Part shown: positions 1 to 27,453 of the stretch, piece by piece | How the letters are laid out: the number at the start of each line of letters is the position of its first letter | Position numbering within the stretch: position 1 is the stretch's first letter | Notes under the pieces: model-generated | What the model saw: the letters and a program-made list of their open reading frames with translations, nothing else | The model's database searches: none | Told to the model about the DNA's origin: nothing | Source of the DNA: a virus | Length of the DNA: 27,453 bases | Strand: one strand, 5' to 3' | UHGV virus genome: UHGV-1341913 | Position numbers and translations under genes: made by a program

Positions 1-62
1 GAAAAATGTTATTAGTATTAAACGTGAAATTGATGACCGCTGGTATAAAGCTGTTGATGTAA
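1..62 (+). CDS. 3' end of an upstream ORF (partial; cd.4-like by position)
   Basis: Frame open from window start to TAA at 60..62, which overlaps the ATG of the next ORF (TAATG). Too short to identify. Confidence 0.3.
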   Translation, partial: KMLLVLNVKLMTAGIKLLM

Positions 63-391
63 TGGGCGAATCTTATAAAGTTAGTCCGTTATTTTCAATT
101 GCTTATATGTTAGAATATTCTTTTTTCGAAGAAGTTCAAAAAGATGATTCTGCCAGTAAATTTGAAATTAAAACTGATAAAGAAATTAAGTGGAAAGTAG
201 TAGGTATTACTGGTAGTTGCATGTTTTATATCTATGCTCAAACTGATACGAAGGAAGAAGCTAAAAAGAAAGCTCTAGAATATCTTGAAGAGTATGAAGA
301 AGGCCCGGTAATGATTACACAAGATGCTGAATTAGTTTCTGTTAAATTAGTTAAAAACGTTGAAAGTAAGGAGCTGGGATCAACATGCTAA
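62..391 (+). CDS. small early hypothetical protein (cd.3 position in T4 order)
   Basis: 109-aa ORF with ATG start, tightly packed with neighbours. Positional assignment only. Confidence 0.55.
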   Translation: MGESYKVSPLFSIAYMLEYSFFEEVQKDDSASKFEIKTDKEIKWKVVGITGSCMFYIYAQTDTKEEAKKKALEYLEEYEEGPVMITQDAELVSVKLVKNVESKELGSTC

Positions 392-621
392 GTGAAAAAC
401 CAATTACTGTTAAAGAATTCCAAGAAAAAGTTAAACTATTTGCTCAGGAATTGGTAAATAAGGTTTCTGAACGATTTCCAGAAACATCGGTTCGCGTTAT
501 TACCGAAACTCCTCGTTCAGTATTAGTAATTGTGAATCCAGGTGATGGTGACCAAATAACACATCTCAAATTGGATTTTGATGGATTAGTTGAAGCACAA
601 AGGGTGTATGGCGTACTATGA
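385..621 (+). CDS. small early hypothetical protein (cd.2 position)
   Basis: 78-aa ORF, start overlaps end of upstream ORF. Positional assignment. Confidence 0.55.
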   Translation: MLSEKPITVKEFQEKVKLFAQELVNKVSERFPETSVRVITETPRSVLVIVNPGDGDQITHLKLDFDGLVEAQRVYGVL

Positions 622-956
622 TGAATTTAACTGATATAATTGATAATTGTCTTGAAAATGATACTGGCGATCATAGAGCGCTTGACTCTGAAACCGCACA
701 GTTCATTAGAATAACTTTAATGAATGACACTCTAGTGAATAGTATTCATCCTTCTGTGTATGATGCTATTATTGTGACGAAGTATCCGGTTGAGCTTCAC
801 AAAAAGATTGTTGGCGCAATTTTTATTGATAAGAAAAACCGCTTTAAAGATGGGCAGAATATAATTAGTTCTGTTATTAAAAGTATAACTAAACTTCGTC
901 ACGAAATTTATCGTGTTGAAACTGCTAAATCTGCTTATCTGGTGATTATGAAATGA
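618..956 (+). CDS. small early hypothetical protein (cd.1 position)
   Basis: 112-aa ORF, ATGA overlap with upstream ORF and ATGAAATGA-type overlap with cd. Positional assignment. Confidence 0.55.
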   Translation: MMNLTDIIDNCLENDTGDHRALDSETAQFIRITLMNDTLVNSIHPSVYDAIIVTKYPVELHKKIVGAIFIDKKNRFKDGQNIISSVIKSITKLRHEIYRVETAKSAYLVIMK

Positions 957-1534
957 AAGCGAGTACAGTACTTCAAATTGCATATTTAGTATCGCAAGAA
1001 TCAAAATGTTGCTCCTGGAAGGTAGGAGCAGTAATTGAAAAGAATGGACGTATTATTTCTACCGGATATAATGGTTCACCTGCCGGGGGTGTGAACTGTT
1101 GTGATTATGCTGCTGAGCAAGGTTGGTTGTTGAATAAGCCTAAACATACTATCATTCAAGGTCATAAGCCTGAATGTGTATCATTTGGTTCAACTGATCG
1201 TTTTGTCTTGGCGAAAGAACACCGTAGCGCTCACTCTGAATGGTCGTCTAAAAATGAAATTCATGCTGAACTAAATGCGATTTTGTTTGCTGCACGAAAC
1301 GGTTCTTCAATTGAAGGTGCTACTATGTATGTAACACTTTCTCCTTGCCCAGATTGCGCAAAAACGATAGCTCAATCTGGTATTAAAAAGCTGGTTTATT
1401 GTGAAACATACGATAAAAATAAACCTGGCTGGGATGATATTCTGCGAAATGCAGGTATTGAAGTGTTTAATGTTCCTAAGAAAAACTTGAATAAGTTAAA
1501 CTGGGAAAACATCAACGAATTCTGTGGTGAATAA
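953..1534 (+). CDS. cd: dCMP deaminase
   Basis: 193-aa ORF with the zinc-dependent deaminase signature H-x-E (IHAELNAI) and P-C-x-x-C (SPCPDCA). Length and sequence match T4 Cd as I recall it. Confidence 0.92.
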   Translation: MKASTVLQIAYLVSQESKCCSWKVGAVIEKNGRIISTGYNGSPAGGVNCCDYAAEQGWLLNKPKHTIIQGHKPECVSFGSTDRFVLAKEHRSAHSEWSSKNEIHAELNAILFAARNGSSIEGATMYVTLSPCPDCAKTIAQSGIKKLVYCETYDKNKPGWDDILRNAGIEVFNVPKKNLNKLNWENINEFCGE

Positions 1535-1770
1535 TGAAATTTCGTTTAGTACAGCTCACAGCAATTAGTTCTTATTCTAACGAGAACATTTCATTTGCTG
1601 TAGAGTATAAGAAGTATTTTTTCTCTAAATGGAAACAGTATTATAAAACTGATTGGACTAGTATTGATAGGCCGTATAGTTGGAAATCTGATTTAGAAAA
1701 ATGCCAAAAATTGCTTTCCACTCTTAAAGAACGTGGAACAACCCATATTAAAACTGTAATAGGTAAATAA
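1534..1770 (+). CDS. hypothetical protein (31.2 position)
   Basis: 78-aa ORF immediately after cd (TAATG overlap). Positional assignment. Confidence 0.55.
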   Translation: MKFRLVQLTAISSYSNENISFAVEYKKYFFSKWKQYYKTDWTSIDRPYSWKSDLEKCQKLLSTLKERGTTHIKTVIGK

Positions 1771-2079
1771 ATGAAACTGACAACTGAACAAAAAGTAGCA
1801 ATTCGTGAAATTTTGAAAACTAAATTGTCCATGGGGGTTTCAAACATAGTTTTTGAAAAGTCTGATGGTACTATTCGTACTATGAAAGGTACTCGTGATG
1901 CCGATTTTATGCCAACCATGCAAACCGGTAAATTGACTGAATCTACTCGGAAAGAATCTACTGATATGGTTCCAGTATTTGATGTTGAGCTTGGTGCATG
2001 GCGAGGTTTTTCTATTGATAAATTAATTTCCGTTAATGGTATGAAAGTTGAGCATTTGCTTCAATTTATTGGTAAATAA
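1771..2079 (+). CDS. hypothetical protein (31.1 position)
   Basis: 102-aa ORF starting 1 nt after the upstream stop. Confidence 0.55.
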   Translation: MKLTTEQKVAIREILKTKLSMGVSNIVFEKSDGTIRTMKGTRDADFMPTMQTGKLTESTRKESTDMVPVFDVELGAWRGFSIDKLISVNGMKVEHLLQFIGK

Positions 2080-2135
2080 ATGCTTTAAGAATTATTTGTT
2101 ATTATTAATTCATCTGTTAACAAAAAGGAAAAACG

Positions 2136-2471
2136 ATGTCTGAAGTACAACAGCTACCAATTCGTGCTGTCGGTGAATATGTTATTTTAGTTTCTGAACC
2201 TGCACAAGCCGGTGATGAAGAAGTTACAGAATCAGGACTTATTATCGGTAAACGTGTTCAAGGTGAAGTTCCTGAACTGTGTGTAGTTCACTCCGTTGGT
2301 CCTGATGTTCCTGAAGGTTTCTGCGAAGTTGGTGATTTGACTTCTCTTCCAGTTGGTCAAATTCGAAACGTTCCGCATCCTTTTGTAGCTCTGGGTCTTA
2401 AGCAGCCAAAAGAAATTAAACAAAAATTTGTTACCTGTCACTATAAAGCTATTCCATGTCTTTATAAGTGA
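2136..2471 (+). CDS. 31: co-chaperonin for GroEL (GroES-like), head assembly
   Basis: 111-aa [25 protein letters not shown]..., recognised as T4 gp31. Purine-rich RBS (aaaaaggaaaaacg) precedes the ATG. Confidence 0.92.
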
Positions 2472-2479
2472 TATAAATA
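2472..2479 (+). promoter_or_regulatory. T4-type late promoter core TATAAATA
   Basis: Exact TATAAATA immediately after the gene 31 stop codon, about 140 nt upstream of rIII. Confidence 0.45.
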
Positions 2480-2618
2480 ATAATATGAATTGGGTGTCGG
2501 AATAATAAGTTAACCGAACAATTCTACGTGGTAGTCTACAACTGAGAGATCTGTCGAAAGAAGATGAAATTCAGAAGAACGTGACTACCGAGTTTTAATC
2601 TCTAACGAGAATTTTTAA

Positions 2619-2867
2619 ATGATTAAACAATTACAACACGCTCTTGAACTGCAACGAAACGCATGGAATAATGGTCACGAAAACTATGGCGCATCTATTG
2701 ATGTTGAAGCCGAAGCTCTTGAAATCCTGCGTTATTTCAAACATCTGAATCCTGCTCAAACTGCATTAGCTGCTGAGCTTCAGGAAAAAGATGAACTTAA
2801 ATATGCTAAGCCACTGGCTTCTGCTGCACGAAAAGCAGTTCGTCATTTTGTGGTAACACTGAAGTAA
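2619..2867 (+). CDS. rIII: rIII lysis-inhibition accessory protein
   Basis: 82-aa ORF at the position of rIII between gene 31 and the 30.x cluster. Length matches T4 RIII. Confidence 0.85.
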   Translation: MIKQLQHALELQRNAWNNGHENYGASIDVEAEALEILRYFKHLNPAQTALAAELQEKDELKYAKPLASAARKAVRHFVVTLK

Positions 2868-2928
2868 TTTATTGGAGATTCACTGCCTTAGTGTGAGCTA
2901 AAATCGAGGAGCCGTCGAACTGTCTGAT

Positions 2929-2956
2929 TAATGATTTGCGAATCATTATAGTTTTT
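2929..2956 (+). terminator. possible intrinsic terminator after rIII (AT-rich hairpin plus T-run)
   Basis: Perfect 8-bp stem TAATGATT / AATCATTA with loop TGCG (2929..2948), followed by TTTTT at 2952..2956. The stem is AT-rich, so stability is modest. Confidence 0.3.
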
Positions 2957-3266
2957 AAGACCCCGGCAGTTTTACGGTGTACCTCTTGAATGTTATTCTT
3001 ATAGCGGCAAGTGCATGCTACCCCGAGGTGATGGCCAATCGGGAGTACGCCTCAAGGCCTATATATCCATCAGTATATATCTTATCCTCGAGAAATCGAA
3101 CCCGGAACCTTTAAGCTAACGGTGTGCAACAGATAAGAGCTATAAGGTATGTTGACGAGGTTTATGGTTATCCTGTCGGTAAATATTCAAAACCTAAGTA
3201 CCCCCTTGAGGGCTTTCGCAGGCAATGCCAATAAGTCCTGCATTTTCATTTAAAAGAGAATTTATA

Positions 3267-3443
3267 ATGGCAAAACAAGCTAAAGCAAAGAAAGCAGTTG
3301 AAAAGAAAGTTGGTGATTCTAAACGCGCTGGCTACAAGCGTGGGTCGAACTCTCGTATCAATCAAACTGTTGAGAAGATCATGCGCCGAGCACGTGCGGT
3401 TCTTCGAGATGATGCTTCTCGTTTTGGTAAGCAGAAAGCATAA
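3267..3443 (+). CDS. small basic hypothetical protein (30.9 position)
   Basis: ORF track begins at ATG 3225, but that start has no RBS. The in-frame ATG at 3267 is preceded by aaaagagaa and gives a 58-aa lysine/arginine-rich protein (MAKQAKAKKAVEKK...). Confidence 0.6.
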   Translation: MAKQAKAKKAVEKKVGDSKRAGYKRGSNSRINQTVEKIMRRARAVLRDDASRFGKQKA

Positions 3444-3446
3444 GTT

Positions 3447-3473
3447 GAGGACTCCTTCGGGAGTCCTTTTTTA
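3447..3473 (+). terminator. rho-independent terminator (UUCG-loop hairpin plus T-run)
   Basis: GGACTCC-TTCG-GGAGTCC stem-loop directly followed by TTTTTT, just after the 30.9 stop. Confidence 0.7.
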
Positions 3474-3496
3474 TTTTCCAAAGATTGAATAAAGTT

Positions 3497-3526
3497 GTTT
3501 ACAGTATGATTCCTTTGTGATAGTAT
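3497..3526 (+). promoter_or_regulatory. T4 early-type promoter (GTTTAC -35, TAGTAT -10)
   Basis: GTTTAC at 3497..3502, 18-nt spacer, TAGTAT at 3521..3526, upstream of the 3554 ORF. Confidence 0.5.
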
Positions 3527-3553
3527 TATCTTACACAAACAAAGGAGAATAAA

Positions 3554-3886
3554 ATGAAAACGATTAATCTGAACGCTGCAGTTAAAACTAAATGCTTCAA
3601 TGGTAAATATGATGAAACTATGTGGTTCTTAATGGCAGTTGAAGGTGATATCATTGAAGTAGAAACAACAGAAGGTATGGGAACAGATTTCACCTTTACA
3701 ATTCAAGTTCATAATTTCTTTACTGGTTGGATTTATGAATTGAATACAATAATCGTTGGAAAAATTGAACAAAATGAATTAGGTGAATGGTATTATGTTA
3801 CAGCTCGCCAACGTGCCGAACGCTTAATTGAGAAGATGAAAAAAGTTGGTAAACTTGACATGCAGCATTGGAAAGTAGTAAAATAA
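3554..3886 (+). CDS. hypothetical early protein (30.8 position)
   Basis: 110-aa ORF with RBS aaaggaga before the ATG. Confidence 0.6.
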   Translation: MKTINLNAAVKTKCFNGKYDETMWFLMAVEGDIIEVETTEGMGTDFTFTIQVHNFFTGWIYELNTIIVGKIEQNELGEWYYVTARQRAERLIEKMKKVGKLDMQHWKVVK

Positions 3887-3888
3887 TT

Positions 3889-3917
3889 GTTTACTTTGGT
3901 ACAGGATATGATATTAT
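3889..3917 (+). promoter_or_regulatory. T4 early-type promoter (GTTTAC -35, TATTAT -10)
   Basis: GTTTAC at 3889..3894, 17-nt spacer, TATTAT at 3912..3917. An 8-bp inverted repeat GGTACAGG / CCTGTACC (3898..3905 and 3921..3928) brackets the -10 element. Confidence 0.55.
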
Positions 3918-3941
3918 ATACCTGTACCGCAATTAAACATC

Positions 3942-4319
3942 TTGGAGAATAAAATGAACTACATTAACTTTGAACGTAAATATGTTTCTAACGGTATTGC
4001 AGGTTCTATTGATACTATCTGCCTTTGGAAACATCAAAATGGATCAGTATGCGAAATTGAACAGTATATGACTCCTAACTACGTTTATATGCGATTTGAA
4101 AATGGCATCACGGTTTCAATCACGAAAGAAGGTTCTTCTTTTAAAATCGCTCTGGATGATGATTTCCGTCAACGTGATTTAGGGACTCATCCTTGCTGGA
4201 ATGGCGTCAATCGTAAACTTCTGGTTAAAACTTGGATTCGTCATATTCTGAGTAACAGAGCTAAACCTGAGCATCTTGAAGCAATCTTTGATGTAGTTCT
4301 TAACGAATTTGATATTTAA
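3942..4319 (+). CDS. hypothetical early protein (30.7 position)
   Basis: 125-aa ORF with RBS ggaga. Confidence 0.6.
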   Translation: MENKMNYINFERKYVSNGIAGSIDTICLWKHQNGSVCEIEQYMTPNYVYMRFENGITVSITKEGSSFKIALDDDFRQRDLGTHPCWNGVNRKLLVKTWIRHILSNRAKPEHLEAIFDVVLNEFDI

Positions 4320-4327
4320 AATAAAAT

Positions 4328-4345
4328 GAGGGGCTTCGGCCCCTT
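4328..4345 (+). other. stable UUCG-tetraloop RNA hairpin (no T-run)
   Basis: AGGGGC-TTCG-GCCCCT between 30.7 and 30.6. It is not followed by a U-tract, so it is more likely an mRNA-stabilising or processing hairpin than a terminator. Confidence 0.5.
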
Positions 4346-4360
4346 ACTGAGGAAAATACT

Positions 4361-4648
4361 ATGTTTATGACTACTTATTTTGATACCCGCAAAAATTTCT
4401 GTGAAGTGGTTTTCTCTAAGGCGCCTAAAGATCTTCCTGCTCATTTGCAACCTACCAGCGAATCGATTAAAAACTACGTTAATGTAGTATGTCCTTTAGA
4501 GTTCCGTACTGTAAATGGGCGCGATACTTTAGCTATCACTAAACTCAATCGTGAAATTGACATTGACCCTTCAATTGCGTGTGAAATTAACATTTCTGAT
4601 ATTGGCGGCGGTAATGTTAAATCGCACGGTTTTCAGATGAGGTTCTAA
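4361..4648 (+). CDS. hypothetical early protein (30.6 position)
   Basis: 95-aa ORF with RBS gagg. Confidence 0.6.
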   Translation: MFMTTYFDTRKNFCEVVFSKAPKDLPAHLQPTSESIKNYVNVVCPLEFRTVNGRDTLAITKLNREIDIDPSIACEINISDIGGGNVKSHGFQMRF

Positions 4649-4845
4649 TGAAATTCTTTTTAGGTCAAACTGTTGAATTAAAGGGAGTTGGTATACCTGG
4701 ATTAATTTCTAAGGTTCTACCTCCATTTAAATGGAGTGGTATTCAAATAAAAGAGGCTTATATTGTTTCCTGGGTAGATGGAAATGAAGACCTTCGTATG
4801 GGCGATGAATTATCTCCTATTTACGGATTAAAGGAATTAGTATGA
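4648..4845 (+). CDS. hypothetical early protein (30.5 position)
   Basis: 65-aa ORF, start overlaps upstream stop (TAATG). Confidence 0.5.
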   Translation: MKFFLGQTVELKGVGIPGLISKVLPPFKWSGIQIKEAYIVSWVDGNEDLRMGDELSPIYGLKELV

Positions 4846-5048
4846 ATATAATTAATAAGATTTTTGGAATTCAGTATATTAAGGTCACATATAAAGTAAC
4901 AGATAAAAATCCATATACTGATGAACATGAAGAACCACAAGTTGAGTCTATTATATTAGAAAAGGACCCTAACTGGCCAGTTGAATTTCGTCTTCCTTGC
5001 TATGGTCATTGGGCTGATGTTGAAATTATAAGTATTGAAAATGTCTGA
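4842..5048 (+). CDS. hypothetical early protein (30.4 position)
   Basis: 68-aa ORF with ATGA overlap to the upstream ORF. Confidence 0.5.
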   Translation: MNIINKIFGIQYIKVTYKVTDKNPYTDEHEEPQVESIILEKDPNWPVEFRLPCYGHWADVEIISIENV

Positions 5049-5499
5049 GCTAGAGATAAGAAGCAATTTTAAATGGCCATCATGCGCATTAAGTAATTTC
5101 GCCCAATGGCCTTTCGTTATGGATGGTATTCAATTTGGAGGTCTCGAAGGATTCCTCCAAGGATGCAAGGTGAAAAATGTTGAACAGCAACGTCGTATAT
5201 TTGGGTTATCCGGGCTTGCCGCCCAACAAGCTGGAAGGTCTTGTGCTAGAGCTCAGGACCGTGGGACCCTCTTTTGGCTTGGAGTTCCGTTTTCAAGATA
5301 CTCACCGGCGTGGAAAGAATTATACACAAATGCATATTTTGAAGCAGCGTTCCAAAACAAGGGCTTTCGTGATGCATTACAAGCCTCGAAAGGAAAAGTT
5401 TTGAAGCACAGCATGGCTAGTGGTCTAACAAAAGATGATACAATACTAACCGAAGCTGAATTTATTGATGTGTTAAACCTATTAAGAGACTCTCTATGA
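5035..5499 (+). CDS. NADAR / YbiA-like (DUF1768) domain protein (30.3 position)
   Basis: 154-aa ORF. The segment LSNFAQWPFVMDGIQF...EGFLQ resembles the FSNFAAWPIKVDG...EHYFQ core of E. coli YbiA (NADAR family). The central part of the gene is conspicuously GC-rich (62 of 120 nt G+C over 5161..5280 by hand count). Confidence 0.6.
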   Translation: MKMSELEIRSNFKWPSCALSNFAQWPFVMDGIQFGGLEGFLQGCKVKNVEQQRRIFGLSGLAAQQAGRSCARAQDRGTLFWLGVPFSRYSPAWKELYTNAYFEAAFQNKGFRDALQASKGKVLKHSMASGLTKDDTILTEAEFIDVLNLLRDSL

Positions 5500-6335
5500 A
5501 GCCAACTATTTTGACTGATATTGATGGAGTATGTTTAAGCTGGCAATCAGGACTTCCTTATTTTGCTCAGAAATATAATCTTCCGTTAGAACATATTTTA
5601 AAAATGATCCAAGATGAGAAATTTATTTCTCCAGGTAAACTCTTTAATTGTGATGAAGAACTTGGCGTCAAGTTAATTGAAAAATACAATCGATCAGATT
5701 TTATTCGTTACTTGTCTCCATATAAAGATGCCCTGTGTGTAATTAACAAATTAAAAGAAGATTATAATTTTGTAGCTGTTACAGCATTAGGTGATTCTAT
5801 TGACGCTCTGTTGAATCGTCAATTTAATTTGAATGCTCTTTTTCCTGGTGCCTTCTCAGAAGTAATGATGTGTGGTCATGATTCTTCAAAAGAAGAGCTG
5901 TTCAAAAAGGCAAAAGAGAAGTATAACGTAATTTGTTATATTGACGATCTTGCTCACCACTGCGACCACGCGAGTGAAATATTAAATGTTCCGGTTTATT
6001 GGATGGCTCGAGGAGAGCGTGACAATATTCCAAAAACTGCGCAGCGAGTTTATACATGGAATGATGTAGAAAATAAGCTTTTTTCGCCGAAGGAAAATAA
6101 AGAAAGTTTTGATAGTGAAAAAGCTATAAAAGATTTAATTGAGAAGATGGTTAAAAACGATTCTTTTCCTTGGAACACTACCTGGAGAACGCCTGGATTT
6201 AATCCTTATAATCATCTATATCATCCATATCAGACACATCCGTTTCAGACATGGAACTACATTAAACCTGGTGGCATAGAGTATTTGTATAATAGACCTA
6301 CTAGCGGTGATAATATTTTCCAAGGAGCATTCTAA
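5496..6335 (+). CDS. HAD-like hydrolase domain protein (30.2 position); putative phosphatase or nucleotidase
   Basis: 279-aa ORF. N-terminus TILTDIDGVCL fits HAD motif I (hhhhDxDx[T/V]), and a later YIDDLAHH fits the acidic motif IV. Functional call is an inference from motifs only. Confidence 0.5.
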   Translation: MKPTILTDIDGVCLSWQSGLPYFAQKYNLPLEHILKMIQDEKFISPGKLFNCDEELGVKLIEKYNRSDFIRYLSPYKDALCVINKLKEDYNFVAVTALGDSIDALLNRQFNLNALFPGAFSEVMMCGHDSSKEELFKKAKEKYNVICYIDDLAHHCDHASEILNVPVYWMARGERDNIPKTAQRVYTWNDVENKLFSPKENKESFDSEKAIKDLIEKMVKNDSFPWNTTWRTPGFNPYNHLYHPYQTHPFQTWNYIKPGGIEYLYNRPTSGDNIFQGAF

Positions 6336-6604
6336 TGTTTGTTGTTCACACTATTTATGAAAATGAAGGTAATACTACACGTGATTATGGTCACGTAAAT
6401 CAATTTTTTAGATGCAATCCAGAATTCCGAGCTCAAAAAGACGAACGAATTTTTAAAAAATGTGTAGAGCAAGGTTTCATTTACGTTAAGCACTGGATGC
6501 AAGGAAATAAAGTTAGAACTACATATCATAGGTCTTTGCCTGAGCTTAATGATGAATTGATTTATAATAGAGCTGTAAACCAAACCTTGAAGGATGAGCA
6601 ATGA
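6335..6604 (+). CDS. hypothetical early protein (30.1 position)
   Basis: 89-aa ORF, start overlaps the upstream stop. Confidence 0.5.
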   Translation: MFVVHTIYENEGNTTRDYGHVNQFFRCNPEFRAQKDERIFKKCVEQGFIYVKHWMQGNKVRTTYHRSLPELNDELIYNRAVNQTLKDEQ

Positions 6605-8061
6605 TTCTTAAAATTCTGAATGAAATAGCATCTATTGGATCAACTAAGCAGAAGCAAGCAATTCTTGAAAAGAATAAAGATAATGAATTGCTTAAACGAG
6701 TATATCGTCTGACTTATTCTCGTGGGCTACAGTATTATATCAAGAAATGGCCTAAACCTGGTATTGCTACCCAGAGTTTTGGAATGCTGACTATTACCGA
6801 TATGCTGGACTTCATTGAGTTCACGTTAGCTACTCGGAAATTAACTGGCAATGCAGCAATTGAGGAATTAACTGGATATATCACTGATGGTAAAAAGGAT
6901 GATGTTGAAGTTTTGCGTCGAGTTATGATGCGAGATCTTGAATGCGGTGCTTCAGTATCTATTGCAAATAAAGTTTGGCCAGGTTTAATTCCTGAACAAC
7001 CTCAAATGCTGGCAAGTTCTTATGATGAAAAAGGCATTAATAAGAATATCAAGTTTCCAGCCTTTGCGCAGTTAAAAGCAGATGGAGCTCGGTGTTTTGC
7101 TGAAGTCCGAGGCGATGAATTAGATGATGTTCGTCTTTTATCACGAGCTGGTAATGAATATCTAGGATTAGATCTTCTTAAGGAAGAGTTAATCAAAATG
7201 ACTGCAGAAGCCCGCCAGATTCATCCAGAAGGTGTGTTAATCGATGGCGAATTAGTATACCATGAGCAAGTTGAAAAGGAGCCAGAAGGCCTAGATTTTC
7301 TTTTTGACGCTCCTGAAATCAGTAAAGCTAAAGAGTTTTCCGAAGTAGCTGAATCACGTACTGCTTCTAATGGAATCGCCAATAAATCTTTAAAGGGAAC
7401 TATTTCAGAAAAAGAAGCTCAATGCATGAAGTTTCAGGTCTGGGATTATGTCCCATTAGTAGAAATATATGGTCTTCCGGCGTTTCGTTTAAAATATGAT
7501 GTACGTTTTTCTAAACTAGAACAAATGACATCAGGATATGATAAAGTAATTTTAATTGAAAACCAGGTAGTAAATAACCTAGATGAAGCTAAGGTAATTT
7601 ATAAAAAATATATTGACCAAGGTCTTGAAGGTATTATTCTCAAAAATACCGATGGATTGTGGGAAAATGCTCGTTCAAAAAATCTCTATAAATTTAAAGA
7701 AGTAATTGATGTTGATTTAAAAATTGTAGGAATTTATCCTCACCGTAAAGACCCTACTAAAGCAGGTGGATTTATTCTTGAATCAGAGTGTGGAAAAATT
7801 AAAGTAAATGCTGGTTCAGGCTTAAAAGATAAAGCCGGTGTAAAATCGCATGAACTTGACCGTACTCGCATTATGGAAAACCAAAATTATTATATTGGAA
7901 AAATTCTAGAGTGCGAATGTAATGGTTGGTTAAAATCTGATGGCCGCACTGATTACGTTAAATTATTTCTTCCGATTGCGATTCGTTTACGTGAAGATAA
8001 AACTAAAGCTAATACATTCGAGGATGTATTTGGTGATTTTCATGAGGTAACTGGTCTATGA
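6601..8061 (+). CDS. 30: ATP-dependent DNA ligase
   Basis: 486-aa ORF with the adenylation motif KADGAR (lysine in QLKADGARCF). Sequence recognised as T4 DNA ligase (MILKILNEIASIGSTKQKQAILEKNKDNELLKRVYRLTYSRGLQYYIKKW...). Confidence 0.95.
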   Translation: MILKILNEIASIGSTKQKQAILEKNKDNELLKRVYRLTYSRGLQYYIKKWPKPGIATQSFGMLTITDMLDFIEFTLATRKLTGNAAIEELTGYITDGKKDDVEVLRRVMMRDLECGASVSIANKVWPGLIPEQPQMLASSYDEKGINKNIKFPAFAQLKADGARCFAEVRGDELDDVRLLSRAGNEYLGLDLLKEELIKMTAEARQIHPEGVLIDGELVYHEQVEKEPEGLDFLFDAPEISKAKEFSEVAESRTASNGIANKSLKGTISEKEAQCMKFQVWDYVPLVEIYGLPAFRLKYDVRFSKLEQMTSGYDKVILIENQVVNNLDEAKVIYKKYIDQGLEGIILKNTDGLWENARSKNLYKFKEVIDVDLKIVGIYPHRKDPTKAGGFILESECGKIKVNAGSGLKDKAGVKSHELDRTRIMENQNYYIGKILECECNGWLKSDGRTDYVKLFLPIAIRLREDKTKANTFEDVFGDFHEVTGL

Positions 8062-8246
8062 AAGCTTACTTAGAAACAATTGTCGTGGCTCAAAAAGAAG
8101 GTGGAGATGTTTCTACTTCTGTATCACAAATTATGATTGAATTTATAGATGCATATGCTTATAATAAATTCACAGAAACATTTGATACCTATGAAAAAGG
8201 TCCAAAGTTTGAAATATATCGTACTCTCTTACCAATAGATTATTAA
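8058..8246 (+). CDS. hypothetical protein
   Basis: 62-aa ORF overlapping the ligase stop (ATGA) and ending at a terminator-like hairpin. Confidence 0.45.
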   Translation: MKAYLETIVVAQKEGGDVSTSVSQIMIEFIDAYAYNKFTETFDTYEKGPKFEIYRTLLPIDY

Positions 8247-8262
8247 AGGCCTTCGGGCCTTT
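8245..8262 (+). terminator. UUCG-loop hairpin, possible terminator or RNA-stability element
   Basis: AAAGGCC-TTCG-GGCCTTT followed by AATTTT, separating the early ligase operon from the late alt promoter. Confidence 0.5.
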
Positions 8263-8267
8263 AATTT

Positions 8268-8275
8268 TATAAATA
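8268..8275 (+). promoter_or_regulatory. T4 late promoter TATAAATA (alt)
   Basis: Exact TATAAATA about 20 nt upstream of the alt ATG. Alt is a virion-packaged late protein in T4. Confidence 0.65.
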
Positions 8276-8295
8276 GAATAAACACTAGAGAGGAT

Positions 8296-10392
8296 ATGAT
8301 GGAACTCATTACAGAATTATTTGACGAAGATACTACTCTTCCGATTACAAACTTAAATCCAAAGAAGAAAATACCGCAAATTTTTTCAGTTCATGTTGAT
8401 GACGCAATTGAACAACCAGGCTTTCGTTTGTGTACCTATACATCTGGAGGTGATACTAATCGCGATTTAAAGATGGGCGATAAAATGATGCATATTGTTC
8501 CTTTTACATTAACTGCTAAAGGTTCAATTGCTAAATTAAAAGGTCTCGGTCCAAGCCCAATTAATTACATCAATTCAGTTTTTACTGTTGCAATGCAAAC
8601 GATGCGTCAGTATAAAATTGATGCCTGTATGCTCCGTATTCTTAAGTCTAAAACTGCTGGTCAAGCTCGTCAAATTCAACTTATTGCTGATAGACTTATC
8701 CGCAGTCGTTCAGGTGGCAGATACGTCCTTCTTAAGGAACTCTGGGATTACGATAAAAAGTACGCATATATTCTTATACATCGCAAAAATGTATCATTAG
8801 AAGACATTCCAGGAGTTCCGGAAATTAGTACAGAGCTCTTTACTAAAGTTGAATCGAAGGTCGGCGATGTTTATATCAATAAAGATACCGGAGCTCAAGT
8901 AACTAAAAATGAGGCCATTGCAGCATCTATTGCGCAAGAAAACGATAAACGTTCTGACCAAGCTGTAATCGTTAAAGTTAAAATTTCCCGTAGAGCAATT
9001 GCACAAAGTCAATCATTAGAATCTTCTAGATTTGAAAGTGAATTATTCCAGAAGTATGAATCTACCGCAGCTAATTTCAATAAACCTGCTACCGCTCCTT
9101 TAATTCCCGAAGCAGAAGAAATGAAACTTGGAATTAATTCATTAGCTTCTAAAACCAAGGCAGCAAAAATTATTGCCGAAGGAACCGCAAATGAACTTCA
9201 TTATGATTATAAATTCTTTTCAAAAAGTGAGGTTGATGAAGTTTCTGAAAAGATTAAAGATGTAATTCTTAATGCGATTAAAAATGAACCAACTACTTCA
9301 ATAAAATGTTTAGAGAAATACGCAGCAGCTGTTAATCAATTCTTTGAAGAATATAAAGATAATTGGCTTGATAAACACAATAAAACTCGTAAAGGACAGA
9401 CAGATGAAGTCTGGGAAGAAATAACTAAAAATTCCTGGAACGCAGCAAAAACTAAATTCCTCAAAAGAATGATTTATAGCTTTTCTGGAATTGGTGCAGG
9501 TCCAATGATTGATATTACTATTGCCCGCGATGGTTCTAAATATACTCCATCACAAAAGCGCGGCATTAGAGAGTATTGTGGTTCAGGATATACTGACATC
9601 AATAATCTTCTTTTAGGACGCTACAATCCAGAACGATATGATGTAATGAGTGAAAAAGAAATTGAATCTGCGATAAATAATTTAGATTCAGCCTTTGAAA
9701 ATGGTGACCGTATACCAGAAGGCATTACAGTTTATCGTGCTCAAAGCATGACTGCTCCTATATACGAAGCACTAGTTAAAAATAAAGTGTTCTATTTCAG
9801 AAATTTTGTATCTACTTCTTTAACTCCTATCATTTTTGGACGTTTTGGAATTACGCATGCTGGTATTGGTCTTTTAGAACCAGAAGCTCGTAATGAATTG
9901 ACAGTTGATAAAAATGAAGAAGGAATAACTATTAATTCAAACGAAATAAGAGCGTATAAAGAAAATCCCGAATACGTTAAAGTTCAAATAGGATGGGCAA
10001 TTGATGGAGCTCATAAAGTTAATGTTGTATATCCAGGAAGCCTCGGAATAGCAACAGAAGCTGAAGTTATTCTACCACGCGGATTGATGGTCAAAGTTAA
10101 TAAAATAACTGATGCTTCTAATAATGACGGAACAACATCTAATAATACAAAACTCATTCAAGCTGAAGTTATGACTACGGAAGAACTCACTGAATCAGTA
10201 ATTTATGACGGTGACCGTCTAATGGAAACTGGTGAAGTAGTTGCAATGACAGGTGATATTGAAATAGAAGACAGAGTTGACTTTGCATCATTTGTTTCAT
10301 CAAATGTTAAACAAAAAGTAGAATCATCTCTTGGAATTATTGCATCTTGCATAGATATTGCAAGCATGCCTTACAAGTTCATTCAAGGATAA
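8296..10392 (+). CDS. alt: ADP-ribosyltransferase Alt (virion-packaged; modifies host RNA polymerase)
   Basis: 698-aa ORF (an alternative start at 8299 gives MELITELF, the T4 Alt N-terminus as I recall it). C-terminal region carries the R-S-E class ART motifs: YRAQ, FVSTSL, EAEVILPRG. RBS agagagga. Confidence 0.88.
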   Translation: MMELITELFDEDTTLPITNLNPKKKIPQIFSVHVDDAIEQPGFRLCTYTSGGDTNRDLKMGDKMMHIVPFTLTAKGSIAKLKGLGPSPINYINSVFTVAMQTMRQYKIDACMLRILKSKTAGQARQIQLIADRLIRSRSGGRYVLLKELWDYDKKYAYILIHRKNVSLEDIPGVPEISTELFTKVESKVGDVYINKDTGAQVTKNEAIAASIAQENDKRSDQAVIVKVKISRRAIAQSQSLESSRFESELFQKYESTAANFNKPATAPLIPEAEEMKLGINSLASKTKAAKIIAEGTANELHYDYKFFSKSEVDEVSEKIKDVILNAIKNEPTTSIKCLEKYAAAVNQFFEEYKDNWLDKHNKTRKGQTDEVWEEITKNSWNAAKTKFLKRMIYSFSGIGAGPMIDITIARDGSKYTPSQKRGIREYCGSGYTDINNLLLGRYNPERYDVMSEKEIESAINNLDSAFENGDRIPEGITVYRAQSMTAPIYEALVKNKVFYFRNFVSTSLTPIIFGRFGITHAGIGLLEPEARNELTVDKNEEGITINSNEIRAYKENPEYVKVQIGWAIDGAHKVNVVYPGSLGIATEAEVILPRGLMVKVNKITDASNNDGTTSNNTKLIQAEVMTTEELTESVIYDGDRLMETGEVVAMTGDIEIEDRVDFASFVSSNVKQKVESSLGIIASCIDIASMPYKFIQG

Positions 10393-10395
10393 ATC

Positions 10396-12453
10396 ATGGA
10401 ACTTATTACAGAATTATTTGACGGCGCTTCGGCGCCGGTTGTTAACTTAAATCCTAAGCATAAAATACCTCAAATTTTTGCTATTCAAGCCGGTGAAGAA
10501 AGCGTGCTTCCTGGATTTAGATTTTGTACATACACCTCCGGTGGTGATACAAATAAAAACGTTAAGCCAGGCGATAAAATGATGCATATCGTAATGATAG
10601 GTGTCAATGAGAAACTATCATTAGTTAAACTTAAAAACTTGGGTGGAAATCCAATTGGTGTCATTAATGCGGTTTTTGATACTGCTCTTCAAACAATGAA
10701 ACAGTATAAAATTGACGCATGCCTATTCCGCGTACTAAAAAGTAAAACAAATGGCGCTGCTCGTCAGATGCAAGTTATTGCTGACCGTTTAGTACGTACT
10801 AAAGGAGCAGGTCGATATGTTCTTTTAAAGGAAATCTGGGATTACGATAAAAAGTATGCATATATTATGGTTTACCGTAAAAATGCCAATTTAGAAGACA
10901 TTCCAGGTGTACCTCCTATTTCAACTGAGTTATTCACAAAAGTTGAATCAAAGGTTGGTGATGTTTATGTAGATGTTAAAACAGGTAATGCTGTTCCTAA
11001 AGCTGTTGCTGTTGCTGCTTCTATTGCTTTAGAAAATGATAAGCGCACGGATCAAGCTGTTATTCAGAAAACTAAAATTAGTCGTCGATTAGCAGCACAA
11101 GCTCAATATTCTACTGTCGATGCTTCGCTACAGGGTGATAGCTTCGCTGCCAAGAAATATCAAGAGTTTGAATCTAAAGTTCCGGTATATAAAGCAGAAG
11201 GACCAATGAACTCTGGCGTTATTCAGATTGGTTCCAACTTCAGCAAAGGAGCTATCGGTGGTATGAGAAGTGCTTCTCGTTTTAAATCTAACGATTATGA
11301 ACTAGAAAGCTTCCGAAATCATATTGCATTGGCCCATGCACGTTTACGTGATCCGTCTATCAGACTGCAGAGCGATATAACACATCAAGGTTCTCAAGAA
11401 TATTTAAAGAATAAAGAATTTTTTGATTATAAAACCGATAAAATTTTGAGCGATCTCGCTGACATTAATATTTCTAATAGCTTTGATGTTATTAAGAAAA
11501 TTATCAATGATTTAGTTAAAGGTTCTAAAGCCACACCAGACGAAAAGGTAGCTATTATTCAATTTGTCATGAATGGCATTTATAAATTGATTAATGAATC
11601 TGCTGCTCAGGCATATGAATATGCAAGCACCGAAGTAACTCCAAAAGGACTGACTCAGGCTGAGTCTGATGTAATTGAAGATTATTGTGCAGATTCATAT
11701 GTTGAAATGAACTCGTTCCTCTTGGGTAAACCAGATTCTACCCGTGAAGAATACATGGAACGAGCTATTAAACACATCGAGACGCTGGATTCTGCATTCG
11801 CCAAAGGATCAGTTCTTCCTCCAGGAACTACGCTTTATCGTGGGCAAGAAGTTACTTTTAAAACTTTACGTCATAATATTGAAAATAAAATGTTCTATTT
11901 CAAGAACTTCGTATCCACGTCGCTTAAACCAAATATCTTCGGTGAGCATGGTAAAAACTATATGGCTCTAGATGATTCCGGCGCAGTATTTTCTGGTGAA
12001 GGAGAAGGTTCTGTTGATGCTGAAGATTTAATGCATATGGGTAGTCATTCTGCATATGCTAATGAAGATGCTGAAGCTAGCGTAGGTATGGTAATTAAAG
12101 GGGCTGAGCGAATCAAAGTTATCGTTCCAGGTCATTTATCAGGATTTCCATCAGAAGCTGAAGTTATTCTACCGCGTGGAATTTTGTTGAAGATTAATAA
12201 AGTAAGCACGTACATGATGAAAGAAACTGCCTATAACAAGTATCTAATCGAAGGCACAATCGTTCCTCCTTCTGAACAATTAGAAGAATCGGTATATGAT
12301 GGCGATCATCTAATGGAAACTGGTGAAGTTCGTCCAATGGCTGGGTTTAATCAATTCCTTGTAGAAGAATCAAAAGAAGAGGAAACTGAAGTTTCTCAAA
12401 TCTTGGCTTCTTTGGTTAACATCAACGGAATGTCTAAAAAGTTCAAGATGTAG
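10396..12453 (+). CDS. Alt-like ADP-ribosyltransferase paralog (intact second copy)
   Basis: 685-aa ORF starting 3 nt after the alt stop. The N-terminal ~230 aa are clearly homologous to Alt (MELITELFDG..., KIPQIF, GFRFCTYTSGGDTN, KQYKIDAC, GRYVLLKE, WDYDKKYAYI). ART motifs retained: YRGQ, FVSTSL, EAEVILPRG. Confidence 0.8.
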   Translation: MELITELFDGASAPVVNLNPKHKIPQIFAIQAGEESVLPGFRFCTYTSGGDTNKNVKPGDKMMHIVMIGVNEKLSLVKLKNLGGNPIGVINAVFDTALQTMKQYKIDACLFRVLKSKTNGAARQMQVIADRLVRTKGAGRYVLLKEIWDYDKKYAYIMVYRKNANLEDIPGVPPISTELFTKVESKVGDVYVDVKTGNAVPKAVAVAASIALENDKRTDQAVIQKTKISRRLAAQAQYSTVDASLQGDSFAAKKYQEFESKVPVYKAEGPMNSGVIQIGSNFSKGAIGGMRSASRFKSNDYELESFRNHIALAHARLRDPSIRLQSDITHQGSQEYLKNKEFFDYKTDKILSDLADINISNSFDVIKKIINDLVKGSKATPDEKVAIIQFVMNGIYKLINESAAQAYEYASTEVTPKGLTQAESDVIEDYCADSYVEMNSFLLGKPDSTREEYMERAIKHIETLDSAFAKGSVLPPGTTLYRGQEVTFKTLRHNIENKMFYFKNFVSTSLKPNIFGEHGKNYMALDDSGAVFSGEGEGSVDAEDLMHMGSHSAYANEDAEASVGMVIKGAERIKVIVPGHLSGFPSEAEVILPRGILLKINKVSTYMMKETAYNKYLIEGTIVPPSEQLEESVYDGDHLMETGEVRPMAGFNQFLVEESKEEETEVSQILASLVNINGMSKKFKM
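10422..10437 (+). other. GC-only UUCG-tetraloop hairpin embedded in the coding sequence
   Basis: CGGCGC-TTCG-GCGCCG, a perfect 6-bp G/C stem, lies 26-41 nt downstream of the paralog ATG and encodes G-A-S-A-P. The first alt copy has unrelated sequence at the equivalent position. Confidence 0.5.
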
Positions 12454-12482
12454 TTTACAAGTCCCTCGTGTTGTGTTATAAT
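12453..12482 (+). promoter_or_regulatory. T4 early-type promoter (GTTTAC -35, TATAAT -10)
   Basis: GTTTAC at 12453..12458, then TATAAT at 12477..12482 (18-nt spacer), immediately after the alt-paralog stop and upstream of the 12514 ORF. Confidence 0.55.
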
Positions 12483-12513
12483 AATCTTACTAACATAACA
12501 TGAGGAACACAAA

Positions 12514-12804
12514 ATGAAATCTTCTTTACGCTTTTTAGGTCAAGAACTTGTAGTTGAAGGCGTTATTCCTGCTGATAACGCTTTTAATGAAGCAGTTTAT
12601 GATGAATTTATCAAAATTTTTGGAACAGATAAAAAGTTCGGAATTTTTCCTTCTGAAAATTTTTCAAAGCCAGAACAGACTGAAAGCATTTTCCAAGGTG
12701 TAGTAACAGGTAAATTTGAGTCAGAAGCTCCGGTAAAAATTGAAGTTTATATTGAAGACAGTTTAGTTGCTTCAGTTGCTGCTTTTATTTCATTCCGTAA
12801 ATAA
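12514..12804 (+). CDS. hypothetical protein
   Basis: 96-aa ORF with RBS tgagga, sitting between its own promoter and a bidirectional terminator hairpin. Confidence 0.55.
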   Translation: MKSSLRFLGQELVVEGVIPADNAFNEAVYDEFIKIFGTDKKFGIFPSENFSKPEQTESIFQGVVTGKFESEAPVKIEVYIEDSLVASVAAFISFRK

Positions 12805-12808
12805 AAAT

Positions 12809-12830
12809 ATGGGGACCTTTCGGTCCCCAT
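12809..12830. terminator. bidirectional terminator hairpin between convergent genes
   Basis: ATGGGGACC-TTTC-GGTCCCCAT (9-bp stem) between the + strand ORF ending at 12804 and the - strand gene 54 ending at 12833. Confidence 0.65.
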
Positions 12831-12832
12831 TG

Positions 12833-13798
12833 TTATATTGCTCCTAATATTTTACTTTGCGAATTGACAATTCCTGTCATAGTATTAATGTTTGAAATGC
12901 TTCCAGCAGTTCCCCCTAATCTACTAAGTCGTGAAAGCGAATTAGATAATCCAGTAACGCCTCCACTATTTCCGAGAACGCTTTGAATACCGTTTATAGC
13001 AGCAGATTCAAGCCATTCAAGGGCAGCTTGTCTATCAACTGCTCCAGCCTGCATGACTCTATACGCAAAAGTAACATCAAATGTAGTTATTTGGTTATCT
13101 CCATCATATGATAACTCAGGAGCGCTCACTGACACTGGAATGCATCCGGTGAACATCACTGCAGTATGAGGTAATCCATTACGAGCATGAAGATTAACCT
13201 GAATATCTGCCTCGACATCTTGTGGCAAAGCACGCAGTCCAGTTACTGGGTCTTGAACAGCGTTAACCCAGTCTTGCATTGCACGATAGTTACAAGCTTC
13301 TGAATCCATTCTAAATGAAATAACCAAAGGGTCTAATTCTCTCCCAGTTATACGAATATTAGGAGAGTTATAGTTCCAGTCAGTTTCATAGGATAATCTA
13401 TTCTCTGGCATTTTTACAGAATATATCATCAATCCAGACGAGTTATATGCCATGTTAAAGAAGTCAATTAAATATGTACCGACTGTAAATGAGCCCAATA
13501 AACTTTGAACTGTACGTTGACTCATGGCACCAATAAGATATTTACTAACCCCTGATTTTCTTATCAGTTTTTGTGTGCCAGCAGTAATTAGCGTGGTAAT
13601 TCCCTGATTAATATCGCCTTGAGTCAATCCTAACCAATCTGAATTTAGACCCAAGTTATTATAAGAAAAGTTGCTAATTGAACTTATCAACGAAGAGCTT
13701 TTAGTTGATGGAGTTGTCGCAAAAACGCAGCTAAACATATTATTACGTTGGAAATCTGCGTTTATTGCTTGATTATTAAATTCCTCTAAAGAATACAT
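12833..13798 (-). CDS. 54: baseplate tail-tube initiator
   Basis: 321-aa ORF. Position and length match T4 gp54 in the conserved 54-48-29-28-27-51 block. Start overlaps the gp48 stop. Confidence 0.85.
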   Translation of the reverse strand: MYSLEEFNNQAINADFQRNNMFSCVFATTPSTKSSSLISSISNFSYNNLGLNSDWLGLTQGDINQGITTLITAGTQKLIRKSGVSKYLIGAMSQRTVQSLLGSFTVGTYLIDFFNMAYNSSGLMIYSVKMPENRLSYETDWNYNSPNIRITGRELDPLVISFRMDSEACNYRAMQDWVNAVQDPVTGLRALPQDVEADIQVNLHARNGLPHTAVMFTGCIPVSVSAPELSYDGDNQITTFDVTFAYRVMQAGAVDRQAALEWLESAAINGIQSVLGNSGGVTGLSNSLSRLSRLGGTAGSISNINTMTGIVNSQSKILGAI

Positions 13799-14892
13799 TA
13801 AAAAGTCCCCGCATATAAAGAAGCACGATTTAACGTGATAATTTCTCTCATAGTAATCTCAAGAGTAAATGTACTAGGGAGGTTTGGAGCAATAGCTAAT
13901 CCGTTAAAATTACCATTCGGAGTTTTATCAAATCTAATACTTTGAATTTGACACGGTCCAAACACTTCTGTTTTTCCGTCAAATTTAGAAGTTGCGCCAA
14001 AGTTTTTAACCATCCAAATTGTCGGGTTTGAAACTACAAGAACGTTAGTTAAACTCGATGTCATTTTCTCAAATAACGTCTTATTTTTAACTGCATCTTC
14101 TGGAGTTAATGGCTCAATAAAAGTAGAGCGATACCACTCATCTAGATATCCTTTTATTTCAGCAGCATATTGAGATTTACCCGTTTCACCATAAGAAAAA
14201 TAGTTAAAATATTGATAGATATTAATAATAGCCATTAAATCTTCTGTGGAACGCGGAGTCAAATCCCAAGTGAACACTTTAGTTCTATTCTCAGCACCAC
14301 CATACATACTTCTGGCTGTCGTATAAATCTGTTCATTATTATCAGCCATTATACCTTGTGTTATACTTTCCAGTGCTCCAAATACTGCAGTTGAAGCCAT
14401 ATTGCTTAACACGCCAGTAGCAGTACCTCCACCTTTTGTAATAAGACTATCTTGAACATCGTTAAATCTATGTGATGATGTATCAACATCGGATTTAGAT
14501 CTCGGTAAAAGAATATTTGCAACAGGAACTTTACTTATTGTTCCTGAATTATTATCTGATATTAATCCATTTGACAGTTTTGATACTGTATTACTGATAG
14601 TGTTTCTGGCTGTACGTAAAATACTAGAAGATGAAGAAGAGTAGTTAGATCTCATCGTTCTGAGACTTCCAGAATCCCTAGATGACATATTGTATGCAGT
14701 AAATAATAATCCATTCTTATATAGATCTGTTACCTGGAAGTCCCCTGTAGTGTCATTCCCACTAGCACGCCCAGTTGGAAACTGGGCTGTGTATGTTTTA
14801 GTTCCTACTTCTGATTTAGTACTCTGTCCGGCTGAAATTTTCTCACCGGACTTTTTGATTAAATCAGCAGTTATTTCTTTAACAATTGCCAT
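13798..14892 (-). CDS. 48: baseplate tail-tube cap / junction protein
   Basis: 364-aa ORF. Length and position match T4 gp48. Confidence 0.85.
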   Translation of the reverse strand: MAIVKEITADLIKKSGEKISAGQSTKSEVGTKTYTAQFPTGRASGNDTTGDFQVTDLYKNGLLFTAYNMSSRDSGSLRTMRSNYSSSSSSILRTARNTISNTVSKLSNGLISDNNSGTISKVPVANILLPRSKSDVDTSSHRFNDVQDSLITKGGGTATGVLSNMASTAVFGALESITQGIMADNNEQIYTTARSMYGGAENRTKVFTWDLTPRSTEDLMAIINIYQYFNYFSYGETGKSQYAAEIKGYLDEWYRSTFIEPLTPEDAVKNKTLFEKMTSSLTNVLVVSNPTIWMVKNFGATSKFDGKTEVFGPCQIQSIRFDKTPNGNFNGLAIAPNLPSTFTLEITMREIITLNRASLYAGTF

Positions 14893-14900
14893 ATTATTCC

Positions 14901-16673
14901 TTAATTAACTCCAGTCGCGCCAAATACACCAGGAGCAGTTGTGCTCGTTACGGGTGTCATATTATGAACGACAGTATTTTTCTTAATAACATTATTAGTA
15001 TTATTGATCGAAGGAGATGCTTGTTGAACAGGAGCCTGTTGTGCTTTGTTCTTTTCTATTACCTGGACTTGTTTTGCTTCTGGCGATTTAGCAGAAGTTT
15101 CAGGTTTGGCATTAGGCTGATTTTTCTTGAGCTCTTGATAAGTAGCATCAATTTTAGAAAATCTAGCAGCAAGTTCTTTTTTAACTGCCGGTGAATTATT
15201 TAAATCCGGGTCATCCATCCGTTTTTTAAGGTCTTCATAGGCAGCTTCAACTGATTTAACCGTTGAGTCTTTACTCATATCAGCCGAATCAGCGTATTTT
15301 TCAAAACGAATCATCGCGGCACGGGCTTCATTAGCCTTCATTAAAGCATTTTTTCTTTCTTCTGGTGAAAGTTGCTTTAATTTTTCTTCTTCTGCTGCGC
15401 GTTCTTCATCAGTTGTCAATGCTTCTTTATTATCAACACCACGAATCCAGTTAGATGCACGGGTTTTCCAGTTCGCAATTTTGTCTAGTCCTTCTGCTAT
15501 CGGACCAAGGTCTCCATTCATTCGTTTATCTTGATAATTCGCAACTTTTTCCTGGTCTTCTTTATTGAGAGATGCTCCAGTAGAATTTTGGAAATTTTCC
15601 AGTGCTCTTCCTTCTACTTCGTCAGCAGTATCTTTCATACCAGGAATAACTCGAAGAATTGCTGCTGATAATTTAGCCATTCCAAGCTGAATAAGTTCTC
15701 CTAAATTATAAAGAACCTTTCCAAGCCCTTCTACAATAGCTACCGTCAAACCGCCCCAATCTCCCGCTTCCCAGAACTTTTTAATTTCATCAATAGATTC
15801 AAAGATGCTCTGTAATAAAGGACCCCAAGTTCCGGTTTCGCTTGAGAAAGTTTTAAAATCAGTGCTAAATAAATCCCAGGCTTTTGAAAATTTATCTGAC
15901 CAGTATTTAAAATGAACCATCAGCAGGTCTATTCCAATAACAACAGCCATTATCAATGCAACCATTTTAGCAGCTTCAATAGCAGCACTGACGGTGTACT
16001 TAAATAGCATGCTTGATATTTTATCAGTAATTGAAATGGATTTTTTAAATCCAAAATCAACAGTCTTCGTTAATTTATCTAAAGCTTGAGATAATTTTAA
16101 GTTAAATGCTTCTTTTTTCTGTTTTTCTTCTGGCGATTCTTGTTTGGGTTCAACTGGCTGAGGGGTAGGGAAAAAATCAGCGTCAGGATCATTATTAACT
16201 GCTTCAGGAGCTGGTAATAATGGACCAACAAATTCAGCTGTATCATCCTCAACAACTTTAACGGGAATAGCACTTTCGACTACAGCTAAGCTGGTTCCTG
16301 TCTGTTGAATTCCAGCTGTTTGAATTTTTTGTTCTAGTAAACTCGTTAATTTATCTAATTTACTTCCGAGTGATTCACCGATTTCTTTATTAATATTGTT
16401 GCCAATTTCTACAGTTTCAGCAATTAACTCAGAACCAGCAGTAGTATCACTCACTGCGCTTTCTACATTGTCAATTGCTCCAATTATTTCATTCGATTTT
16501 TCTTCAACGGTTTGAGCTATTAATTCAGAAGCAGCTTGAGCATCATCCAATTTTGTAGAAATGTCATTAAGCCCAGATAAAGTGTTAGAAGCGGATTTAG
16601 CCGCTTCCTGAACTGGTTTATTATCTGAAATAACTTTTCTACGCATCGTCTGCATTTCTTGTGGCTTTTTCAT
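14901..16673 (-). CDS. 29: baseplate hub subunit / tail length determinator (tape measure)
   Basis: 590-aa ORF, same length as T4 gp29, with a long predicted helical Ala/Glu/Lys-rich region typical of tape-measure proteins. Confidence 0.85.
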   Translation of the reverse strand: MKKPQEMQTMRRKVISDNKPVQEAAKSASNTLSGLNDISTKLDDAQAASELIAQTVEEKSNEIIGAIDNVESAVSDTTAGSELIAETVEIGNNINKEIGESLGSKLDKLTSLLEQKIQTAGIQQTGTSLAVVESAIPVKVVEDDTAEFVGPLLPAPEAVNNDPDADFFPTPQPVEPKQESPEEKQKKEAFNLKLSQALDKLTKTVDFGFKKSISITDKISSMLFKYTVSAAIEAAKMVALIMAVVIGIDLLMVHFKYWSDKFSKAWDLFSTDFKTFSSETGTWGPLLQSIFESIDEIKKFWEAGDWGGLTVAIVEGLGKVLYNLGELIQLGMAKLSAAILRVIPGMKDTADEVEGRALENFQNSTGASLNKEDQEKVANYQDKRMNGDLGPIAEGLDKIANWKTRASNWIRGVDNKEALTTDEERAAEEEKLKQLSPEERKNALMKANEARAAMIRFEKYADSADMSKDSTVKSVEAAYEDLKKRMDDPDLNNSPAVKKELAARFSKIDATYQELKKNQPNAKPETSAKSPEAKQVQVIEKNKAQQAPVQQASPSINNTNNVIKKNTVVHNMTPVTSTTAPGVFGATGVN

Positions 16674-17203
16674 TCAAATAATCCAATAATATTGCCAATT
16701 CCAGTTATTGGACCATTAGGGCCAGGAATTGCTAAAGTTGTAGAAATATCATTTGCCCATTTTAATACAAATGCTGGCATCTCAAGAAAATTAATTTCTT
16801 TAACTTCATCATTGACCTTAAGCAAGCATTTAGATAACATATCGCTTACTGTCAAAAATTGCTCAAATTTTCCAGGAGGTCTAAAATAAAATGTATTTCC
16901 TTGGTATTGAAATTCTAATCTTTGGCATACATAAACGTCATTTATGTCATAAGTATAACCATCTATTTCTTTACGAGATTTAATCTTTCCATTAAATTCC
17001 AATAAATGAATGGAAACGAAATCAACTTCTGCTGGTGATAAATTCGGACAAATAGAATCGATCAAAAGTTTTAAATTTTCATCAGGACCTTTAACATCTT
17101 TTAAAATGTTATAATGTTTAAGACCCATTTTAGGAATAGAAACTTCTTTATTGCTTATTGGAAGAACTATTTTCTTCAGTGGTAGTATCAGATTTAAATT
17201 CAT
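16670..17203 (-). CDS. 28: baseplate distal hub subunit
   Basis: 177-aa ORF. Stop overlaps the gp29 start (ATGA), and its 5' end overlaps the 3' end of gene 27 by about 56 nt. An internal ATG at 17128 would remove that overlap. Confidence 0.75.
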
Positions 17204-18323
17204 TTTTAACCTTAACTGGGTCTATTGTTTCCAGTTTCGTTGCATTAGTGAACATATATAAATGAGTTACTGAATTATTATTGGATAATTCGTGGATAAC
17301 TTCATCAACGTAAAATTCTGTTTTAAATTGGTTTTTACTATCATTAAAAATAATTTTAACGCCAGGAGTCAAGTTAAAATTACCGACAGTAGAACATTTA
17401 GCATAGCCATCGTATTGTGCCATAGTTTGAAGACGAATAGCTTCTTCATACCCATTCCTATAAGTCATTTCAGAATAAGCACCTGATCTGGACACTACAA
17501 TAGAGTTTTCACCCTTTCCTGTAGTAATCATTGGCAATGAAGAATCCAAAAACGAATGCGCATAGATAGTAGCATTTTTCATTGGGTCGCGTTTGTGAGG
17601 ATTCGATTTAGTCAACCAAACGAAATCATATGCTAATGGATATTTTAATTCTTGGATGAATTGACCTATTAAAGATGGCTCACCAACAATCATTGGATAT
17701 GGTTCTTGATTTATCATCATATCATAGTCCATCATGTTAACTCCCATGATGTCTTGCCATACAAATACAAATTTGTCACTTCCTACAGCTAGAGCAACTT
17801 CTCTGACATACGACAAATAGTTTTCAAATGTGCTAGTCCATGGAATATCAGGAACATAAGCATTTATAGCATTTATTGCTGGAATTAATAACGTGCGATC
17901 CTGATAAATGACACCAAGCATTTCCTTTATAGATTCACCCGCATCAGAGAAAAACGGTCTGCCAAATTTAAGATTTTCTATAGAATGAATAGTTCCCAAT
18001 TCAATAGCAATGATGTTATCACCCTTTGAATCTACTGACACGGAAAAATGCTTACATCCATAAATTCGTGTTTTAACATTATTAATATCGTTTGCATTAG
18101 CTACAGAAATCTGAATTATTTCATTTCCATCCATTTTTGTATGGATATTTTTAGAATCATAAAACTGCAGCATTCCTTCATTTCGACCATAAAGAGAATC
18201 CCGCATAGTTAATGTGGTAATAGTAGCAGCTAATTCAACAAATCTATTATTACTCCAAGCGTCATAACTCTCAAATAATTTAACGCTGAGATTTGGATAT
18301 CCGGGGCGTTGCAACATACTCAT
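17148..18323 (-). CDS. 27: baseplate hub subunit (central hub, part of the gp5-gp27 complex)
   Basis: 391-aa ORF. Length and position match T4 gp27. Confidence 0.85.
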
Positions 18324-19072
18324 TGTTGTTTATCCTTCTCAATCAGTTTTAATACGAATCCGCGCTCAGCAGGAATCATTTTCATTATTGAATTTAAGCT
18401 ATAATTACATTTTACGAGCGTGTGATTGATTTGATAAAAAGTAAATATTTCATCTGGGTTAACTAATAGCTTAAACACATCTACTATATCAGTGTATTTT
18501 TTTACATACTTATTACAACACGACATATGCAGTGTTAAATTAATAGGATTCATTGCATCGAGAATTTTTTCTAATGTTTCTATCTCGATGGCATCAACAA
18601 GTTCTATTTGACTCGATTCGCTAATTTCCTTCCAATCATACCACATTTCATCTACTTGAACGGAATGAATATTTTCAGTAATCATCTTTGCTTTATTTTC
18701 ATAAAACTCAGAAGGAAACTTTAATTTAATTTTAACATTAGCTACATCAAAAACAGGTTCCTTTAATTCTTTTTGATATATTTCAAATGGAACTGTCTTT
18801 TCTTTTTTGCATTTTGGACATACAAATGTGACCGGTACTTTAGTTTTACCTATTGACCCTACAAATACCTGCAAAAATATAAATGGTTGCCAAGTCTTCG
18901 GATAGTCTCCAAAATAATCAGCAATTAAATCAGCAATTATTTCTTTTTGTTCTTGTGGTGACCGATGTTCTATATCGTTTCGAACTAACAAAAAATCTCG
19001 ATAATCTTCTACCGTAAATGGTTTAAAACGATGAACACCATCTGGTAATTTACAACGAATAATGTTTGCCAT
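18320..19072 (-). CDS. 51: baseplate hub assembly catalyst
   Basis: 250-aa ORF. Position matches T4 gp51. Contains a CPKCKK cysteine pair. Confidence 0.8.
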
Positions 19073-19089
19073 AGATGCTCCTTTTATTC

Positions 19090-19097
19090 TATTTATA
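19090..19097 (-). promoter_or_regulatory. T4 late promoter TATAAATA (minus strand, gene 51 operon)
   Basis: Plus-strand TATTTATA is the reverse complement of TATAAATA, about 18 nt upstream of the gene 51 ATG. Confidence 0.6.
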
Positions 19098-19101
19098 AAT
19101 A
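19094..19101 (+). promoter_or_regulatory. T4 late promoter TATAAATA (plus strand, genes 26-25)
   Basis: Exact TATAAATA 22 nt upstream of the gene 26 ATG. It overlaps the divergent minus-strand late promoter. Confidence 0.6.
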
Positions 19102-19122
19102 TGATAAATAAAGGAGCTAAAT

Positions 19123-19749
19123 ATGTATGAATACAAATTTGATGTGAGAGTTGGTTCTAAAATAATCAACTGTCGCGCATTTACTCTTAAAGAATATCTA
19201 GAACTTATTACTGCTAAAAAGAACGGTTCAGTAGAAGAGATCGTTAAAAAGCTAATCAAAGAATGCACAAATGCAAAAGATTTAAACCGCCAAGAATCAG
19301 AACTACTGCTGATTCATTTATGGGCACATTCTCTTGGAGAAGTTAATCACGAAAACTCCTGGAAGTGCACCTGTGGAACTGAAATACCAACCCATATAAA
19401 TCTATTACATACACAAATAGATGCACCAGAAGACCTCTGGTATACACTGGGTGACATTAAAATTAAGTTCCATTACCCTAAAATTTTTGATGATAAAAAT
19501 ATAGCCCACATGATAGTATCATGCATAGAAACGATTCATGCTAACGGTGAAAGCATTCCAATTGAAGACTTAAATGAAAAAGAGTTGGAAGATTTATATT
19601 CTATCATCACAGAGTCAGATATTGTAGCTATAAAAGATATGCTTTTAAAGCCTACTGTTTATTTGGCTGTTCCAATTAAGTGTCCAGAGTGTGGAAAAAC
19701 TCACGCTCATGTAATAAGAGGACTCAAAGAATTCTTTGAGCTATTGTAA
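19123..19749 (+). CDS. 26: baseplate hub subunit
   Basis: 208-aa ORF with RBS aaaggag. Position and length match T4 gp26. Confidence 0.8.
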
Positions 19750-20147
19750 TGGCAAATATTAATAAGCTTTATTCTGACATTGACCCAGAAATGAAAATGG
19801 ATTGGGATAAAGATGTTTCTAGATCCCTTGGATTAAGGTCAATTAAAAATAGCCTTTTAGGAATTATTACAACCAGGAAAGGGTCAAGGCCATTTGACCC
19901 AGAATTTGGATGCGATTTATCTGATCAGCTTTTTGAGAATATGACTCCTCTTACTGCTGATACTGTTGAGCGTAACATTGAAAGCGCAGTAAGAAACTAC
20001 GAGCCACGTATTGATAAATTAGCAGTTAATGTAATACCGGTTTATGATGATTATACTCTGATAGTAGAAATACGCTTTTCAGTCATCGATAACCCTGATG
20101 ATATTGAGCAGATAAAACTACAACTGGCTTCCAGTAACAGAGTATAA
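19749..20147 (+). CDS. 25: baseplate wedge subunit (gpW/gp25 family)
   Basis: 132-aa ORF with TAATG overlap to gene 26. Length matches T4 gp25. Confidence 0.85.
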   Translation: MANINKLYSDIDPEMKMDWDKDVSRSLGLRSIKNSLLGIITTRKGSRPFDPEFGCDLSDQLFENMTPLTADTVERNIESAVRNYEPRIDKLAVNVIPVYDDYTLIVEIRFSVIDNPDDIEQIKLQLASSNRV

Positions 20148-20173
20148 TGCTTCACGTATAAACGTGGTATAAT
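20148..20173 (+). promoter_or_regulatory. T4 middle promoter (MotA box plus -10), corresponding to the uvsY promoter / oriF region
   Basis: MotA-box-like ataaTGCTTca (TGCTT at 20148..20152) centred near -30 relative to TATAAT at 20168..20173, upstream of uvsY. Confidence 0.55.
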
Positions 20174-20213
20174 GAATCTAAGTCCATCCAATAACAATTG
20201 AATAGAGAACAAT

Positions 20214-20627
20214 ATGAAATTAGAAGATCTTCAAGAAGAATTGAAGAAAGATGTGTTTATAGATTCGACTAAATTACAGTATGAAGCAGCTAATAATGTG
20301 ATGTTATATAGTAAATGGCTCAATAAGCATTCAAGTATTAAAAAGGAAATGCTTAGAATTGAAGCACAGAAAAAAGTTGCTCTTAAAGCTAAATTAGACT
20401 ACTACTCGGGACGAGGAGATGGTGATGAATTTAGTATGGACCGTTATGAGAAATCAGAAATGAAGACAGTTCTATCAGCTGATAAGGATGTTTTAAAAGT
20501 TGATACTTCATTGCAGTATTGGGGAATTTTATTGGATTTCTGTAGCGGAGCTCTTGATGCTATTAAATCACGCGGATTTGCTATTAAGCATATTCAAGAC
20601 ATGCGAGCATTTGAGGCTGGAAAATAA
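20214..20627 (+). CDS. uvsY: recombination mediator protein UvsY
   Basis: 137-aa ORF. Position and length match T4 UvsY. Confidence 0.85.
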   Translation: MKLEDLQEELKKDVFIDSTKLQYEAANNVMLYSKWLNKHSSIKKEMLRIEAQKKVALKAKLDYYSGRGDGDEFSMDRYEKSEMKTVLSADKDVLKVDTSLQYWGILLDFCSGALDAIKSRGFAIKHIQDMRAFEAGK

Positions 20628-20851
20628 TGAGATATAGCATTGATGATGCTTTTAATTATGAAGAAGAATTCGAAACGGAAATTCAATTCTTAATGAAAAA
20701 GTATAATCTTAAGCGTCAGGATATTCGTATCCTGGCCGACCACCCATGCGGTGAAGATGTACTTTATGTTAAAGGAAAATTTGCCGGATATCTTGATGAA
20801 TATTTTTATTCTAAAGATATGGGCATTGATATGCATATGAGAGTTATATAA
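20627..20851 (+). CDS. hypothetical protein (uvsY.-1 position)
   Basis: 74-aa ORF with start overlapping the uvsY stop. Confidence 0.55.
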   Translation: MRYSIDDAFNYEEEFETEIQFLMKKYNLKRQDIRILADHPCGEDVLYVKGKFAGYLDEYFYSKDMGIDMHMRVI

Positions 20852-20854
20852 ATA
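20847..20854 (+). promoter_or_regulatory. T4 late promoter TATAAATA
   Basis: Exact TATAAATA overlapping the stop of the upstream ORF, 25 nt before the ATG of the 55-codon ORF. Confidence 0.45.
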
Positions 20855-20879
20855 GATATATAATTTAGAGGAGACAATC

Positions 20880-21047
20880 ATGTCAGATAAGATTTGCGTT
20901 GTCTGTAAAACTCCAATCGATTCTGCATTGGTTGTTGAAACAGACAAAGGTCCTGTACATCCTGGGCCTTGTTATAATTACATTAAAGAACTACCAGTTT
21001 CAGAAAGTTCGGAAGAACAATTAAATGAAACACAACTTTTGCTATAG
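20880..21047 (+). CDS. small cysteine-containing hypothetical protein (uvsY.-2 position)
   Basis: 55-codon ORF absent from the supplied ORF track (below its length cut-off), with strong RBS agaggaga. Contains CVVC plus a downstream Cys (HPGPC). Confidence 0.5.
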   Translation: MSDKICVVCKTPIDSALVVETDKGPVHPGPCYNYIKELPVSESSEEQLNETQLLL

Positions 21048-21070
21048 TGTGACCTTTAGTCTATAGTTTT

Positions 21071-21099
21071 GGCCCTTCCTTTTTGGTTGGGCCTTTTTT
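21071..21099 (+). terminator. possible terminator between convergent genes
   Basis: GGCCC ... GGGCC stem with a long 13-nt loop, followed by TTTTTT. The weak stem makes this tentative. Confidence 0.35.
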
Positions 21100-21102
21100 A
21101 AT

Positions 21103-21333
21103 TTAAAAGCTTTCTTCTACTTCATCGTCTGAATCTTCTAATTCAGCTCTTTTTCCTGCCAAAGCATCTCTGACTGAGATGTCATCAGTATCTTTTAATT
21201 CAGTTTCTTTAACTCTTTTCTTATAATAAGCTTCAAGTTCTTCTAGACCTTCTATTGTTTGACAAGAGGCAATTTTACCCATAAATTCATCAATAGAAGC
21301 TTCATAAAGAAATTGTTTAAATTCTAGTAACAT
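21103..21333 (-). CDS. UvsW.1 (small protein encoded immediately downstream of uvsW)
   Basis: ORF track extends to 21345 using a TTG codon. The first ATG is at 21333 with GGAG 8 nt upstream, giving a 76-aa acidic protein (MLLEFKQFLYEASIDEF...). Confidence 0.65.
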   Translation of the reverse strand: MLLEFKQFLYEASIDEFMGKIASCQTIEGLEELEAYYKKRVKETELKDTDDISVRDALAGKRAELEDSDDEVEESF

Positions 21334-21344
21334 CTTTTTCTCCA

Positions 21345-21360
21345 AAGGGCCGAAGCCCTT
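21345..21360 (-). other. UUCG-tetraloop hairpin at the uvsW / uvsW.1 junction
   Basis: Minus-strand AAGGGC-TTCG-GCCCTT overlaps the uvsW stop codon and sits just upstream of the uvsW.1 RBS. Confidence 0.5.
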
Positions 21361-22870
21361 ATAAATTAACTGTTTTCATTACGTAATTAAATTTTTCATC
21401 TGCGTAGCGCTGAATACGATCAATGCCGTGTTTTAAAAGATAGTTCAAATGAACGTATTTCTTTTTCGTATTAGCAGATTTTGGCTTAACACCGCAATCA
21501 TCTATGAGGTCCCAGACTGTTGCGATTGTTTTAGAACCATGTTTACGTAATACGCGACCTATTGTTTGCAATACAATAATTTTAGATTTAACACCGTGTG
21601 CTAAAACAACGTGATGCAGATTTTTAACTGAAATACCAGTAGAAAATACACCATAACTAGCTACTATAATTATTCCTTTACCGTTTTCAGCTAAGGTTTT
21701 CATTACATTGCGGGTTTCGGTATCAACTTCCCCTGATACGTAATAAACTTTATCGTATTCATTTTTAATTAAATCGAAAATAGCTTTACCGTGCGATACG
21801 TGTTTAAACATTACAAAAGCATTTTCATCTTTTTGCGCAAGCTTAATAGCTAATTTAGCGATCCATTTATTTCTTTTACTGAGCCCAGTAATAATTTTTA
21901 TTTCTTCTTGGTAAGTTTTTCCCTTTAATTTAGTAGTGAACTCATCGGGATAGCGAAGAAAAATACTATTAATTTTTAACTCAGTTACTTGTCCATCTTC
22001 CATTAATTTAGAGGTCGTTACTGGCTTAAATATTTCACCGAACATTCCAACATACTGCATGATATTAGCTTTGCCATCGCGCAATGAACCAGACAAACCA
22101 AATTTAAACATACAGTTATTTAAACCTGATATGATAGATGAAATACTTTTTCCTGTAGCAAGATGACATTCATCATTCATCATCATTCCAAACTGTGAGA
22201 ACCATTCTTTTGGTTGTTTTACTACAGTTTGCCATGTACCAACAACGACTGGTGCATCATTTTTATATTTATCATCTTTTGATGCTCCACCGCCGATTTT
22301 CTTTATCATTGCATGACTGAATAAACGATAGTCAACAAAGTCATCAGCCATCTGAGTTGTCAGAGCAGTTGTTGGAACAATGATAAGAATTTTGCCTTCA
22401 TAATTTTCCAAATAATACCGAGCAAGCAAAGCTTGAATTAAAGATTTACCTGCGGATGTTGGAAGATTAAGAATTCTACGACGATTAACTAATCCTTCGA
22501 ACACTGCATCTTTTTGATACCAATGCGGTTCAATTCTTTTATTTCCTGAATAGATTTCTAATTTAGAAAGCCATTCATCAAAATCTTTTCTTGATAATTC
22601 TTCTTTTTCGTTAATTTGCGGGTCAATCCAGACTTTATAGCCAAAGTTATCACAGAACTTTTTAATTTGCCCGACTAAACCGAATGGAAGAAGGCGATTA
22701 TAATCTAAAAGACGAATTCGTCCATCCCAGTGACCATATTTGTACTTCGGATTAAAACGATACCCATCAGCTTCAAAGCTAAAGAAATCACGGAGTTCAT
22801 GAAATGTACTTTCTTCACAATCAATTCTCACGTGACTAAAATCATAAAAATGTACTTTAATGTCAGTCAT
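21359..22870 (-). CDS. uvsW: UvsW RNA-DNA and DNA-DNA helicase (SF2)
   Basis: 503-aa ORF with Walker A-like LPTSAGKS and a DExH-like box MMMNDECH. Position and length match T4 UvsW. Confidence 0.9.
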   Translation of the reverse strand: MTDIKVHFYDFSHVRIDCEESTFHELRDFFSFEADGYRFNPKYKYGHWDGRIRLLDYNRLLPFGLVGQIKKFCDNFGYKVWIDPQINEKEELSRKDFDEWLSKLEIYSGNKRIEPHWYQKDAVFEGLVNRRRILNLPTSAGKSLIQALLARYYLENYEGKILIIVPTTALTTQMADDFVDYRLFSHAMIKKIGGGASKDDKYKNDAPVVVGTWQTVVKQPKEWFSQFGMMMNDECHLATGKSISSIISGLNNCMFKFGLSGSLRDGKANIMQYVGMFGEIFKPVTTSKLMEDGQVTELKINSIFLRYPDEFTTKLKGKTYQEEIKIITGLSKRNKWIAKLAIKLAQKDENAFVMFKHVSHGKAIFDLIKNEYDKVYYVSGEVDTETRNVMKTLAENGKGIIIVASYGVFSTGISVKNLHHVVLAHGVKSKIIVLQTIGRVLRKHGSKTIATVWDLIDDCGVKPKSANTKKKYVHLNYLLKHGIDRIQRYADEKFNYVMKTVNL

Positions 22871-22899
22871 GTCTAAATACCATGTAATAAATATATCTA

Positions 22900-22907
22900 T
22901 ATTTATA
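22900..22907 (-). promoter_or_regulatory. T4 late promoter TATAAATA (minus strand, uvsW)
   Basis: Plus-strand TATTTATA is the reverse complement of TATAAATA, 30 nt upstream of the uvsW ATG. Confidence 0.55.
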
Positions 22908-22920
22908 CTGAGGAAATATT

Positions 22921-23601
22921 ATGATAGATAAAGATTATATTGCAGAGCTGAAGGCTCTTGATGATAATAAAGAAGCTAAAGCTAAATTAGCTGAATATGC
23001 TGAACAGTTTGGTATAAAGGTCAAAAAGAATAAATCTTTTGATAATATCGTTAATGATATTGAAGAAGCCCTCCAGAAGCTCGCTAGTGAACCTATGCCA
23101 GAGACTGATGGGTTATCTATTAAAGACTTAATTGATGCTGCTGATGCTGCAGACGGATTAAAATATGACGATGAAGAAGTCAATCCAGAGGCAGCACTTC
23201 TGATTGATTCTCCGGTTAAATCTGACATTAAAATTGAAGTAGTAGAAACGGATAAAATTCCTGAAAATACCGATGTTTTGATTGAAGATACTCCTTTTGT
23301 TGAAGAAAAATTCGAACAGGCTGTAGCTGAGATTATTGAATCTGAAAAGCCGTCTGTATTTACTCTTCCGGAAAACTTTAGCCCAAATCTTCAGCTGATT
23401 GGAAAAAATCCAGGATTCTGCACTGTTCCTTGGTGGATTTACCAATGGATTGCTGAAACTCCAGATTGGAAATCTCGCCCAACCAGTTTTGAACATGCGT
23501 CTGCGCATCAAACTTTATTTAGCTTAATTTACTACATTAATCGTGACGGATCAGTTCTAATTCGTGAAACACGCAATTCTTCTTTCGTAACATTAAAATA
23601 A
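22921..23601 (+). CDS. inh: Inh, inhibitor of prohead protease gp21 (capsid-associated)
   Basis: 226-aa ORF directly upstream of hoc, as in T4. Acidic, low-complexity middle region. Confidence 0.75.
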   Translation: MIDKDYIAELKALDDNKEAKAKLAEYAEQFGIKVKKNKSFDNIVNDIEEALQKLASEPMPETDGLSIKDLIDAADAADGLKYDDEEVNPEAALLIDSPVKSDIKIEVVETDKIPENTDVLIEDTPFVEEKFEQAVAEIIESEKPSVFTLPENFSPNLQLIGKNPGFCTVPWWIYQWIAETPDWKSRPTSFEHASAHQTLFSLIYYINRDGSVLIRETRNSSFVTLK

Positions 23602-23610
23602 GGATAACTT

Positions 23611-25035
23611 ATGACTTTTACAGTTGATATAACTCCTAAAACCCCAACAGGAGTTATTGATGAAACCAAGCAGTTTACTGCTACACCCAGTGGTCAAACT
23701 GAAGGTGGAACTATTACCTATGCTTGGAGTGTAGATAATGTTCCACAGGATGGAGATGAAGCAACTTTTAGCTATGTACTAAAAGGACCTGCAGGTCAAA
23801 AGACTATTAAAGTAGTTGCAACAAATACAGTTCCAGAATCTGAAGCTGAACCTGAAACAGCAGAAACTACGACAACTATCACAGTTCAAAATAAGACACA
23901 AACAACTACTTTAGCTGTAACTCCTGGTAGCCCTGATGCTGGAGTGATTGGAACTCCAATTGAATTTACCGCTGCCTTAGCTTCTCAACCTGATGGGGCA
24001 TCTGCTACGTATCAGTGGTATGTAGATGATTCTCAAATTGGTGAAGCGACTTCTGCTACATTTAGCTATACTCCAACTGCAAGTGGAGTAAAAAGAATTA
24101 AATGCGTAGCGCAAGTAACAGCAACAGATTATGACGCAAAAACAGTTACTTCTAATGAAGTATCATTAACAGTTAATAAGAAAACACAGACAACTACGTT
24201 AGCCGTAACTCCTGCTAATCCTGCTGCCGGAGTAATTGGAACCCCAGTTCAATTTACTGCTGCCTTGGATTCACAGCCACCAGGAGCGTCTGCTACGTAT
24301 CAGTGGTATGTTGACGGTTCTCTGGTCGATGGAGAAACTACTACTACATTTAACTATACTCCTACCACAGTTGGAGCTAAAACAGTTAAGTGTGTAGCCC
24401 AAGTAACTGCAGAAAATTACAATGAAAAGGAAGTTACTTCTAATGAAGTATCATTGACAGTTAATAAGAAGACAATGAATCCACAGGTTACATTGACTCC
24501 TCCTTCTATTAACGTTCAGCAAGATGCTTCGGCTACATTTACGGCTAATGTTACTGGAGCACCTGAAGCAGCACAAATTACTTATTCATGGAAGAAAGAT
24601 TCTTCTCCTGTAGAAGGGTCAACTAACGTATACACCGTTGACACCTCATCTATTGGAAGTCAAACTATTGAAGTTACTGCTGTCGTTACAGCAACTGACT
24701 ATGATAGTAAAACAGTTAAAGCGACTGGTCAAGTTCAGGTAACTGATAAAGTTGCTCCGGAACCAGAAGGTGAATTGCCTTATGTTCATCCTCTTCCACA
24801 TCGTACTTCGGCTTATATCTGGTGCGGTTGGTGGGTTATGGATGAAATCCAAAAAATGACCGAAGAAGGTAAAGATTGGAAAACTGAAGATCCAGATAGT
24901 AAATACTACCTGCATCGTTACACTCTTCAGAAGATGATGAAAGACTATCCAGAAGTTGATGTTCAAGAATCACGCAATGGATACATCATTCATAAAACTG
25001 CTTTAGAAACTGGTATCATCTATACCTATCCATAA
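23611..25035 (+). CDS. hoc: Hoc, highly immunogenic outer capsid protein (Ig-like domain decoration protein)
   Basis: 474-aa ORF made of tandem Ig-like modules plus the C-terminal capsid-binding region (YVHPLPHRTSAYIWCGWWVMDE...). It is about 98 aa longer than the 376-aa T4 Hoc I recall, through an internal domain duplication. Confidence 0.88.
   Translation: MTFTVDITPKTPTGVIDETKQFTATPSGQTEGGTITYAWSVDNVPQDGDEATFSYVLKGPAGQKTIKVVATNTVPESEAEPETAETTTTITVQNKTQTTTLAVTPGSPDAGVIGTPIEFTAALASQPDGASATYQWYVDDSQIGEATSATFSYTPTASGVKRIKCVAQVTATDYDAKTVTSNEVSLTVNKKTQTTTLAVTPANPAAGVIGTPVQFTAALDSQPPGASATYQWYVDGSLVDGETTTTFNYTPTTVGAKTVKCVAQVTAENYNEKEVTSNEVSLTVNKKTMNPQVTLTPPSINVQQDASATFTANVTGAPEAAQITYSWKKDSSPVEGSTNVYTVDTSSIGSQTIEVTAVVTATDYDSKTVKATGQVQVTDKVAPEPEGELPYVHPLPHRTSAYIWCGWWVMDEIQKMTEEGKDWKTEDPDSKYYLHRYTLQKMMKDYPEVDVQESRNGYIIHKTALETGIIYTYP
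23890..24462 (+). repeat. tandem duplication of a ~95-aa Ig-like domain inside hoc (unit A 23890..24174, unit B 24175..24462)
   Basis: Both units read NK(K)TQTTTLAVTP..GVIGTP..FTAAL.SQP.GASATYQWYVD...TF.YTPT..G.K..KCVAQVTA..Y..K.VTSNEVSLTVNKKT. Identical nucleotide stretches include tctgctacgtatcagtggtatgt and gttacttctaatgaagtatcatt. Confidence 0.8.
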
Positions 25036-25045
25036 TCATAATCAT

Positions 25046-25063
25046 AAGGGGCTTCGGCCCCTT
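25046..25063 (+). terminator. UUCG-loop hairpin after hoc (terminator or RNA-stability element)
   Basis: AAGGGGC-TTCG-GCCCCTT followed by T-rich tcttcatttt. The core AGGGGCTTCGGCCCCT is identical to the hairpin at 4329..4344. Confidence 0.55.
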
Positions 25064-25130
25064 TCTTCATTTTGAAAGCACACAAAACATACTCAGAAAA
25101 TGATGTATATAATGGCATCAACTCGATAAC

Positions 25131-25328
25131 ATGAGATTGATTATGAGAACTGAGGTTGTGGTGTTTACTCTTCATGAGTCTGGAAAGTCATTCATTGAAA
25201 TTGCTCGTGAATTAAACTTACAGGCGAAAGAAGTGGCTGTATTATGGGCTCGAGCTATGACTGCTAAGAATAAATTTGAAACTCGAGAAAAAGTTGTCTA
25301 TAGAAAAAGACATATTAATAAAAGGTGA
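25131..25328 (+). CDS. hypothetical protein, possible helix-turn-helix (24.3 position)
   Basis: 65-aa ORF. The SFIEIARELNLQAKEVAVLWARA segment looks HTH-like, which is a weak inference. An alternative ATG lies at 25143. Confidence 0.45.
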   Translation: MRLIMRTEVVVFTLHESGKSFIEIARELNLQAKEVAVLWARAMTAKNKFETREKVVYRKRHINKR

Positions 25329-25331
25329 AAA

Positions 25332-25610
25332 ATGGAACAGTATGATCTTTATGAAAATGAATCTTTTGCTAATCGATTACGCGAAAAAGCACTTAAAAGT
25401 AAACAGTTTAAGCTAGAGTGTTTTATTAAAGATTTTTCGGAACTTGCTAATAAAGCAGCTGAACAAGGTAAAACATATTTTAGTTATTATTGTACTGCTC
25501 GCGATAAATTGATTACTGAAGAAATTGGTGATTGGCTGAGAAAAGAAGGATTTAGCTTTAAAGTCAATAGTGATCAGCGTGATGGTGATTGGTTAGAAAT
25601 TACATTTTGA
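25332..25610 (+). CDS. hypothetical protein (24.2 position)
   Basis: 92-aa ORF with RBS aaaaggtga. Confidence 0.55.
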   Translation: MEQYDLYENESFANRLREKALKSKQFKLECFIKDFSELANKAAEQGKTYFSYYCTARDKLITEEIGDWLRKEGFSFKVNSDQRDGDWLEITF

Positions 25611-25619
25611 GGATTAATT

Positions 25620-26624
25620 ATGTTTAAAAAGTATAGCAGTCTTGAAAATCATTACAATTCTAAATTCATTGAAAAACTTTATAGTTTAGGATTGACTGGT
25701 GGCGAATGGGTAGCTCGTGAAAAGATTCATGGCACAAATTTCTCATTAATTATTGAGCGTGATAAAGTAACTTGTGCTAAACGCACTGGTCCTATTCTTC
25801 CTGCTGAAGATTTCTTTGGGTATGAAATTATTTTGAAGAATTACGCTGATTCCATTAAAGCAGTACAAGATATTATGGAAACTTCAGCGGTTGTATCTTA
25901 TCAAGTCTTCGGTGAATTTGCCGGACCTGGCATTCAGAAGAATGTCGATTATGGCGATAAAGATTTTTATGTATTTGACATTATTGTTACTACAGAAAGT
26001 GGTGATGTGACTTATGTCGATGATTATATGATGGAATCATTCTGTAATACATTTAAATTTAAAATGGCTCCACTTTTAGGTCGCGGTAAATTTGAAGAGC
26101 TTATTAAATTGCCAAATGATTTAGATTCTGTCGTCCAAGATTATAATTTTACAGTAGACCATGCTGGATTAGTTGATGCGAATAAATGCGTTTGGAATGC
26201 TGAAGTAAAAGGCGAAGTATTTACCGCTGAAGGATATGTATTGAAACCTTGTTATCCTTCTTGGATGCCTAATGGCAATCGCGTAGCTATCAAATGCAAG
26301 AACTCTAAATTTAGTGAAAAGAAAAAGTCTGATAAGCCTATTAAAGCTAAAGTTGAACTGTCAGAAGCTGATAACAAATTGGTTGGAATTTTAGCTTGTT
26401 ACGTTACACTGAACCGAGTAAATAACGTTATTTCTAAAATTGGCGAAATCGGTCCAAAAGATTTTGGAAAGGTGATGGGACTAACGGTTCAAGATATTTT
26501 GGAAGAAACTTCTCGTGAAGGTATTACTCTAACTCAAGCGGATAATCCTTCTTTGATTAAGAAGGAATTAGTTAAAATGGTACAAGATGTACTTCGTCCG
26601 GCTTGGATTGAATTGGTAAGTTAA
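25620..26624 (+). CDS. rnlB: RNA ligase 2 (Rnl2)
   Basis: 334-aa ORF with nucleotidyltransferase motif I lysine in EKIHGTNFS. Sequence recognised as T4 Rnl2 ([41 protein letters not shown]...). Confidence 0.93.
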
Positions 26625-26628
26625 ATAA

Positions 26629-26649
26629 AAAGGGACCTTCGGTCCCTTT
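26629..26649. terminator. bidirectional terminator hairpin between convergent rnlB and gene 24
   Basis: AAAGGGACC-TTC-GGTCCCTTT, flanked by A-run and T-run on either side. Confidence 0.65.
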
Positions 26650-26652
26650 GTT

Positions 26653-27453
26653 TTATTCATCAATGATAATTTTTGGTAACTTAACACCTAATAAAACAGA
26701 CAAATCTGAACGACCCGCCATTTTATCCATGTCTCCACCATCAATTACTCTTGCTTCTTTTTCATCTTTTGCTACAGTGTAAGGATTTGCAGATAAAGCA
26801 TATCTAACTAATAAACCGATAGATGGCTGCAAACTTTCTGGATCAACTACAACTTTAAATGCACCTACATGTTCAGGGTCATCTAAGTCAAGACCTTCTG
26901 TATACGGAGCATAGAAAATTGATCCAACAATTTCTTTTTCACCAATATTTTCTACTACGCCAACGATTACATAATCTAATGGACTGTTGGTATCGCAATA
27001 AAGCGGTAAACCATTAGCTAAGAACCCGTAGGCATTTTGTGAAAGATATTTGTCATCTTCTGGTTTATGTTTTAACCAACCTGATGCAGCAAGAATCGCA
27101 GCGGCACGAGCTGAAGCAACACAGAACGTTGCTGTATAAGTTGATTCTTTCTGAATATGTGAAACCATTTCACACACCATTCGGTATAATGAACGACCAG
27201 CTTCAGGTGCAGATGCATAACTCAAATCAATGAATCCAGTATCAGTAATTCCTGTAACTTTATAGCGTTTTGATACTGTAATCAAAGACTGTAGAATATC
27301 TTTATTGATTTCATCCGCCATTTCAGTTGCAAGCAAATCTTCCAAGAAATTAGGAGCATCGAATCCATTTGCTTCTAAATCTTGGAAGATTTGCTTGCAA
27401 CTCAAATCAATGAATCCAGTATCAGTAATTCCTGTAACTTTATAGCGTTTTGA
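26653..27453 (-). CDS. 24: head vertex protein gp24 (gp23 paralog), 3' portion; 5' end lies beyond the window
   Basis: Minus-strand frame is open to the window edge and ends at a TAA stop (plus-strand TTA at 26653..26655). C-terminal sequence ...GDMDKMAGRSDLSVLLGVKLPKIIIDE is consistent with gp24, downstream of rnlB as in T4. The ORF-track start at 27405 is a TTG inside the gene. Confidence 0.8.
   Translation of the reverse strand, partial: SKRYKVTGITDTGFIDLSCKQIFQDLEANGFDAPNFLEDLLATEMADEINKDILQSLITVSKRYKVTGITDTGFIDLSYASAPEAGRSLYRMVCEMVSHIQKESTYTATFCVASARAAAILAASGWLKHKPEDDKYLSQNAYGFLANGLPLYCDTNSPLDYVIVGVVENIGEKEIVGSIFYAPYTEGLDLDDPEHVGAFKVVVDPESLQPSIGLLVRYALSANPYTVAKDEKEARVIDGGDMDKMAGRSDLSVLLGVKLPKIIIDE
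27219..27453. repeat. exact 55-bp direct repeat (27219..27273 and 27399..27453) ending at the window edge
   Basis: aactcaaatcaatgaatccagtatcagtaattcctgtaactttatagcgttttga occurs twice, 180 bp apart and in frame within gene 24. The second copy terminates exactly at the last base of the window. Confidence 0.85.

What the first reader, a model, noticed from the sequence alone, without database searches (positions are those of the whole stretch)
2868..3266. About 400 bp ORF-free, relatively GC-rich island between rIII and the 30.9-30.1 early cluster
Genes are otherwise packed with overlaps or gaps under 150 bp, but here no ORF longer than 34 codons exists on either strand (that one, 3015..3119, has no RBS). 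Hand counts give about 60% G+C for 3001..3060 and about 45% overall, against a clearly AT-rich background. It contains an AT-rich hairpin plus T-run at 2929..2956, a 7-bp inverted repeat TCTTATC / GATAAGA (3080..3086 and 3132..3138) enclosing 45 nt, and a minus-strand GGGTTCGAT segment reminiscent of a tRNA T-loop. I cannot place a convincing promoter for 30.9 in it. Candidate explanations are a structured non-coding RNA, a degenerate tRNA or intron remnant, a replication or packaging element, or the scar of a lost homing-endonuclease gene.
Basis: seen in the sequence. Interest (0 to 1): 0.55.

Follow-up and report, generated by a model that had tools for sequence, protein, structure and literature searches.

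The report
New structured RNA in T-even phages
The gene-free, GC-rich stretch between phage genes rIII and 30.9 encodes a ~150-nucleotide RNA with an elaborate fold that evolution has preserved in over 400 T4-like phages (though not in T4 itself); it matches no catalogued RNA family and its function is unknown.

Summary
Window 2868-3224 is the only stretch over 150 nt in the 27 kb window without an ORF of at least 50 aa, and its centre is a GC outlier (60% against 35%).

It is not plain spacer. Relative to T4 the window carries a ~155-nt insertion. The 135-nt core (3005-3139) occurs in 411 phage records from at least ten enterobacterial T4-like genera. In every locus inspected it lies just after rIII and before 30.9, on the gene strand. 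It is 85-100% identical where the flanking genes are 59-84%.

Covariation shows an RNA fold on the + strand. Of 39 base pairs, 21 show compensatory double changes and 99.3% of cells are canonical. A covarying outer stem P0 (2998-3004/3140-3146) closes a four-way junction. One arm opens into a three-way junction with invariant loops.

It is not a tRNA. It matches none of the 4227 Rfam-15 families and is unrelated to T4 rnaC/rnaD. It has no conserved ORF, no bacterial homologue, and no paper holds its sequence.

Function is unknown. My best guess is an accessory, autonomously folding recognition module inside the rIII-30.9 transcript. The main rival is an excised, trans-acting RNA.

The parts
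2619..2867 (+). Gene rIII (82 aa), the upstream neighbour in every locus inspected
   Evidence: ORF. The protein alignment with rIII of seven phages is 65-76% identical. Annotated as rIII in related records.
2929..2956 (+). AU-rich hairpin (8 bp, UGCG loop) followed by a U-run. It resembles a weak intrinsic terminator and is shared with T4, so it is not part of the insertion.
   Evidence: Fold (-4.7 kcal/mol). Present in the T4 alignment. Not called by the terminator scan because it has too few G-C pairs.
2998..3004 (+). P0, 5' strand (CUUAUAG) of the outer clamp stem
   Evidence: Pairs with 3140-3146. P0 covaries across 24 distinct flank pairs: 76.8% paired against 52.7% in shuffles and 29-52% in slid controls. 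Innermost pair types are AU:12, GC:10, GU:1, UA:1, with none unpaired (script).
3005..3139 (+). 135-nt conserved core of the RNA element (CGGCAAG...CAGAUAAGAG)
   Evidence: BLAST finds it in 411 phage records. The covariance model scores it at 167.9 bits, E 1e-35. Structure.
3006..3059 (+). 5' arm: P1 (GGC 3006-3008 / GCC 3057-3059) enclosing the conserved joiner AAGNGCAU and the long bulged hairpin P2 (3017-3029 / 3034-3050)
   Evidence: In P2, 9 of 13 pairs show double compensatory changes. P1 changes from C-G to U-A in Yersinia phage fHe-Yen9-01.
3060..3079 (+). P3 hairpin: 7-bp stem (3060-3066 / 3073-3079) with loop CCAUCA (consensus YCAUYR)
   Evidence: 3 of 7 pairs show double changes. 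The closing pair is U-G in 16 of 19 sequences, which is allowed only on the + strand.
3080..3138 (+). Its branches are P5 (3088-3091 / 3096-3099, GAAA loop) and P6 (3100-3104 / 3120-3125, with a nearly invariant 15-nt loop GAMCCUUUAAGCUAA at 3105-3119). The joiner GCAACA lies at 3126-3131.
   Evidence: P4, P5 and P6 each have pairs with double changes (3, 3 and 2 pairs respectively). MFE folds of divergent members recover the same arms independently.
3140..3146 (+). P0, 3' strand (CUAUAAG)
3154..3186 (+). 'Motif A': a hairpin (GACGAGG...CCUGUC) followed by UAAAUAU. It is a separate conserved leader element, also present in T4.
   Evidence: It lies downstream of the element in Tequatro-, Karam-, Moonvirus, EcS1, Yen9-01 and Cronus, but upstream of it in Jiaoda-, Kanagawa- and Muldoonvirus.
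3200..3213 (+). 'Motif B': small hairpin CCCCUUGAGGG, conserved across genera in the 30.9 leader
3267..3443 (+). Gene 30.9 (58-aa, very basic protein of unknown function), the downstream neighbour in every locus inspected
   Evidence: PHROG 1427, unknown function, with no Pfam match.

Best explanation
Window 2998-3146 (+ strand) encodes an autonomously folding structured RNA module of about 150 nt. It belongs to a family that is not in Rfam and was not found in the literature searched.

Shown:
- The RNA fold. An outer stem P0 clamps a four-way junction. Its arms are P1-P2 (a long bulged hairpin), P3 (a 7-bp hairpin with a YCAUYR loop) and P4.
- P4 opens into a three-way junction. This carries a tetraloop hairpin (P5), a hairpin with a nearly invariant 15-nt loop (P6) and an invariant GCAACA joiner.
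- Every helix is maintained by compensatory substitutions.

Inferred:
- It is made as part of the rIII-to-30.9 transcript. It is on the same strand as both genes and has no terminator of its own. P0 needs RNA that starts upstream of the element.

Best guess for mechanism:
- It acts as RNA, in cis, as a specific docking platform for a protein or a small ligand.
- This binding would tune processing, stability or translation of the message that carries rIII and the 30.9-30.1 cluster.
- It is an accessory module. T4, T2 and RB69 lack it cleanly.
For: Structure:
- RNAalifold on 17 distinct cores gives 39 pairs, 13 of them compensatory.
- On 19 distinct sequences, 99.3% of cells are canonical and 21 of 39 pairs have changes on both sides. 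None of 500 shuffles reach this, and slid controls give 26-43% paired. All six helices covary.
- P0 covaries.

Strand:
- About 39 G-U cells would be A-C mismatches on the other strand. One pair is U-G in 16 of 19 sequences.
- Single-sequence folds reproduce the architecture on the + strand only.

Constraint:
- The core is 85-100% identical where rIII and 30.9 DNA are 59-84% identical.
- Three divergent members (67-80% identical) keep the fold.

It is a module:
- T4 lacks exactly this segment.
- The element is either a strong hit or absent, with nothing in between.

Reading as a cis element:
- It always lies between rIII and 30.9 on the gene strand, in 21 of 21 positive rIII loci and at least 10 genera.
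- In six genera it starts 11-27 nt after the rIII stop codon.
- No terminator follows it.
- The same leaders hold other portable structured cassettes.
Against: - There is no transcript data for any phage that carries the element.
- No expression platform is evident. The distance to 30.9 varies from 56 to 185 nt, and other independent hairpins lie in between. The element sits on different sides of 'motif A' in different genera. This argues against tight mechanical coupling to 30.9.
- Near-invariance of the unpaired loops is more than a simple stabiliser would need. It fits a ribonucleoprotein, aptamer or catalytic core equally well.
- Folding-energy z-scores are modest (-2.2 to +0.2).
- In Tequatro- and Dhakavirus, a T4-early-like promoter (TTTTAC, N18, TGnTATTCT, read by eye) would start transcription at about 3006. 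That would leave out the P0 5' strand, so the RNA ends are unresolved.
- The alignment used for the main pair counts was fitted to the model.
Confidence: 0.5

Rival explanations
1. It is a stable trans-acting non-coding RNA. It would be cut out of the rIII-30.9 transcript at or near P0. It would then act as a ribonucleoprotein component or as a decoy for a host or phage protein, for example in host takeover or counter-defence.
For: - A closed outer stem brings the 5' and 3' ends together.
- The position within the spacer is variable and no expression platform is evident.
- The loops are nearly invariant.
- Presence or absence varies among close relatives, as is typical of accessory anti-host functions.
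- T4 provides a precedent for stable small RNAs of unknown function, rnaC and rnaD.
Against: - It has no clear promoter or terminator of its own.
- There is no evidence of processing sites.
- No bacterial sequence resembles it, so there is no obvious molecule for it to mimic.
- No complementary target was found in the window.
- No linked partner gene is present. The 30.9-30.1 cluster has the same ORF series and sizes as in T4.
Confidence: 0.3
2. It is a self-cleaving ribozyme or other RNA-processing module. It would separate the rIII message from the 30.9-cluster message.
For: - It has a compact multi-junction fold with invariant unpaired nucleotides.
- It sits in an intercistronic position.
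- Self-cleaving ribozymes are common in phage genomes (general knowledge).
Against: - No covariance model of any known ribozyme class gives a hit, even at E<=10 on the 166-nt element alone.
- At about 150 nt it is larger than the small self-cleaving ribozyme classes.
- By-eye resemblances to hairpin-ribozyme loops fall within helices that covary here as ordinary pairs.
Confidence: 0.08
3. It is a selfish or regulatory DNA cassette, for example a promoter-carrying insertion or a recombination module like the PeSL cassettes (mobile promoter-plus-terminator units described in T4-type genomes). On this reading its conservation reflects recent spread, not RNA function.
For: - It shows insertion/deletion polymorphism with sharp ends.
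- It is 100% identical between a Tequatrovirus and the Dhakavirus JS98.
- Its position relative to motif A differs between genera.
- The insertion supplies a -10-like TGnTATTCT at a suitable distance from a TTTTAC (read by eye).
Against: - Compensatory changes occur in seven helices, including G-U pairs, over members down to 67% identity. This shows long-term selection on RNA pairing.
- There are no target-site duplications and only a single copy per genome.
- It is always at the same locus.
- The promoter scan calls nothing there.
- PeSLs are a short terminator stem-loop plus an early promoter (PMC4122927). A real one lies at 3447-3526.
Confidence: 0.05
4. It is a small protein gene (the 34-aa ORF at 3015-3119, annotated as a hypothetical protein in several GenBank records) or a degenerate tRNA.
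For: - Several records annotate hypothetical proteins over it.
- The minus strand contains GGGTTCGAT.
Against: - The ORF is broken or frame-shifted in many members. Element lengths are 132, 134, 135, 136 and 144 nt, and the longest ORFs lie in different frames.
- ARAGORN finds no tRNA.
- The tRNA model in Rfam gives no hit.
- The T-loop-like string is not conserved and lies on the non-structured strand.
Confidence: 0.02

Closest known systems
T4 rnaC and rnaD (species 1 and 2 stable RNAs of the tRNA cluster)
   Same: They are small (119-139 nt) phage-encoded non-coding RNAs of unknown function in T-even phages. They are GC-richer than the surrounding genome.
   Different: They lie at a different locus, the tRNA cluster. 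They show no sequence or structure similarity to the element: the covariance model scores at most 7.7 bits anywhere in that T4 region. rnaC ends in a tRNA-like T-arm, which this element lacks.
Orphan structured RNA motifs found by comparative genomics in phages and bacteria (the Weinberg/Breaker-type motifs now in Rfam; the viral candidates of PMC10690425)
   Same: It is the same kind of evidence. The element is a conserved intergenic block with covarying helices and invariant loops, its function is unknown, and it is carried by phages.
   Different: It matches none of the 4227 Rfam-15 models. I could not check whether it is among the >10,000 unnamed candidates of PMC10690425, because no supplementary files are held.
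Riboswitch aptamers closed by a P1 stem, in particular SAM-I (S-box)
   Same: It is a multi-helix junction clamped by a variable closing stem, with invariant junction nucleotides, and it lies upstream of a gene on the same strand. From memory, the 3' arm shares ordered sequence blocks with the S-box consensus (UCUUAUC ... ACCCGG(C)AACC ... GGUG.GC.AA ... AGAUAAGAG).
   Different: The SAM-I model and its clan give no hit, even on the isolated element. The arm is a three-way junction, not a four-way one. Covariation supports pairing of ACCCG with CGGUGU, which is not the S-box P3 pairing. There is no K-turn P2 and no P4. No terminator or SD-sequestering platform is coupled to it.
tRNA / tRNA-like cloverleaf
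   Same: It is a four-way junction closed by a 7-bp stem with almost no unpaired junction nucleotides. It forms a GC-rich island in an AT-rich phage genome.
   Different: The arms have the wrong sizes. There is no 7-nt anticodon loop and no conserved T-loop or D-loop. ARAGORN and the Rfam tRNA model find nothing.
PeSL cassettes of T4-type phages (PMC2839356, PMC4122927)
   Same: They are portable non-coding modules in T4-type intergenic regions that are associated with indels between close relatives.
   Different: PeSLs are a short terminator stem-loop plus an early promoter. This element is a 150-nt multi-junction RNA fold. A typical PeSL-like pair lies next door at 3447-3468 / 3498-3526.

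Membership tests
Conserved structured non-coding RNA (generic) | Base pairs are maintained by compensatory substitutions beyond what shuffled or slid controls give | tested here: met
   21 of 39 pairs have double changes and 99.3% of cells are paired. 0 of 500 shuffles reach this, and slid controls give 26-43%. P0 gives 76.8% against 52.7%.
Conserved structured non-coding RNA (generic) | The region is transcribed on the predicted strand | not testable with these tools
   Inference only: it is on the same strand as rIII and 30.9, and G-U pairs fit only the + strand.
Any Rfam 15 family (4227 models) | Covariance-model score at or above the family's gathering threshold | tested here: not met
   No hit at gathering threshold on the whole window. 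No hit overlapping the element at E<=10 in the window or in six divergent members. No hit at all on the isolated 166 nt.
tRNA | Cloverleaf with anticodon loop and conserved T-loop, detectable by ARAGORN | tested here: not met
   0 genes in the window. The GGGTTCGAT string varies in relatives and lies on the non-structured strand.
T4 rnaC / rnaD | Sequence and structure homology to the T4 species 1 and 2 RNAs; location in the tRNA cluster | tested here: not met
   The covariance model run with filters off on the T4 tRNA region gives a best score of 7.7 bits (E 0.27), and that hit is not at rnaC or rnaD.
SAM-I (S-box) riboswitch | Four-way junction P1-P4 with a K-turn and pseudoknot in P2; match to RF00162 or its clan | tested here: not met
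   No Rfam hit. The arm is a three-way junction with a different pairing register, supported by covariation.
Riboswitch (generic) | Ligand-dependent structural switch coupled to an expression platform | tested here: inconclusive
   The core looks like an aptamer. No overlapping terminator or anti-SD element was found, and spacing to 30.9 is 56-185 nt. Ligand binding cannot be tested here.
Self-cleaving ribozymes (hammerhead, twister, twister-sister, pistol, hatchet, HDV-like, hairpin) | Match to the class consensus; site-specific self-cleavage | tested here: not met
   No covariance-model hit. Cleavage activity cannot be tested with these tools.
Group I/II intron or homing-endonuclease remnant | Intron core helices or a remnant endonuclease ORF | tested here: not met
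   No intron model hit. No conserved ORF. The element is intergenic.
Small protein-coding gene | Reading frame conserved among homologues | tested here: not met
   Indels of 1-9 nt occur among members, and the longest ORF changes frame and length.
PeSL mobile promoter-terminator cassette | Short terminator stem-loop followed by an early promoter (TTTACW N17 TAYWAT) | tested here: not met
   The promoter and terminator scan finds none in 2868-3266. The element is a 150-nt multi-junction fold. A by-eye TTTTAC-N18-TATTCT overlaps the P0 5' strand but remains unconfirmed.

The most novel reading that the evidence does not exclude
The element founds a new functional RNA class specific to T-even phages. 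It could be a new riboswitch-like sensor, a new ribozyme, or an RNA-based host-takeover or counter-defence factor acting as a ribonucleoprotein or decoy. It would have been missed for decades because the model phage T4 happens to lack it.
Probability: 0.3. Interest if true: 0.85.

Novelty: new member of a known kind. Interest (0 to 1): 0.66.

Why it matters
T-even phages are the most intensively studied phages. Even so, this element is unannotated or misannotated in all the GenBank records I saw. The labels over it include 'hypothetical protein', 'glycogen branching enzyme' and 'terminator'.

A 150-nt RNA with seven covarying helices and nearly invariant loops is more conserved than the protein genes beside it. 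It is fixed in whole genera of Klebsiella, Enterobacter and Citrobacter phages, many of them isolated for phage therapy. That pattern implies a specific molecular partner and a real fitness role.

It offers a tractable system with natural plus and minus variants in near-isogenic backgrounds. This could be used to find a new RNA function in phage infection and to correct the annotation of over 400 genomes.

Tried and rejected
- **tRNA or tmRNA.** ARAGORN finds none.
- **Known RNA families.** Four Rfam searches, including the isolated element and six divergent homologues, give nothing over the element. The only weak hits (Atu_C8, Phe_leader) are the 30.9 terminator at 3447-3468.
- **T4 rnaC/rnaD.** Unrelated.
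- **Coding potential.** No ORF is conserved. The 34-aa ORF at 3149-3253 is also spurious: compared with T4, compensating indels change its frame while the nucleotides stay conserved (by eye).
- **Host or plasmid origin or mimicry.** There is no match in 5,426 E. coli genomes, only two 30-nt chance matches in plasmids, and no exact match to the conserved 20-mer in 185,579 species genomes.
- **More distant members.** Two looser patterns in IMG/VR gave 60 extra loci. All are chance matches with no covariance-model hit. The model run with filters off on 21 element-negative rIII loci found nothing.
- **Trans target.** The complement of the invariant 15-nt loop has no better-than-chance match in the window.
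- **SAM-I resemblance and hairpin-ribozyme resemblance.** Both were recalled from memory and are not supported by the covariance models or by the covarying pairs.
- **Literature.** Eight searches and several full-text look-ups found no paper holding the sequence or describing an RNA between rIII and 30.9. The key older papers from the Nivinskas laboratory are not in the held library.
- **Own promoter.** The tool finds none. By-eye candidates conflict with P0.

Full report
**Setting.** The window is a T4-like (Tequatrovirus) genome segment read in the direction of transcription. The gene order is cd, 31.2, 31.1, 31, rIII (2619-2867), a gap, 30.9 (3267-3443), 30.8, 30.7 ... DNA ligase. The finding concerns the gap between rIII and 30.9.

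**Observation check.**
- The stretch 2868-3224 is the only region over 150 nt in 27.4 kb that no ORF of at least 50 aa covers in any frame.
- The 60 nt at 3001-3060 are exactly 60% G+C, and only 0.07% of 60-nt windows reach that. The 135-nt centre is 48.9% G+C, against a window mean of 35.4%.
- The hairpin with T-run at 2929-2956, the 7-bp inverted repeat at 3080-3086/3132-3138 and the minus-strand GGGTTCGAT are all literally present.
- Minor corrections: the whole gap is 41.9% G+C rather than about 45%, and with GTG starts there are ORFs of 45 and 36 aa.

**What the segment is relative to T4.**
- BLAST of the 399 nt against 50,697 phage records hit 999 records, but only 180 cover at least 80% of it.
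- T4, T2, RB51 and RB69 match in two pieces. They share the flanks and lack the middle.
- A direct alignment shows that T4's 244-nt rIII-30.9 spacer is collinear with the window except for a ~155-nt insertion at about 2994-3150.
- Phages of other genera (Jiaodavirus, Kanagawavirus, Moonvirus) show the reverse pattern. They match only the middle 135 nt, at 94-96% identity, and their flanks are unalignable.

**Distribution.**
- The 135-nt core (3005-3139) alone hits 411 records: Klebsiella 161, Escherichia 131, Shigella 27, Enterobacter 27, Yersinia 18 and others.
- In every locus I inspected it lies just after rIII and before a 30.9 homologue, on the gene strand. The genera and phages seen include Tequatro-, Dhaka-, Jiaoda-, Kanagawa-, Karam-, Moon-, Marfa- and Muldoonvirus, Erwinia phage Cronus, Escherichia phage EcS1 and Yersinia phage fHe-Yen9-01.
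- Of 48 rIII loci retrieved from IMG/VR, 21 carry it (98-171 bits). The other 27 have nothing, and 21 of these were rechecked with all filters off.
- It is absent from one genome for each of 185,579 bacterial and archaeal species (exact 20-mer search), from 5,426 E. coli genomes and from plasmids. Metagenome matches all sit on T4-like contigs.

**It is an RNA structure.**
- RNAalifold on 17 distinct cores predicted 39 pairs, 13 with compensatory double changes.
- I built a covariance model, which found three divergent members: Cronus at 80%, EcS1 at 72% and fHe-Yen9-01 at 67% identity.
- On 19 distinct sequences, 99.3% of pair cells are canonical and 21 of 39 pairs change on both sides. None of 500 shuffles reach the observed values, and sliding the partners by 1-3 columns drops pairing to 26-43%.
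- All six helices contain compensatory pairs. One caveat is that this alignment was fitted to the model.
- A seventh, outer stem (P0, window 2998-3004 / 3140-3146) lies in the otherwise unconserved flanks. On an ungapped alignment of 24 distinct flank pairs it is 76.8% paired, against 52.7% shuffled and 29-52% slid. The innermost pair reads AU:12, GC:10, GU:1, UA:1, with none unpaired.

**Architecture (window coordinates).**
- P0 closes a four-way junction with essentially no unpaired junction nucleotides.
- Arm 1 is P1 (3006-3008/3057-3059). It encloses a conserved AAGNGCAU joiner and the long bulged hairpin P2 (3017-3029/3034-3050).
- Arm 2 is P3 (3060-3066/3073-3079), with loop YCAUYR.
It opens into a three-way junction with two branches and an invariant joiner:
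  - P5 (3088-3099), with a GAAA, GUAA or UAAA tetraloop.
  - P6 (3100-3104/3120-3125), with a nearly invariant 15-nt loop GAMCCUUUAAGCUAA.
  - The joiner GCAACA (3126-3131).
- Minimum-free-energy folds of single divergent sequences recover the same arms independently.

**Strand.** About 39 pair cells are G-U or U-G. One pair is U-G in 16 of 19 sequences. On the minus strand these would be A-C mismatches. Minus-strand folds are inconsistent between members, with z-scores of -0.9 to +1.5. The RNA is therefore read in the same direction as rIII and 30.9.

**What it is not.**
- It is not a tRNA.
- It is not any Rfam-15 family. Four searches gave nothing: the whole window at gathering threshold, the region and six divergent homologues at E<=10, and the isolated 166 nt with the laxest filters.
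- It is not related to T4's rnaC/rnaD.
- It is not coding. Members are 132-144 nt long, and the longest ORF shifts in frame and length.
- The 'T-loop' string is simply the 3' strand of P5 plus the 5' strand of P6, read on the wrong strand. It varies with those helices.
- From memory, I noted ordered sequence blocks resembling the SAM-I (S-box) consensus and some hairpin-ribozyme strings. Neither survives the covariance-model searches or the observed pairing register, so I reject membership in both.

**Constraint.** Between the window and other genera, the core is 85-100% identical while rIII DNA is 67-84% and 30.9 DNA is 59-81%. The core is therefore under stronger purifying selection than the neighbouring proteins. 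The divergent members with many compensatory changes show that this is long-term selection and not just recent transfer.

**Context and transcription (inference).**
- In six lineages the element begins 11-27 nt after the rIII stop codon. In others it begins 83-119 nt after. The distance to the 30.9 start codon is 56-185 nt.
- No terminator follows it, and the promoter scan calls nothing in the gap.
- P0 requires RNA that starts upstream of the element. The simplest reading is that it is made as part of transcripts that continue from rIII towards 30.9. According to PMC9409239, rIII is served by early, middle and late promoters.
- By eye, Tequatro- and Dhakavirus have a T4-early-like TTTTAC-N18-TGnTATTCT that would start transcription at about 3006 and leave out the P0 5' strand. 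I could not resolve this, so the RNA ends remain unknown.
- The element sits upstream of a conserved hairpin ('motif A', 3154-3186) in some genera and downstream of it in others. It therefore behaves as a self-contained module rather than as one half of a switch.

**Mechanism.** What is shown is the fold, its strand, its conservation and its modularity. Everything beyond that is inferred.
- Most likely (about 0.5): it is an accessory recognition platform acting in cis within the rIII-30.9 message. A protein or small ligand would bind it and tune processing, stability or translation. The support is its constant gene neighbourhood, its orientation, the lack of its own terminator, and the presence of other portable structured cassettes in the same leaders.
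- Main rival (about 0.3): it is a processed, stable trans-acting RNA, acting as a ribonucleoprotein or decoy. This would better explain the clamp stem, the invariant loops and the presence/absence polymorphism.
- A ribozyme (about 0.08) and a purely DNA-level cassette (about 0.05) are less likely. A peptide gene or degenerate tRNA is effectively excluded.

**Novelty.** The family is absent from Rfam 15. No paper in the held library contains its sequence or describes an RNA at this locus (and others). GenBank records label it, if at all, as hypothetical proteins, a 'glycogen branching enzyme' or a WebGeSTer 'terminator' over P2. I cannot exclude that it appears as an unnamed entry in large candidate lists (PMC10690425; no supplementary files held). 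I also cannot exclude that older, non-open papers on the 31-30 region noted the insertion. I file it as a new family within a known kind, the orphan phage structured RNAs. Its appeal is that it sits in the best-studied phage group and went unseen because T4 lacks it.

Noticed in passing
window 2529-2590 (motif 2551-2583); also L002 2662-2719, and T4 L001 around 5085-5100 (minus strand): There is a second conserved structured cassette of about 60 nt. A 33-nt motif, CUGUCGAAAGAAGNUGAANNUCNGAAGAACGUG, is enclosed by a stem that differs between genera (GGUAGUC/GACUACC here, GGGAGC/GCUCCC in Jiaodavirus), and the inner stem changes compensatorily too. In Tequatrovirus it lies in the gene 31-rIII spacer. 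In Jiaoda-, Moon- and Muldoonvirus and phage PG7 it lies between the new RNA element and gene 30.9. It matches no Rfam family at gathering threshold.
   Followed up: partly
window 3154-3186 and 3200-3213: Two further conserved leader hairpins lie before 30.9. 'Motif A' is a hairpin followed by UAAAUAU, and 'motif B' is CCCCUUGAGGG. Both are shared with T4 and other genera. Motif A lies on opposite sides of the RNA element in different genera.
   Followed up: partly
L002 about 2715-2745, and the equivalent in L003, L045, L053, L056: In Jiaoda-, Kanagawa-, Karam- and Muldoonvirus, the 30.9 start is preceded by a conserved AUGUAUUUCUCCAAAAUGGAAGA. This is a mini-ORF (MYFSKMED), sometimes fused in frame to 30.9. 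Its UCUCC could pair with the GGAAGA Shine-Dalgarno region.
   Followed up: no
window 3447-3468 and 3498-3526: A strong intrinsic terminator follows 30.9 (9-bp stem plus T-run). A T4-early-type promoter (TTTACA N17 TAGTAT) precedes 30.8. Together they form a PeSL-like terminator-promoter pair. The weak Rfam hits Atu_C8 and Phe_leader are just this terminator.
   Followed up: partly
window 2876-2904: The segment just after rIII (ATTCACTGCCTTAGTGTGAGCTAAAAT, also in T4) resembles a type I-F CRISPR repeat (GTTCACTGCCGTATAGGCAGCTAAGAAA; 19 of 28 positions). This is from memory only, and the repeat's hairpin is not preserved. Variants of this module directly abut the RNA element in Jiaodavirus and fHe-Yen9-01. 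It is probably chance and was not tested.
   Followed up: no
window 8296-10392 and 10396-12453: Two tandem ORFs of about 690 aa lie downstream of DNA ligase. Both carry the ADP-ribosyltransferase exoenzyme domain PF03496 and look like Alt paralogues.
   Followed up: partly
GenBank records over the element (e.g. NC_070779 KM16, ON720975, OL964745, OL960580): Annotations laid over the RNA element appear spurious. They include 34-aa 'hypothetical proteins', '1,4-alpha-glucan (glycogen) branching enzyme GH-13-type' and a WebGeSTer 'rho-independent terminator' placed on helix P2.
   Followed up: yes
MW239157.1 Klebsiella phage vB_KpnM_17-11, about 35670-35889: Here the element matches in two separate pieces that appear to lie on opposite strands. 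This could be a disrupted or rearranged copy, or an assembly artefact.
   Followed up: no

What the first reader, a model, noticed from the sequence alone, without database searches (positions are those of the whole stretch)
3267..6604. Nine consecutive small early ORFs (30.9 to 30.1) form a host-takeover or anti-defence candidate island
Between rIII and DNA ligase lie nine tightly coupled ORFs of 58 to 279 aa, driven by at least two GTTTAC/TATAAT early promoters and punctuated by UUCG hairpins. Apart from the NADAR and HAD-like members, none has an obvious function, and one (30.9) is a highly basic 58-aa protein. Blocks of small early genes in T-even phages are where inhibitors of host defences and host macromolecular synthesis are typically found.
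Basis: inference. Interest (0 to 1): 0.4.

Follow-up and report, generated by a model that had tools for sequence, protein, structure and literature searches.

The report
Known T4 genes 30.9–30.1 accessory block
This stretch is the well-known, dispensable block of small genes 30.9 to 30.1 of a T4-type phage. One of them (30.3, AdfN) is already proven to disarm a bacterial defence, and the other eight still have no demonstrated role.

Summary
Nine same-strand ORFs (58-279 aa) fill 3267-6604 between rIII and DNA ligase, with two T4-type early promoters and two UUCG hairpins.

They are the T4 genes 30.9-30.1, at 96.7-100% amino-acid identity to T4. The block is therefore already known.

- gp30.3 is AdfN, a NADAR DNA ADP-ribosylglycohydrolase shown in 2025 to neutralise the DarTG1 defence. 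The window's copy is full length and keeps E36 and K43.
- gp30.2 is an intact HAD phosphatase. Its predicted fold is closest to 5'(3')-deoxyribonucleotidases. It sits directly upstream of ligase in all seven T4-like lineages compared, so it looks like a nucleotide or DNA-metabolism partner rather than an island passenger.
- gp30.1 is fused to the gp30.2 HAD domain in one natural variant.
- The other six are ORFans restricted to T4-like phages.

Published T4 transposon sequencing calls all nine non-essential on E. coli K-12. Under DarTG1 only 30.3, and more weakly the upstream 30.4, are depleted.

Gene content between rIII and 30.2 varies strongly between genera and is mosaic. The best description is a shuffled accessory cluster with one proven counter-defence gene, not a coherent island.

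In passing: a ~145-nt covariation-supported structured RNA lies just upstream of 30.9. It is absent from T4 and from Rfam.

The parts
3267..3443 (+). Gene 30.9: a 58-aa, very basic (pI 11.4) ORFan found only in T4-like phages
   Evidence: 100% identical to T4 gp30.9. Matches PHROG 1427, function unknown. Only 4 clusters were found among 1.84 billion representative proteins. Non-essential in T4.
3447..3478 (+). UUCG-loop hairpin plus T-run: an intrinsic-terminator-like site that ends the rIII / 30.9 unit. It is the stem-loop half of a PeSL-type cassette.
   Evidence: 9-bp stem, -15.4 kcal/mol, z -4.0. PeSL definition taken from PMC4122927.
3497..3526 (+). T4-type early promoter upstream of 30.8 (GTTTACA, 17-nt spacer, TAGTAT)
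   Evidence: Fits the T4/PST PeSL promoter consensus TTTACW-N17-TAYWAT with one mismatch.
3554..3886 (+). Gene 30.8 (110 aa): fast-diverging ORFan with GGAG in its Shine-Dalgarno region
   Evidence: Pfam Phage_30_8, E 4.6e-59. Only 39-44% identical in Mosigvirus and Jiaodavirus, where neighbouring genes are 94-96% identical. GGAG in the ribosome-binding region.
3889..3929 (+). T4-type early promoter upstream of 30.7 (GTTTACT, 16-nt spacer, TATTAT), overlapped by a 14-bp hairpin at 3897-3929
   Evidence: Hairpin -16.1 kcal/mol, z -5.2.
3954..4319 (+). Gene 30.7 (121 aa): ORFan. Its mRNA is a known RegB cleavage target in T4 (GGAG in the Shine-Dalgarno region).
   Evidence: Pfam Phage_T4_Gp30_7, E 1.3e-51. 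RegB target per PMC9409239. GGAG present. Homologs found only in T4-like phages.
4327..4346 (+). UUCG-loop hairpin between 30.7 and 30.6 with no T-run. Probably an RNA stability or processing element rather than a terminator (inference).
   Evidence: 8-bp stem, -14.1 kcal/mol, z -3.3.
4361..4648 (+). Gene 30.6 (95 aa): ORFan, first gene of the overlapping run 30.6 through 30
   Evidence: PHROG 2153. Replaced by an unrelated gene in Mosigvirus.
4648..4845 (+). Gene 30.5 (65 aa): ORFan
   Evidence: 100% identical to T4. PHROG 1690.
4842..5048 (+). Gene 30.4 (68 aa, acidic): ORFan that overlaps the start of 30.3 by 8 nt
   Evidence: Second significant hit under DarTG1 in T4 transposon sequencing (log2FC -1.79, adjusted p 0.014). 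Homologs detected only where a T-even-type 30.3 is present.
5041..5499 (+). [quoted passage not shown]
   Evidence: 97.4% identical to T4 AdfN, full length (152 aa), E36 and K43 present. Pfam Phage_30_3. A family profile's top PDB hit is the NADAR protein YbiA. Function shown in PMC11825919 and confirmed by HIDEN-SEQ.
5177..5404 (+). Embedded ORF 30.3' (75 aa), in another frame inside 30.3, as annotated in T4
   Evidence: 94.7% identical to T4 gp30.3'.
5496..6335 (+). Gene 30.2: HAD-superfamily phosphatase with a C1 cap (residues 1-~195) plus a disordered tail carrying a conserved GIEYLxxQPT motif. A predicted nucleotidase.
   Evidence: D8, D10, A97 (the conserved VTALG motif-II segment; T96 at least 90% conserved), K132 invariant, and D150-D151 at least 90% conserved in 40 homologs. 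AF2 pLDDT 83. Top PDB matches are 5'(3')-deoxyribonucleotidases. Phage 5'-nucleotidases are its neighbours in BFVD. Always immediately upstream of ligase.
6335..6604 (+). Gene 30.1 (DUF3045, 89 aa), overlapping 30.2 and ligase. Likely partner of gp30.2.
6601..8061 (+). Gene 30, DNA ligase: essential, last gene of the overlapping run. Context only, not part of the block.
   Evidence: 98.6% identical to T4 gp30. Essential in T4.
2998..3145 (+). Context just outside the finding: a structured RNA candidate in the rIII-30.9 spacer, on the same strand and upstream of 30.9
   Evidence: 153-bp insertion relative to T4. 44 predicted pairs, 20 with compensatory changes, against 7.5 +/- 2.0 in shuffles. 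No Rfam or tRNA match.

Best explanation
The region is the gene 30.9-30.1 block of a Tequatrovirus (a T4 relative). It is a non-essential accessory cluster built from independently acting genes, not one machine.

Transcription (inferred from sequence and from T4 knowledge): host RNA polymerase starts early at T4-type promoters before 30.8 and 30.7. It then reads through the overlapping run 30.6-30.5-30.4-30.3-30.2-30.1 into the essential ligase gene. 30.9 belongs to the upstream rIII unit, which ends at the UUCG terminator.

Functions:
- Shown in T4 and transferred here by 97% identity: gp30.3 (AdfN) removes the ADP-ribose that the DarT1 toxin places on guanines of phage DNA. This allows replication in DarTG1 hosts.
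- Inferred from motifs, fold and synteny: gp30.2 is an active HAD phosphomonoesterase of the deoxyribonucleotidase type. It works on a nucleotide in the DNA-metabolism setting of ligase, probably together with gp30.1.
- Unknown: 30.9, 30.8, 30.7, 30.6, 30.5 and 30.4 are small ORFans restricted to T4-like phages. They are gained, lost and swapped between phages, probably by recombination at hairpin/promoter cassettes. They are most likely host-specific adaptive factors.
For: Identity: 932 phage records match the block, the best at 97.6%. Each protein is 96.7-100% identical to T4 gp30.1-30.9.

AdfN: PMC11825919 shows it is necessary and sufficient against DarTG1 and has in-vitro glycohydrolase activity. 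In T4 transposon sequencing 30.3 has log2FC -7.25 under DarTG1. E36, K43 and the full C-terminus are present here. A family profile's best PDB hit is the NADAR protein YbiA, aligned over the catalytic motif.

gp30.2: the HAD catalytic motifs are conserved in 40 homologs: D8, D10, A97 of the motif-II VTALG segment and K132 invariant, T96 and D150-D151 at least 90%. The model is confident. Its best solved-structure matches are cdN/mdN deoxyribonucleotidases. It lies directly upstream of ligase in T4, Mosigvirus, Jiaodavirus, Karamvirus, Acinetobacter phage 133, Slopekvirus KP27 and Tulanevirus Aes012. It occurs in 1440 phage records. A HAD + DUF3045 fusion exists.

Accessory nature: all nine are called non-essential in T4 on K-12, while ligase and gene 31 are essential.

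Plasticity and mosaicism: 30.3 is absent from Mineola, Pet-CM3-4 and Aes012. 30.6 and 30.4 are patchy. In Mosigvirus SHSML-52-1, 30.3, 30.7 and 30.9 are 94-97% identical to the window while 30.8, 30.4, 30.1 and ligase are 39-63%. Hybrid and deletion variants exist (P0131).

Promoters and hairpins. They fit the PeSL terminator/promoter cassettes proposed to drive shuffling in T4-type phages (PMC4122927).
Against: - All functional data come from T4, not from this phage.
- No activity or substrate is known for gp30.2. Insertions in it have no phenotype on K-12 or under DarTG1.
- The promoters are identified by sequence and position only, and the generic promoter scan is at chance level.
- The claim that the genes act independently is an absence-of-evidence argument. 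Only a handful of defence systems have been screened.
- The 30.4 signal under DarTG1 could mean that 30.4 and 30.3 work together.
Confidence: 0.75

Rival explanations
1. A coherent anti-defence island: most or all of the nine products are inhibitors of host immune systems, clustered as in the T4 dmp-tifA-adfA (61.x) region.
For: One member is a proven counter-defence enzyme. The nearby alt gene is reported to counter Mokosh type I. All nine are dispensable on a defence-poor lab strain. Gene content is variable and mosaic, and 30.8 diverges fast. These are typical signatures of arms-race genes.
Against: None of the other eight is significant in the T4 DarTG1 table that I read, apart from a weak 30.4 signal, and none is among the hits the paper reports for RexAB, RnlAB, CBASS, DarTG2, uropathogenic isolates or Mokosh. 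There are no PADLOC, Pfam or PDB links to defence or anti-defence families. gp30.2 is conserved with ligase across very distant T4-like phages, unlike a typical anti-defence passenger.
Confidence: 0.15
2. A host-takeover cluster: the small early proteins bind and shut off host transcription, translation, replication or division machinery.
For: Early sigma-70-type promoters lie in front of 30.8 and 30.7. 30.8 and 30.7 carry RegB-type GGAG sites, typical of very early transcripts. gp30.9 is strongly basic, as nucleic-acid binders are.
Against: No homology or fold links any product to a known shut-off factor. All are dispensable for growth on K-12, although classical shut-off genes such as alc are also listed with many insertions there. 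No toxicity data were found in the searched literature.
Confidence: 0.1
3. For the promoter-distal half only: 30.4-30.3-30.2-30.1-30 form a DNA-hygiene operon. AdfN cleans ADP-ribosylated bases, the HAD nucleotidase (with gp30.1) removes an unwanted nucleotide, and ligase seals nicks. gp30.4 assists AdfN.
For: The reading frames overlap from 30.6 to 30. 30.3-30.2-30 are adjacent even in Acinetobacter phage 133. A 30.2-30.1 fusion exists. 30.4 is depleted under DarTG1 and co-occurs with T-even-type 30.3. The AdfN paper reports that AdfN of T4 needs an unidentified T4 factor for full activity.
Against: Insertions in 30.2 and 30.1 have no effect under DarTG1 (log2FC -0.12 and -0.01). 30.2 persists in phages that lack 30.3. 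The 30.4 effect is small and could be polar on the overlapping 30.3 start. However, insertions in 30.1 just upstream of essential ligase are tolerated.
Confidence: 0.3

Closest known systems
Bacteriophage T4 genes 30.9, 30.8, 30.7, 30.6, 30.5, 30.4, 30.3 (with 30.3'), 30.2, 30.1 (NC_000866 127205-130540)
   Same: Same order, strand, lengths and junctions. Proteins are 96.7-100% identical.
   Different: Only point substitutions and one extra residue in gp30.2. The upstream rIII-30.9 spacer carries a 153-bp insertion that T4 lacks.
AdfN (T4 gp30.3), an orphan DarG1-like NADAR antitoxin (Johannesman et al. 2025, PMC11825919)
   Same: 97.4% identical, 152 aa, catalytic E36 and K43, and an intact C-terminal helix that is truncated in the inactive RB69 allele.
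   Different: Four substitutions (R11K, Y68C, I104F, I125M). Activity of this allele has not been tested.
5'(3')-deoxyribonucleotidases of the HAD superfamily (cdN/mdN, PDB 2jao, 2i7d, 1mh9) and phage 5'-nucleotidases, including T5 Dmp, which counters the Kongming defence by depleting dAMP (10.1101/2024.12.20.629578)
   Same: gp30.2 has the DxDGV motif I and the other HAD catalytic motifs, a helical C1 cap, and its best structural matches are to these enzymes. T5 Dmp also carries DxDGT.
   Different: Only 14-18% identity to the solved enzymes. It is not an ortholog of T5 Dmp, because hhalign aligns motif I only. It has an extra ~85-residue disordered tail with a GIEYLxxQPT motif. Substrate is unknown, and there is no phenotype so far.
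PeSL (promoter-early stem-loop) cassettes and hyperplastic regions of T4-type phages (Arbiol 2010, PMC2839356; Comeau 2014, PMC4122927)
   Same: A stem-loop/terminator followed by a TTTACW-N17-TAYWAT early promoter lies in the 30.9/30.8 gap. Small ORFans differ between related phages around it.
   Different: Only one gap shows the canonical stem-loop-then-promoter order. In the 30.8/30.7 gap the hairpin overlaps the promoter, and the 30.7/30.6 gap has a hairpin only. I did not test recombination at these sites.

Membership tests
T4 gene block 30.9-30.1 | Orthologous proteins in the same order between rIII and gene 30 | tested here: met
   All nine proteins plus rIII, gp30 and alt.1 are 94.7-100% identical to T4 and collinear with it.
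NADAR superfamily / AdfN (gp30.3) | Sequence membership in the gp30.3 family and similarity to NADAR proteins | tested here: met
   Pfam Phage_30_3, E 6.6e-69. A profile of six homologs has E. coli YbiA (2b3w) as its top PDB hit. That hit is marginal (E 0.046) but lies over the catalytic motif. There is no direct hit to the general NADAR Pfam model.
NADAR superfamily / AdfN (gp30.3) | Catalytic residues E36 and K43, and the complete C-terminal helix that is lost in the inactive RB69 allele | tested here: met
   E36, K43 and 152 aa present. The requirement is taken from PMC11825919.
NADAR superfamily / AdfN (gp30.3) | Removes ADP-ribose from guanine in DNA and rescues the phage on DarTG1 hosts | not testable with these tools
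   Shown for the T4 protein. Transferred here by 97.4% identity.
HAD phosphatase superfamily (gp30.2) | Four catalytic motifs: DxD, S/T, K, DD | tested here: met
   D8xD10, A97 of the VAVTALG motif-II segment, and K132 are invariant in 40 homologs of 34-76% identity; T96 (the motif-II Thr) and D150-D151 are conserved in at least 90%.
HAD phosphatase superfamily (gp30.2) | Rossmann-like core with a cap domain inserted after motif I (C1 type) | tested here: met
   AF2 model with pLDDT above 90 over residues 1-190. 109 PDB matches at E of 0.001 or better, all of the top matches listed (best 50) being HAD enzymes.
5'(3')-deoxyribonucleotidase (NT5C-type) subfamily (gp30.2) | Closest structural neighbours and nucleotide substrate specificity | tested here: inconclusive
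   The top Foldseek hits are cdN/mdN and a deoxyribonucleotidase-like protein (target-normalised TM 0.65-0.71). Dehalogenases and epoxide hydrolases score similarly. There are no Pfam or NCBIfam hits. Substrate is untested.
Phage anti-defence island | Two or more proven anti-defence genes clustered | tested here: inconclusive
   One lies inside the block (adfN). alt, 1.7 kb downstream, is reported as an anti-Mokosh factor. The other eight have no assigned target.
Phage anti-defence island | Dispensable on a permissive host, early-expressed, variable content between relatives | tested here: met
   Non-essential in T4. Early-type promoters present. Presence/absence and mosaic identity across genera.
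PeSL cassette | Stem-loop followed within a few tens of nt by TTTACW-N17-TAYWAT | tested here: met
   Hairpin 3447-3468, then TTTACA-N17-TAGTAT at 3498-3526, with one mismatch in the -10 box. The other two gaps do not show the canonical arrangement.

The most novel reading that the evidence does not exclude
Further counter-defence functions are hidden in the block.
(a) gp30.2, with gp30.1 as partner, is a deoxynucleotide phosphatase that blunts nucleotide-derived immune signalling or nucleotide-pool attacks. This would parallel T5 Dmp against Kongming.
(b) gp30.4 is the unidentified T4 helper that AdfN needs for full activity.
(c) The basic gp30.9 works with the newly noticed structured RNA that almost always precedes its gene.
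Probability: 0.2. Interest if true: 0.55.

Novelty: already known. Interest (0 to 1): 0.25.

Why it matters
The finding re-identifies annotated T4 genes, so it matters little as a discovery.

The remaining value is as a short list for experiments.
- An intact, widely conserved HAD nucleotidase is welded to DNA ligase, and its substrate is unknown.
- A small acidic protein (gp30.4) scored under DarTG1 in published data but was not discussed there.
- Six ORFans restricted to T4-like phages sit in a region that recombines freely between phage genera.

Tried and rejected
Hypotheses tested and rejected
- gp30.2 as the missing AdfN cofactor. Insertions in 30.2 are neutral under DarTG1 (log2FC -0.12), and 30.2 persists where 30.3 is absent.
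- gp30.2 as an ortholog of T5 Dmp. hhalign aligns motif I only.
- 30.7 and 30.8 as paralogs. There is no similarity between them.
- The RNA element as a tRNA, as a relative of T4 rnaC or rnaD, or as any Rfam family. The only weak hits there are the terminator hairpin.

Searches that gave no functional lead
- Sequence searches for the nine proteins against NCBIfam, PADLOC and PDB returned nothing.
- Pfam returned only self-named families.
- PHROGs matches are all 'unknown function'.
- gp30.9: a full HMMER scan of 1.84 billion representatives found four clusters, none with an identifiable relative outside the family.
- gp30.7: homologs come only from T4-like phages.
- No MotA-box middle promoters were found inside the block with a simple pattern.
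- The T4 records hold no promoter annotation here.

Unproductive literature searches
- Gene numbers, gp names and accession numbers returned unrelated papers.
- The Kongming preprint says nothing retrievable about T4.

Full report
**What the region is**

The window is a T4-type phage, read in the opposite orientation to the T4 reference. The 3.4-kb stretch matches 932 phage records, the best at 97.6% nucleotide identity.

They lie between rIII (2619-2867) and DNA ligase (6601-8061). Translated and aligned to the annotated T4 genes, they are gp30.9 through gp30.1 at 96.7-100% identity. gp30.9 is 58 aa with pI 11.4, as stated. The embedded ORF 30.3' is also conserved.

**Anatomy**

Junctions:
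- 30.9, 30.8, 30.7 and 30.6 are separated by 110, 67 and 41 nt.
- 30.6, 30.5, 30.4, 30.3, 30.2, 30.1 and ligase overlap by 1-8 nt.

So six, not nine, genes are tightly coupled, and they are coupled to the essential ligase gene.

GTTTAC occurs twice on the + strand of the block, and both copies are in intergenic gaps:
- 3497: TTTACA-N17-TAGTAT, before 30.8.
- 3889: TTTACT-N16-TATTAT, before 30.7.

The generic promoter scan is no better than chance (24 against 22.1). The evidence is therefore position plus near-identity to T4, not the consensus match.

Hairpins:
- 3447-3468 has a UUCG loop followed by a T-run, like a terminator after 30.9.
- 4327-4346 has a UUCG loop and no T-run.
- 3897-3929 is a third strong hairpin overlapping the 30.7 promoter.

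The hairpin-then-promoter arrangement in the 30.9/30.8 gap fits the PeSL cassettes described for T4-type phages (TTTACW-N17-TAYWAT; PMC4122927). 30.8, 30.7 and 30.1 have GGAG in their ribosome-binding regions. The 30.7 transcript is a known RegB target in T4 (PMC9409239). A late-promoter motif TATAAATA at 2472 precedes rIII. I infer that rIII, the spacer and 30.9 form a unit closed by the 3447-3468 terminator.

**gp30.3 is AdfN**

Johannesman et al. (Nat Commun 2025, PMC11825919) found that T4 gene 30.3 encodes a NADAR-family ADP-ribosylglycohydrolase. It removes DarT1-added ADP-ribose from DNA.
- It is necessary and sufficient for T2/T4 resistance to DarTG1.
- It does not counter DarTG2.
- Mutating either E36 or K43 to alanine leaves only partial rescue of RB69 on DarTG1.
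- It loses function when the C-terminal helix is truncated, as in RB69.

The window's protein is 152 aa, differs from T4 at four positions, and keeps E36 and K43. A profile of six homologs has the NADAR protein YbiA as its best PDB hit. The E-value is marginal (0.046), but the alignment covers the catalytic motif.

An independent T4 transposon-sequencing study (HIDEN-SEQ, bioRxiv 10.1101/2025.11.20.689424) confirms that 30.3 is conditionally essential under DarTG1.

**Experimental status of the other eight**

The HIDEN-SEQ supplementary table classifies 30.1-30.9 all as non-essential on E. coli K-12, with essentially every TA site hit. Gene 30 and gene 31 are essential.

Under DarTG1 there are two significant genes:
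- 30.3: log2FC -7.25.
- 30.4: log2FC -1.79, adjusted p 0.014.

30.5 is low but noisy, and 30.2 and 30.1 are neutral. The paper reports a single hit (tk.4) for DarTG2. It reports other genes (rII, dmp, 57B, alt, nrdC.1) for RexAB, RnlAB, CBASS, Mokosh I and Septu. I did not read every per-condition table, so absence of weaker 30.x effects in those is taken from the text.

The 30.4 signal may be a polar effect on the overlapping 30.3 start. However, insertions in 30.1 just upstream of essential ligase are tolerated. [quoted passage not shown] 30.4 homologs are detectable only where a T-even-type 30.3 is present. This is a lead, not a result.

**gp30.2**

No Pfam, NCBIfam or PDB sequence hit was found. 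An alignment of 40 homologs at 34-76% identity shows the HAD motifs well conserved: D8xD10, A97 in the VTALG motif-II segment and K132 are invariant, and T96 and D150-D151 are conserved in at least 90% of the sequences. The N-terminal ~195 residues are conserved. The C-terminal tail is variable, with a recurring GIEYLxxQPT motif.

The AlphaFold model is confident over the HAD core and cap and disordered in the tail. Its best solved-structure matches are cytosolic and mitochondrial 5'(3')-deoxyribonucleotidases and a deoxyribonucleotidase-like protein. Other capped HAD enzymes score close behind. Viral structural neighbours include many phage 5'-nucleotidases.

gp30.2 homologs occur in 1440 phage records. 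The gene lies immediately upstream of ligase in seven lineages as distant as Acinetobacter, Aeromonas and Slopekvirus phages. I infer a nucleotide phosphomonoesterase tied to DNA metabolism.

A precedent for such an enzyme acting in counter-defence is T5 Dmp, which depletes dAMP and so blocks Kongming signalling. gp30.2 is not its ortholog, and no phenotype is known.

**gp30.1**

gp30.1 (DUF3045) overlaps both 30.2 and ligase. One natural protein (P0015) fuses the HAD domain to a DUF3045 domain, which suggests that they work together. Its model (pLDDT 75) has no significant fold match.

**The ORFans**

30.9, 30.8, 30.7, 30.6, 30.5 and 30.4 match only families of unknown function. They have no hits in NCBIfam or PADLOC. 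gp30.9 has four clusters in 1.84 billion representatives. gp30.7 has only T4-like relatives.

**Plasticity**

tBLASTn of the nine proteins against the same locus in other genera shows a conserved 30.2-ligase core and a variable segment between rIII and 30.2.
- 30.3 is missing in Jiaodavirus Mineola, Karamvirus Pet-CM3-4 and Tulanevirus Aes012.
- 30.6 and 30.4 are patchy.
- Unrelated ORFs fill the gaps.

Identity is mosaic. In Mosigvirus SHSML-52-1, 30.3, 30.7 and 30.9 are 94-97% identical to the window, while 30.8, 30.4, 30.1 and ligase are 39-63% identical. This indicates recent exchange of single genes. It is consistent with the recombination by which AdfN was mapped. A 30.7/30.3 hybrid protein (P0131) documents a deletion variant.

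**Verdict on the finding**

The block does contain a bona fide anti-defence gene and has the hallmarks of accessory, arms-race DNA. It is not shown to be a functional island. Its best-conserved member looks like a ligase-linked metabolic enzyme, and nothing speaks to host takeover. Everything in the stated coordinates is already annotated in T4, and the one assigned function is published. Interest is therefore low.

**Noticed just outside the coordinates**

The rIII-30.9 spacer is 399 nt here against 244 in T4, owing to a 153-bp insertion. Its ~135-nt core is 94-96% identical in Klebsiella, Raoultella and Enterobacter T4-like phages and 85% in Serratia phage Muldoon. The flanking spacer does not align at all in those phages.

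An exact-core scan of viral contigs added more variants. Seventeen distinct sequences align to a closed multi-helix structure with these properties:
- 44 predicted pairs, 96.9% of cells paired.
- 20 pairs changed on both sides, against 7.5 +/- 2.0 in shuffles and at most 8 in slid controls.
- Several G-U pairs favour the + strand.
- There is a GAAA loop and two invariant single-stranded stretches.

The element lies between rIII and 30.9 in every locus where the flanking genes could be seen; the one clear exception is JC221 (near uvsY), and one locus ends before the 30.9 position. A covariance model finds one copy in the window (177 bits). It finds none in the T4, Mosigvirus, Acj133, KP27, Aes012 or Karamvirus loci.

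It is not a tRNA, not rnaC or rnaD, and not in Rfam. It may be a leader of 30.9 or an independent small RNA. I could not tell which.

Noticed in passing
window 2998-3145 (+), in the rIII-30.9 spacer: A ~145-nt structured RNA candidate with strong covariation across 17 variants from several T4-like genera. 20 of 44 pairs have compensatory changes, and 0 of 500 shuffles reach that number. It lies between rIII and 30.9 in all but one locus where both flanks are visible. It is absent from T4 (153-bp indel) and has no Rfam or tRNA match.
   Followed up: yes
window 4842-5048 (gene 30.4): In published T4 transposon data, 30.4 is the second significant gene under DarTG1 (log2FC -1.79, adjusted p 0.014), but I found no mention of it in the passages of the main text that I read. 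This is either a polar effect on the overlapping adfN start or the unidentified helper of AdfN. 30.4 homologs are seen only where a T-even-type 30.3 is present.
   Followed up: partly
window 5496-6335 (gene 30.2), residues ~196-279: The disordered C-terminal tail carries a short motif, G(I/T)GIEYLxxQPT, conserved in many enterobacterial T4-like phages. The tail is absent from the short forms in Acinetobacter, Aeromonas and Slopekvirus phages. It could be a docking peptide.
   Followed up: no
protein P0015 (a metagenomic relative of 30.2 and 30.1): A natural 302-aa fusion of the gp30.2 HAD domain with a DUF3045 (gp30.1) domain. This suggests that the two proteins act together.
   Followed up: partly
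locus L002 (Shigella phage SHSML-52-1) compared with the window: Sharp mosaic. 31, rIII, 30.9, 30.7 and 30.3 are 93-97% identical to the window, while 30.8, 30.5, 30.4, 30.2, 30.1 and ligase are 39-75% identical. 30.6 is replaced by an unrelated 204-aa ORF. This indicates gene-sized recombination tracts between genera.
   Followed up: partly
window 3897-3929 (+): A 14-bp hairpin (-16.1 kcal/mol, z -5.2) spans the spacer and -10 box of the early promoter before 30.7. It would form only in read-through RNA from 30.8.
   Followed up: no
window ~3198-3213 (+), and the same place in T4, Mineola, Muldoon and JC221: A small conserved motif, GUACCC-UUNN-GGGC, follows the RNA element and is kept even in T4. 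It does not fold stably on its own in the window (z +0.7).
   Followed up: no
protein P0131 (a metagenomic relative): A 154-aa hybrid with both gp30.7 and gp30.3 Pfam domains. This is apparently a deletion joining 30.7 to 30.3, with 30.6-30.4 lost.
   Followed up: no
window 8296-10392 (alt): The Alt ADP-ribosyltransferase ORF is 698 aa here against 682 aa in T4. T4 Alt was recently reported to help evade Mokosh type I.
   Followed up: no

What the first reader, a model, noticed from the sequence alone, without database searches (positions are those of the whole stretch)
5035..5499. GC-rich NADAR (YbiA/DUF1768)-like gene in the early cluster: candidate ADP-ribose-removing or anti-defence factor
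The 154-aa product has the NADAR core (LSNFAQWPFVMDGIQF...EGFLQ, compare YbiA FSNFAAWPIKVDG...EHYFQ). NADAR proteins include riboflavin-intermediate N-glycosidases and enzymes that remove ADP-ribose from guanine in DNA, counteracting DarT-type toxins. The central part of the gene is about 52% G+C (62 of 120 nt over 5161..5280 by hand count), well above the surrounding phage DNA, which suggests horizontal acquisition from a higher-GC genome. An alt-frame ORF at 5177..5404 is a by-product of that composition. A phage that injects ADP-ribosyltransferases and also encodes a NADAR hydrolase early is an interesting combination.
Basis: partly seen in the sequence, partly recalled or inferred. Interest (0 to 1): 0.55.

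Follow-up and report, generated by a model that had tools for sequence, protein, structure and literature searches.

The report
Phage T4 adfN anti-DarT gene

Summary
The ORF is real. It is the ortholog of phage T4 gene 30.3, with 148 of 152 residues identical, and matches Pfam Phage_30_3 at E 7e-69. The window is a Tequatrovirus genome read opposite to the T4 map. The true start is probably the ATG at 5041 (152 aa), not the TTG at 5035.

The protein misses the Pfam NADAR model directly, but three tests place it in the NADAR superfamily:
- A confident AlphaFold model matches only the three solved NADAR structures.
- A profile comparison with E. coli YbiA gives E 5.6e-6.
- The catalytic residues E36 and K43, and the gp30.3-type H123, are conserved.

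T4 gp30.3 was renamed AdfN in 2025. It removes ADP-ribose from guanine in DNA and is needed for growth on DarTG1 hosts.

The GC peak is real: 62 of 120 bases, the highest 120-nt value in the window. About two thirds of the gene's GC excess follows from a Gly/Ala/Arg/Gln-rich protein. The peak is shared by all T-even relatives, so it does not show recent transfer.

The alt-frame ORF is T4's annotated gene 30.3'. It behaves as an unselected by-product.

Side lead: the downstream gene 30.2 is a HAD, 5'-nucleotidase-like phosphatase, and that domain is fused to AdfN-type NADARs in other phages.

The parts
5041..5499 (+). adfN (T4 gene 30.3): a 152-aa NADAR-superfamily DNA ADP-ribosylglycohydrolase, most likely starting at this ATG. 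The mechanical ORF begins at the TTG at 5035.
   Evidence: PF08010, E 6.9e-69. 148/152 residues identical to T4 gp30.3. AlphaFold model pLDDT 91. Foldseek top three hits are YbiA 2b3w and the NADARs 8bat and 8bau. hhalign against YbiA gives E 5.6e-6. T4 annotation.
5146..5169 (+). Catalytic motif E36-G-F-L-Q40-G-C-K43. E36 and K43 are the residues mutated in T4 AdfN.
   Evidence: E36, Q40 and K43 are invariant in alignment A1. They align to E, Q and K of the YbiA motif SEHYFQAQK. E36A and K43A reduce counter-defence in T4 (PMC11825919).
5407..5409 (+). Codon for H123, the histidine in the last strand that marks gp30.3-type NADARs. YbiA-type proteins have Glu and DarG1-type proteins have Asp at the corresponding position.
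   Evidence: H123 is invariant in A1 and nearly invariant in the 53-member alignment A2. The family distinction is described in PMC11125620.
5452..5496 (+). C-terminal helix (about residues 138-151). It is intact here and is lost in the frameshifted, DarTG1-sensitive RB69 allele.
   Evidence: Helix H138-151 in the model. Full-length alignment to T4. The RB69 truncation is described in PMC11825919.
5161..5280 (+). GC-rich core (51.7% G+C) encoding GCKVKNVEQQRRIFGLSGLAAQQAGRSCARAQDRGTLFWL.
   Evidence: GC1/GC2/GC3 are 0.625/0.525/0.40. Expected GC from the peptide and window codon usage is 0.464.
5177..5404 (+). Alt-frame (+1) ORF, 75 aa. It is T4's annotated gene 30.3' (Pfam DUF2883) and is most likely a non-selected by-product of the adfN sequence.
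   Evidence: PF11097, E 4e-52. T4 annotation. No extra constraint on adfN third positions: 48/75 variable inside the overlap against 49/78 outside. An open frame is expected in 10-23% of synonymous resamplings. Its product diverges much faster than AdfN. Start codon or frame is lost in L002, L007 and L012.
5496..6335 (+). Gene 30.2, overlapping the adfN stop (ATGA). It has a HAD-superfamily, 5'(3')-deoxyribonucleotidase-like phosphatase domain (residues 1 to about 200) and a disordered tail. It is a possible functional partner; this is inferred.
   Evidence: HAD motif I, ILTDIDGV. Best profile hit in the PDB is 2jao, E 0.021. AlphaFold model plus Foldseek gives 85 HAD-fold hits at E<=1e-3. gp30.3-NT5C fusion proteins exist. 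Synteny.
8296..12453 (+). Two tandem full-length Alt-like ADP-ribosyltransferase genes (8296..10392 and 10396..12453). This is context only.
   Evidence: PF03496, E 2.7e-37 and 3.7e-20. T4 has one alt gene plus the remnants alt.-1 and alt.-2.

Best explanation
The gene is adfN, T4 gene 30.3. It encodes a standalone NADAR-fold enzyme made from the phage's early gene cluster upstream of DNA ligase. When a host DarT1 toxin ADP-ribosylates guanines in the replicating phage DNA, AdfN hydrolyses the N-glycosidic bond between guanine and ADP-ribose. This restores the base, releases ADP-ribose, and lets replication proceed in DarTG1-carrying hosts.

Shown here by computation: orthology to T4 gp30.3, the NADAR fold, conserved catalytic residues, a full-length C-terminus, and synteny.

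Shown in the literature for the T4 ortholog: the enzymatic activity and the role in counter-defence.

Inferred: that this allele, with four substitutions including C68 in place of a conserved Tyr, behaves the same way.
For: Orthology:
- 148/152 residues identical to T4 gp30.3.
- PF08010 at 230 bits against a cut-off of 36.
- Same position between 30.4 and 30.2, upstream of 30.1 and DNA ligase.

Fold: the AlphaFold model has pLDDT 91.2. The only meaningful PDB matches are E. coli YbiA 2b3w (E 2.2e-5, TM 0.68), Geobacter lovleyi NADAR 8bat and Phytophthora NADAR 8bau, each at probability 1.00. The next hit has E > 1.

Sequence bridges to NADAR:
- The family profile's top PDB hit is YbiA (E 0.041).
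- hhalign against YbiA gives 85.6% probability and E 5.6e-6.
- 7 of 53 family members also hit PF08719 NADAR at E<=0.001, best 1.2e-6.

Residues: E36, Q40, K43 and H123 are invariant.

Literature:
- PMC11825919: AdfN of T4 is necessary and sufficient against DarTG1. E36A and K43A weaken it. Purified protein removes ADP-ribose from DarT1-modified DNA.
- PMC11125620: T4 gp30.3 hydrolyses guanine-ADPr but not thymine-ADPr in vitro.
- Preprint 10.1101/2025.11.20.689424: transposon insertions in 30.3/adfN are lost on DarTG1 hosts.
Against: - No direct Pfam NADAR hit at E<=1.
- In the hhalign alignment, H123 pairs with the His of the YbiA motif VEHTE rather than with a Glu. The exact equivalence of the last-strand residue is therefore not settled by my alignment.
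- T4 AdfN does not rescue DarT1 toxicity in uninfected E. coli and only partly rescues non-T-even phages (PMC11825919, PMC11125620). The mechanism therefore has an unidentified phage-specific component.
- This window's allele carries C68, where all 14 close relatives examined have Tyr. Its activity is untested.
Confidence: 0.93

Rival explanations
1. The protein mainly works on small soluble substrates rather than DNA adducts. These could be ADP-ribose-derived immune signals or riboflavin-pathway intermediates, as for YbiA. In that case the anti-DarT effect is secondary.
For: YbiA is the best structural match. Iyer et al. [quoted passage not shown] AdfN-type NADARs are fused or adjacent to nucleotidase-like or other phosphatases that act on small molecules.
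Against: There is direct DNA de-ADP-ribosylation in vitro and a DarTG1-specific loss-of-function phenotype in T4 (PMC11825919, PMC11125620). The last-strand Glu typical of YbiA-type enzymes is His here.
Confidence: 0.08
2. The GC-rich core marks a recent horizontal acquisition of the gene, or of its middle part, from a higher-GC genome.
For: The core holds the highest 120-nt GC value in the window (z 4.1). GC3 is 0.342 against 0.259 expected from the protein and window codon usage (z 2.3). Johannesman et al. place the AdfN-T4 cluster nearest to bacterial DarG1 NADARs, which suggests bacterial ancestry.
Against: About two thirds of the GC excess is fixed by the Gly/Ala/Arg/Gln-rich peptide: expected GC is 0.401 against a gene mean of 0.349. 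GC3 of 0.34 is still AT-rich, and the neighbouring gene 30.6 has the same GC3. The same core (0.47-0.52 GC) is present in every Tequatrovirus and Mosigvirus-like relative examined. In distant relatives the gene's GC follows the genome's GC, from 0.29 to 0.65. The gene is also more conserved than its neighbours. Any transfer was therefore ancient.
Confidence: 0.1
3. The internal +1-frame ORF 30.3' (5177..5404) is a genuine second protein-coding gene overprinted on adfN.
For: - It is annotated in T4 as an internal translation product and is a Pfam family.
- The sequence AAGGTGA lies 4 nt upstream of its ATG and resembles a Shine-Dalgarno site.
- The frame is open over the same 76 codons in 14 of 15 close relatives.
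Against: - adfN third positions, which are second positions of 30.3', vary equally inside and outside the overlap: 64% against 63%.
- Its product is 52-59% identical where AdfN is 78-84% identical on the same nucleotides.
- An open frame of at least 76 codons arises in 10-23% of synonymous resamplings of the AdfN sequence.
- Its ATG is lost in L002 and replaced in the L007 group, and L012 has an internal stop.
- Its GC3 is 0.55, against 0.235 +/- 0.04 for real genes in the window.
- The Shine-Dalgarno-like motif is dictated by the conserved AdfN residues K-V-K-N.
Confidence: 0.08

Closest known systems
AdfN of phage T4 (gp30.3; Johannesman et al., Nat Commun 2025, PMC11825919)
   Same: 97% identical protein of the same length, with the same catalytic residues E36 and K43 and the same H123. 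It has the same intact C-terminal helix and the same genomic position (30.4 - adfN - 30.2 - 30.1 - ligase), with the same embedded 30.3' ORF.
   Different: Four substitutions: R11K, Y68C, I104F and I125M. Y68C changes a residue that is aromatic across the family alignment. The best nucleotide match in the phage collection is 98.5%.
DarG1, the NADAR antitoxin of DarT1-NADAR operons (BC4488 family; Geobacter lovleyi structure 8bat)
   Same: NADAR/YbiA fold, and hydrolysis of guanine-linked ADP-ribose on DNA. Published trees place it as the nearest NADAR clade.
   Different: AdfN has no N-terminal extension and no adjacent DarT toxin, so it is an orphan. It has His instead of Asp in the last strand. 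The T4 protein cannot replace DarG1 in uninfected cells (PMC11825919).
E. coli YbiA (2b3w), N-glycosidase of riboflavin intermediates
   Same: It is the best structural match (TM 0.68). Both are bare NADAR cores of about 150-160 aa with the shared SNFA.WP...DG...E..FQ..K motif.
   Different: 18% identity. YbiA has Glu in the last strand and a housekeeping role, and it sits in a LexA-controlled host operon.
AdfA (T4 gp61.2) and AdfM (T4 Tk.4 macrodomain)
   Same: They are other T-even anti-DarTG factors.
   Different: They are unrelated proteins. AdfA binds DarT1. AdfM is a macrodomain that acts against the thymine-specific DarTG2.

Membership tests
gp30.3 / AdfN family (Pfam PF08010 Phage_30_3) | Significant match to the family HMM above the curated cut-off | tested here: met
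   E 6.9e-69, 230.4 bits against a cut-off of 36, covering profile positions 1-138 of 138.
gp30.3 / AdfN family (Pfam PF08010 Phage_30_3) | Orthology to the characterised T4 protein (high identity, same length, same synteny) | tested here: met
   148/152 residues identical with no gaps. The gene lies between the 30.4 and 30.2 homologues, upstream of 30.1 and ligase.
gp30.3 / AdfN family (Pfam PF08010 Phage_30_3) | Histidine in the last beta-strand in place of the Glu or Asp of other NADARs | tested here: met
   H123 is invariant in A1 and lies in strand E120-122/123 of the model. The rule is stated in PMC11125620.
gp30.3 / AdfN family (Pfam PF08010 Phage_30_3) | Intact C-terminal helix (not truncated as in RB69) | tested here: met
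   Full 152 aa ending in ...LLRDSL; helix 138-151 in the model.
NADAR superfamily | [quoted passage not shown] | tested here: met
   Foldseek's top three PDB hits are the three NADAR entries 2b3w, 8bat and 8bau at probability 1.00. All other hits have E > 1.
NADAR superfamily | Match to Pfam PF08719 NADAR | tested here: not met
   No hit at E<=1 for this protein. Relatives bridge the two families: 7 of 53 gp30.3 family members hit PF08719 at E<=0.001, and hhalign against YbiA gives E 5.6e-6.
NADAR superfamily | Conserved ADP-ribose-contacting catalytic Glu and Lys (E..xQ..K motif) | tested here: met
   E36, Q40 and K43 are invariant and align to E, Q and K of the YbiA motif SEHYFQAQK.
NADAR superfamily | Hydrolysis of guanine-N-linked ADP-ribose | not testable with these tools
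   Shown for the T4 ortholog in PMC11125620 and PMC11825919, but not for this allele.
DarG1-type antitoxin NADAR (BC4488 family) | Encoded next to a DarT1 ADP-ribosyltransferase toxin | tested here: not met
   The neighbours are T4 genes 30.4 and 30.2. The nearest ADP-ribosyltransferases are Alt-like protein-modifying enzymes 2.8 kb away.
DarG1-type antitoxin NADAR (BC4488 family) | N-terminal extension and Asp in the last strand | tested here: not met
   The 152-aa bare core begins at strand E3-5 and has His at the last-strand position.
YbiA family | Glu in the last strand | tested here: not met
   The motif here is K122-H123-S124, against VEHTE in YbiA.

The most novel reading that the evidence does not exclude
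AdfN may not act alone. The translationally coupled downstream gene 30.2 encodes a HAD-superfamily, 5'(3')-deoxyribonucleotidase-like phosphatase.

The same type of domain (Pfam NT5C) is fused to gp30.3-type NADARs in other phage and metagenomic proteins: P0035, P0040, L023 and L024. A different, CX5R-type phosphatase-like ORF sits immediately upstream of an AdfN homologue in L029.

gp30.2 could be a partner in the AdfN pathway, for example by processing the released ADP-ribose or a nucleotide-level adduct. It could even be the unidentified T-even factor that Johannesman et al. say AdfN of T4 needs for full activity.
Probability: 0.12. Interest if true: 0.45.

Novelty: already known. Interest (0 to 1): 0.1.

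Why it matters
The gene matters biologically. It is a phage-carried orphan antitoxin that erases a bacterial DNA-ADP-ribosylation defence. That has been published for the near-identical T4 gene, so this window adds only a new allele.

Practical points:
- Almost all of the 650 phage records carrying the gene still label it 'hypothetical protein'.
- The embedded gene 30.3' (Pfam DUF2883) looks like an annotation artefact.
- The conserved link to a HAD phosphatase (gp30.2) gives a concrete candidate for the still-unknown factor that makes T4 AdfN work only during T-even infection.

Tried and rejected
- Direct Pfam NADAR hit: none at E<=1. Single-sequence phmmer against PDB sequences gave only noise. 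I therefore needed a family profile, hhalign and structure prediction.
- GC as evidence of transfer: I decomposed GC into GC1/2/3 and into the value expected from the protein, then compared relatives. I rejected it as evidence for recent acquisition.
- 30.3' as a real gene: I tested synonymous-site constraint, chance openness, divergence, and start and stop conservation. I rejected it as probably non-coding.
- Direct similarity between gp30.2 and the C-terminal parts of the NADAR-NT5C fusion proteins: phmmer found nothing. BLASTP found only a weak match (E 0.026) over the DxDG motif. The link rests on the shared HAD/NT5C-like fold, not on demonstrable orthology.
- gp30.2 as an essential AdfN cofactor: the text of the HIDEN-SEQ T4 screen reports adfN as the DarTG1 hit and does not mention 30.2. 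This argues against an absolute requirement.
- Promoter and terminator scan around the cluster: counts were no higher than in shuffled sequence, so it was uninformative.

Full report
**What is there**

The window is a T4-like (Tequatrovirus) genome read in the opposite direction to the T4 map. A 2.1-kb stretch around the finding matches 655 phage records, the best at 97.5% identity.

The gene order 30.9-30.8-30.7-30.6-30.5-30.4-30.3-30.2-30.1-DNA ligase-alt.1-alt matches the T4 RefSeq annotation.

The ORF at 5035..5499 (+) exists. T4 and all full-length homologues begin MSELEIRSNF, at the ATG at 5041. That ATG overlaps the stop codon of 30.4 (ATGTCTGA). The coding sequence is therefore most likely 5041..5499, 152 aa.

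The product is 148/152 identical to T4 gp30.3 and matches Pfam PF08010 Phage_30_3 at E 6.9e-69.

**Is it a NADAR?**

The Pfam NADAR model (PF08719) does not hit this protein even at E<=1. Every more sensitive test still supports superfamily membership:
- A profile of ten family members finds E. coli YbiA as its top PDB sequence hit.
- hhalign of that profile against YbiA gives 85.6% probability and E 5.6e-6 over about 100 columns.
- An AlphaFold2 model with mean pLDDT 91.2 was searched against the PDB. It returns YbiA 2b3w (E 2.2e-5, TM 0.68), Geobacter lovleyi NADAR 8bat and Phytophthora NADAR 8bau as the only meaningful hits.
- An exhaustive profile search finds 1,459 cluster representatives at E<=1e-3. 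Of the 53 longer members scanned, 7 also hit PF08719.

E36, Q40, K43 and H123 are invariant in the family alignment.

**What is already known**

Three sources cover this gene.
- Iyer et al. 2022 (PMC9503650) noted NADAR domains in T4-like phages, expressed early alongside ADP-ribosyltransferases.
- PMC11125620 (Toxins 2024) calls phage NADARs 'gp30.3 proteins', with a His replacing the catalytic Glu. It showed that T4 gp30.3 hydrolyses guanine-ADPr but not thymine-ADPr on DNA in vitro, yet does not rescue DarT1 toxicity in cells.
- Johannesman et al. 2025 (PMC11825919) renamed gene 30.3 adfN (anti-DarT factor NADAR).

Johannesman et al. found the following:
- AdfN is necessary and sufficient for T-even resistance to DarTG1.
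- E36A and K43A weaken it.
- Purified protein removes ADP-ribose from DarT1-modified DNA.
- RB69 is sensitive because a 1-nt insertion truncates the C-terminal helix.
- The T4 protein works fully only during T-even infection, which implies an unidentified phage factor.

A T4 transposon screen independently recovered 30.3/adfN as conditionally essential on DarTG1 hosts.

The window's allele has E36, K43, H123 and the full C-terminal helix.

**GC content**

The hand count is exact, 62 of 120. The gene contains the highest 120-nt GC value in the window (0.55, z 4.1). It also has the highest whole-gene GC of the 38 genes measured (0.427 against 0.354 for the window).

Decomposing the excess:

| Measure | adfN | Other genes in the window |
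|---|---|---|
| GC1 / GC2 / GC3 | 0.51 / 0.43 / 0.34 | 0.47 / 0.33 / 0.235 |
| GC expected from protein and window codon usage | 0.401 | 0.349 (mean) |
| Observed GC | 0.428 | |
| GC3 observed / expected | 0.342 / 0.259 (z about 2.3) | |

About two thirds of the excess follows from a Gly/Ala/Arg/Gln-rich peptide. The rest is a modest GC3 excess, matched by the neighbouring gene 30.6.

The GC-rich core is conserved (0.47-0.52) in all 14 close relatives examined. This holds whether their flanks are 36% or 40% GC. In distant relatives the gene's GC tracks the genome's, from 0.29 to 0.65.

AdfN is also more conserved between Tequatrovirus-like and Mosigvirus-like genomes (83-86% aa) than 30.2, 30.1, 30.4 or ligase. 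The composition therefore does not indicate recent transfer. An ancient capture from a bacterial DarG1-like gene, as Johannesman et al. propose, remains plausible but is not supported by GC.

**The alt-frame ORF**

The ORF at 5177..5404 is T4's annotated gene 30.3' ('internal translation in a different reading frame') and Pfam DUF2883. It is in frame +1 of adfN.

Tests:
- adfN third-codon positions, which are second positions of 30.3', vary equally inside the overlap (48/75) and outside it (49/78; Fisher p = 1).
- On the same nucleotides, AdfN stays 78-84% identical while the 30.3' product falls to 52-59%.
- I resampled synonymous codons while holding the AdfN protein fixed. This gives a +1-frame open stretch of at least 76 codons in 22% of trials with window codon usage, and in 10% when adfN's own codons are permuted.
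- The ATG is lost in L002 and shifted in the L007 group, and L012 has an internal stop.
- Its GC3 is 0.55, far from the 0.235 +/- 0.04 of real genes in the window.
- The Shine-Dalgarno-like AAGGTGA upstream is simply the codons for the conserved AdfN residues K-V-K.

**Surroundings and a lead**

adfN overlaps the start of gene 30.2 (ATGA). gp30.2 has no Pfam hit but begins with HAD motif I (ILTDIDGV).
- A profile of 30 homologues has mouse 5'(3')-deoxyribonucleotidase 2jao as its best PDB hit (E 0.021).
- Its AlphaFold model has pLDDT above 90 over residues 1-200.
- The model matches 85 HAD-fold structures at E<=1e-3, including several deoxyribonucleotidases.

Independently, gp30.3-type NADARs are fused to a Pfam NT5C domain in P0035 (E 1.6e-16), P0040, and the viral contigs L023 and L024 (7e-10 and 9e-15). 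The domain order is the same as the gene order here.

The adfN-30.2 neighbourhood is kept in L017 (45% identity). It is looser in L021 and L030. In L029 an AdfN homologue is preceded by an ORF with a CX5R phosphatase-like motif.

This suggests a NADAR-phosphatase functional link, and 30.2 is a candidate for the unknown T-even cofactor. Four points count against it:
- Fusion partners are diverse; ASCH and LRR are as common.
- Several relatives lack 30.2 nearby.
- I could not show sequence orthology between gp30.2 and the fused NT5C domains.
- The T4 transposon screen text names only adfN as the DarTG1 hit.

I give this lead about 12%.

**Verdict**

The feature is already known and experimentally characterised as adfN of T-even phages, so interest is low.

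Noticed in passing
window 5496..6335: Gene 30.2, annotated 'hypothetical' in T4, is a HAD-superfamily phosphatase resembling 5'(3')-deoxyribonucleotidases, with a disordered C-terminal tail of about 80 aa. It has no Pfam hit. Its start overlaps the adfN stop (ATGA).
   Followed up: yes
P0035, P0040; L023:2414-3466; L024:2405-3412: Single polypeptides combine an N-terminal gp30.3-type NADAR with a C-terminal Pfam NT5C (HAD 5'-nucleotidase) domain. This mirrors the adfN-30.2 gene order.
   Followed up: partly
L029:615-1235: Immediately upstream of a distant AdfN homologue (P0020) lies a 206-aa ORF with a CX5R motif (SCQQGLHRT), typical of cysteine phosphatases. This is a second kind of phosphatase next to a NADAR.
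   Followed up: no
window 8296..10392 and 10396..12453: There are two tandem full-length Alt-like ADP-ribosyltransferase genes (698 and 685 aa, both PF03496). T4 has one alt gene plus the degenerate duplicates alt.-1 and alt.-2.
   Followed up: partly
window 5242..5244 (codon 68 of adfN): This allele has Cys (TGT) where T4 and all 13 other close relatives have Tyr. The position is aromatic in most of the wider family. This could be a polymorphism or a sequencing error, and its effect on activity is unknown.
   Followed up: partly
P0023, P0024, P0025, P0026, P0036: Some family members carry two or three tandem gp30.3-type NADAR domains in one protein. This agrees with the 296-position profile of phrog_652.
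   Followed up: no
window 5041..5499 and 650 phage records: adfN is present in 650 GenBank phage records, and every row listed labels it 'hypothetical protein'. Public annotation lags behind the 2024-2025 literature.
   Followed up: no
window 3942..4319 (30.7) compared with its neighbours: Between Tequatrovirus-like and Mosigvirus-like genomes, gp30.7 (about 90-94% aa) and AdfN (83-86%) are much more conserved than 30.8, 30.4 and 30.1 (38-48%). This suggests strong selection on 30.7, whose function is unknown.
   Followed up: no

What the first reader, a model, noticed from the sequence alone, without database searches (positions are those of the whole stretch)
5496..6335. HAD-superfamily-like signature in the 279-aa early protein adjacent to the NADAR gene
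The N-terminus TILTDIDGVCL matches HAD motif I (nucleophile Asp then DxDx[T/V]) and YIDDLAHH resembles motif IV, suggesting a phosphatase or 5'(3')-nucleotidase-type enzyme, with a C-terminal extension of unknown function. Its start overlaps the stop of the NADAR gene, implying co-expression. A nucleotidase next to an ADP-ribose-processing enzyme could form a small nucleotide-metabolite processing module.
Basis: inference. Interest (0 to 1): 0.4.

Follow-up and report, generated by a model that had tools for sequence, protein, structure and literature searches.

The report
T4 gp30.2: a HAD-fold nucleotidase-like phosphatase
The 279-residue protein is the phage T4 gene 30.2 product, a probably active HAD-family phosphatase closest to small nucleotidases; its conserved neighbour is the DNA ligase gene rather than the NADAR gene, and published T4 transposon data show it is dispensable.

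Summary
ORF 5496-6335 (+) encodes 279 aa with TILTDIDGVCL (aa 4-14) and YIDDLAHH (aa 148-155), and its ATG overlaps the upstream TGA as ATGA. The window is a Tequatrovirus and the ORF is T4 gene 30.2 (97% identical to T4's; PHROG 420, "unknown function"; no Pfam or NCBIfam family).

The "module with NADAR" idea is not supported:
- Overlapping stop/start codons occur at seven consecutive junctions in this cluster.
- A NADAR gene lies within about 5 kb in 41 of 86 homologous loci. The ligase gene lies just downstream in 78 of 86.
- In published T4 transposon data, 30.2 insertions are neutral under DarTG1, whereas 30.3 insertions are lost.

The C-terminal tail is disordered and hypervariable but carries a recurrent GIEYLxxxPT motif, which is unexplained. 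Overall this is an ordinary fold assignment for an uncharacterised gene.

The parts
5496..6335 (+). Gene 30.2 CDS (279 aa plus TAA stop). Orthologue of T4 30.2; PHROG 420.
   Evidence: phrog_420, E=7e-93; 100% identical to Escherichia phage vB_Eco_ZCEC15; 97.1% to T4.
5496..6086 (+). HAD catalytic domain, aa 1-197: a Rossmannoid core with an inserted helical cap.
5505..5534 (+). HAD motif I, TILTDIDGVC. D8 (5517-5519) is the predicted nucleophile and D10 (5523-5525) the predicted general acid/base.
   Evidence: D8, D10 and G11 are invariant in 34 homologues. D8, D10 and V12 are at least 90% conserved in 143 distant representatives.
5535..5759 (+). C1-type alpha-helical cap, aa 14-88, inserted between motifs I and II. 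It contains W16, F43, Y64 and the conserved block YNxSDFIRYLxPYxDA (5685-5732).
   Evidence: Model helices 16-26, 32-40, 46-49, 54-65, 68-72 and 77-86. Conservation. W16, F43 and Y64 align with F20, F46 and Y67 of mouse cdN 2jao.
5769..5786 (+). HAD motif II, FVAVTA. T96 is at 5781-5783, at the end of strand 91-96.
5889..5891 (+). HAD motif III lysine, K132.
   Evidence: Invariant in A1 and at least 90% conserved in A2. It sits at the N-terminus of helix 133-142.
5934..5951 (+). HAD motif IV, CYIDDL. D150 and D151 are the predicted Mg2+ ligands, at the end of strand 145-150.
5817..5828 (+). Family-specific invariant residues R108 and N111, in helix 102-115. Their role is unknown.
   Evidence: Invariant in A1 and at least 90% conserved in A2. 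Not conserved in 3bwv.
6087..6332 (+). C-terminal extension, aa 198-279. One predicted helix (aa 207-220), then an aromatic/Pro-rich region predicted to be disordered.
   Evidence: pLDDT is below 50 for aa 201-205, 228-231, 239-261 and 270-279. Among homologues the tail is 2-152 aa long and hypervariable.
6270..6302 (+). Recurrent short motif GGIEYLYNRPT (aa 259-269) within the variable tail. It is a candidate partner-binding motif; no partner is known.
   Evidence: The pattern G(T)GIEY[LWY]x3PT occurs in 17 of 100 homologue clusters spanning 47-98% identity. It is unique to this ORF within the window.
5041..5499 (+). Upstream gene 30.3 (adfN), a NADAR DNA ADP-ribosylglycohydrolase. Its TGA stop overlaps the 30.2 ATG.
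   Evidence: PF08010, E=6.9e-69. Function from PMC11825919. Overlap.
6335..6604 (+). Downstream gene 30.1 (DUF3045). Its ATG shares one base with the 30.2 TAA stop.
   Evidence: PF11243, E=1.6e-63. A natural 30.2-30.1 fusion exists, P0015.
6601..8061 (+). Gene 30, ATP-dependent DNA ligase. It is the most conserved neighbour of 30.2 across T4-like phages.
   Evidence: PF01068. Downstream on the same strand within 1.5 kb in 78 of 86 loci.
3855..3884 (+). Best sigma-70-like promoter match upstream of the 30.7-to-30 gene string. It is a possible start of the polycistronic unit that contains 30.2.
   Evidence: TTGACA-18-TAAAAT, 11 of 12 matches. No terminator-like site on the + strand between 3469 and 8400. 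This is a consensus match only.

Best explanation
ORF 5496-6335 is the Tequatrovirus orthologue of T4 gene 30.2. It most likely encodes an active, Mg2+-dependent phosphomonoesterase of the HAD superfamily.

Predicted mechanism, by analogy with HAD phosphatases:
- D8 attacks the substrate phosphate to form an aspartyl-phosphate intermediate.
- D10 acts as general acid/base.
- T96 and K132 stabilise the transition state.
- D150 and D151 hold the metal.

A 75-residue helical C1 cap closes over the site, which restricts substrates to small molecules. Because its nearest relatives are 5'(3')-deoxyribonucleotidase-type enzymes, and conserved cap aromatics (W16, F43, Y64) align with dNT residues, the most likely substrate is a nucleoside monophosphate or a similar nucleotide-derived phosphoester.

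The gene is transcribed as one of a string of translationally overlapping genes that ends in the DNA ligase gene. It is an accessory, non-essential function. The variable, disordered C-terminal tail with a GIEYLxxxPT motif may tether the enzyme to a partner.

What is shown: the gene's identity, the motifs, the fold, conservation, synteny and dispensability. What is inferred: catalytic activity, substrate class and the role of the tail.

The confidence of 0.6 is for the whole statement. Taken separately, I put the HAD fold at about 0.97, an active phosphatase at about 0.85, and a nucleotide-type substrate at about 0.55.
For: Identity: 97-100% identical to gp30.2 of T4-type phages; phrog_420.

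Motifs: D8, D10, G11 and K132 are invariant, and T96, D150 and D151 are at least 90% conserved, in 34 homologues of 34-75% identity. D8, D10, V12, W16, R108, N111, K132 and D151 are at least 90% conserved in 143 cluster representatives of 21-48% identity.

Fold:
- The AF2 model has pLDDT above 90 over aa 1-197, with a beta-alpha-beta core and a helical insert between strands 1 and 2.
- Foldseek against PDB gives 100 hits at E<1e-3, all HAD enzymes. Deoxyribonucleotidases give the best target coverage: 3bwv TMt 0.66-0.71, and 2jao/2i7d/4yih TMt 0.64-0.68.

Nearest families:
- The A1 profile's best PDB hit is the 5'(3')-deoxyribonucleotidase 2jao, in register from motif I to motif II (E=0.014).
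- The wider profile hits nucleotide phosphatases 3nuq and 3onn (E=1e-5) and 3bwv (E=9e-5).
- Pfam NT5C is the commonest Pfam hit among family representatives: 37 of 143 at E<=1e-3. Two of ten distant representatives scanned individually exceed the gathering score.
- BFVD neighbours are labelled 5' nucleotidase.

Mechanistic roles of the motifs are as described for HAD nucleotidases in PMC3946280. T4 30.2 took insertions at 72 of 72 TA sites, so it is non-essential.
Against: - The window protein itself has no Pfam, NCBIfam or PDB sequence hit at significant E-values, so NT5C membership is only transitive.
- Several equally good structural neighbours are not nucleotidases: phosphoglycolate and sugar phosphatases, dehalogenases and epoxide hydrolases. 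The fold alone does not fix the substrate.
- The family-specific invariant residues R108 and N111 have no counterpart in 3bwv and may signal a different substrate.
- The role of the dNT aromatic residues in base stacking is recalled from memory and was not verified here.
- No phenotype is known in any tested condition: LB, M9, RnlAB or DarTG1.
- A general dNMP phosphatase would work against T4's nucleotide salvage.
Confidence: 0.6

Rival explanations
1. It is a generic HAD small-molecule phosphatase whose substrate is not a nucleotide, for example ribose-5-phosphate, phosphoglycolate, another sugar phosphate or a cofactor phosphate.
Against: NT5C is the most frequent specific Pfam hit (37 of 143). 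The only in-register profile hit from motif I to motif II is a deoxyribonucleotidase. Conserved cap aromatics align with dNT residues.
Confidence: 0.22
2. It is a polynucleotide 3'-phosphatase, or another DNA-end-cleaning enzyme, that prepares nicks for the adjacent DNA ligase, in the way the phosphatase domain of T4 Pnkp serves RNA ligase.
Against: - The 75-residue C1 cap is typical of small-molecule HADs. The Pnkp alignments cover only the 125-131 core residues.
- T4-type phages already encode Pnkp (for example).
- Conserved gene order in T4-like genomes can explain the adjacency without any functional coupling.
- T4 30.2 is dispensable whereas ligase is essential.
Confidence: 0.08
3. This is the first reader's model: gp30.2 and the NADAR protein gp30.3 (AdfN) form a co-expressed module, in which the phosphatase processes ADP-ribose-derived products released when AdfN removes ADP-ribose from DNA.
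For: - The ATGA stop/start overlap.
- NADAR is upstream on the same strand in all 41 loci where it is found, and directly adjacent in 21.
- Both genes are widespread in T4-like phages: 1,453 and 1,511 phage records.
- AdfN works fully only during T-even infection, and its authors suggest another T-even protein may be needed (PMC11825919).
Against: - In 45 of 86 loci the HAD gene has no NADAR within 4-5 kb (examples).
- The overlap is the rule at seven consecutive junctions.
- In T4 HIDEN-SEQ under DarTG1, 30.2 insertions are neutral (log2FC -0.12, p=0.61) while 30.3 insertions fall by log2FC -7.25. gp30.2 is therefore not required for AdfN's counter-defence.
- Ectopic adfN alone rescues RB69.
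Confidence: 0.06
4. It is a counter-defence or pool-editing enzyme. It would dephosphorylate a specific nucleotide made or needed by a host defence (a toxic or signalling nucleotide, or NMN/NAD-pathway intermediates), and the variable tail would target it to a partner.
For: - It sits in a cluster rich in NAD/ADP-ribose biology and anti-defence genes: AdfN and two Alt paralogues.
- The close family is essentially phage-restricted. A scan of species-representative genomes from 185,579 species found one hit, on a contig that looks like a phage.
- It is dispensable in laboratory hosts, as anti-defence genes usually are.
- The tails evolve fast and vary greatly.
- The wider profile hits yeast Sdt1/SSM1. 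From memory, that enzyme also acts on NMN and NaMN.
Against: There is no direct evidence. No phenotype appeared under RnlAB or DarTG1, and 30.2 is not named among the hits the preprint reports for its clinical-isolate and other defence-system screens. The Sdt1 match covers only the generic motif III-IV region.
Confidence: 0.1
5. It is a catalytically inactive HAD-fold scaffold (a pseudoenzyme).
For: No known phenotype. The long variable tail suggests a binding role.
Against: Every catalytic residue (D8, D10, T96, K132, D150, D151) is conserved down to 21% identity. That is the pattern expected for an active enzyme.
Confidence: 0.03

Closest known systems
5'(3')-deoxyribonucleotidases (Pfam NT5C, PF06941): human and mouse cdN and mdN (PDB 2jao, 2i7d, 1q92) and the Staphylococcus epidermidis deoxyribonucleotidase-like protein 3bwv
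   Same: - HAD core with a four-to-six-helix C1 cap between motifs I and II.
- A DxDGV motif I followed eight residues later by an aromatic residue (W16 here, Phe in cdN), then xSGL.
- In-register profile alignment from motif I to motif II.
- NT5C is the commonest Pfam hit among family representatives.
   Different: - The window protein does not reach any Pfam NT5C score, and identity to these structures is only 16-21%.
- The family-specific invariants R108 and N111 and the YNxSDFIRYLxPYxDA block are absent from 3bwv.
- It has an 82-residue disordered C-terminal tail.
- The close family is restricted to T4-like phages.
Yeast Sdt1/SSM1 pyrimidine nucleotidase (PDB 3nuq, 3onn, 3opx)
   Same: Best sequence-profile hits in PDB for the broad family profile (E=1e-5 to 3e-4). 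The match covers the K...DD motif III-IV region. It is also a HAD small-molecule nucleotidase.
   Different: The match covers only about 55 residues of the generic catalytic core. The motif I region scores insignificantly.
Phosphatase domain of T4 polynucleotide kinase/phosphatase (Pnkp; PDB 1ltq, 5uj0)
   Different: Pnkp has no C1 cap and acts on polynucleotide 3' ends, and it is fused to a P-loop kinase. gp30.2 has a large cap and no kinase domain.
Phage T5 deoxynucleoside-5'-monophosphatase (Dmp)
   Same: A phage-encoded early dNMP phosphatase with a HAD-like motif I (WDLDGTI). It is a possible functional analogue.
   Different: No detectable homology beyond motif I: hhalign probability is 1.5%, and Dmp has no Pfam family. 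I had recalled it as an NT5C member; the test did not support that.

Membership tests
HAD (haloacid dehalogenase-like) superfamily | Motif I, hhhhDxDx[T/V], with the nucleophile Asp at the end of strand 1. | tested here: met
   TILTDIDGVC, aa 4-13. D8, D10 and G11 are invariant in A1. D8, D10 and V12 are at least 90% conserved in A2. Strand 4-7 in the model.
HAD (haloacid dehalogenase-like) superfamily | Motif II: Ser or Thr at the end of a hydrophobic strand. | tested here: met
   FVAVT96, on strand 91-96. T96 is at least 90% conserved in A1.
HAD (haloacid dehalogenase-like) superfamily | Motif III: conserved Lys (or Arg) before the helix that leads to strand 4. | tested here: met
   K132 is invariant in A1 and at least 90% conserved in A2. 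It precedes helix 133-142.
HAD (haloacid dehalogenase-like) superfamily | Motif IV: acidic residues (DD, or DxxxD) at the end of strand 4 that bind Mg2+. | tested here: met
   YID150D151, on strand 145-150. D150 and D151 are at least 90% conserved in A1, and D151 is at least 90% conserved in A2.
HAD (haloacid dehalogenase-like) superfamily | Rossmannoid alpha/beta core fold. | tested here: met
HAD (haloacid dehalogenase-like) superfamily | The 'squiggle' and 'flap' elements after strand 1. | not testable with these tools
Only the secondary-structure string is returned.
HAD (haloacid dehalogenase-like) superfamily | Mg2+-dependent phosphoryl transfer through an aspartyl-phosphate intermediate. 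| not testable with these tools
   This needs enzymology. The presence of the second Asp (D10) argues for a phosphatase rather than a dehalogenase; this rests on established knowledge and on PMC3946280.
5'(3')-deoxyribonucleotidase family (Pfam NT5C, PF06941) | Scores above the Pfam gathering threshold for PF06941. | tested here: not met
   The window protein has no hit at E<=1. Among relatives, 6 of 34 (best E=1.2e-4) and 37 of 143 hit at E<=1e-3. Two of ten distant representatives scanned individually exceed the cut-off: P0200 at 35.6 bits and P0242 at 26.4 bits, against 24.8.
5'(3')-deoxyribonucleotidase family (Pfam NT5C, PF06941) | A helical C1 cap between motifs I and II that forms the nucleoside pocket. 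| tested here: met
   Six helices between residues 16 and 86. Full-length superposition on 3bwv and cdN.
5'(3')-deoxyribonucleotidase family (Pfam NT5C, PF06941) | Aromatic residues that stack on the base: Phe at nucleophile+8, plus cap aromatics. | tested here: inconclusive
   W16, F43 and Y64 (invariant or nearly so) align with F20, F46 and Y67 of mouse cdN in the profile alignment. That these cdN/mdN residues contact the base is recalled from the literature and was not verified here (searches found no source).
5'(3')-deoxyribonucleotidase family (Pfam NT5C, PF06941) | dNMP phosphohydrolase activity. | not testable with these tools
   No biochemical data were found in the literature library.
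Pnkp-type polynucleotide 3'-phosphatase | A capless (C0) HAD domain with an active site open to nucleic-acid ends. | tested here: not met
   A 75-residue C1 cap is present. The Pnkp alignments cover only 125-131 core residues.
Pnkp-type polynucleotide 3'-phosphatase | An associated P-loop 5'-kinase domain. | tested here: not met
   No kinase domain in Pfam, NCBIfam or PHROGs beyond the weak HAD-core overlap.
   NADAR is directly adjacent in 21 of 86 loci, within 4-5 kb in 41 of 86, and absent from the flanks in 45 of 86. By contrast the ligase gene is within 1.5 kb in 78 of 86.
   From published T4 HIDEN-SEQ data, read here. Under DarTG1, 30.2 has log2FC -0.12 (p=0.61) and 30.3 has -7.25 (adjusted p=0) (sheet order confirmed).

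The most novel reading that the evidence does not exclude
gp30.2 is not a housekeeping-type nucleotidase. It is a phage-specific enzyme with a dedicated substrate: a defence-related or NAD/ADP-ribose-derived nucleotide, or a ligase-related by-product such as AMP or NMN. Its hypervariable tail, with the conserved GIEYLxxxPT motif, would recruit it to a phage or host partner such as the ligase/gp30.1 or the replisome. It would then be an unrecognised counter-defence or replication-coupled nucleotide-editing factor conserved across T4-like phages.
Probability: 0.12. Interest if true: 0.6.

Novelty: new member of a known kind. Interest (0 to 1): 0.25.

Why it matters
gp30.2 is conserved in about 1,450 sequenced T4-like phages, almost always just upstream of the DNA ligase gene. 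Yet PHROGs lists it as "unknown function" and Pfam has no family for it. Assigning it firmly to the HAD nucleotidase-like phosphatases gives a directly testable biochemical hypothesis for one of the many uncharacterised genes of a model phage.

The work also corrects an attractive but unsupported idea, that gp30.2 works with the anti-DarT NADAR enzyme. The practical result is a better annotation and a short list of substrates to test, not a new kind of system. Scattered GenBank and JGI records already call homologues "HAD hydrolase" or "5' nucleotidase".

Tried and rejected
1. Single-sequence searches of the window protein against Pfam, NCBIfam and PDB found nothing significant. Profiles and structure prediction were needed.

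2. T5 Dmp as a homologous phage dNMP phosphatase is rejected. hhalign probability is 1.5%, only motif I aligns, and Dmp has no Pfam family. My recollection that Dmp belongs to NT5C was not confirmed.

3. The NADAR-HAD module is rejected as a required partnership, on synteny statistics and T4 transposon data.

4. Literature on gp30.2: four searches found no functional study. Only the AdfN paper mentions 30.2, in a figure legend. The main text of the CRISPRi-ART paper does not mention it.

5. I could not verify the dNT base-stacking residues from papers in the library.

6. The afdb50 fold library was unavailable, so BFVD was used instead.

7. Contexts of the most distant viral homologues (L083, L085) showed only clamp-loader-like AAA and PhoH neighbours, which gave no functional clue.

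8. Cellular homologues: the genome-contig scan found one hit, on a 178-kb phage-like contig. The broad alignment A2 was too diverse to derive search patterns.

9. I looked for the tail motif in other proteins of the window and of 86 loci. It occurs only in gp30.2 homologues, plus three chance-like antisense ORFs.

10. I ran no further search on the natural 30.2-30.1 fusion (P0015). Without PAE output or remaining fold-search jobs it would not have been decisive.
Full report
**What is there**

The window is a T4-type phage (Tequatrovirus). Region 5035-6604 is 97-98% identical at the DNA level to many Escherichia, Shigella and Yersinia T4-like phages.

ORF 5496-6335 (+) encodes 279 aa. It is 100% identical to a protein of Escherichia phage vB_Eco_ZCEC15 and 97.1% identical to T4 gene 30.2.

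Its neighbours in the window are:
- 30.3, upstream: PF08010, the NADAR enzyme AdfN.
- 30.1, downstream: DUF3045.
- Gene 30: ATP-dependent DNA ligase.
- Alt: ADP-ribosyltransferase.

**Is it a HAD enzyme?**

The window protein alone gives no hit in Pfam, NCBIfam or PDB sequences. It belongs to PHROG 420, labelled "unknown function", with weak extra hits to a polynucleotide-kinase PHROG.

A database search returned 100 homologue clusters. A few carry source names such as "HAD-superfamily hydrolase", "5'(3')-deoxyribonucleotidase" and "FMN phosphatase YigB".

Conservation covers all four catalytic motifs:
- In an alignment of 34 homologues (34-75% identity), D8, D10, G11 and K132 are invariant, and T96, D150 and D151 are at least 90% conserved.
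- A profile search of 1.84 billion cluster representatives found 1,474 relatives at E<=1e-3, most of them 190-210 aa.
- In 143 of these (21-48% identity), D8, D10, V12, W16, R108, N111, K132 and D151 are still at least 90% conserved.

So motif I (D8xD10xV), motif II (FVAVT96), motif III (K132) and motif IV (D150-D151) are all present.

A combined four-motif pattern occurs once in the six-frame translation of the window, and in 3 of 20,000 shuffles of the protein.

**Structure**

An AlphaFold2 model built on the 34-sequence alignment has pLDDT above 90 across aa 1-197. It shows a beta-alpha-beta core and six helices (aa 16-86) inserted between strands 1 and 2, which is a C1-type cap.

- Foldseek against PDB gives 100 hits at E<1e-3, and all 50 listed are HAD-fold enzymes.
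- BFVD neighbours outside the family are phage proteins, often labelled 5' nucleotidase.

**Which HAD subgroup?**

- The family profile's best PDB sequence hit is mouse cytosolic 5'(3')-deoxyribonucleotidase 2jao, aligned in register from motif I to motif II (E=0.014). DGVxxxW16xSGL matches DGVLADFESGL, and the conserved F43 and Y64 also align with aromatic residues.
- The broader profile hits the yeast nucleotidase Sdt1/SSM1 (3nuq, 3onn; E about 1e-5) and 3bwv (E=9e-5).
- Pfam NT5C is the most frequent hit among members: 6 of 34 and 37 of 143. Two of ten distant members scanned individually exceed its gathering score.
- All 143 members fall in PHROG 420. A few also touch the "5'-3' deoxyribonucleotidase" and "polynucleotide kinase" PHROGs.

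The family is therefore a divergent, phage-specific branch next to the NT5C nucleotidases, not a formal PF06941 member.

The second Asp (D10) and the cap argue for a small-molecule phosphatase rather than a dehalogenase or a polynucleotide phosphatase. The motif roles are as described for HAD nucleotidases in PMC3946280. That the aligned cdN aromatics stack the base is my recollection; I could not verify it in the library.

T5 Dmp, a phage dNMP phosphatase, turned out not to be detectably related beyond motif I.

**The proposed link to NADAR**

*Overlap.* The stop/start overlap is not special. Seven consecutive junctions, from 30.6 through alt.1, overlap by 1, 4 or 8 bases. No terminator-like site interrupts the + strand between 3469 and 8400. 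Co-transcription is likely, but it applies to the whole string of genes.

*Synteny.* I examined 86 loci carrying a 30.2 homologue: 9 diverse GenBank phages and 77 IMG/VR contigs. Iterative HMM searches of their ORFs gave:
- A NADAR gene upstream within the 4-5 kb flank in 41 loci, directly adjacent in 21.
- The DNA ligase gene downstream on the same strand within 1.5 kb in 78 loci, within 400 bp in 69, and adjacent or overlapping in 24.
- gp30.1 between them in 27 loci.

At genome level all three genes are widespread in T4-like phages: 1,453 records for 30.2, 1,511 for 30.3 and 1,764 for ligase. Co-occurrence is therefore uninformative. The conserved physical partner is the ligase, not NADAR.

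*Genetics.* A T4 transposon-sequencing preprint (HIDEN-SEQ, doi 10.1101/2025.11.20.689424) provides a direct test.
- 30.2 tolerated insertions at 72 of 72 TA sites, so it is non-essential.
- Under DarTG1, 30.2 insertions were neutral (log2FC -0.12, p=0.61) while 30.3 insertions dropped by log2FC -7.25.
- 30.2 was also neutral with RnlAB and in M9 versus LB.
- It is not named among the hits the preprint's text reports for its clinical-isolate and other defence-system screens.

The AdfN paper suggests AdfN may need another T-even protein. For DarTG1 protection, these data argue that the protein is not gp30.2.

**The C-terminal extension**

Residues 198-279 are predicted to be disordered apart from one helix at aa 207-220.

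Among homologues the tail ranges from 2 to about 150 residues and is hypervariable. There are Pro-rich and Cys-rich versions, and in one cluster a read-through fusion to gp30.1.

A short motif, G(T)GIEY[LWY]x3PT, nevertheless recurs 10-20 residues from the C-terminus in 17 of 100 clusters spanning 47-98% identity. In the window it is aa 259-269.

The motif is found in no other window ORF. In the 86 loci it occurs only in gp30.2 homologues, plus three chance-like antisense ORFs. It looks like a short linear binding motif, and its partner is unknown.

One distant relative is fused to a DNA-polymerase-like domain.

The close family is essentially confined to phages. A scan of the genome-contig collection (species-representative genomes of 185,579 species) found one hit, on a 178-kb contig that looks like a T4-like phage.

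**Most likely mechanism**

gp30.2 is most likely an active Mg2+-dependent HAD phosphomonoesterase with a closed C1 cap, acting on a small phosphoester. The most probable substrate is a nucleoside monophosphate or a related nucleotide-derived molecule.
- D8 forms the phospho-aspartate intermediate.
- D10 is the general acid/base.
- T96 and K132 bind the phosphate.
- D150 and D151 bind Mg2+.

Shown here: gene identity, motifs, fold, conservation, synteny and dispensability. Inferred: activity, substrate class and the role of the tail.

Rivals, in decreasing order of plausibility:
1. A non-nucleotide small-molecule phosphatase.
2. A dedicated counter-defence or pool-editing enzyme.
3. A DNA-end 3'-phosphatase serving the ligase. 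The synteny is suggestive, but the cap argues against it.
4. The NADAR-coupled model.
5. A pseudoenzyme.

**Novelty and verdict**

The fold assignment is sound but ordinary. Several GenBank and JGI records already label homologues as hydrolase, HAD or 5' nucleotidase, although PHROGs and Pfam do not, and I found no functional study.

It is a new, uncharacterised member of a known kind. Interest is modest. The open questions worth testing are the substrate, the conserved coupling to the ligase gene, and the tail motif.

Noticed in passing
window 8296-10392 and 10396-12453 (+): There are two tandem Alt-like ADP-ribosyltransferase genes (698 and 685 aa). They are 41% identical over their full length and both match PF03496. 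The T4 annotation table read here lists a single alt gene, so this phage carries a diverged tandem duplicate.
   Followed up: partly
window 6270-6302 (aa 259-269 of gp30.2): The motif GGIEYLYNRPT lies inside an otherwise hypervariable, disordered tail. The pattern G(T)GIEY[LWY]x3PT recurs in 17 of 100 homologue clusters down to 47% identity. It is a likely short linear binding motif with no known partner.
   Followed up: partly
window 4648-8061 (+): Seven consecutive gene junctions (30.6/30.5/30.4/30.3/30.2/30.1/30/alt.1) have overlapping stop and start codons (1, 4 or 8 bases). This suggests one translationally coupled string that ends at the ligase and alt.1.
   Followed up: yes
P0015 (homologue) and P0150: These are natural fusions. 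P0015 joins the 30.2 HAD domain to gp30.1 (DUF3045) by read-through. P0150 joins a DNA-polymerase-like PHROG 24943 domain to a C-terminal 30.2-type HAD domain. Each is a single metagenomic cluster, so artefacts are not excluded.
   Followed up: partly
L001 (Yersinia phage vB_YenM_P8) 3507-5103; P0076 (Acinetobacter phage AB1I1M-1): These look like mis-annotations in public records. In L001 the NADAR gene is labelled 'DNA ligase' and gp30.1 is labelled 'baseplate tail tube cap protein'. In P0076 a 30.2 homologue is labelled 'DNA ligase'.
   Followed up: no
L088 (NZ_JBHSCL010000010.1, 'Flagellimonas marina' assembly) 4001-4636: This is the only hit for the family in the genome-contig collection (species-representative genomes of 185,579 species). 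It lies on a 178,077-bp contig whose 30.2 homologue is 48% identical to the window's. The contig is probably a T4-like phage genome in the assembly rather than bacterial DNA.
   Followed up: no
window 4842-5048 (gene 30.4); T4 HIDEN-SEQ supplement: In the published DarTG1 transposon comparison, insertions in 30.4, just upstream of adfN, are also depleted (log2FC -1.79, adjusted p=0.014). This is probably a polar effect on 30.3, though an independent role is not excluded.
   Followed up: no
window 5035-5499 (+): The mechanical ORF call starts 30.3 at TTG 5035 (154 aa). The length of the T4 annotation (459 nt) fits the ATG at 5041 (152 aa), which overlaps the 30.4 stop by 8 bases.
   Followed up: partly

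Follow-up and report, generated by a model that had tools for sequence, protein, structure and literature searches.

Does the second of two tandem Alt-type genes merely duplicate the first, or does it encode a further ADP-ribosyltransferase that is injected into the host? This question is raised by virus genome UHGV-1341913, a T4-like phage, of which the whole analysed stretch (27,453 nt) is here called the window.

Layout of the tandem gene pair

The sequence-only reading had described two full-length Alt-type genes lying 3 nt apart, and this description was confirmed with a sole correction at the start of the first gene. Taken as the longest open reading frame, ORF1 covers 8296..10392 (698 aa) and is followed by ORF2 at 10396..12453 (685 aa), both on the + strand; between the ORF1 TAA (10390-10392) and the ORF2 ATG lies the triplet ATC, which sits in a 31-mer that is elsewhere 94% identical. 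The true start of ORF1 is almost certainly its second ATG, because MELITE begins T4 Alt and all annotated relatives and because the Shine-Dalgarno spacing is better there (5 nt from GAGAGG to the ATG at 8299, and only 2 nt to that at 8296). The pair is bordered by DNA ligase/alt.1 on one side and alt.-3/gene 54 on the other, with a late promoter in front (Table 1), and the nearest GenBank record is 98.6% identical in DNA to the window over 8000-12900.

The box TATAAATA, which is the consensus of the T4 late promoter, was found once in 8000-12900 and six times in the whole window, with no match between or within ORF1 and ORF2; therefore, the two genes most likely share one late transcript. Translational coupling of ORF1 and ORF2 appears plausible from the arrangement of their signals. 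The hairpin upstream of the operon was not flagged by a consensus terminator scan because its T-tail is short. The downstream neighbour, alt.-3, is a DUF5498 protein and not an ADP-ribosyltransferase.

Table 1. Sequence features in and around the two Alt-type genes, in window coordinates
Feature	Position	Strand	Remarks
Hairpin AAAGGCC-TTCG-GGCCTTT	8245..8262	+	Terminator-like boundary upstream of alt operon; overlaps alt.1 stop codon; read from sequence
T4-type late promoter box TATAAATA	8268..8275	+	23 nt upstream of ORF1 start
Shine-Dalgarno GAGAGG of ORF1	8288..8293	+	5 nt before ATG 8299
ORF1, alt (Alt-1), T2-type allele	8299..10392	+	697 aa; phrog_802 E = 2e-271; PF03496 E = 2.7e-37
ORF1 N-propeptide M1-E6	8299-8316	+
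ORF1 N-domain, aa 1-238	to 9012	+
ORF1 helical middle, about aa 239-410		+
ORF1 ART domain: R480; S505-T-S507; E587-A-E589	9736-9738; 9811-9819; 10057-10065	+
ORF1 LTE-632 cleavage motif	10186-10194	+	Followed by C-propeptide aa 633-697
Shine-Dalgarno AAGGA of ORF2	10385..10389	+	Abuts ORF1 stop TAA; 6 nt before ATG 10396
ORF2, intact alt.-2 (Alt-2), predicted second Alt-type ADP-ribosyltransferase	10396..12453	+	685 aa; phrog_802 E = 1e-255; PF03496
ORF2 predicted N-terminal propeptide MELITE	10396..10413	+	I-T-E motif as in T4 Alt ITE-6; E6 invariant
ORF2 N-terminal alpha/beta domain, aa 1-238	10396..11109	+	PF26846 Tevenvirinae_ADPRT; in common with ORF1; proposed head-incorporation module
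A5 run	10555..10559	+	A4 in T4, where the frameshift divides the remnant into alt.-1 and alt.-2
9-nt direct repeat CTAAAAAGT, left copy	10735..10743	+	Left breakpoint of T4-type deletion
ORF2 middle helical region, aa 239-415	11110..11640	+	Candidate target-selection module; 13-20% identity to ORF1 middle
ORF2 ART catalytic domain, aa 416-625	11641..12270	+	PF03496, 24-homologue alignment, Foldseek
ORF2 catalytic residues R482; S507-T-S509; E587-A-E589	11839-11841; 11914-11922; 12154-12162	+
ORF2 acidic insert, aa 515-565; ARTT loop with F584		+	Within ART domain
ORF2 L-E-E, aa 629-631	12280..12288	+	Aligned with T4 Alt LTE-619; followed by predicted C-terminal propeptide aa 632-685 (12289-12450)
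9-nt direct repeat CTAAAAAGT, right copy	12434..12442	+	Right breakpoint of T4-type deletion
Sigma-70 (T4 early-type) promoter-like site TTTACA-17-TATAAT with TG extension	12454..12482	+	Precedes alt.-3; 11/12 matches, top site of region
alt.-3, DUF5498	12514..12804	+	96 aa; downstream neighbour; PF17602 E = 1e-64; T4 annotation
Bidirectional terminator hairpin	12809..12830	.	Between alt.-3 and convergent gene 54

The two proteins compared with each other and with known enzymes

BLASTP aligned ORF1 and ORF2 at 41% identity (E = 2e-158). In windows of 30 columns, the identity was 53-80% over the N-terminal ~238 residues, 13-20% over columns ~240-430 and 30-57% in the ART core. The N-terminal parts had been called clearly paralogous, and the first of these values bears this out. 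The middle had been called diverged, which agrees with the low identity there, but this wording proved too weak, as profile-profile comparison with hhalign detected no homology between the ORF2 middle and that of ORF1 or T4 Alt (probability 2.2%). The ORF2 middle, predicted to be helical (pLDDT 75-90 in the full-length model), is homologous to proteins P0009-P0015 and to the middle of the second Dhakavirus copy. ORF1 is 70% identical to T4 Alt (98-100% over the N-terminal 240 aa, 15-68% in the middle and ART regions) and represents a different allele in the same position. ORF2 was rejected as the T4 alt orthologue, since it shows 42% identity and takes the second position, while ORF1 is the positional orthologue.

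Both proteins scored above the Pfam gathering cut-off (23.4 bits) for PF03496, the R-S-E, C3/VIP2-type ADP-ribosyltransferases, with 128.4 bits for ORF1 and 72.5 bits for ORF2. That both copies keep the ART hallmarks was also verified: YRAQ/YRGQ is present, FVSTSL and EAEVILPRG occur in ORF1 and ORF2 alike, the R, S-x-S and E-x-E residues are invariant across 24 aligned homologues, and the catalytic Arg and Glu of ORF2 fall on R482 and E587/E589 in the alignment. In T4 Alt, mutation of the corresponding ExE Glu abolishes activity (PMC11404850). That ORF2 is arginine specific is our inference from its motif, which is ExE and not QxE, and from T4 Alt. The AF2 model of ORF2, built from 24 sequences, is of moderate confidence (pLDDT 74.8), and its Foldseek matches in the PDB included Vis toxin, C3bot, Certhrax, iota-like toxins (CPILE-a), CDTa and VIP2 (E 1e-7 to 1e-4, probability 1.0, TM about 0.6 on target). 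ORF2 thus resembles C3bot, Vis, Certhrax, iota/CDTa and VIP2 in its catalytic fold and R / STS / (Q/E)xE site; unlike C3/VIP2-type toxins, to which it is 15-20% identical, it is not secreted, and it possesses a middle module, an N-domain specific to phages and termini that a protease would remove.

T4 Alt (682 aa) is a head-packaged, injected arginine mono-ADP-ribosyltransferase that targets the alpha subunit of RNA polymerase and other host proteins. With it ORF2 has in common phrog_802 (the match covers residues 1-685), PF03496, the PF26846 N-domain, the catalytic motifs, ITE-6, an aligned LxE and the locus; the PF26846 assignments were precomputed for a protein 99% identical to ORF2 (P0001) and for the L014/L015 genes. 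ORF2 departs from T4 Alt in three places: its middle of ~180 residues has no detectable homology, its ARTT loop is different, and so is the insert that separates STS from ExE. At the position of the ARTT aromatic residue, every aligned ORF2-type protein has F or Y, whereas Alt-type proteins have I, P or Q. In sequence alignment, the S-x-F-x-x-E-x-E pattern of ORF2 resembles the ARTT motif of C3 exoenzyme.

The ends of the protein were compared in the same manner. T4 Alt is cleaved by gp21 at ITE-6 and LTE-619, and the mass that we computed for its residues 7-619, 68.2 kDa, agrees with the published mature mass (PMC5694885). ORF2 has predicted gp21 sites at both ends, namely ITE-6 and an LxE some 55-65 residues before the C-terminus. 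Every homologue has Glu at P1 of the C-terminal motif and L, I or M at P3. The pLDDT is below 50 for residues 1-10 and for residues 630-685, both termini being predicted to be disordered.

Distribution, age and loss of the second gene

An intact second copy had been implied to be unusual, yet it is the majority state: the ORF2-specific segment is present in ~402/500 GenBank Tequatrovirus records (~80%), including T2, and Dhakavirus has a second copy as well. A gene of 685 aa, again 3 nt behind alt, was found in T2, RB51, RB18, PP01, Kha5h, PYps47T and phiC600P9, and T2, RB14/RB32/RB51, RB18, PP01, ime09 and ~400 other Tequatrovirus carry the same gene (97-99% aa identity) between the same flanks (lig, alt.1 ... 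alt.-3, gene 54), without substantive difference. The cluster of 99% identical proteins comprises 772 member sequences, and existing annotations name the gene 'alt.-2' or 'Alt-like RNA polymerase ADP-ribosyltransferase'. The gene pair is therefore real but not new, its arrangement being known from annotation, and the intact second copy is probably the ancestral state.

In Dhakavirus (e.g. IME341 gp076/gp077; JS10 Alt), the order lig-alt.1-Alt-Alt-alt.-3-gp54 and the 3-nt spacer are as in the window, and the copies are 694 and 707 aa long. The second of them is the closest relative of ORF2 outside Tequatrovirus (overall identity 48%; the middle regions are homologous); the Dhakavirus N-domains are 18-55% identical to their Tequatrovirus orthologues and 65-80% identical between their own two copies. 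Because synonymous sites between ORF1 and ORF2 are saturated (dS 1.0-1.6) and the same pair occurs in Dhakavirus, these comparisons demonstrate, at the level of sequence, that the tandem duplication is old and predates the Tequatrovirus/Dhakavirus split.

T4 itself is without an intact second copy. The statement that it carries one intact alt followed by the remnants alt.-1 and alt.-2 was correct, and the remnants, which are hypothetical proteins of 61 and 67 aa, derive from exactly an ORF2-type gene: alt.-1 is 95% identical to ORF2 residues 1-56 and alt.-2 is 98% identical to residues 62-116, while phrog_23015 and phrog_15247 match ORF2 where the two align. According to the T4 GenBank note, the first part of alt is duplicated here; contrary to it, the alignments demonstrate that alt.-1/alt.-2 is what remains of a full-length paralogue, broken in T4 where ORF2 is intact. 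Two changes account for the loss: the A-run is shorter by 1 nt, and 1,699 bp were deleted between the 9-nt CTAAAAAGT repeats. The positions of these changes demonstrate that the second copy disappeared from the T4 lineage through a microhomology-mediated deletion plus a frameshift. The T4-type deletion junction is found in ~91 GenBank Tequatrovirus records (about 18%). In rare phages, a single chimeric gene is present, in L015 with the ORF1 N-domain and the ORF2 body and in NIC06P2 with the ORF1 body and the ORF2 tail. Because the gene is missing from T4 and roughly 18% of related phages, which thrive, and rare phages have one chimera, ORF2 is not essential, or at any rate not on laboratory hosts.

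Function proposed for the second protein

In the searchable literature, we found no virion proteomics, biochemistry or other experimental characterisation of an ORF2-type paralogue. Across 8 phages, the dN/dS of ORF2 was 0.043 for the whole gene and ranged over 0.015-0.083 among its segments (N-domain 0.015, the most conserved; middle 0.083; ART domain 0.039), with zero indels. Given this purifying selection, the retention of both cleavage motifs and the late promoter common with alt, ORF2 most likely encodes another arginine-specific mono-ADP-ribosyltransferase that is packaged in the head and injected. In full, we consider it probable that ORF2 is an intact second Alt paralogue (alt.-2), expressed late, packaged, trimmed and injected, with targets that are partly different.

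The steps would be as follows. First, the TATAAATA promoter at 8268 would drive late transcription of ORF2 jointly with alt, and translation would begin at a Shine-Dalgarno sequence belonging to ORF2 itself, as the sequence features suggest. Second, it would enter the prohead core like Alt, probably by means of its ~238-aa N-domain, since this is the only large part that it shares closely with Alt. Third, gp21 would probably trim it after ITE-6 and LEE-631 to a ~69-kDa enzyme, given the conserved motifs, the predicted disordered termini and the published processing of T4 Alt. Finally, it would be injected with the DNA and carry out NAD+-dependent mono-ADP-ribosylation of arginines in host proteins, an activity suggested by the intact R / S-T-S / E-x-E residues, the C3/VIP2-like fold and the strong purifying selection. 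It is plausible that its target set differs, at least in part, from that of Alt, because the middle is non-homologous, the acidic insert is different and ARTT turn 1 bears an aromatic residue that Alt lacks.

Strong purifying selection acts on each copy by itself (dN/dS 0.04 for ORF2 and 0.06 for ORF1), which argues against ORF2 being a redundant copy whose sole effect is a higher Alt dose, with the same targets and function, and that is on its way to loss as in T4. The pair shares its catalytic motifs, N-domain and operon, and the gene was lost independently by at least three routes (T4-type deletion, 91 records; L015 fusion; NIC06P2 fusion), as such redundancy would have it. Nevertheless, the two proteins are only 41% identical with saturated dS, the pair has been kept since before the Tequatrovirus/Dhakavirus split, the middle module of ORF2 is not detectably homologous to that of Alt, and one fusion retains the effector part of ORF2 and drops that of Alt, which is unexpected for a decaying spare; we thus regard redundancy as unlikely. 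An active enzyme that stays unpackaged and acts late in the producing cell, e.g. on host or phage proteins while virions are assembled, would fit the late promoter context, but both aligned gp21 motifs, the disordered terminal propeptides and the Alt N-domain would have no obvious use in it, which makes this quite improbable. Although Alt is described as a prohead core component besides being an enzyme (PMC11404850, discussion; PMC9026906) and the N-domain is the most conserved part, we give very little credence to a mainly structural or core head protein or a catalytically dead pseudo-enzyme with a non-enzymatic role, as every catalytic residue is invariant, the ART domain itself is constrained, and T4 heads form without the ORF2 protein, so that a structural requirement is unlikely (Alt itself is listed as non-essential; PMC9026906).

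If ORF2 is indeed an injected effector, its middle module and ARTT loop might direct it to host proteins that Alt spares, possibly those of anti-phage defence, and the N-domain may be a general head-delivery module; we put this forward tentatively. Foldseek revealed that a fold like that of the N-domain precedes effector-type domains annotated as Zeta-toxin, deaminase and ParB/Srx in unrelated large myoviruses.

In most T-even phages, two intact and apparently functional copies are normal; T4 departs from this because most of its second copy was lost. If the tentative extension is true, T4 would be an impoverished model, without Alt-2 and with a minority Alt allele, and the loss of Alt-2 together with the Alt allele could contribute to the phenotypic differences between T4 and T2/T6.

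The alt locus and its two reading frames

The window comes from a T4-like phage (Tequatrovirus). The two long reading frames lie between alt.1 and alt.-3, downstream of the DNA ligase gene. Pfam PF03496 matched both ORF1 and ORF2 above threshold, PHROG 802 ("Alt-like RNA polymerase ADP-ribosyltransferase") spanned both from end to end, and the catalytic Arg, Ser-Thr-Ser and Glu-x-Glu were found in both and were invariant across 24 aligned homologues. These results bear out the sequence-only reading, which had described a full-length tandem pair of Alt-type ADP-ribosyltransferases (ARTs) with the catalytic residues kept. The proteins are 41% identical (E = 2e-158), and their genes, separated by a spacer of 3 nt, form a diverged direct repeat in the DNA whose units are about 2.1 kb apart. 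On all in silico features, ORF2 belongs to the T4 Alt family and to the R-S-E ART superfamily.

The lengths first given for the two frames were 698 and 685 aa. The second stands, but for ORF1 the next ATG (8299) is the most likely start, giving 697 aa, for three reasons. First, T4 Alt and all of its annotated relatives open with MELITE. Second, the spacing of the GAGAGG box is proper for 8299 only. Third, the triplet ahead of the ORF2 start is ATC. The TATAAATA box occurs once in the region, 23 nt ahead of ORF1, and the Shine-Dalgarno sequence of ORF2 is placed directly ahead of the ORF1 stop codon.

Several neighbouring features were also recorded. The alt.1 product matched Pfam PF24647 ("Phage blade protein") over its full length (E = 5e-29); its gene has a 4-nt overlap with the end of the ligase gene, at the stop codon, and terminates within a hairpin preceding the late promoter. 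The ORF at the hoc position showed PKD/Ig-like domain matches and adjoins a 226-aa ORF, probably inh, upstream of rnlB. Its product is 474 aa long, against 376 aa for T4 Hoc, and this phage may have a head decoration protein with an extra Ig-like domain. Scans of the entire window against Rfam and for tRNA genes found nothing, and NCBIfam and PADLOC gave no matches. Ahead of alt.-3, a TTTACA-17-TATAAT site resembling a strong sigma-70/early-type promoter (11/12 matches) was noted immediately past the stop of ORF2. In T4, mutations that extend the C-terminus of alt.-3 lead to escape from the CmdTAC defence system (PMC11618068).

Positions of the features discussed, in the window, in the compared loci and along the ORF2 protein
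Feature	Sequence	Position	Strand	Remark
DNA ligase gp30	window	6601-8061	+	
alt.1	window	8058-8246	+	62 aa
First long ORF, longest form	window	8296-10392	+	
N-domain of ORF1, as compared	window	8299-9012		
ORF2	window	10396-12453	+	685 aa
N-domain of ORF2, as compared	window	10396-11109		
A5 run	window	10555-10559		
CTAAAAAGT, first copy	window	10735-10743		
CTAAAAAGT, second copy	window	12434-12442		
ORF2-specific middle + ART segment	window	11100-12300		census query
Interval with promoter-like site	window	12454-12804		
alt.-3	window	12514-12804	+	96 aa, DUF5498
Baseplate genes 54, 48, 29, 28, 27	window	downstream of alt.-3	-	
ORF at hoc position	window	23611-25035		
T4 alt	L001 (T4, NC_000866)	5458-7503		
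First Alt of Dhakavirus IME341	L016	1913-3997		
N-domain of first Alt, as compared	L016	1913-2630		
N-domain of second Alt, as compared	L016	4001-4720		
Single gene	L015	5001-7055		65-kb metagenomic contig
Single gene	L014	5001-7061		
Single gene	L017	3501-5564		
N-terminus, disordered	ORF2 protein	1-10		AlphaFold2 model
N-domain, alpha/beta	ORF2 protein	to about 238		AlphaFold2 model
Long helical region	ORF2 protein	about 240-470		AlphaFold2 model
ART core	ORF2 protein	after helical region		AlphaFold2 model
C-terminus, disordered	ORF2 protein	630-685		AlphaFold2 model

The T4 remnant and the distribution of the gene pair

ORF1 occupies the place of T4 alt and is its positional orthologue, but in a different allelic form, the T2 type. 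Its identity to T4 Alt is 98-100% over residues 1-240 and about 88% at the C-terminus; the middle and ART regions reach just 15-68% per 40-residue block (25-68% in the ART domain). The catalytically dead T4 Alt mutant has been named E577A (PMC11404850); position 577 is a Val in the NC_000866 translation, where E574 and E576 form the ExE pair, and we take the mutant to concern the same ExE motif with a numbering offset.

ORF2 is 42% identical to T4 Alt. T4 alt.-1 is 95% identical to ORF2 residues 1-56 and T4 alt.-2 is 98% identical to residues 62-116, in agreement with the earlier suggestion that these short T4 frames are remnants of a second copy. The loss of ORF2 in T4 was reconstructed by DNA alignment: T4 is one A short at the A5 run, which splits alt.-1 from alt.-2, and lacks 1,699 bp between the two CTAAAAAGT copies of the window, one of which is left in T4. 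The T4 record treats the two short frames as a duplicate of the initial part of alt; the alignment shows them to be the stump of a full-length paralogue instead. ORF2 is the intact orthologue of this pseudogene and not of T4 alt, and is the same gene as "alt.-2" in T2, RB51 and hundreds more phages.

The distribution of the pair was surveyed in GenBank phage records at a threshold of at least 90% identity. Gene 54 matched 500 records, the ORF2-specific segment matched 402, and a 121-nt probe for the T4 deletion junction was matched in one piece in 91, the last two sets summing to 493 of about 500. The locus is polymorphic with two states, the intact gene being in the majority (about 80%), and the T4-type deletion is one shared event, carried by T4 stocks and by wild isolates such as vB_EcoM_112, HY03, SG1, ACG-C40 and slur03. 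T2 has the same pair of 697 and 685 aa, which is also present in RB51 (annotated alt.-2), RB18, PP01, Kha5h and PYps47T; in phiC600P9 the 685-aa gene stands beside a 682-aa alt of the T4 type. About 320 of the 500 Tequatrovirus records carry an alt of the T2 type and the T4 type is the minority, and all four combinations of alt allele with presence or absence of Alt-2 were seen (T4, SG1, phiC600P9 and the window). An IMG/VR scan with ORF2 returned 5 loci only.

The intact second copy had been put forward as possibly new. With 402 of about 500 records carrying it, T2 among them, and Dhakavirus likewise, this did not hold: the pair is a normal feature of T-even phages, and existing annotation had already recorded it. 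Many records name both genes "Alt-like RNA polymerase ADP-ribosyltransferase", and alt duplications in T4-like phages were noted by Nolan et al. 2006 (PMC1524935). Our literature searches, which covered alt.-2, Alt paralogues, virion proteomics and T2/T6 Alt, turned up no experimental study of the second copy.

Age, selective constraint and recombination of the copies

Dhakavirus IME341 shows the order lig-alt.1-Alt-Alt-alt.-3-gp54 with a 3-nt spacer, as in the window. Outside the genus, ORF2 has its nearest relative in the second Alt of this phage (45-75% identity), and the closeness extends across the middle region; the first Alt matches the ART domain of ORF1 at 88-100% of amino acids and 79% of nucleotides. 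In most other Straboviridae genera, tblastn found one place per genome. Because Dhakavirus also has the pair and its second copy is nearest to ORF2, the duplication is older than the split between Tequatrovirus and Dhakavirus.

ORF2 is under strong purifying selection. Among eight phages, ORF2 showed zero indels and an overall dN/dS of 0.043 (0.015 in the N-domain, 0.083 in the middle region, 0.039 in the ART domain and 0.032 in the C-terminus), and the value for ORF1 was similar (0.061). Synonymous sites between ORF1 and ORF2 are saturated (dS 1.0-1.6), those of the N-domain too. Therefore, the copies are old and have been maintained independently.

Across genera, the effector parts follow position. 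The N-domains are 55-80% alike within a genome as against 18-55% between positional orthologues of the two genera, a pattern that suggests past gene conversion or co-adaptation to a genus-specific head core/scaffold. Recent conversion of the N-domain in the window was rejected, with a dS of 1.4 and a longest common exact word of 22 nt.

Some loci hold a single gene. That of L015, in the order lig-alt.1-[one gene]-alt.-3-gp54, joins an ORF1 N-terminus to an ORF2 body, and the one in NIC06P2 combines the body of ORF1 with a C-terminal tail resembling that of ORF2. The homologues P0003, P0004, P0005 and P0007 are also of the ORF1-N/ORF2-body type, their ORF1 part covering 40-200 aa at 100% identity. 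The single-gene loci look like products of unequal crossing-over between the tandem copies. An assembly artefact is an unlikely source of the chimeric contigs, although a possible one for Logan contigs, since the copies in the window have no common exact word longer than 22 nt; the NIC06P2 chimera comes from a complete GenBank genome.

The N-domain fold may also occur outside this family. Foldseek searches of BFVD with ORF2 residues 1-415 placed Alt homologues on top. Below them, at probability 1.0 but 11-16% identity, came uncharacterised proteins from large, unrelated phages that infect Erwinia, Dickeya, Shigella (MK-13), Vibrio and Agrobacterium (Atu_ph07), and from uncultured phages; Zeta-toxin, cytidine deaminase or ParB/Srx domains are annotated in some of them. 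Of the proteins matched by the N-domain only, P0248 and P0279 showed degenerate ART motifs by eye, and the 541-aa P0265 joins an Alt-like N-domain to a C-terminal portion that is no ART and was matched by no library. From these model comparisons, the fold of the Alt N-domain may serve as a more general delivery module ahead of varied effectors.

Divergence of the second enzyme and its predicted delivery

The sequence-only reading had called the middle region of the second copy diverged. ORF2 residues 239-415 are indeed only 13-20% identical to ORF1, but hhalign between the Alt-type and Alt-2-type middle regions gave a probability of 2%, so that homology is not detectable, and the view of the two as fast-diverged, profile-detectable versions was dropped on this value. 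Each type is conserved within its own lineage. In addition, the STS-ExE segment of ORF2 contains a different, acidic insert (residues 515-565, pI 4.05), and the ARTT loop of ORF2-type proteins has an aromatic residue three positions ahead of the first Glu: ORF2 itself reads S-G-F-P-S-E-A-E, and the homologues P0009-P0017 carry Y or F. In Alt-type proteins this position is occupied by I, P or Q. The turn-1 aromatic of C3-like ARTs helps substrate recognition. The middle region, the acidic insert and the ARTT aromatic make it plausible that the target set of ORF2 differs from that of Alt.

The AlphaFold2 model of ORF2 was built from a 24-sequence alignment (pLDDT 74.8, pTM 0.65), and in Foldseek searches of the PDB its ART half matched Vis toxin, C3bot, Certhrax, iota-like toxins, CDTa and VIP2. 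A sequence search of the PDB with ORF2 returned nothing at E <= 0.01; thus, by this search, neither Alt nor a homologue has a solved structure. In T4, mass spectrometry revealed that gp21, the prohead protease, trims Alt after ITE-6 and LTE-619 to a 68.2-kDa mature protein (PMC5694885; PMC9026906), and the mass we computed for residues 7-619 (68.2 kDa) agrees. ORF2 has MELITE exactly and L-E-E (629-631) at the aligned C-terminal site, where P1 Glu is invariant in all homologues and P3 is L, I or M; its predicted mature protein (7-631) is 69.1 kDa. The cleavage motifs, the disordered termini, the lone late box and the placement of the Shine-Dalgarno sequence argue that ORF2 would be made late alongside Alt, that its product would enter the prohead and be trimmed at both termini, and that it would then be injected.

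The gene pair adds no new kind of system; it is useful chiefly in recalling that T4, from which almost all knowledge of Alt stems, is atypical at this locus, carrying a minority alt allele and having lost a second predicted packaged ART. The substrates of the second ART are within reach of standard assays. Studies of host takeover, ADP-ribosylation targets and defence evasion in T2, T6, RB phages and therapeutic T4-like isolates should reckon with a second, predicted injected ART besides Alt.

What the first reader, a model, noticed from the sequence alone, without database searches (positions are those of the whole stretch)
10422..10437. Very stable UUCG hairpin inside the coding start of the alt paralog, one member of a window-wide hairpin family
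Eight GC-clamped tetraloop hairpins occur in the window (3449, 4329, 8245, 10422, 12809, 21345, 25046, 26629), and two share the identical core AGGGGCTTCGGCCCCT (4329..4344 and 25047..25062). Seven are intergenic, as expected for T4 terminators or mRNA 3' stabilisers. The eighth, CGGCGC-TTCG-GCGCCG, lies within codons 10-14 of the second alt gene, where the first alt copy has unrelated sequence. It may mark an RNA processing site, set translation of the paralog independently of alt, or be the footprint of the recombination event that created or repaired the second copy.
Basis: seen in the sequence. Interest (0 to 1): 0.4.

Follow-up and report, generated by a model that had tools for sequence, protein, structure and literature searches.

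The report
UUCG hairpin just past alt's stop
A very stable RNA hairpin sits 30 bases after the end of the T4-type alt gene, inside the first codons of its tandem twin; it most likely acts as a weak stop or stabilising cap for the alt message, an arrangement already known from two other T4 genes, so it is real but ordinary.

Summary
CGGCGC-UUCG-GCGCCG (10422-10437, dG about -12.8 kcal/mol) lies in codons 9-14 of the second of two tandem alt genes, far beyond chance. The window is a Tequatrovirus. The first copy (8299-10392) is the T4 alt orthologue. The second (10396-12453) is the intact form of what survives in T4 as the pseudogene pieces alt.-1/alt.-2. T4 carries the identical hairpin.

About 488 Tequatrovirus genomes have it with no stem change. 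The only variants are one loop point change (UUCA) and three genomes where the loop is exactly reverse-complemented (CGAA). It survives where copy 2 is dead and is lost in phages whose two copies fused. It is absent from the tandem alt pairs of Moonvirus and Dhakavirus. An Aeromonas phage has an intergenic UCCG hairpin at the same junction.

The hairpin starts 30 nt after alt's stop, +27 from the next AUG, with a weak U tail. This matches the experimentally shown weak terminator inside the 5' end of T4 mobE (also segF).

Best reading (confidence 0.5, inferred): a partial terminator or 3' stabiliser of alt mRNA that attenuates read-through into the paralog, with Gly-Ala-Ser-Ala-Pro as a coding by-product. 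It is a new member of a known kind, of low to moderate interest.

The parts
10422..10437 (+). C(UUCG)G hairpin: 6-bp all-GC stem CGGCGC/GCGCCG with loop UUCG. It is translated as the last base of Asp9 plus Gly-Ala-Ser-Ala-Pro (codons 10-14) of alt copy 2.
   Evidence: dG -12.8 kcal/mol, 0/200 shuffles as stable. Chance and codon statistics. Stem invariant in 488 Tequatrovirus records.
10438..10449 (+). 3' tail GUUGUUAACUUA: weak, interrupted U tract (4 U in the first 8 nt).
   Evidence: The terminator scan does not call it. T-score 1.46 and d about -23, compared with 0.93 and -29 for the experimentally active T4 mobE internal terminator.
8299..10392 (+). alt copy 1, the orthologue of T4 alt (N-terminus identical to T4 Alt). 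Its stop codon TAA is at 10390-10392, with 29 nt between the stop and the first base of the hairpin.
10385..10398 (+). Shine-Dalgarno AAGGA (10385-10389) and AUG (10396-10398) of alt copy 2. There is a 3-nt spacer after the copy-1 stop, and the hairpin begins at +27 from the A of AUG.
   Evidence: Predicted accessibility is unaffected by the hairpin.
10396..12453 (+). alt copy 2 (685 aa), the intact form of the gene whose 5' remnant is T4 alt.-1 plus alt.-2. No TATAAATA late promoter of its own.
8268..8275 (+). TATAAATA late-promoter motif upstream of alt copy 1; the only such motif between 8058 and 12800.
   Evidence: Annotated as a T4-late promoter in phage SA20RB.
8242..8265 (+). Upstream family member, AUUAAAGGCC-UUCG-GGCCUUUAAU, between alt.1 and alt. 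It bounds the alt transcription unit on the 5' side.
   Evidence: Annotated as a terminator in Ge15, SA20RB and fPS-2. Nolan et al. 2006 (PMC1524935) report a terminator upstream of alt conserved in 5 of 6 genomes.
12454..12482 (+). Early-promoter-like site (TTTACA-17-TATAAT with TG) in front of alt.-3. It gives the next gene its own transcription start downstream of the attenuated unit.
   Evidence: T4 alt.-3 RNA is classed 'early' while alt, alt.-1 and alt.-2 are 'middle'.
12809..12830 (.). Bidirectional terminator hairpin between alt.-3 and gene 54; the distal end of the unit.
   Evidence: Annotated in Ge15, SA20RB and fPS-2.

Best explanation
The hairpin belongs functionally to the upstream gene. 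alt (copy 1) and its tandem paralog are co-transcribed from the late promoter at 8268, plus read-through from upstream. Because only 3 nt separate the two ORFs, the 3'-end structure of the alt cistron had to be placed inside the paralog's first codons.

Once transcribed, the C(UUCG)G hairpin does two things. With its weak GUUGUU tail it stops a fraction of RNA polymerases, acting as a leaky intrinsic terminator. It also blocks 3'-to-5' exonucleases, so that a stable monocistronic alt mRNA ending about 45 nt past the stop codon accumulates. Less message reaches the paralog. Ribosomes that do read through melt the hairpin and translate it as Gly-Ala-Ser-Ala-Pro, a tolerated replacement of the ancestral E-D-T-T-L-P segment just behind the conserved MELITELFD N-terminus.

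Shown: existence, stability, non-randomness, position, invariance of the stem, presence in T4, absence of an own late promoter for copy 2, and the same RNA temporal class for alt and alt.-1/alt.-2 in T4.

Inferred: termination, stabilisation and attenuation, by analogy with the mapped mobE terminator.
For: (1) Geometry matches the experimentally characterised T4 mobE internal terminator. That element is a stem-loop 27 nt after the AUG of a promoter-less ORF abutting the upstream stop. It has a 4-nt loop and a short U tract; 7 of 11 3'RACE ends map to it, and it terminates about 30% of transcripts early and about 50% late (PMC2790892; review PMC2988022). Here the hairpin is at +27 from the AUG and 30 nt after alt's stop. 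segF has the same layout.

(2) Its tail score (nT 1.46, d -23) is no worse than that of mobE (nT 0.93, d -29).

(3) The UUCG loop is on the sense strand of alt, like the intergenic family members in the window.

(4) The sequence is not explained by coding needs: the codons are rare and the exact encoding has probability 4.6e-5 for the five codons, about 9e-6 with GAC.

(5) No stem substitution occurs in 488 genomes. The only variants are in the loop: UUCA in sb1 and the exact loop flip in REP2, REP3 and CT01. Both keep the stem.

(6) The hairpin is intact in every sampled genome where copy 2 is a pseudogene: T4, SG1, fPS-2, PD112 and a metagenome contig. These carry a nonsense codon at position 6 and/or frameshifts plus a 1.7-kb deletion. 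Whatever keeps it therefore does not need copy-2 protein.

(7) Copy 2 has no TATAAATA of its own. The next gene, alt.-3, has its own early promoter, as nrdB does after mobE.

(8) In T4 omics data alt, alt.-1 and alt.-2 share RNA class 'middle', while alt.1 and alt.-3 are 'early'. This indicates one unit with leaky passage.

(9) Aeromonas phage 31 independently has a UNCG hairpin (AAGGGCC-UCCG-GGCCCUU) exactly between its two alt copies.
Against: No transcript 3' ends have been mapped at this site, and I found no T4 3'-end dataset.

The U tract is poor. Neither my scan nor the annotators of Ge15 and SA20RB (the latter stating TransTermHP and WebGeSTer) call a terminator here.

Conservation cannot be pinned on the hairpin. 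The whole stretch 10382-10469 is a low-diversity block: third positions are polymorphic at 2/23 sites against 33/91 downstream (p=0.011). The 5' end of copy 1 shows a milder version of the same pattern (2/24 against 18/72, p=0.14).

All Tequatrovirus copies are at least 94% identical here and the next relatives (60-66% amino-acid identity) lack the hairpin, so no covariation test is possible.

Moonvirus and Dhakavirus manage tandem alt genes without any junction hairpin. Phages with a fused single alt have lost it and are viable.
Confidence: 0.5

Rival explanations
1. Neutral relic. A one-off mutational event in the Tequatrovirus ancestor (template-switch or quasipalindrome perfection, or capture of a terminator-like hairpin) replaced 18 nt by 15 nt in frame. 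The hairpin has no present function and is seen everywhere simply by descent, in a slowly evolving, recombination-homogenised 5' block.
For: All carriers are at least 94% identical in this region and form one lineage.

The flanks from 10382 to 10469 are as invariant as the hairpin.

The hairpin is dispensable: SCS4-type phages with a copy1/copy2 fusion lack it.

Other genera with tandem alt have none.

The loop-flip variants show the inverted repeat is an active substrate for DNA-level template switching.
Against: Across 488 genomes every change hits the loop and none hits the 12 stem bases, including 4 synonymous sites. Both synonymous loop sites do vary.

It is the canonical, extra-stable C(UUCG)G form used at many intergenic sites of the same genome, on the correct strand, and at the distance from a stop codon seen for the functional mobE and segF elements.

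It is retained unmutated in the pseudogene lineage, which has acquired nonsense and frameshift changes nearby.
Confidence: 0.25
2. Translational control of the paralog. The hairpin at +27..+42 slows the first elongating ribosomes or otherwise tunes initiation, lowering or setting the yield of copy 2 relative to alt.
For: The position is within the first 14 codons, and ribosomes must melt a -12.8 kcal/mol stem. The first 25 codons show suppressed synonymous variation. Alt.-1 protein was not detected in T4 proteomics, although it is a 61-aa pseudogene product.
Against: The hairpin lies outside the 30S initiation footprint (established knowledge: it extends to about +15 to +19).

Predicted unpaired probability of SD..AUG is unchanged by synonymous disruption: 0.655 against 0.646, 0.454 against 0.476, and 0.609 against 0.613 in three contexts.

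The hairpin persists unchanged where copy 2 carries a stop at codon 6 or frameshifts, where translation control would be pointless.
Confidence: 0.12
3. RNA processing determinant. The hairpin positions an endonucleolytic cut (for example RNase E in the AU-rich flanks) that separates alt and paralog messages, with the hairpin then capping the new 3' end.
For: AU-rich single-stranded flanks (UUAUUUGA upstream, UUAACUUAAAU downstream) next to a stable stem resemble RNase E contexts. RNase E processing is documented for T4 segB and segG and for Aeh1 mobE transcripts (PMC2988022).
Against: No mapped 5' or 3' ends. The stem is far too short for RNase III, and there is no GGAG for RegB in or next to the hairpin. 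This largely merges with the best explanation, since the stabilising cap is the same.
Confidence: 0.06
4. DNA-level element. The perfect inverted repeat acts in DNA as a cruciform or hairpin, serving as a barrier or hotspot for recombination between the tandem paralogs, or as a nuclease or replication pause site.
For: It interrupts the one stretch where the two copies are nearly identical: 26 of 27 nt before it and 23 of 26 nt after it. Exact loop inversion in REP2, REP3 and CT01 shows intrastrand pairing in DNA occurs.
Against: The documented crossover that fused the copies (SCS4) occurred about 470 nt downstream in another conserved block, and the T4-type deletion starts about 350 nt downstream. 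Neither is at the hairpin. A 6-bp stem is marginal for cruciform extrusion. Strand-specific UUCG identity argues for RNA.
Confidence: 0.05

Closest known systems
Intrinsic terminator inside the 5' coding region of T4 mobE (Wilson & Edgell 2009, PMC2790892), and the similar one in segF (Edgell, Gibb & Belfort 2010, PMC2988022)
   Same: GC-rich stem with a 4-nt loop beginning about 27-45 nt after the AUG of a promoter-less ORF. That ORF abuts or overlaps the stop of the upstream gene and is co-transcribed with it. The U tract is short and weak. The next gene downstream has its own promoter. The hairpin is read through and translated.
   Different: The downstream ORF here is a paralog of the upstream gene, not a selfish nuclease whose toxicity needs limiting. 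The loop is UUCG (mobE UCAG, segF GAAA). The stem is 6 bp rather than 9. Termination is measured for mobE and only inferred here.
C(UUCG)G hairpins of T4 intercistronic regions (Tuerk et al. 1988, PNAS 85:1364; cited from my own knowledge and via PMC3972237)
   Same: Identical loop and closing pair, GC clamp, exceptional stability, sense-strand orientation, and location just downstream of a cistron. Other copies occur in the same window at 3447, 4327, 8242, 25046 and on the minus strand at 21345.
   Different: Those lie 0-11 nt after a stop codon in non-coding spacers. This one is 30 nt after the stop and is translated as part of the next gene.
PeSL (promoter-early/stem-loop) cassettes of T4-type phages (Arbiol et al. 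2010, PMC2839356; Comeau et al. 2014, PMC4122927)
   Same: A stem-loop followed by promoter-like hexamers (TTGTTA-16-TAAAAT at 10439-10466), in a region that shows gene gain and loss between relatives.
   Different: The promoter match is 9/12, at chance level (50 sites found against 50.8 expected). The element is unique in each genome. The observed indel breakpoints are not at it.
Take-off hairpin of T4 gene 60 translational bypass
   Same: A UUCG-capped hairpin inside a T4 coding sequence.
   Different: There is no in-hairpin stop codon, no take-off/landing codon pair and no coding gap. The ORF is continuous and colinear with copy 1 and with Moonvirus homologues.

Membership tests
T4 C(UUCG)G hairpin family | UUCG tetraloop closed by a C-G pair on a GC-rich stem of unusual stability | tested here: met
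   CGGCGC-UUCG-GCGCCG, dG -12.8 kcal/mol, 0/200 shuffles as stable.
T4 C(UUCG)G hairpin family | Intercistronic (non-coding) location on the mRNA sense strand | tested here: not met
   Sense strand: yes. But it lies in codons 9-14 of ORF 10396..12453, which is intact in most Tequatrovirus genomes. In T4 it is effectively non-coding, in the alt.-1 pseudogene.
Intrinsic (Rho-independent) terminators | GC-rich stem-loop immediately followed by a U tract | tested here: inconclusive
   The stem qualifies. The tail GUUGUUAA has 4 U in 8, so the window scan does not call it, and neither do the published annotations of Ge15 and SA20RB. d-score about -23, which is above the functional mobE terminator at -29.
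Intrinsic (Rho-independent) terminators | Transcript 3' ends map to the U tract in vivo or in vitro | not testable with these tools
   No T4 3'-end map was found in the literature library.
Intra-ORF 5' terminators of T4 (mobE/segF type) | Hairpin within roughly the first 15 codons (about +27 to +45) of an ORF that directly abuts the upstream gene | tested here: met
   +27 from the AUG; 3-nt spacer to the alt stop. mobE and segF geometry checked in T4.
Intra-ORF 5' terminators of T4 (mobE/segF type) | Host ORF lacks its own promoter and is co-transcribed with the upstream gene | tested here: met
   No TATAAATA between 8276 and 12453. T4 alt, alt.-1 and alt.-2 share one RNA temporal class, distinct from alt.1 and alt.-3. 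Middle promoters were checked only by eye.
Intra-ORF 5' terminators of T4 (mobE/segF type) | Partial termination (about 30-50%) measured by 3'RACE or RNase protection | not testable with these tools
   Measured for mobE only (PMC2790892).
PeSL recombination cassettes | Stem-loop coupled to a bona fide early promoter, repeated at indel boundaries | tested here: not met
   Promoter-like match at chance level. One copy per genome. Breakpoints lie elsewhere.
Gene 60-type translational bypass element | Stop codon after the take-off codon, matching landing codon, untranslated gap | tested here: not met
   Continuous ORF colinear with paralog and orthologues.
Any curated RNA family (Rfam 15) | Covariance-model match | tested here: not met
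   No hit at E<=1 in 8000-13000, both strands.

The most novel reading that the evidence does not exclude
The hairpin is a regulatory RNA element that was written into a protein: it overwrote six codons of the packaged ADP-ribosyltransferase paralog. It also behaves as a natural flip-flop. Exact inversion of the loop (UUCG to CGAA, Ser to Glu) recurs in unrelated backgrounds (REP2/REP3 from the USA, CT01 from China). This would toggle the extra-stable UUCG cap between the sense and antisense transcripts, and with it the alt-to-paralog expression ratio.
Probability: 0.08. Interest if true: 0.5.

Novelty: new member of a known kind. Interest (0 to 1): 0.25.

Why it matters
If confirmed, it adds a third case to mobE and segF, and the first that does not involve a homing nuclease, of T4 placing a leaky terminator or stabiliser inside the first codons of the next gene when no intergenic space is available. 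Here the element was important enough, or at least tolerated enough, to rewrite the protein's N-terminal segment.

There are practical consequences for annotation. Terminator finders restricted to intergenic DNA miss such sites. T4's 'alt.-1' hairpin is best read as the 3' end of the alt mRNA. Studies of Alt dosage in two-copy T-even phages should expect unequal expression of the two ADP-ribosyltransferases.

It does not open a new class of mechanism.

Tried and rejected
(1) Covariation test. This was impossible. Copy 2 is at least 94% identical in all 486-488 carriers, and the next relatives (Moonvirus, 60-66% amino-acid identity) lack the hairpin.

(2) More diversity from IMG/VR and metagenomes. 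Only 2 and 5 further copies turned up, all identical.

(3) Rfam: no match.

(4) Literature search for T4 transcript 3'-end maps or a mention of this hairpin. Nothing was found. Miller 2003 and Tuerk 1988 are not held.

(5) PeSL cassette idea: rejected. The promoter-like match is at chance level, the element is single-copy, and the breakpoints lie elsewhere.

(6) Bypass or recoding idea: rejected, because the ORF is continuous.

(7) RBS masking or insulation: rejected by partition-function folding. The 101-nt region as a whole is not unusually structured (z -0.78).

(8) The apparent nrdB/denA 'in-ORF' hairpin in T4 turned out to be an artefact of an over-extended RefSeq GTG start. It is really intergenic.

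(9) Retention in pseudogene lineages as independent evidence is weakened. T4, SG1, fPS-2, PD112 and UMIC share one deletion breakpoint, so they represent one lineage with later independent decay.

(10) A whole-genome T4 hairpin census was done only for 50-150 kb. The 1-50 kb and 150-169 kb parts were not scanned, apart from checking segF.
Full report
**What is there**

The window is a Tequatrovirus (T4-like) genome segment, 98% identical over 8200-12900 to phages such as LF73P3 and ime09. At 10422-10437 the plus strand reads CGGCGC-TTCG-GCGCCG.

As RNA, this hairpin folds at -12.8 kcal/mol, and none of 200 dinucleotide shuffles fold as well. An all-GC 6-bp stem with a 4-nt loop is expected 0.007 times per shuffled window. 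Stems with at least 5 GC are expected 0.037 times, against 4 observed.

The element covers the last base of codon 9 and codons 10-14 (Gly-Ala-Ser-Ala-Pro) of ORF 10396..12453. It is built from codons that are rare in this window: GGC 13%, TCG 6%, GCG 8%, CCG 14% and GAC 19% of their synonyms. The exact five-codon encoding has probability 4.6e-5 given the peptide, or about 9e-6 with GAC included (the second figure is my multiplication).

The peptide G-A-x-A-P is itself palindromic at the DNA level: 34% of synonymous encodings give a stem of at least 5 bp. The sensible reading is therefore that the hairpin dictated the peptide, not the reverse.

The seven other hairpins also exist, with small corrections:
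- 12809 has a UUUC loop.
- 26629 has a 3-nt loop.
- 21345 reads UUCG only on the minus strand.

**Gene context**

ORF 8299..10392 has an N-terminus identical to T4 Alt and is the T4 alt orthologue. ORF 10396..12453 starts 3 nt after its stop.

In T4 (NC_000866) the gene order is 30, alt.1, alt, alt.-1, alt.-2, alt.-3. The record itself notes that alt.-1 and alt.-2 are the remains of a duplicated alt 5' part. T4 has exactly the same hairpin at the start of alt.-1. The window thus holds the intact version of a gene that is a pseudogene in T4.

The two copies are old paralogs, with 44% amino-acid identity overall. Around the hairpin, however, they are almost identical: 26 of 27 nt before it and 23 of 26 nt after it. 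The hairpin's 15 nt replace 18 unrelated nucleotides (GAAGATACTACTCTTCCG, encoding E-D-T-T-L-P) in frame.

**Distribution**

A 30-nt query centred on the hairpin finds one copy per genome in about 490 Tequatrovirus records. In a 42-nt comparison of 488 records:
- 430 are identical to the window.
- 55 differ from the window by one or two further positions. In the representatives I aligned, these lie in the flanks.
- One (sb1) has loop UUCA, a synonymous change.
- Three (REP2, REP3, CT01) have the loop exactly reverse-complemented to CGAA, with the stem kept and Ser changed to Glu.

No stem base differs anywhere. CT01 and REP3 differ at about 14 flanking sites, so the flip is either recurrent or has moved by recombination.

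Five sampled genomes with a dead copy 2 (T4, SG1, fPS-2, PD112 and a metagenome contig) share one deletion breakpoint. They carry later independent nonsense or frameshift mutations, and all keep the hairpin.

SCS4-type phages have a single alt that is a copy1/copy2 chimera joined about 470 nt downstream. They have lost the hairpin, so it is dispensable.

Outside Tequatrovirus the picture is mixed:
- Tandem alt pairs exist in Moonvirus (Merlin, Ursula) and Dhakavirus (IME08, EcWhh-1) without any junction hairpin.
- Aeromonas phage 31 has an intergenic AAGGGCC-UCCG-GGCCCUU hairpin exactly between its two copies.

No sequences of intermediate divergence exist, so covariation cannot be tested.

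**Conservation caveat**

In 20 aligned Tequatrovirus sequences the whole block 10382-10469 is nearly invariant. Third codon positions are polymorphic at 2 of 23 sites there, and both are the REP3 flip. Downstream the figure is 33 of 91 (p=0.011). Copy 1 shows a weaker version of the same 5' cold spot, at 2 of 24 against 18 of 72 (p=0.14).

Conservation alone therefore does not single out the hairpin. The pattern 'loop varies, stem never' across 488 genomes is suggestive, not decisive.

**How it probably works**

The only TATAAATA late promoter motif for this region is at 8268, upstream of copy 1. Copy 2 has none. The next gene, alt.-3, has its own early-promoter-like site at 12454-12482, and a bidirectional terminator follows at 12809.

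In published T4 omics data, alt, alt.-1 and alt.-2 share the RNA class 'middle', whereas alt.1 and alt.-3 are 'early' (PMC9697503 Table S2). This fits one transcription unit with passage through the hairpin.

The hairpin begins 30 nt after alt's stop and at +27 from the next AUG. Its tail, GUUGUUAA, is a poor U tract, so neither my scan nor other annotators call it a terminator.

Exactly this layout is documented in T4. mobE is a promoter-less ORF abutting the nrdA stop, and it carries a stem-loop 27 nt after its AUG with a short U tract. 3'RACE (7 of 11 clones) and RNase protection show about 30% termination early and about 50% late (PMC2790892). segF is listed as a second case (PMC2988022).

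I located both in T4. By a d'Aubenton-type score the mobE tail is weaker (nT 0.93, d -29) than the alt hairpin's (nT 1.46, d -23).

A scan of T4 positions 50-150 kb found 14 strong GC-rich tetraloop hairpins in intergenic DNA. After correcting one over-extended RefSeq start (denA), four lie in ORFs: alt.-1 and mobE near an ORF's 5' end, plus two not explained here, in segD and nrdA.1.

I therefore read the element as the 3'-end structure of the alt cistron: a leaky terminator and/or exonuclease block that also attenuates transcription into the paralog. It sits inside the paralog's coding start because no spacer exists. Confidence is 0.5, and the termination or stabilisation step is inferred, not shown.

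**Rivals**

- Neutral relic kept by descent (0.25). This is favoured by the single-lineage distribution, the hairpin's dispensability and its absence from other genera. It is disfavoured by the canonical C(UUCG)G form on the correct strand, the loop-only variation, and retention in the decaying pseudogene lineage.
- Translational tuning of copy 2 (0.12). This is disfavoured because the predicted accessibility of SD..AUG is unchanged by synonymous disruption, and because the hairpin persists where copy 2 has a stop at codon 6.
- Processing site (0.06) and DNA-level recombination element (0.05). Both remain possible but have no specific support.
The duplication is far older than the hairpin, and the real breakpoints lie elsewhere.

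**Verdict**

This is a real, non-random element present across Tequatrovirus, including T4 itself. Its kind is already known (T4 C(UUCG)G hairpins; intra-ORF 5' terminators of mobE and segF), so it is a new member of a known kind. Interest is 0.25.

The most novel surviving reading concerns the natural loop-inversion polymorphism. It might act as a switch that moves the UUCG cap between strands and changes a residue of the protein. Its probability is about 0.08.

Noticed in passing
L011 (REP3, OQ174502.1) 2608-2623; L032 (CT01, OK018184.1) about 314-329; corresponds to window 10422-10437: Three of 488 Tequatrovirus genomes (REP2, REP3, CT01) carry the hairpin with the loop exactly reverse-complemented: GGCGC-CGAA-GCGCC, changing Ser to Glu. 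This is the signature of inversion by intrastrand template switching at a perfect inverted repeat. CT01 and REP3 differ at about 14 nearby sites, so the flip is recurrent or has been transferred.
   Followed up: partly
window 20715-20736 (T4 NC_000866 114807-114824, minus strand): A second UUCG hairpin inside an ORF: GUCAGGAUA-UUCG-UAUCCUGGC, -12 kcal/mol. It lies in uvsY.-1, about 90 nt after the uvsY stop.
   Followed up: partly
window 8299-12453; L013 (SCS4, ON506924.1) 3501-5561: Three haplotypes of the alt locus circulate in Tequatrovirus. The first has two full copies. The second has alt plus a 350-nt remnant of copy 2 (T4, SG1, fPS-2, PD112), from a single deletion running from window ~10743 to the alt.-3 promoter, followed by independent nonsense and frameshift decay. 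The third has one chimeric alt (copy 1 aa 1-157 joined to the copy 2 remainder), made by unequal crossover in the conserved GRYVLLKE.WDYDKKYAYI block.
   Followed up: yes
L029 (Aeromonas phage 31, AY962392.1) 2968-2998: An intergenic UNCG-type hairpin, AAGGGCC-UCCG-GGCCCUU, sits exactly between the two tandem alt paralogs of a Biquartavirus. It is followed directly by the GGAG Shine-Dalgarno of the second copy.
   Followed up: no
T4 NC_000866 137935-137951 (L035): The RefSeq denA CDS starts at a GTG that lies inside the nrdB/denA terminator hairpin (TGGGCC-GCAA-GGCCCA followed by UUUUAUUAUG). The ATG eight codons downstream gives the 136-aa protein I recall for endonuclease II, so the annotated start looks over-extended.
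   Followed up: partly
window 4329-4344 and 25047-25062; T4 69291-69306 (minus strand): The identical 16-nt core AGGGGC-UUCG-GCCCCU recurs at three or more unrelated intergenic sites: 30.7/30.6, hoc/24.3 and e.6/e.5. In T4 the 30.7/30.6 copy has loop UUCA instead of UUCG.
   Followed up: no
window 10382-10469 and 8299-8375: The first ~25 codons of both alt copies are a cold spot for synonymous variation across Tequatrovirus. Copy 2 has 0 point changes at third positions, against 36% of third positions polymorphic downstream. The first 9 codons (MELITELFD) are 26/27 nt identical between paralogs that are otherwise 44% identical in protein. Possible causes are selection on the N-terminal packaging/cleavage signal, on the translation start region, or gene conversion.
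   Followed up: partly
window 21345-21360 (minus strand): The UUCG hairpin AAGGGC-UUCG-GCCCUU overlaps the uvsW stop codon and is followed directly by GGAG and the start of uvsW.1. This is the junction where the original T4 sequence wrongly fused the two ORFs (resequencing reported in PMC1524935).
   Followed up: no
T4 NC_000866 107037-107054 and 142862-142881 (L035): Two further strong tetraloop hairpins lie inside T4 ORFs and are not explained here: TCTCCTC-AGAT-GAGGAGA in segD, and an 8-bp stem, TGGCAGCC-GGGA-GGCTGCCA (minus-strand reading), about 70 nt after the nrdA.2 stop, within nrdA.1.
   Followed up: no

What the first reader, a model, noticed from the sequence alone, without database searches (positions are those of the whole stretch)
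23890..24462. Hoc carries an extra Ig-like domain created by an internal tandem duplication
hoc encodes 474 aa, whereas I recall T4 Hoc as 376 aa, and the excess corresponds to one ~95-aa module. Units A (23890..24174) and B (24175..24462) are adjacent, in frame, about three-quarters identical at the protein level by eye, and share long identical nucleotide runs, indicating a relatively recent duplication followed by divergence. Hoc Ig-like domains project from the capsid and mediate weak adherence to surfaces, so a longer fibre could alter reach or binding.
Basis: partly seen in the sequence, partly recalled or inferred. Interest (0 to 1): 0.5.

Follow-up and report, generated by a model that had tools for sequence, protein, structure and literature searches.

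The report
Four-Ig Hoc: common copy-number variant
This T4-like phage's capsid fibre protein Hoc does carry one more immunoglobulin-like module than T4's, but about a third of sequenced relatives have the same form, and it belongs to an old, recombining 1-to-4-copy module array rather than a recent private duplication.

Summary
They are 78% identical in DNA and 72% in protein, with no indels. T4 Hoc has 376 aa and one such unit, its Ig-like domain 2.

The interpretation "relatively recent duplication followed by divergence" is not supported:
- dS between A and B is 0.65, above the divergence of the rest of hoc across sampled Tequatroviruses (0.04-0.41).
- Unit B is 97-99% identical to units in many other phages, including the sole unit of a 376-aa Hoc.
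- Unit A is a chimera of segments found elsewhere.

Tequatrovirus hoc genes carry 1, 2, 3 or 4 units (376, 472/474, 568/570, 664 aa). About 30% of sampled GenBank records have the two-unit form, including AR1, PP01 and Sf21.

The window allele is 99.3% identical to a three-unit allele (UGKSEcP2) once a single out-of-register 288-nt crossover is allowed at 23971..23984. It may therefore be a contraction, not an expansion.

An assembly artefact is very unlikely. Variation in Hoc domain number is already published. This is an ordinary new allele of a known class, and the recombination dynamics are modestly interesting.

The parts
23611..25035 (+). hoc gene (highly immunogenic outer capsid protein), 474 codons plus stop
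   Evidence: ORF list. phmmer to T4 Hoc chain 5vf3_Z gives E = 3.4e-219. The gene order inh-hoc-24.3-24.2-rnlB matches T4 and phage Killian.
23611..23889 (+). Ig-like domain 1 (aa 1-93), including the acidic linker with a 2-aa indel relative to T4
   Evidence: All-beta domain at high pLDDT. 38-41% identical to units A and B, z > 12 against shuffles. Linker variants are listed.
23890..24177 (+). Unit A (aa 94-189): a domain-2-type Ig/PKD module, chimeric in origin
   Evidence: TRF and repeat finder. Unit nt 1-95 are identical to the position-1 unit heads of ZCEC15 and sb1, and differ at one position from those of Killian, ECP2301 and UGKSEcP2 unit 1. Unit nt 96-288 are 100% identical to UGKSEcP2 unit 2 of 3. 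Best full-length match is the sole unit of SHBML-50-1, 97.9%.
24178..24465 (+). Unit B (aa 190-285): second domain-2-type Ig/PKD module
   Evidence: 99.3% nt identity to Killian unit 2. 99.0% to U115, YUEEL01, EC101 and others. 97% to the only unit of fFiEco06. The best Pfam PKD stretch is aa 198-267.
23971..23984 (+). Inferred out-of-register crossover interval (GCTGCCTTAGCTTC; unit nt 82-95) relating this allele to three-unit alleles
   Evidence: Mosaic dynamic programming: gene nt 1-360 match the 570-aa hoc allele of a Logan contig (its product is identical to UGKSEcP2 Hoc) at offset 0 with 1 mismatch. Gene nt 361-1425 match at offset +288 with 9 mismatches. The interval lies between the last mismatch in the +288 register (gene nt 360) and the first mismatch in the 0 register (gene nt 375).
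24154..24171 (+). NEVSLT motif, copy 1 (aa 182-187), at the last beta-strand of unit A
   Evidence: Motif positions. In phage PNJ-9 Hoc, S183, L184 and T185 of N180-T185 in domain 2 were needed for MUC2 binding (PMC11853027).
24442..24459 (+). NEVSLT motif, copy 2 (aa 278-283), at the last beta-strand of unit B
   Evidence: Motif positions. Literature as for copy 1.
24466..24744 (+). Ig-like domain corresponding to T4 domain 3 (aa 286-378)
   Evidence: Pfam Ig_3/I-set over aa 291-376. All-beta at high pLDDT. 34% identical to A and B, z about 13.
24745..25032 (+). C-terminal capsid-binding domain (aa 379-474), equivalent to T4 Hoc 281-376
   Evidence: Nearly every residue is invariant across 30 homologues. 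The best phmmer stretch, aa 275-474, aligns with T4 Hoc 177-376. The T4 domain limits come from PMC10385173. The AF2 model has low confidence here.

Best explanation
[quoted passage not shown] This is not a private, recent duplication. In Tequatrovirus the domain-2 module forms a tandem array whose copy number is polymorphic, from 1 to 4 units of exactly 288 nt. The unit lineages are old, and they are continually reshuffled by homologous recombination between hoc alleles, both in register and out of register by whole units.

The window allele is a recombinant of known unit types. Most probably it arose from a three-unit (570-aa) allele of the UGKSEcP2 type by one unequal crossover between units 1 and 2. 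That crossover removed exactly 288 nt and created the chimeric unit A.

Both units are kept intact by purifying selection.

Inferred mechanism: the C-terminal domain anchors Hoc at the centre of each gp23 hexamer. The Ig string projects outwards. One more unit lengthens the fibre by about one Ig domain and adds a second domain-2 binding surface with different loops.
For: Shown:
- The array and its statistics.
- T4 has one unit.
- Length classes among homologous protein clusters are 376-378 (1 unit), 468-474 (2 units) and 568-570 (3 units). slur03 has 664 aa with 4 units.
- In an even sample of 657 phage records with a hoc match, about 35 are one-unit, 17 two-unit and about 3 have three or more.
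- A and B are 78% identical to each other. B is 97-99% identical to units of other phages, including a single-unit gene. A is 94-98% identical to units elsewhere.
- dS(A,B) = 0.65 against 0.04-0.41 for orthologous D1 and D3+C-terminal segments. dN/dS(A,B) = 0.25.
- The segment-wise mosaic pattern of all units.
- One-breakpoint decomposition onto a three-unit allele gives 10 mismatches in 1425 nt. The best in-register two-unit gene reaches only 94.8%.
- No other two-unit Hoc in the phage collection or the top 120 protein clusters has this unit type in first position.
- Independent crossover products with other breakpoints exist. The sole unit of C2-3 is A up to about nt 216 and B from about nt 222. 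The sole unit of SHBML-50-1 has a position-1-type head (unit nt 1-65) joined to UGKSEcP2 unit 2 sequence from nt 66.
- Nearly identical hoc backbones and flanks carry 1 unit (LF73P3), 2 (window) and 3 (UGKSEcP2).
- The AF2 model has four Ig-like domains, and the fold search supports this.
- A/B differences are enriched in predicted loops: 19/45 loop positions against 8/51 strand positions, Fisher p = 0.006.

From the literature:
- Hoc is a fibre of Ig-like domains on a C-terminal capsid-binding domain. Homologues carry from 1 to 10 Ig domains (PMC10385173).
- T4 recombines readily at high multiplicity of infection (PMC9271167).
Against: - The direction of the last event cannot be proven. The three-unit allele could instead have arisen from a window-like allele by an unequal crossover with an sb1-like allele whose second unit supplies the unit-2 head.
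- Alternatively, unit A could have been made by an in-register conversion patch, with no change of copy number.
- Only about 25 hoc genes were compared at nucleotide level. The copy-number frequencies come from a 60-row sample and a score-biased list of protein clusters.
- No reads were available, so the sequence of this particular phage stock was not re-verified.
- No functional data exist for two-unit Hoc. The lengthening and avidity effects are inferences.
Confidence: 0.8

Rival explanations
1. One reading: a relatively recent in-situ tandem duplication of domain 2 in this phage lineage, followed by divergence of the two copies.
For: The two units are adjacent, in frame, of equal length and without indels. 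They are each other's closest paralogues within the protein: 72-73% identity against 29-41% to D1 and D3.
Against: dS(A,B) = 0.65 exceeds the orthologous divergence of hoc across the sampled genus. Unit B is 99% identical to units in other phages and 97% to a sole unit. Unit A is 97.9% identical to a sole unit elsewhere. The two-unit form is shared by about 30% of sampled relatives. Unit A is a chimera of two other unit types.
Confidence: 0.05
2. The window allele is ancestral or independent with respect to three-unit alleles. Either the 570-aa alleles arose from a window-like two-unit allele by unequal crossover with another two-unit allele (expansion), or unit A was created by an in-register gene-conversion patch without any change of copy number.
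For: The head of UGKSEcP2 unit 2 matches the head of sb1 unit 2, so a single sb1-like by window-like out-of-register crossover could generate a three-unit gene. The sole unit of SHBML-50-1 differs from unit A at only 6 of 288 positions, five of them at unit nt 66-81, so similar chimeras exist in single-unit genes and could act as in-register donors.
Against: The chimeric unit A in first position of a two-unit gene is so far unique to the window. Three-unit alleles with an intact unit 2 occur in many records, including UGKSEcP1/2, YUEEL01, EC101, ESh16, ESh34 and TOPO13. Both flanks of the breakpoint match the same three-unit allele at 99.3%.
Confidence: 0.2
3. Assembly artefact: the second unit, or the junction at 23971..23984, was created by mis-assembly of a repeat.
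For: No reads were available. The exact 474-aa protein is not on record elsewhere.
Against: The copies differ at 63 of 288 positions, so they cannot be a duplicated read pile. The longest exact identity between them is 24 nt. The inferred junction lies in only 14 nt of identity between units 1 and 2 of the three-unit allele, too short for a k-mer collapse. The reading frame is intact, and both units show dN/dS well below 1. Two-unit genes are present in many independent assemblies.
Confidence: 0.03

Closest known systems
T4 Hoc (NP_049793, 376 aa; PDB 5vf3/8t1x; Fokine et al. 2023, PMC10385173)
   Same: [quoted passage not shown] D1, D3 and the C-terminal region are 90-94% identical in DNA. 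phmmer gives E = 3.4e-219.
   Different: The window protein has two domain-2-type modules instead of one, plus a 2-aa longer D1-D2 linker. T4's single unit is closer to unit A (89%) than to unit B (81%).
Two-unit (472/474-aa) Hoc of other Tequatroviruses: AR1 (BAI83192), Sf21, wV7, PP01, HP3, Killian, U115, ECP2301
   Same: Identical domain architecture and the same 288-nt unit length and phase. Unit B is 98-99% identical to the second unit of Killian, U115 and ECP2301.
   Different: The first unit differs. Other two-unit genes carry a 'Killian.1-type' unit (84-86% to A) or a more distant type (AR1, Sf21: 76%). The best whole-gene identity is 94.8%.
Three- and four-unit Hoc: UGKSEcP2/UGKSEcP1 (570/568 aa), YUEEL01 (568 aa), slur03 (664 aa)
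   Same: The window gene equals the UGKSEcP2-type gene at 99.3% except for one 288-nt register shift. The unit types are shared.
   Different: One or two fewer units. Unit A fuses the head of their unit 1 to the body of their unit 2.
Klebsiella phage PMBT63 Hoc-like protein (PMC13435897), and Hoc homologues with 1-10 Ig domains such as Serratia phage Muldoon (PMC10385173)
   Same: [quoted passage not shown] The papers state that Hoc domain number varies among T4-like phages.
   Different: These are distant homologues (about 46% identity to T4 for PMBT63). Neither paper, as far as read, analyses the unit-level copy-number polymorphism and out-of-register recombination within Tequatrovirus.

Membership tests
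Hoc (T4-type highly immunogenic outer capsid protein) | C-terminal capsid-binding domain homologous to T4 Hoc residues 281-376 | tested here: met
   The phmmer best stretch, aa 275-474, aligns to T4 Hoc 177-376 with whole-protein E = 3.4e-219. The C-terminal residues are almost all invariant across 30 homologues.
Hoc (T4-type highly immunogenic outer capsid protein) | N-terminal linear string of Ig-like domains | tested here: met
   Pfam PKD scores above its cut-off, with Ig_3/I-set hits. The AF2 model has four all-beta domains at pLDDT around 90. Foldseek matches four-Ig ectodomains and RB49 Hoc 3shs.
Hoc (T4-type highly immunogenic outer capsid protein) | Conserved genomic position between inh and 24.3/24.2/rnlB | tested here: met
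   The window ORFs at 22921..23601 (inh-like), 25131.., 25332.. and 25620.. match the annotated order in Killian and T4. The 300 nt upstream are 100% identical to LF73P3 and Killian.
Hoc (T4-type highly immunogenic outer capsid protein) | Binds as a monomer at the centre of gp23* hexamers (155 copies per capsid) | not testable with these tools
   Known for T4 (PMC10385173). Inferred here from the conserved C-terminal domain.
Recent in-situ tandem duplication | The two copies are more similar to each other than either is to any sequence in other genomes | tested here: not met
   A and B are 78% identical. B is 97-99% and A 94-98% identical to units in other phages. dS(A,B) = 0.65.
Polymorphic tandem module array maintained by unequal homologous recombination | Alleles differing by whole units on otherwise near-identical backbones, with chimeric units at the junctions | tested here: met
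   1, 2, 3 and 4 units of exactly 288 nt are observed. LF73P3, the window and UGKSEcP2 carry 1, 2 and 3 units on backbones that are at least 98.8% identical. Chimeric units occur in the window, C2-3 and SHBML-50-1.
Polymorphic tandem module array maintained by unequal homologous recombination | Copy-number change observable within a phage population or in crosses | not testable with these tools
   Requires amplicon or long-read sequencing of lysates, or mixed infections.
Assembly-induced duplication | Near-identical copies whose junction is explained by repeat collapse or expansion | tested here: not met
   The copies diverge by 22% and the longest shared exact run is 24 nt. The same architecture occurs in many independent assemblies. 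Reads were not available.

The most novel reading that the evidence does not exclude
The domain-2 array of Tequatrovirus hoc behaves as a fast contingency-like locus. Unequal recombination between diverged units during co-infection, or within replicating concatemers, switches fibre length between 3 and 6 Ig-like domains. It also shuffles loop variants on otherwise identical phage backbones. Natural populations could thereby tune valency and reach of adhesion to mucus or bacterial surfaces. The window allele would be a fresh product of such a switch, from three units to two.
Probability: 0.3. Interest if true: 0.45.

Novelty: new member of a known kind. Interest (0 to 1): 0.22.

Why it matters
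Hoc is the phage T4 protein behind the 'bacteriophage adherence to mucus' model, and it is a widely used display scaffold. It is useful for choosing or engineering therapeutic and display phages to know two things. First, natural T4-like phages carry 3 to 6 Ig-like modules built from interchangeable domain-2 cassettes. Second, near-identical phages differ only in that number. The array also offers a natural series (1-4 units) for testing whether fibre length and valency affect mucus binding. The particular finding, one more Ig domain than T4, is neither rare nor unexpected.

Tried and rejected
- Counting phage records that contain a unit-unit junction, using a 96-nt junction query. This failed because the tool joins the separate head and tail matches of single-unit genes into one 'place'. 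The 381 'full-coverage' records are therefore meaningless for this purpose. I used the spans in an evenly spaced sample instead.
- The search for related loci on IMG/VR returned only 21 loci, of which only four were used in the nucleotide-level unit comparison, so it added little.
- Looking up the exact 474-aa protein in public assemblies found nothing. It could not serve as independent confirmation of this allele.
- Literature searches did not find a paper describing the domain-2 copy-number polymorphism within Tequatrovirus. They found only general statements that domain number varies. PMC10580926 was not relevant.
- The AF2 model of the C-terminal domain was poor (pLDDT below 50), probably because the alignment is almost invariant there. 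I did not interpret it.
- Acquisition of the extra module from an unrelated Ig-containing gene was considered and rejected. A and B are each other's nearest paralogues and both are orthologous to T4 domain 2.
- Overlapping minus-strand ORFs within hoc (e.g. 24646..24966) were treated as spurious.

Full report
**1. What is in the sequence**

The ORF 23611..25035 (+) encodes 474 aa. It is flanked upstream by an inh-like ORF (22921..23601). Downstream lie ORFs matching T4 24.3, 24.2 and rnlB. This is the same order as in T4 and phage Killian.

The 25-kb window is 96-98.5% identical to many Tequatrovirus genomes, including LF73P3, ECP2301 and vB_SsoM_113. The protein matches T4 Hoc chains in the PDB with E = 3.4e-219.

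Tandem Repeats Finder reports one 288-nt array of 2.1 copies at 23881..24474, with 78% matches and no indels. The repeat finder agrees. In codon phase the units are:
- A = aa 94-189 (23890..24177)
- B = aa 190-285 (24178..24465)

They share 69 of 96 residues. Self-comparison at all other in-frame offsets gives 35 ± 3% identity, so the 78% at offset 288 has z = 14.7. The longest exact runs shared by A and B are 23 and 24 nt.

**2. Comparison with T4 and domain count**

T4 hoc (NC_000866, 110187..111317) is 1131 nt / 376 aa and contains a single unit. The 98-aa difference is one 96-aa unit plus a 2-aa indel in the acidic D1-D2 linker.

| Evidence | Result |
|---|---|
| Pfam PKD | 43.7 bits against a cut-off of 23.5, two stretches |
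| Pfam Ig_3 / I-set | aa 291-376 |
| AlphaFold2 (30-sequence alignment) | four consecutive all-beta domains over aa 1-380, pLDDT mostly above 90 |
| AlphaFold2, C-terminal domain | poorly modelled |
| Foldseek against PDB | best hits are four-Ig ectodomains (ICAM-5 D1-D4, Dscam1 Ig1-4); RB49 Hoc (3shs) also hit |

D1, A, B and D3 are all detectably paralogous (29-41% identity, z > 10). Hoc was therefore built by older duplications, and A/B is the youngest layer.

**3. The form is common, not a private feature**

Among the 120 best protein clusters from about 5.8 billion proteins, Hoc homologues fall into three length classes:

| Length (aa) | Units | Clusters |
|---|---|---|
| 376-378 | 1 | 79 (80 of the 120 clusters have one unit, counting a 366-aa partial) |
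| 468-474 | 2 | about 30 |
| 568-570 | 3 | 8 |

This list is biased toward longer proteins because they score higher.

An even sample down the ranking of 657 phage records with a hoc match gave about 35 one-unit, 17 two-unit and 3 probable multi-unit genes. Two-unit genes include AR1 (annotated 'outer capsid protein Hoc', 474 aa), Sf21, wV7, PP01, HP3, pSs-1, Killian and U115. YUEEL01 and UGKSEcP2 have three units (1707 and 1713 nt). slur03 has four (1995 nt, 664 aa).

The literature already says that Hoc homologues carry variable numbers of Ig-like domains, up to ten (PMC10385173). [quoted passage not shown]

**4. Age of the A/B split**

Nei-Gojobori estimates give dS(A,B) = 0.65, dN = 0.16 and dN/dS = 0.25. 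The non-repeated parts of hoc (D1; D3 plus the C-terminal domain) between the window and eight other phages give dS of 0.04-0.41, with T4 at 0.23-0.35. Units within other multi-unit genes are equally or more diverged (dS 0.6-1.5).

At nucleotide level:
- Unit B is 99.3% identical to Killian unit 2.
- Unit B is 99.0% identical to units in U115, YUEEL01, EC101 and others.
- Unit B is 97% identical to the only unit of fFiEco06.
- Unit A is 97.9% identical to the only unit of SHBML-50-1.
- Unit A is 94% identical to the middle unit of UGKSEcP2.
- Unit A is 89% identical to T4's unit.

The A and B lineages therefore predate the divergence of these phages. 'Recent duplication followed by divergence' is not the right description. 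Both units are under purifying selection. Their 27 amino-acid differences are enriched in predicted loops: 19 of 45 loop positions against 8 of 51 strand positions, Fisher p = 0.006.

**5. Mosaicism and the origin of this allele**

A site-by-site alignment of 21 units shows block-wise sharing of variants:
- Nt 1-95 of unit A are identical to the 'position-1' unit heads of ZCEC15 and sb1, and differ at one position from those of Killian, ECP2301 and UGKSEcP2 unit 1.
- Nt 96-288 of unit A are 192/192 identical to UGKSEcP2 unit 2.

I ran a dynamic-programming mosaic decomposition of the whole window gene against 23 other hoc genes in all registers. It needs a single switch:
- Gene nt 1-360 match the 570-aa allele of a Logan contig, whose product is identical to UGKSEcP2 Hoc, at offset 0 with 1 mismatch.
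- Gene nt 361-1425 match the same allele at offset +288 with 9 mismatches.

That is 99.3% identity overall. The best in-register two-unit gene reaches 94.8%. The crossover interval is gene nt 361-374, which is window 23971..23984 (GCTGCCTTAGCTTC).

The simplest history is an unequal crossover between units 1 and 2 of a three-unit allele, deleting exactly one unit. I prefer this direction for two reasons. The chimeric unit A in first position is so far unique to the window. Three-unit alleles with the intact unit 2 are present in many records.

An expansion in the other direction cannot be excluded: a window-like allele crossing with an sb1-like allele. An in-register conversion patch cannot be excluded either.

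Similar events with other breakpoints are visible:
- The sole unit of C2-3 is A up to about nt 216 and B from about nt 222. This is the product expected from an A×B crossover in a window-like gene.
- The sole unit of SHBML-50-1 switches from the position-1-type head to UGKSEcP2 unit 2 sequence between unit nt 38 and 65.

LF73P3 (1 unit), the window (2) and UGKSEcP2 (3) share nearly identical hoc backbones and flanks. Copy number therefore changes faster than the surrounding sequence diverges.

**6. Artefact?**

Reads were not available, and the exact 474-aa product is not on record elsewhere. A mis-assembly is nevertheless very unlikely:
- The copies differ at 63 of 288 positions.
- The inferred junction lies in only 14 nt of identity.
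- The frame is intact.
- The architecture recurs in many independent assemblies.

**7. How it most likely works (inference)**

In T4 the C-terminal domain (residues 281-376) binds the centre of each gp23* hexamer. The Ig-like domains form a roughly 180 Å linear fibre (PMC10385173). The window's C-terminal domain is almost invariant relative to T4, so the same anchoring is expected.

A second domain-2 module should extend the fibre by about one Ig domain. It should also present a second domain-2 surface with different loops.

Domain 2 has been implicated in binding:
- Domains 2 and 3 of T4 and RB49 Hoc attach to E. coli.
- In phage PNJ-9, S183/L184/T185 of the NEVSLT segment were needed for binding fucosylated MUC2 (PMC11853027).

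NEVSLT occurs in both window units, at aa 182-187 and 278-283. These residues form the last beta-strand, so the mutational effect in that study may be structural. In phage PNJ-6 binding mapped to domain 1 instead (PMC11150434). Any avidity or reach effect of the extra unit remains untested.

**8. Verdict**

The 'recent duplication' and its implied unusualness are not supported.

This is a new recombinant allele of a common, already annotated four-Ig class of Hoc, within a 1-4-unit polymorphic array. Interest is low to modest. The useful by-product is the evidence for recurrent whole-unit, out-of-register recombination in hoc.

Noticed in passing
window 22871..22920 (between uvsW, 21359..22870 minus strand, and inh, 22921..23601): T4 carries the homing endonuclease gene segE between uvsW and inh (NC_000866). 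The window has only a 50-nt spacer there, so segE is absent.
   Followed up: no
L039 (Escherichia phage slur03, LN881728.1) 352..2346: hoc is 1995 nt / 664 aa with four domain-2-type units. This is the largest Tequatrovirus Hoc seen here. slur08 and slur14 gave the same pattern of hits.
   Followed up: partly
L035 (vB_EcoM_OE5505, MK373785.1) 201..1337: The one-unit hoc of this phage contains an internal stop codon and is annotated as two CDSs ('PKD domain protein' and 'hypothetical protein'). It may be a natural hoc-null phage or a sequencing error.
   Followed up: no
L001 (LF73P3), window, L031 (UGKSEcP2): Three phages with almost identical hoc backbones and flanks carry 1, 2 and 3 units respectively. 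The single unit of LF73P3 is itself a three-part mosaic: a position-1-type head (nt 1-37), a unit-B-type body and a unit-A-type tail.
   Followed up: partly
window 25031..25047: A short CATAAT x2.8 microrepeat overlaps the hoc stop codon and the start of the hoc-24.3 spacer. Its significance is unknown and it is probably trivial.
   Followed up: no
public records seen: Annotation oddities. Several Hoc clusters are named 'endonuclease' under Shigella sonnei, Salmonella enterica or Bacillus cereus. A 'Staphylococcus phage SAJK-IND' record (MG010123.1) carries a T4-like two-unit hoc at 87.6% identity. The RefSeq record of phage HP3 has a taxonomy line reading Rosemountvirus.
   Followed up: no
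window 23611..25032, domains D1, A, B, D3: All four Ig-like domains are mutually paralogous (29-41% identity, z > 10). D3 shares a 34-nt stretch (24685..24718, 'VTATDYDSKTV') at 79% identity with the corresponding stretch of unit A. This could be a remnant of common origin or a conversion tract.
   Followed up: partly

What the first reader, a model, noticed from the sequence alone, without database searches (positions are those of the whole stretch)
27219..27453. Exact 55-bp in-frame direct repeat in gene 24 terminating at the window edge: probable assembly artefact
A 55-nt sequence occurs at 27219..27273 and again at 27399..27453, 180 bp apart, and the second copy ends on the last base of the window. 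Read on the minus strand, this duplicates the peptide SKRYKVTGITDTGFIDLS within the head vertex protein. Perfect nucleotide-level duplication inside an essential capsid gene is unlikely to be natural. A 55-bp exact repeat at a sequence terminus is the typical signature of a de Bruijn-graph contig end with k = 55. If instead it is real, it would be an unusual in-frame 60-residue duplication in gp24.
Basis: partly seen in the sequence, partly recalled or inferred. Interest (0 to 1): 0.4.

Follow-up and report, generated by a model that had tools for sequence, protein, structure and literature searches.

The report
Chimeric contig end in gene 24
The last 69 bases of this T4-like phage contig are most likely not phage genome: they are a fold-back chimera that re-enters the capsid vertex gene 180 bases upstream, and the contig stops after exactly one 55-base assembler k-mer, so the "duplication" is almost certainly an assembly artefact.

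Summary
An exact 55-nt repeat lies at 27219-27273 and 27399-27453, 180 nt apart, and the second copy ends on the last base. It sits in the antisense strand of gene 24 (capsid vertex protein) of a Tequatrovirus.

It is not a plain duplication. The window is identical to reference gene 24 only up to 27384. The next 14 nt (27385-27398) are the exact reverse complement of 27329-27342. The sequence then re-enters gene 24 at 27219. The departure point is the 3' end of a native quasi-palindromic hairpin (27343-27384). Short microhomologies (TCTTG, AACT) mark both switches.

This is a two-step template-switch chimera. The repeat is 55 nt only because the contig stops there. A toy k=55 de Bruijn graph containing one such chimeric molecule reproduces the window end base for base.

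No relative has the junction: 607 GenBank phages, three contig collections, and 120 gp24 clusters of 417-432 aa. If real, the insert would duplicate the HK97-fold spine helix of an essential protein.

Reads were not available, so a genuine, mostly minority, in vivo rearrangement is not excluded. Low interest.

The parts
26653..27384 (-). Genuine 3' part of gene 24 (capsid vertex protein gp24), codons 185-427 plus stop. Collinear with reference phages.
   Evidence: 100% identical to phage Killian OQ446694 gene 24 up to 27384. Residue mapping. PDB 1YUE match.
27219..27273 (.). Copy 1 of the 55-nt repeat: native gene 24 sequence (codons 222-240). It would be the re-entry vertex of the assembly graph.
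   Evidence: Present once, at this place, in reference gene 24.
27343..27384 (.). Native quasi-palindromic hairpin in gene 24: CAAGA-AA-TTAGGAGCA-(11 nt loop)-TGCTTCTAA-A-TCTTG, stems of 5 and 9 bp. Its 3' end is exactly the point where the window leaves the reference.
   Evidence: The fold of the reference sequence shows this hairpin. The first mismatch to the reference is at 27385.
27325..27347 (.). Native gene 24 sequence that served as template for the inverted piece.
   Evidence: the repeat finder pair I1. The 14-mer GAAGATTTGCTTGC is found on the minus strand at 27329-27342.
27380..27402 (.). Inverted arm, the exact reverse complement of 27325-27347 (23 nt). 27380-27384 (TCTTG) is microhomology shared with the native sequence. 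27385-27398 are the only 14 bases foreign to this position. 27399-27402 (AACT) is microhomology shared with the re-entry site.
   Evidence: It lengthens the native hairpin to a 23-bp perfect stem: DNA fold -32.8 kcal/mol, z = -9.5, against -10.8 and z = -1.3 for the reference.
27399..27453 (.). Copy 2 of the 55-nt repeat: re-entry into gene 24 at 27219. It is cut after exactly 55 nt by the end of the sequence, which makes it the terminal k-mer vertex of the contig.

Best explanation
The last 69 bases (27385-27453) most likely do not represent the dominant phage genome. They are the trace of a chimeric DNA molecule or read, built into a k=55 de Bruijn graph as a false edge.

How the chimera formed (inferred):
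- A strand whose 3' end lay at 27384 snapped back on the native hairpin 27343-27384.
- A polymerase extended it on its own or the sister strand, copying 27342 down to about 27325 as reverse complement.
- After 18 nt the nascent end switched again at AACT, onto the original template 166 nt upstream (27219-27222), and carried on along gene 24.

What the assembler did (inferred):
- In a k=55 graph this molecule adds an edge that leaves the true path at the vertex 27330-27384.
- That edge rejoins the true path at the first shared 55-mer, 27219-27273.
- The contig path ran along this edge and stopped at the already visited vertex. It therefore ends with a second copy of exactly that 55-mer.
- The true continuation of gene 24 (codons 1-184) was either a clipped tip or went to another contig.

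Shown: the anatomy, the breakpoints, the absence of the junction from relatives, and that a k=55 graph is sufficient to give this ending. Inferred: that the molecule was rare or made in vitro, and which assembler was used.
For: - The window is identical to reference gene 24 up to 27384 and unrelated to it afterwards.
- 27385-27398 is the exact reverse complement of 27329-27342. About 1.5e-6 such matches are expected by chance within 200 nt either side.
- Breakpoint 1 coincides with the 3' end of a native 5+9 bp hairpin. Microhomologies of 5 nt and 4 nt sit at the two switches.
- The repeat begins at the first re-entry base (27398 differs from 27218) and ends on the last base after exactly 55 nt. 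In a toy k=55 graph of true sequence plus one chimeric molecule, the junction edge equals 27330-27453, and path X+loop equals the end of the window.
- A 55-bp overlap of contig ends is reported for a metaSPAdes assembly graph (PMC8851603). That 55 is the default largest k of SPAdes and metaSPAdes for short reads is from my own knowledge.
- None of 607 related phage records matches contiguously across the junction; the best give two separate pieces.
- The junction 38-mer is absent from IMG/VR, JGI metagenome contigs and GTDB genomes.
- Ten contigs encoding an identical RnlB all have a 427-aa gp24. The 120 best gp24 clusters, down to 55% identity, are 417-432 aa when full length, and none covers the junction.
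- Artefactual chimeric reads made by annealing at short reverse-complementary stretches and fill-in during end repair, giving adjacent repeats or inverted repeats, are documented (PMC8458033).
Against: - No reads, coverage data or assembly graph are available, and the source contig could not be found. The rarity of the junction is therefore inferred, not shown.
- The junction is in frame and free of stop codons. A viable variant would require that, whereas an artefact achieves it only about one time in three or four.
- It is not explained why the assembler followed the chimeric edge rather than the true continuation. Gene 24 shows no variable hotspot just past 27384 in eight relatives.
- Two switches within 18 nt is more complex than the usual single fold-back artefact.
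Confidence: 0.85

Rival explanations
1. The junction is real DNA made in vivo but carried by a minority of molecules. A replication or recombination template-switch event (quasi-palindrome-primed, four-point type) occurred during T4-type recombination-dependent replication. It was sampled by deep sequencing and kept by the assembler. The contig end is still not the consensus genome.
For: The anatomy fits the four-point template-switch model: point 1 = 27384, 2 = 27342, 3 = 27325, 4 = 27219-27223. Point 4 precedes point 1, a class said to appear as an insertion (PMC7954356). Initiation is at a pre-existing imperfect inverted repeat. Quasi-palindrome template switching was first noted partly in the T4 rIIB gene (PMC7202029). 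Both donor sites lie within 170 nt, which argues for a local polymerase event rather than random ligation.
Against: The same anatomy is produced in vitro by snap-back priming and polymerase fill-in or PCR. Nothing in the sequence tells the two apart. There is no independent occurrence in any collection.
Confidence: 0.1
2. The phage really carries a fixed 180-bp in-frame insertion in gene 24, giving a 487-aa gp24 with Q185-S239 duplicated plus the linker CKQIF. The contig ends there only because the assembler could not resolve the 180-nt loop.
For: The junction is in frame and has no stop codon. A true short tandem duplication also forms a cycle in a de Bruijn graph.
Against: - gp24 length is 417-432 aa in the 120 best clusters down to 55% identity, and 427 aa in all close relatives. 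No record has the junction.
- The duplicated block contains the short P-domain helix region and the whole spine helix of the HK97 fold. gp23 spine-helix residues 292, 306 and 307 align to gp24 200, 214 and 215. Duplicating the spine helix should wreck the fold of an essential vertex protein; this step is inference.
- A 180-nt loop at twofold coverage is normally resolved by paired reads and the contig would continue. That is my own knowledge of assembler behaviour and was not tested.
- The repeat length equals a standard k rather than any biological unit.
Confidence: 0.04
3. The repeat is the end-overlap signature of a circular or terminally redundant molecule (a direct terminal repeat).
For: Assemblers do leave a k-mer overlap at the two ends of circular contigs.
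Against: The last 55 nt match an internal site 180 nt upstream, not the start of the window. The window is a 27-kb piece of a roughly 167-kb Tequatrovirus genome, collinear with Killian.
Confidence: 0.01

Closest known systems
k-mer overlap at de Bruijn graph contig ends (SPAdes/metaSPAdes, largest k = 55)
   Same: The repeat is exactly 55 nt and exact. It ends on the last base and starts at the first base shared with an already traversed vertex. A toy k=55 graph reproduces it. A 55-bp end overlap is reported for a metaSPAdes graph.
   Different: The overlap is with an internal vertex 180 nt upstream (a terminal loop or 'lollipop'), not with the other contig end as in circular contigs. The assembler and its k are not known for this window.
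Artefact chimeric reads formed at short reverse-complementary stretches during library preparation (snap-back or strand annealing followed by polymerase fill-in)
   Same: Inversion junction between sites 37 nt apart. Short reverse-complementary stretch at the breakpoint (TCTTG/CAAGA, reinforced by a 9-bp stem). Produces adjacent repeats or inverted repeats (PMC8458033).
   Different: Here a second switch, back to the original orientation, follows after only 18 nt. Nothing is known about the sample type or library method.
Quasi-palindrome-associated template-switch mutations (Ripley 1982) and the four-point short template-switch model
   Same: A pre-existing imperfect inverted repeat becomes a longer perfect one. 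There is a short reverse-complement tract between two switch points, with microhomology at both.
   Different: The return point lies 166 nt upstream of the departure point, so the outcome is a 180-nt duplication-like insertion rather than a small mutation cluster. Occurrence in vivo is not shown.
Multiple displacement amplification chimeras (Lasken and Stockwell 2007; from my own knowledge, paper not read here)
   Same: Mostly inverted junctions between nearby sites, joined at a few bases of complementarity.
   Different: There is no evidence that the sample was amplified in this way.

Membership tests
de Bruijn graph contig-end k-mer artefact | The repeat ends exactly at the sequence terminus. 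| tested here: met
   The second copy ends at 27453, the last base.
de Bruijn graph contig-end k-mer artefact | The repeat length equals an assembler k and is set by the terminus, not by the biology. | tested here: met
   Exactly 55 nt. The left limit is fixed by the junction (27218 T against 27398 C) and the right limit by the end of the sequence. A k=55 toy graph gives the junction edge 27330-27453.
de Bruijn graph contig-end k-mer artefact | The terminal path is not found in related genomes. | tested here: met
   No contiguous match across 27385-27398 in 607 to 997 phage records. The junction 38-mer is absent from three contig collections.
de Bruijn graph contig-end k-mer artefact | The window end is a contig end, the assembler used k=55, and the junction has low read support. 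| not testable with these tools
   The source contig was not found. No reads or graph are available.
Genuine tandem duplication | The end of the unit is joined directly to the start of the unit (head to tail), and a second full copy is present. | tested here: not met
   14 nt of inverted sequence sit at the junction. Only 55 of the 166 nt of a second copy are present before the sequence ends.
Genuine tandem duplication | The reading frame is kept in an essential gene. | tested here: met
   The 180-nt period equals 60 codons with no stop. This is weak evidence: an artefact meets it about one time in three.
Genuine tandem duplication | Precedent among homologues (length variants at this site). 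| tested here: not met
   Full-length gp24 homologues are 417-432 aa and none covers the junction. All close relatives have 427 aa.
Template-switch (four-point / quasi-palindrome) junction | A tract that is the reverse complement of nearby sequence lies between two collinear fragments. | tested here: met
   27380-27402 = rc(27325-27347), flanked by collinear sequence up to 27384 and collinear re-entry from 27219.
Template-switch (four-point / quasi-palindrome) junction | A pre-existing imperfect inverted repeat at the initiation site, and microhomology at the switch points. | tested here: met
   Native hairpin 27343-27384 ends at the breakpoint. Microhomologies are TCTTG (5 nt) and AACT (4 nt, or 8 of 9 if extended).
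Template-switch (four-point / quasi-palindrome) junction | The event occurred in vivo, so it is a heritable mutation. | not testable with these tools
   Needs reads, PCR, or an independent isolate.
Circular or terminally repeated contig signature | The first k bases equal the last k bases. | tested here: not met
   The window starts GAAAAATGTTATT..., with no match to the terminal 55-mer.

The most novel reading that the evidence does not exclude
The junction is a genuine in vivo product of quasi-palindrome-primed double template switching during T4-type replication. In the strongest version it is fixed in a viable phage whose vertex protein gp24 carries a 60-residue insertion duplicating the HK97-fold spine helix (487 aa instead of 427).
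Probability: 0.04. Interest if true: 0.45.

Novelty: not a real feature. Interest (0 to 1): 0.08.

Why it matters
The value is mainly practical. The last 69 bases should be trimmed before annotation, otherwise a false gp24 variant or 'duplication' enters databases. The case is a clear worked example of a recognisable pattern: a contig that ends with an exact k-length copy of an internal site, preceded by a short inverted tract anchored at a native hairpin. That pattern could be screened for automatically at contig ends. If the junction were real and fixed, it would show surprising tolerance of an essential HK97-fold capsid protein to duplication of its spine helix, but the evidence points away from this.

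Tried and rejected
- Searching for the source contig, to confirm the contig end and obtain coverage. Exact-protein look-ups with RnlB (found only in other, longer contigs, all with a 427-aa gp24), Hoc (17), the truncated gp24 product (18), an Alt paralogue (39) and gp29 (40) gave nothing.
- The junction 38-mer gave 0 hits in viral, metagenome and genome contig collections (10, 14, 15). There was no match in the plasmid or E. coli genome collections (19, 20).
- No GenBank phage is closer than about 98.5% over the window (41), so there is no finished version of the same phage to compare with.
- Strain mixture as the reason for the break: eight relatives show no variable site within 90 nt beyond 27384, so this is not supported.
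- Circular or direct-terminal-repeat signature: rejected.
- The 14 foreign bases as a variant allele or foreign insert: rejected, because they are the exact reverse complement of sequence 43-56 nt upstream.
- Random blunt-end ligation for the second junction: unlikely, because both partners lie within 170 nt of a roughly 167-kb genome and share AACT. This is inference.
- An RNA element: no Rfam hit in the window.

Full report
**Observation**

The window ends with AACTCAAATCAATGAATCCAGTATCAGTAATTCCTGTAACTTTATAGCGTTTTGA at 27399-27453. The same 55 nt occur at 27219-27273, 180 nt upstream. About 3e-25 such exact repeats are expected by chance in 27 kb. On the minus strand both copies read SKRYKVTGITDTGFIDLS, in one open frame.

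**Context**

The window is a 27-kb piece of a Tequatrovirus (T4-like) genome.
- It is collinear with Escherichia phage Killian at about 98% identity. It runs from the dCMP deaminase/rIII side through DNA ligase, two alt paralogues, baseplate genes, uvsY, uvsW, inh, hoc and rnlB into gene 24.
- No GenBank phage is closer than about 98.5% overall.
- Gene 24 lies on the minus strand, with its stop codon at 26653-26655. It follows a bidirectional terminator hairpin at 26629-26649.
- From 26640 to 27384 the window is 100% identical to Killian and to Tequatrovirus LF73P3.
- The encoded protein is gp24: PDB 1YUE at E=1e-278, Pfam PF07068 in the homologues.

**What is really at the end**

An ungapped comparison with the reference shows perfect identity up to 27384 and no similarity afterwards. 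The terminal 69 nt have two parts:
- **27385-27398 (GAAGATTTGCTTGC).** This is the exact reverse complement of 27329-27342 (about 1.5e-6 expected by chance within 200 nt either side). With the flanking shared bases, the inverted arm is 27380-27402 = rc(27325-27347), 23 nt perfect (pair I1).
- **27399-27453.** This re-enters gene 24 in the original orientation at 27219.

The two switches overlap by TCTTG (27380-27384) and AACT (27399-27402). The site the inverted copy would have continued into (AACTGAAAT) resembles the re-entry site (AACTCAAAT) in 8 of 9 bases.

This is not a head-to-tail tandem duplication. It is forward sequence, an 18-nt fold-back, then a jump 166 nt upstream.

**Why it happened there**

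The native gene contains a quasi-palindrome, CAAGA-AA-TTAGGAGCA-(11 nt)-TGCTTCTAA-A-TCTTG, at 27343-27384. It appears in the minimum-energy fold of the reference sequence. Its 3' end is exactly the departure point. A strand ending at 27384 can therefore snap back and prime on itself or on the sister strand. Extension gives precisely the observed inverted bases.

In the window the stem is thereby lengthened to 23 perfect pairs: -32.8 kcal/mol, z = -9.5, against -10.8 and z = -1.3 for the native sequence.

The layout fits the mechanism-agnostic four-point template-switch model, with point 1 = 27384, 2 = 27342, 3 = 27325 and 4 = 27219-27223. Point 4 precedes point 1, a class reported to look like an insertion (PMC7954356).

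Two processes produce the same layout:
- In vitro, artefact chimeric reads form by annealing at short reverse-complementary stretches followed by polymerase fill-in. They yield adjacent repeats or inverted repeats (PMC8458033).
- In vivo, quasi-palindrome template switching does the same. It was first noted partly in T4 rIIB (PMC7202029).

The sequence alone cannot tell them apart.

**Why the repeat is 55 nt**

- The copy cannot extend to the left (27218 T against 27398 C). To the right it is cut by the end of the sequence.
- In a de Bruijn graph with 55-mer vertices, a chimeric molecule of this structure adds an edge. The edge leaves the true path at vertex 27330-27384 and rejoins it at the first shared 55-mer, 27219-27273.
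- An edge is written out including its end vertex, so it ends with a second copy of exactly that 55-mer.
- I built such a graph from the local true sequence plus one chimeric molecule. The junction edge equals window 27330-27453. With the true continuation missing or clipped, the path 'incoming edge plus loop' equals the window end base for base.
- A 55-bp overlap at contig ends is reported for a metaSPAdes graph (PMC8851603). That 55 is the default largest k of SPAdes and metaSPAdes for short reads is my own knowledge.
- The odd window length, and the repeat finishing on the very last base, indicate that the window end is a contig end.

**Is it found anywhere else?**

No.
- All 607 related phage records match the last 814 nt in two separate pieces. 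With a 124-nt query and sensitive settings, the best records again give two pieces covering 89%, never the 14 foreign bases.
- The 38-mer across both junctions has no exact match in IMG/VR, the JGI metagenome contigs or the GTDB genomes.
- Ten contigs encoding an identical RnlB all carry a 427-aa gp24.
- In the large protein collection, the 120 best gp24 clusters, down to 55% identity, are 417-432 aa apart from two fragments. Nearly all align to about 91-92% of the query, which is the genuine part; the few with higher coverage are ordinary 417-429-aa proteins at 55-60% identity.

**If it were real**

Completing the loop would give a 487-aa gp24 with Q185-S239 duplicated and five new residues, CKQIF.
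[quoted passage not shown] They align to gp24 200, 214 and 215.
- The block would therefore duplicate the whole spine helix of the HK97 fold in an essential vertex protein. That this would be destructive is inference, not a test.
- The only point in favour of a viable variant is that the junction is in frame and has no stop. An artefact achieves that about one time in three or four.

**What remains open**

- I could not find the source contig or any reads.
- I cannot say why the assembler followed the chimeric edge instead of the true continuation. Relatives show no variable site within 90 nt beyond 27384 that would suggest a strain bubble. A local coverage gap with tip clipping would explain it (scenario B), but this is conjecture.
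- I cannot say whether the chimeric molecule arose in the tube or in the infected cell.

**Verdict**

| Reading | Confidence |
|---|---|
| Artefactual chimeric contig terminus ending in the assembler's k-mer | about 0.85 |
| Real but minority in vivo rearrangement | about 0.10 |
| Fixed insertion in gp24 | about 0.04 |
| Circular or terminally repeated contig signature | about 0.01 |

Bases 27385-27453 should be trimmed. Interest is low.

Noticed in passing
window 27343-27384: Native gene 24 carries a conserved quasi-palindromic hairpin (5-bp and 9-bp stems, 11-nt loop) inside the coding sequence for the region just before the spine helix. It is the apparent initiation site of the fold-back chimera, and could be a recurrent site of library or replication template switching in T4-like phages.
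   Followed up: partly
window 23611-25035 (hoc); tandem repeat 23881-24474: The hoc gene contains a 288-nt tandem repeat, 2.1 copies at 78% identity (Ig-like domain units). In contigs that share an identical RnlB, the Hoc product ranges from 376 to 568 aa (one relative has a split gene), so domain number is polymorphic among very close relatives. The window's 474-aa ORF is not on record as an exact protein.
   Followed up: partly
window 8296-10392 and 10396-12453: Two adjacent alt-like ADP-ribosyltransferase paralogues (698 and 685 aa) share short, nearly identical stretches of 20-39 nt at equivalent positions. Relatives annotate both as Alt-like.
   Followed up: no
window ~21374-21376 (next to uvsW, 21359-22870 minus): The window lacks the roughly 0.7-kb homing-endonuclease ORF that phage Killian carries between uvsW and the small downstream helicase ORF. 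The alignment jumps from Killian locus L002 position 9117 to 8430.
   Followed up: no
window 2868-3142 and 4655-5003: Two short segments do not align with Killian at megablast level, although the flanks are 96-98% identical. These look like mosaic replacements among small early genes.
   Followed up: no
window 26629-26649: A perfect 9-bp GC-rich hairpin flanked by T runs on both strands lies between the convergent genes rnlB and 24. It is a bidirectional intrinsic terminator, annotated as 'terminator (x2)' in some relatives.
   Followed up: partly
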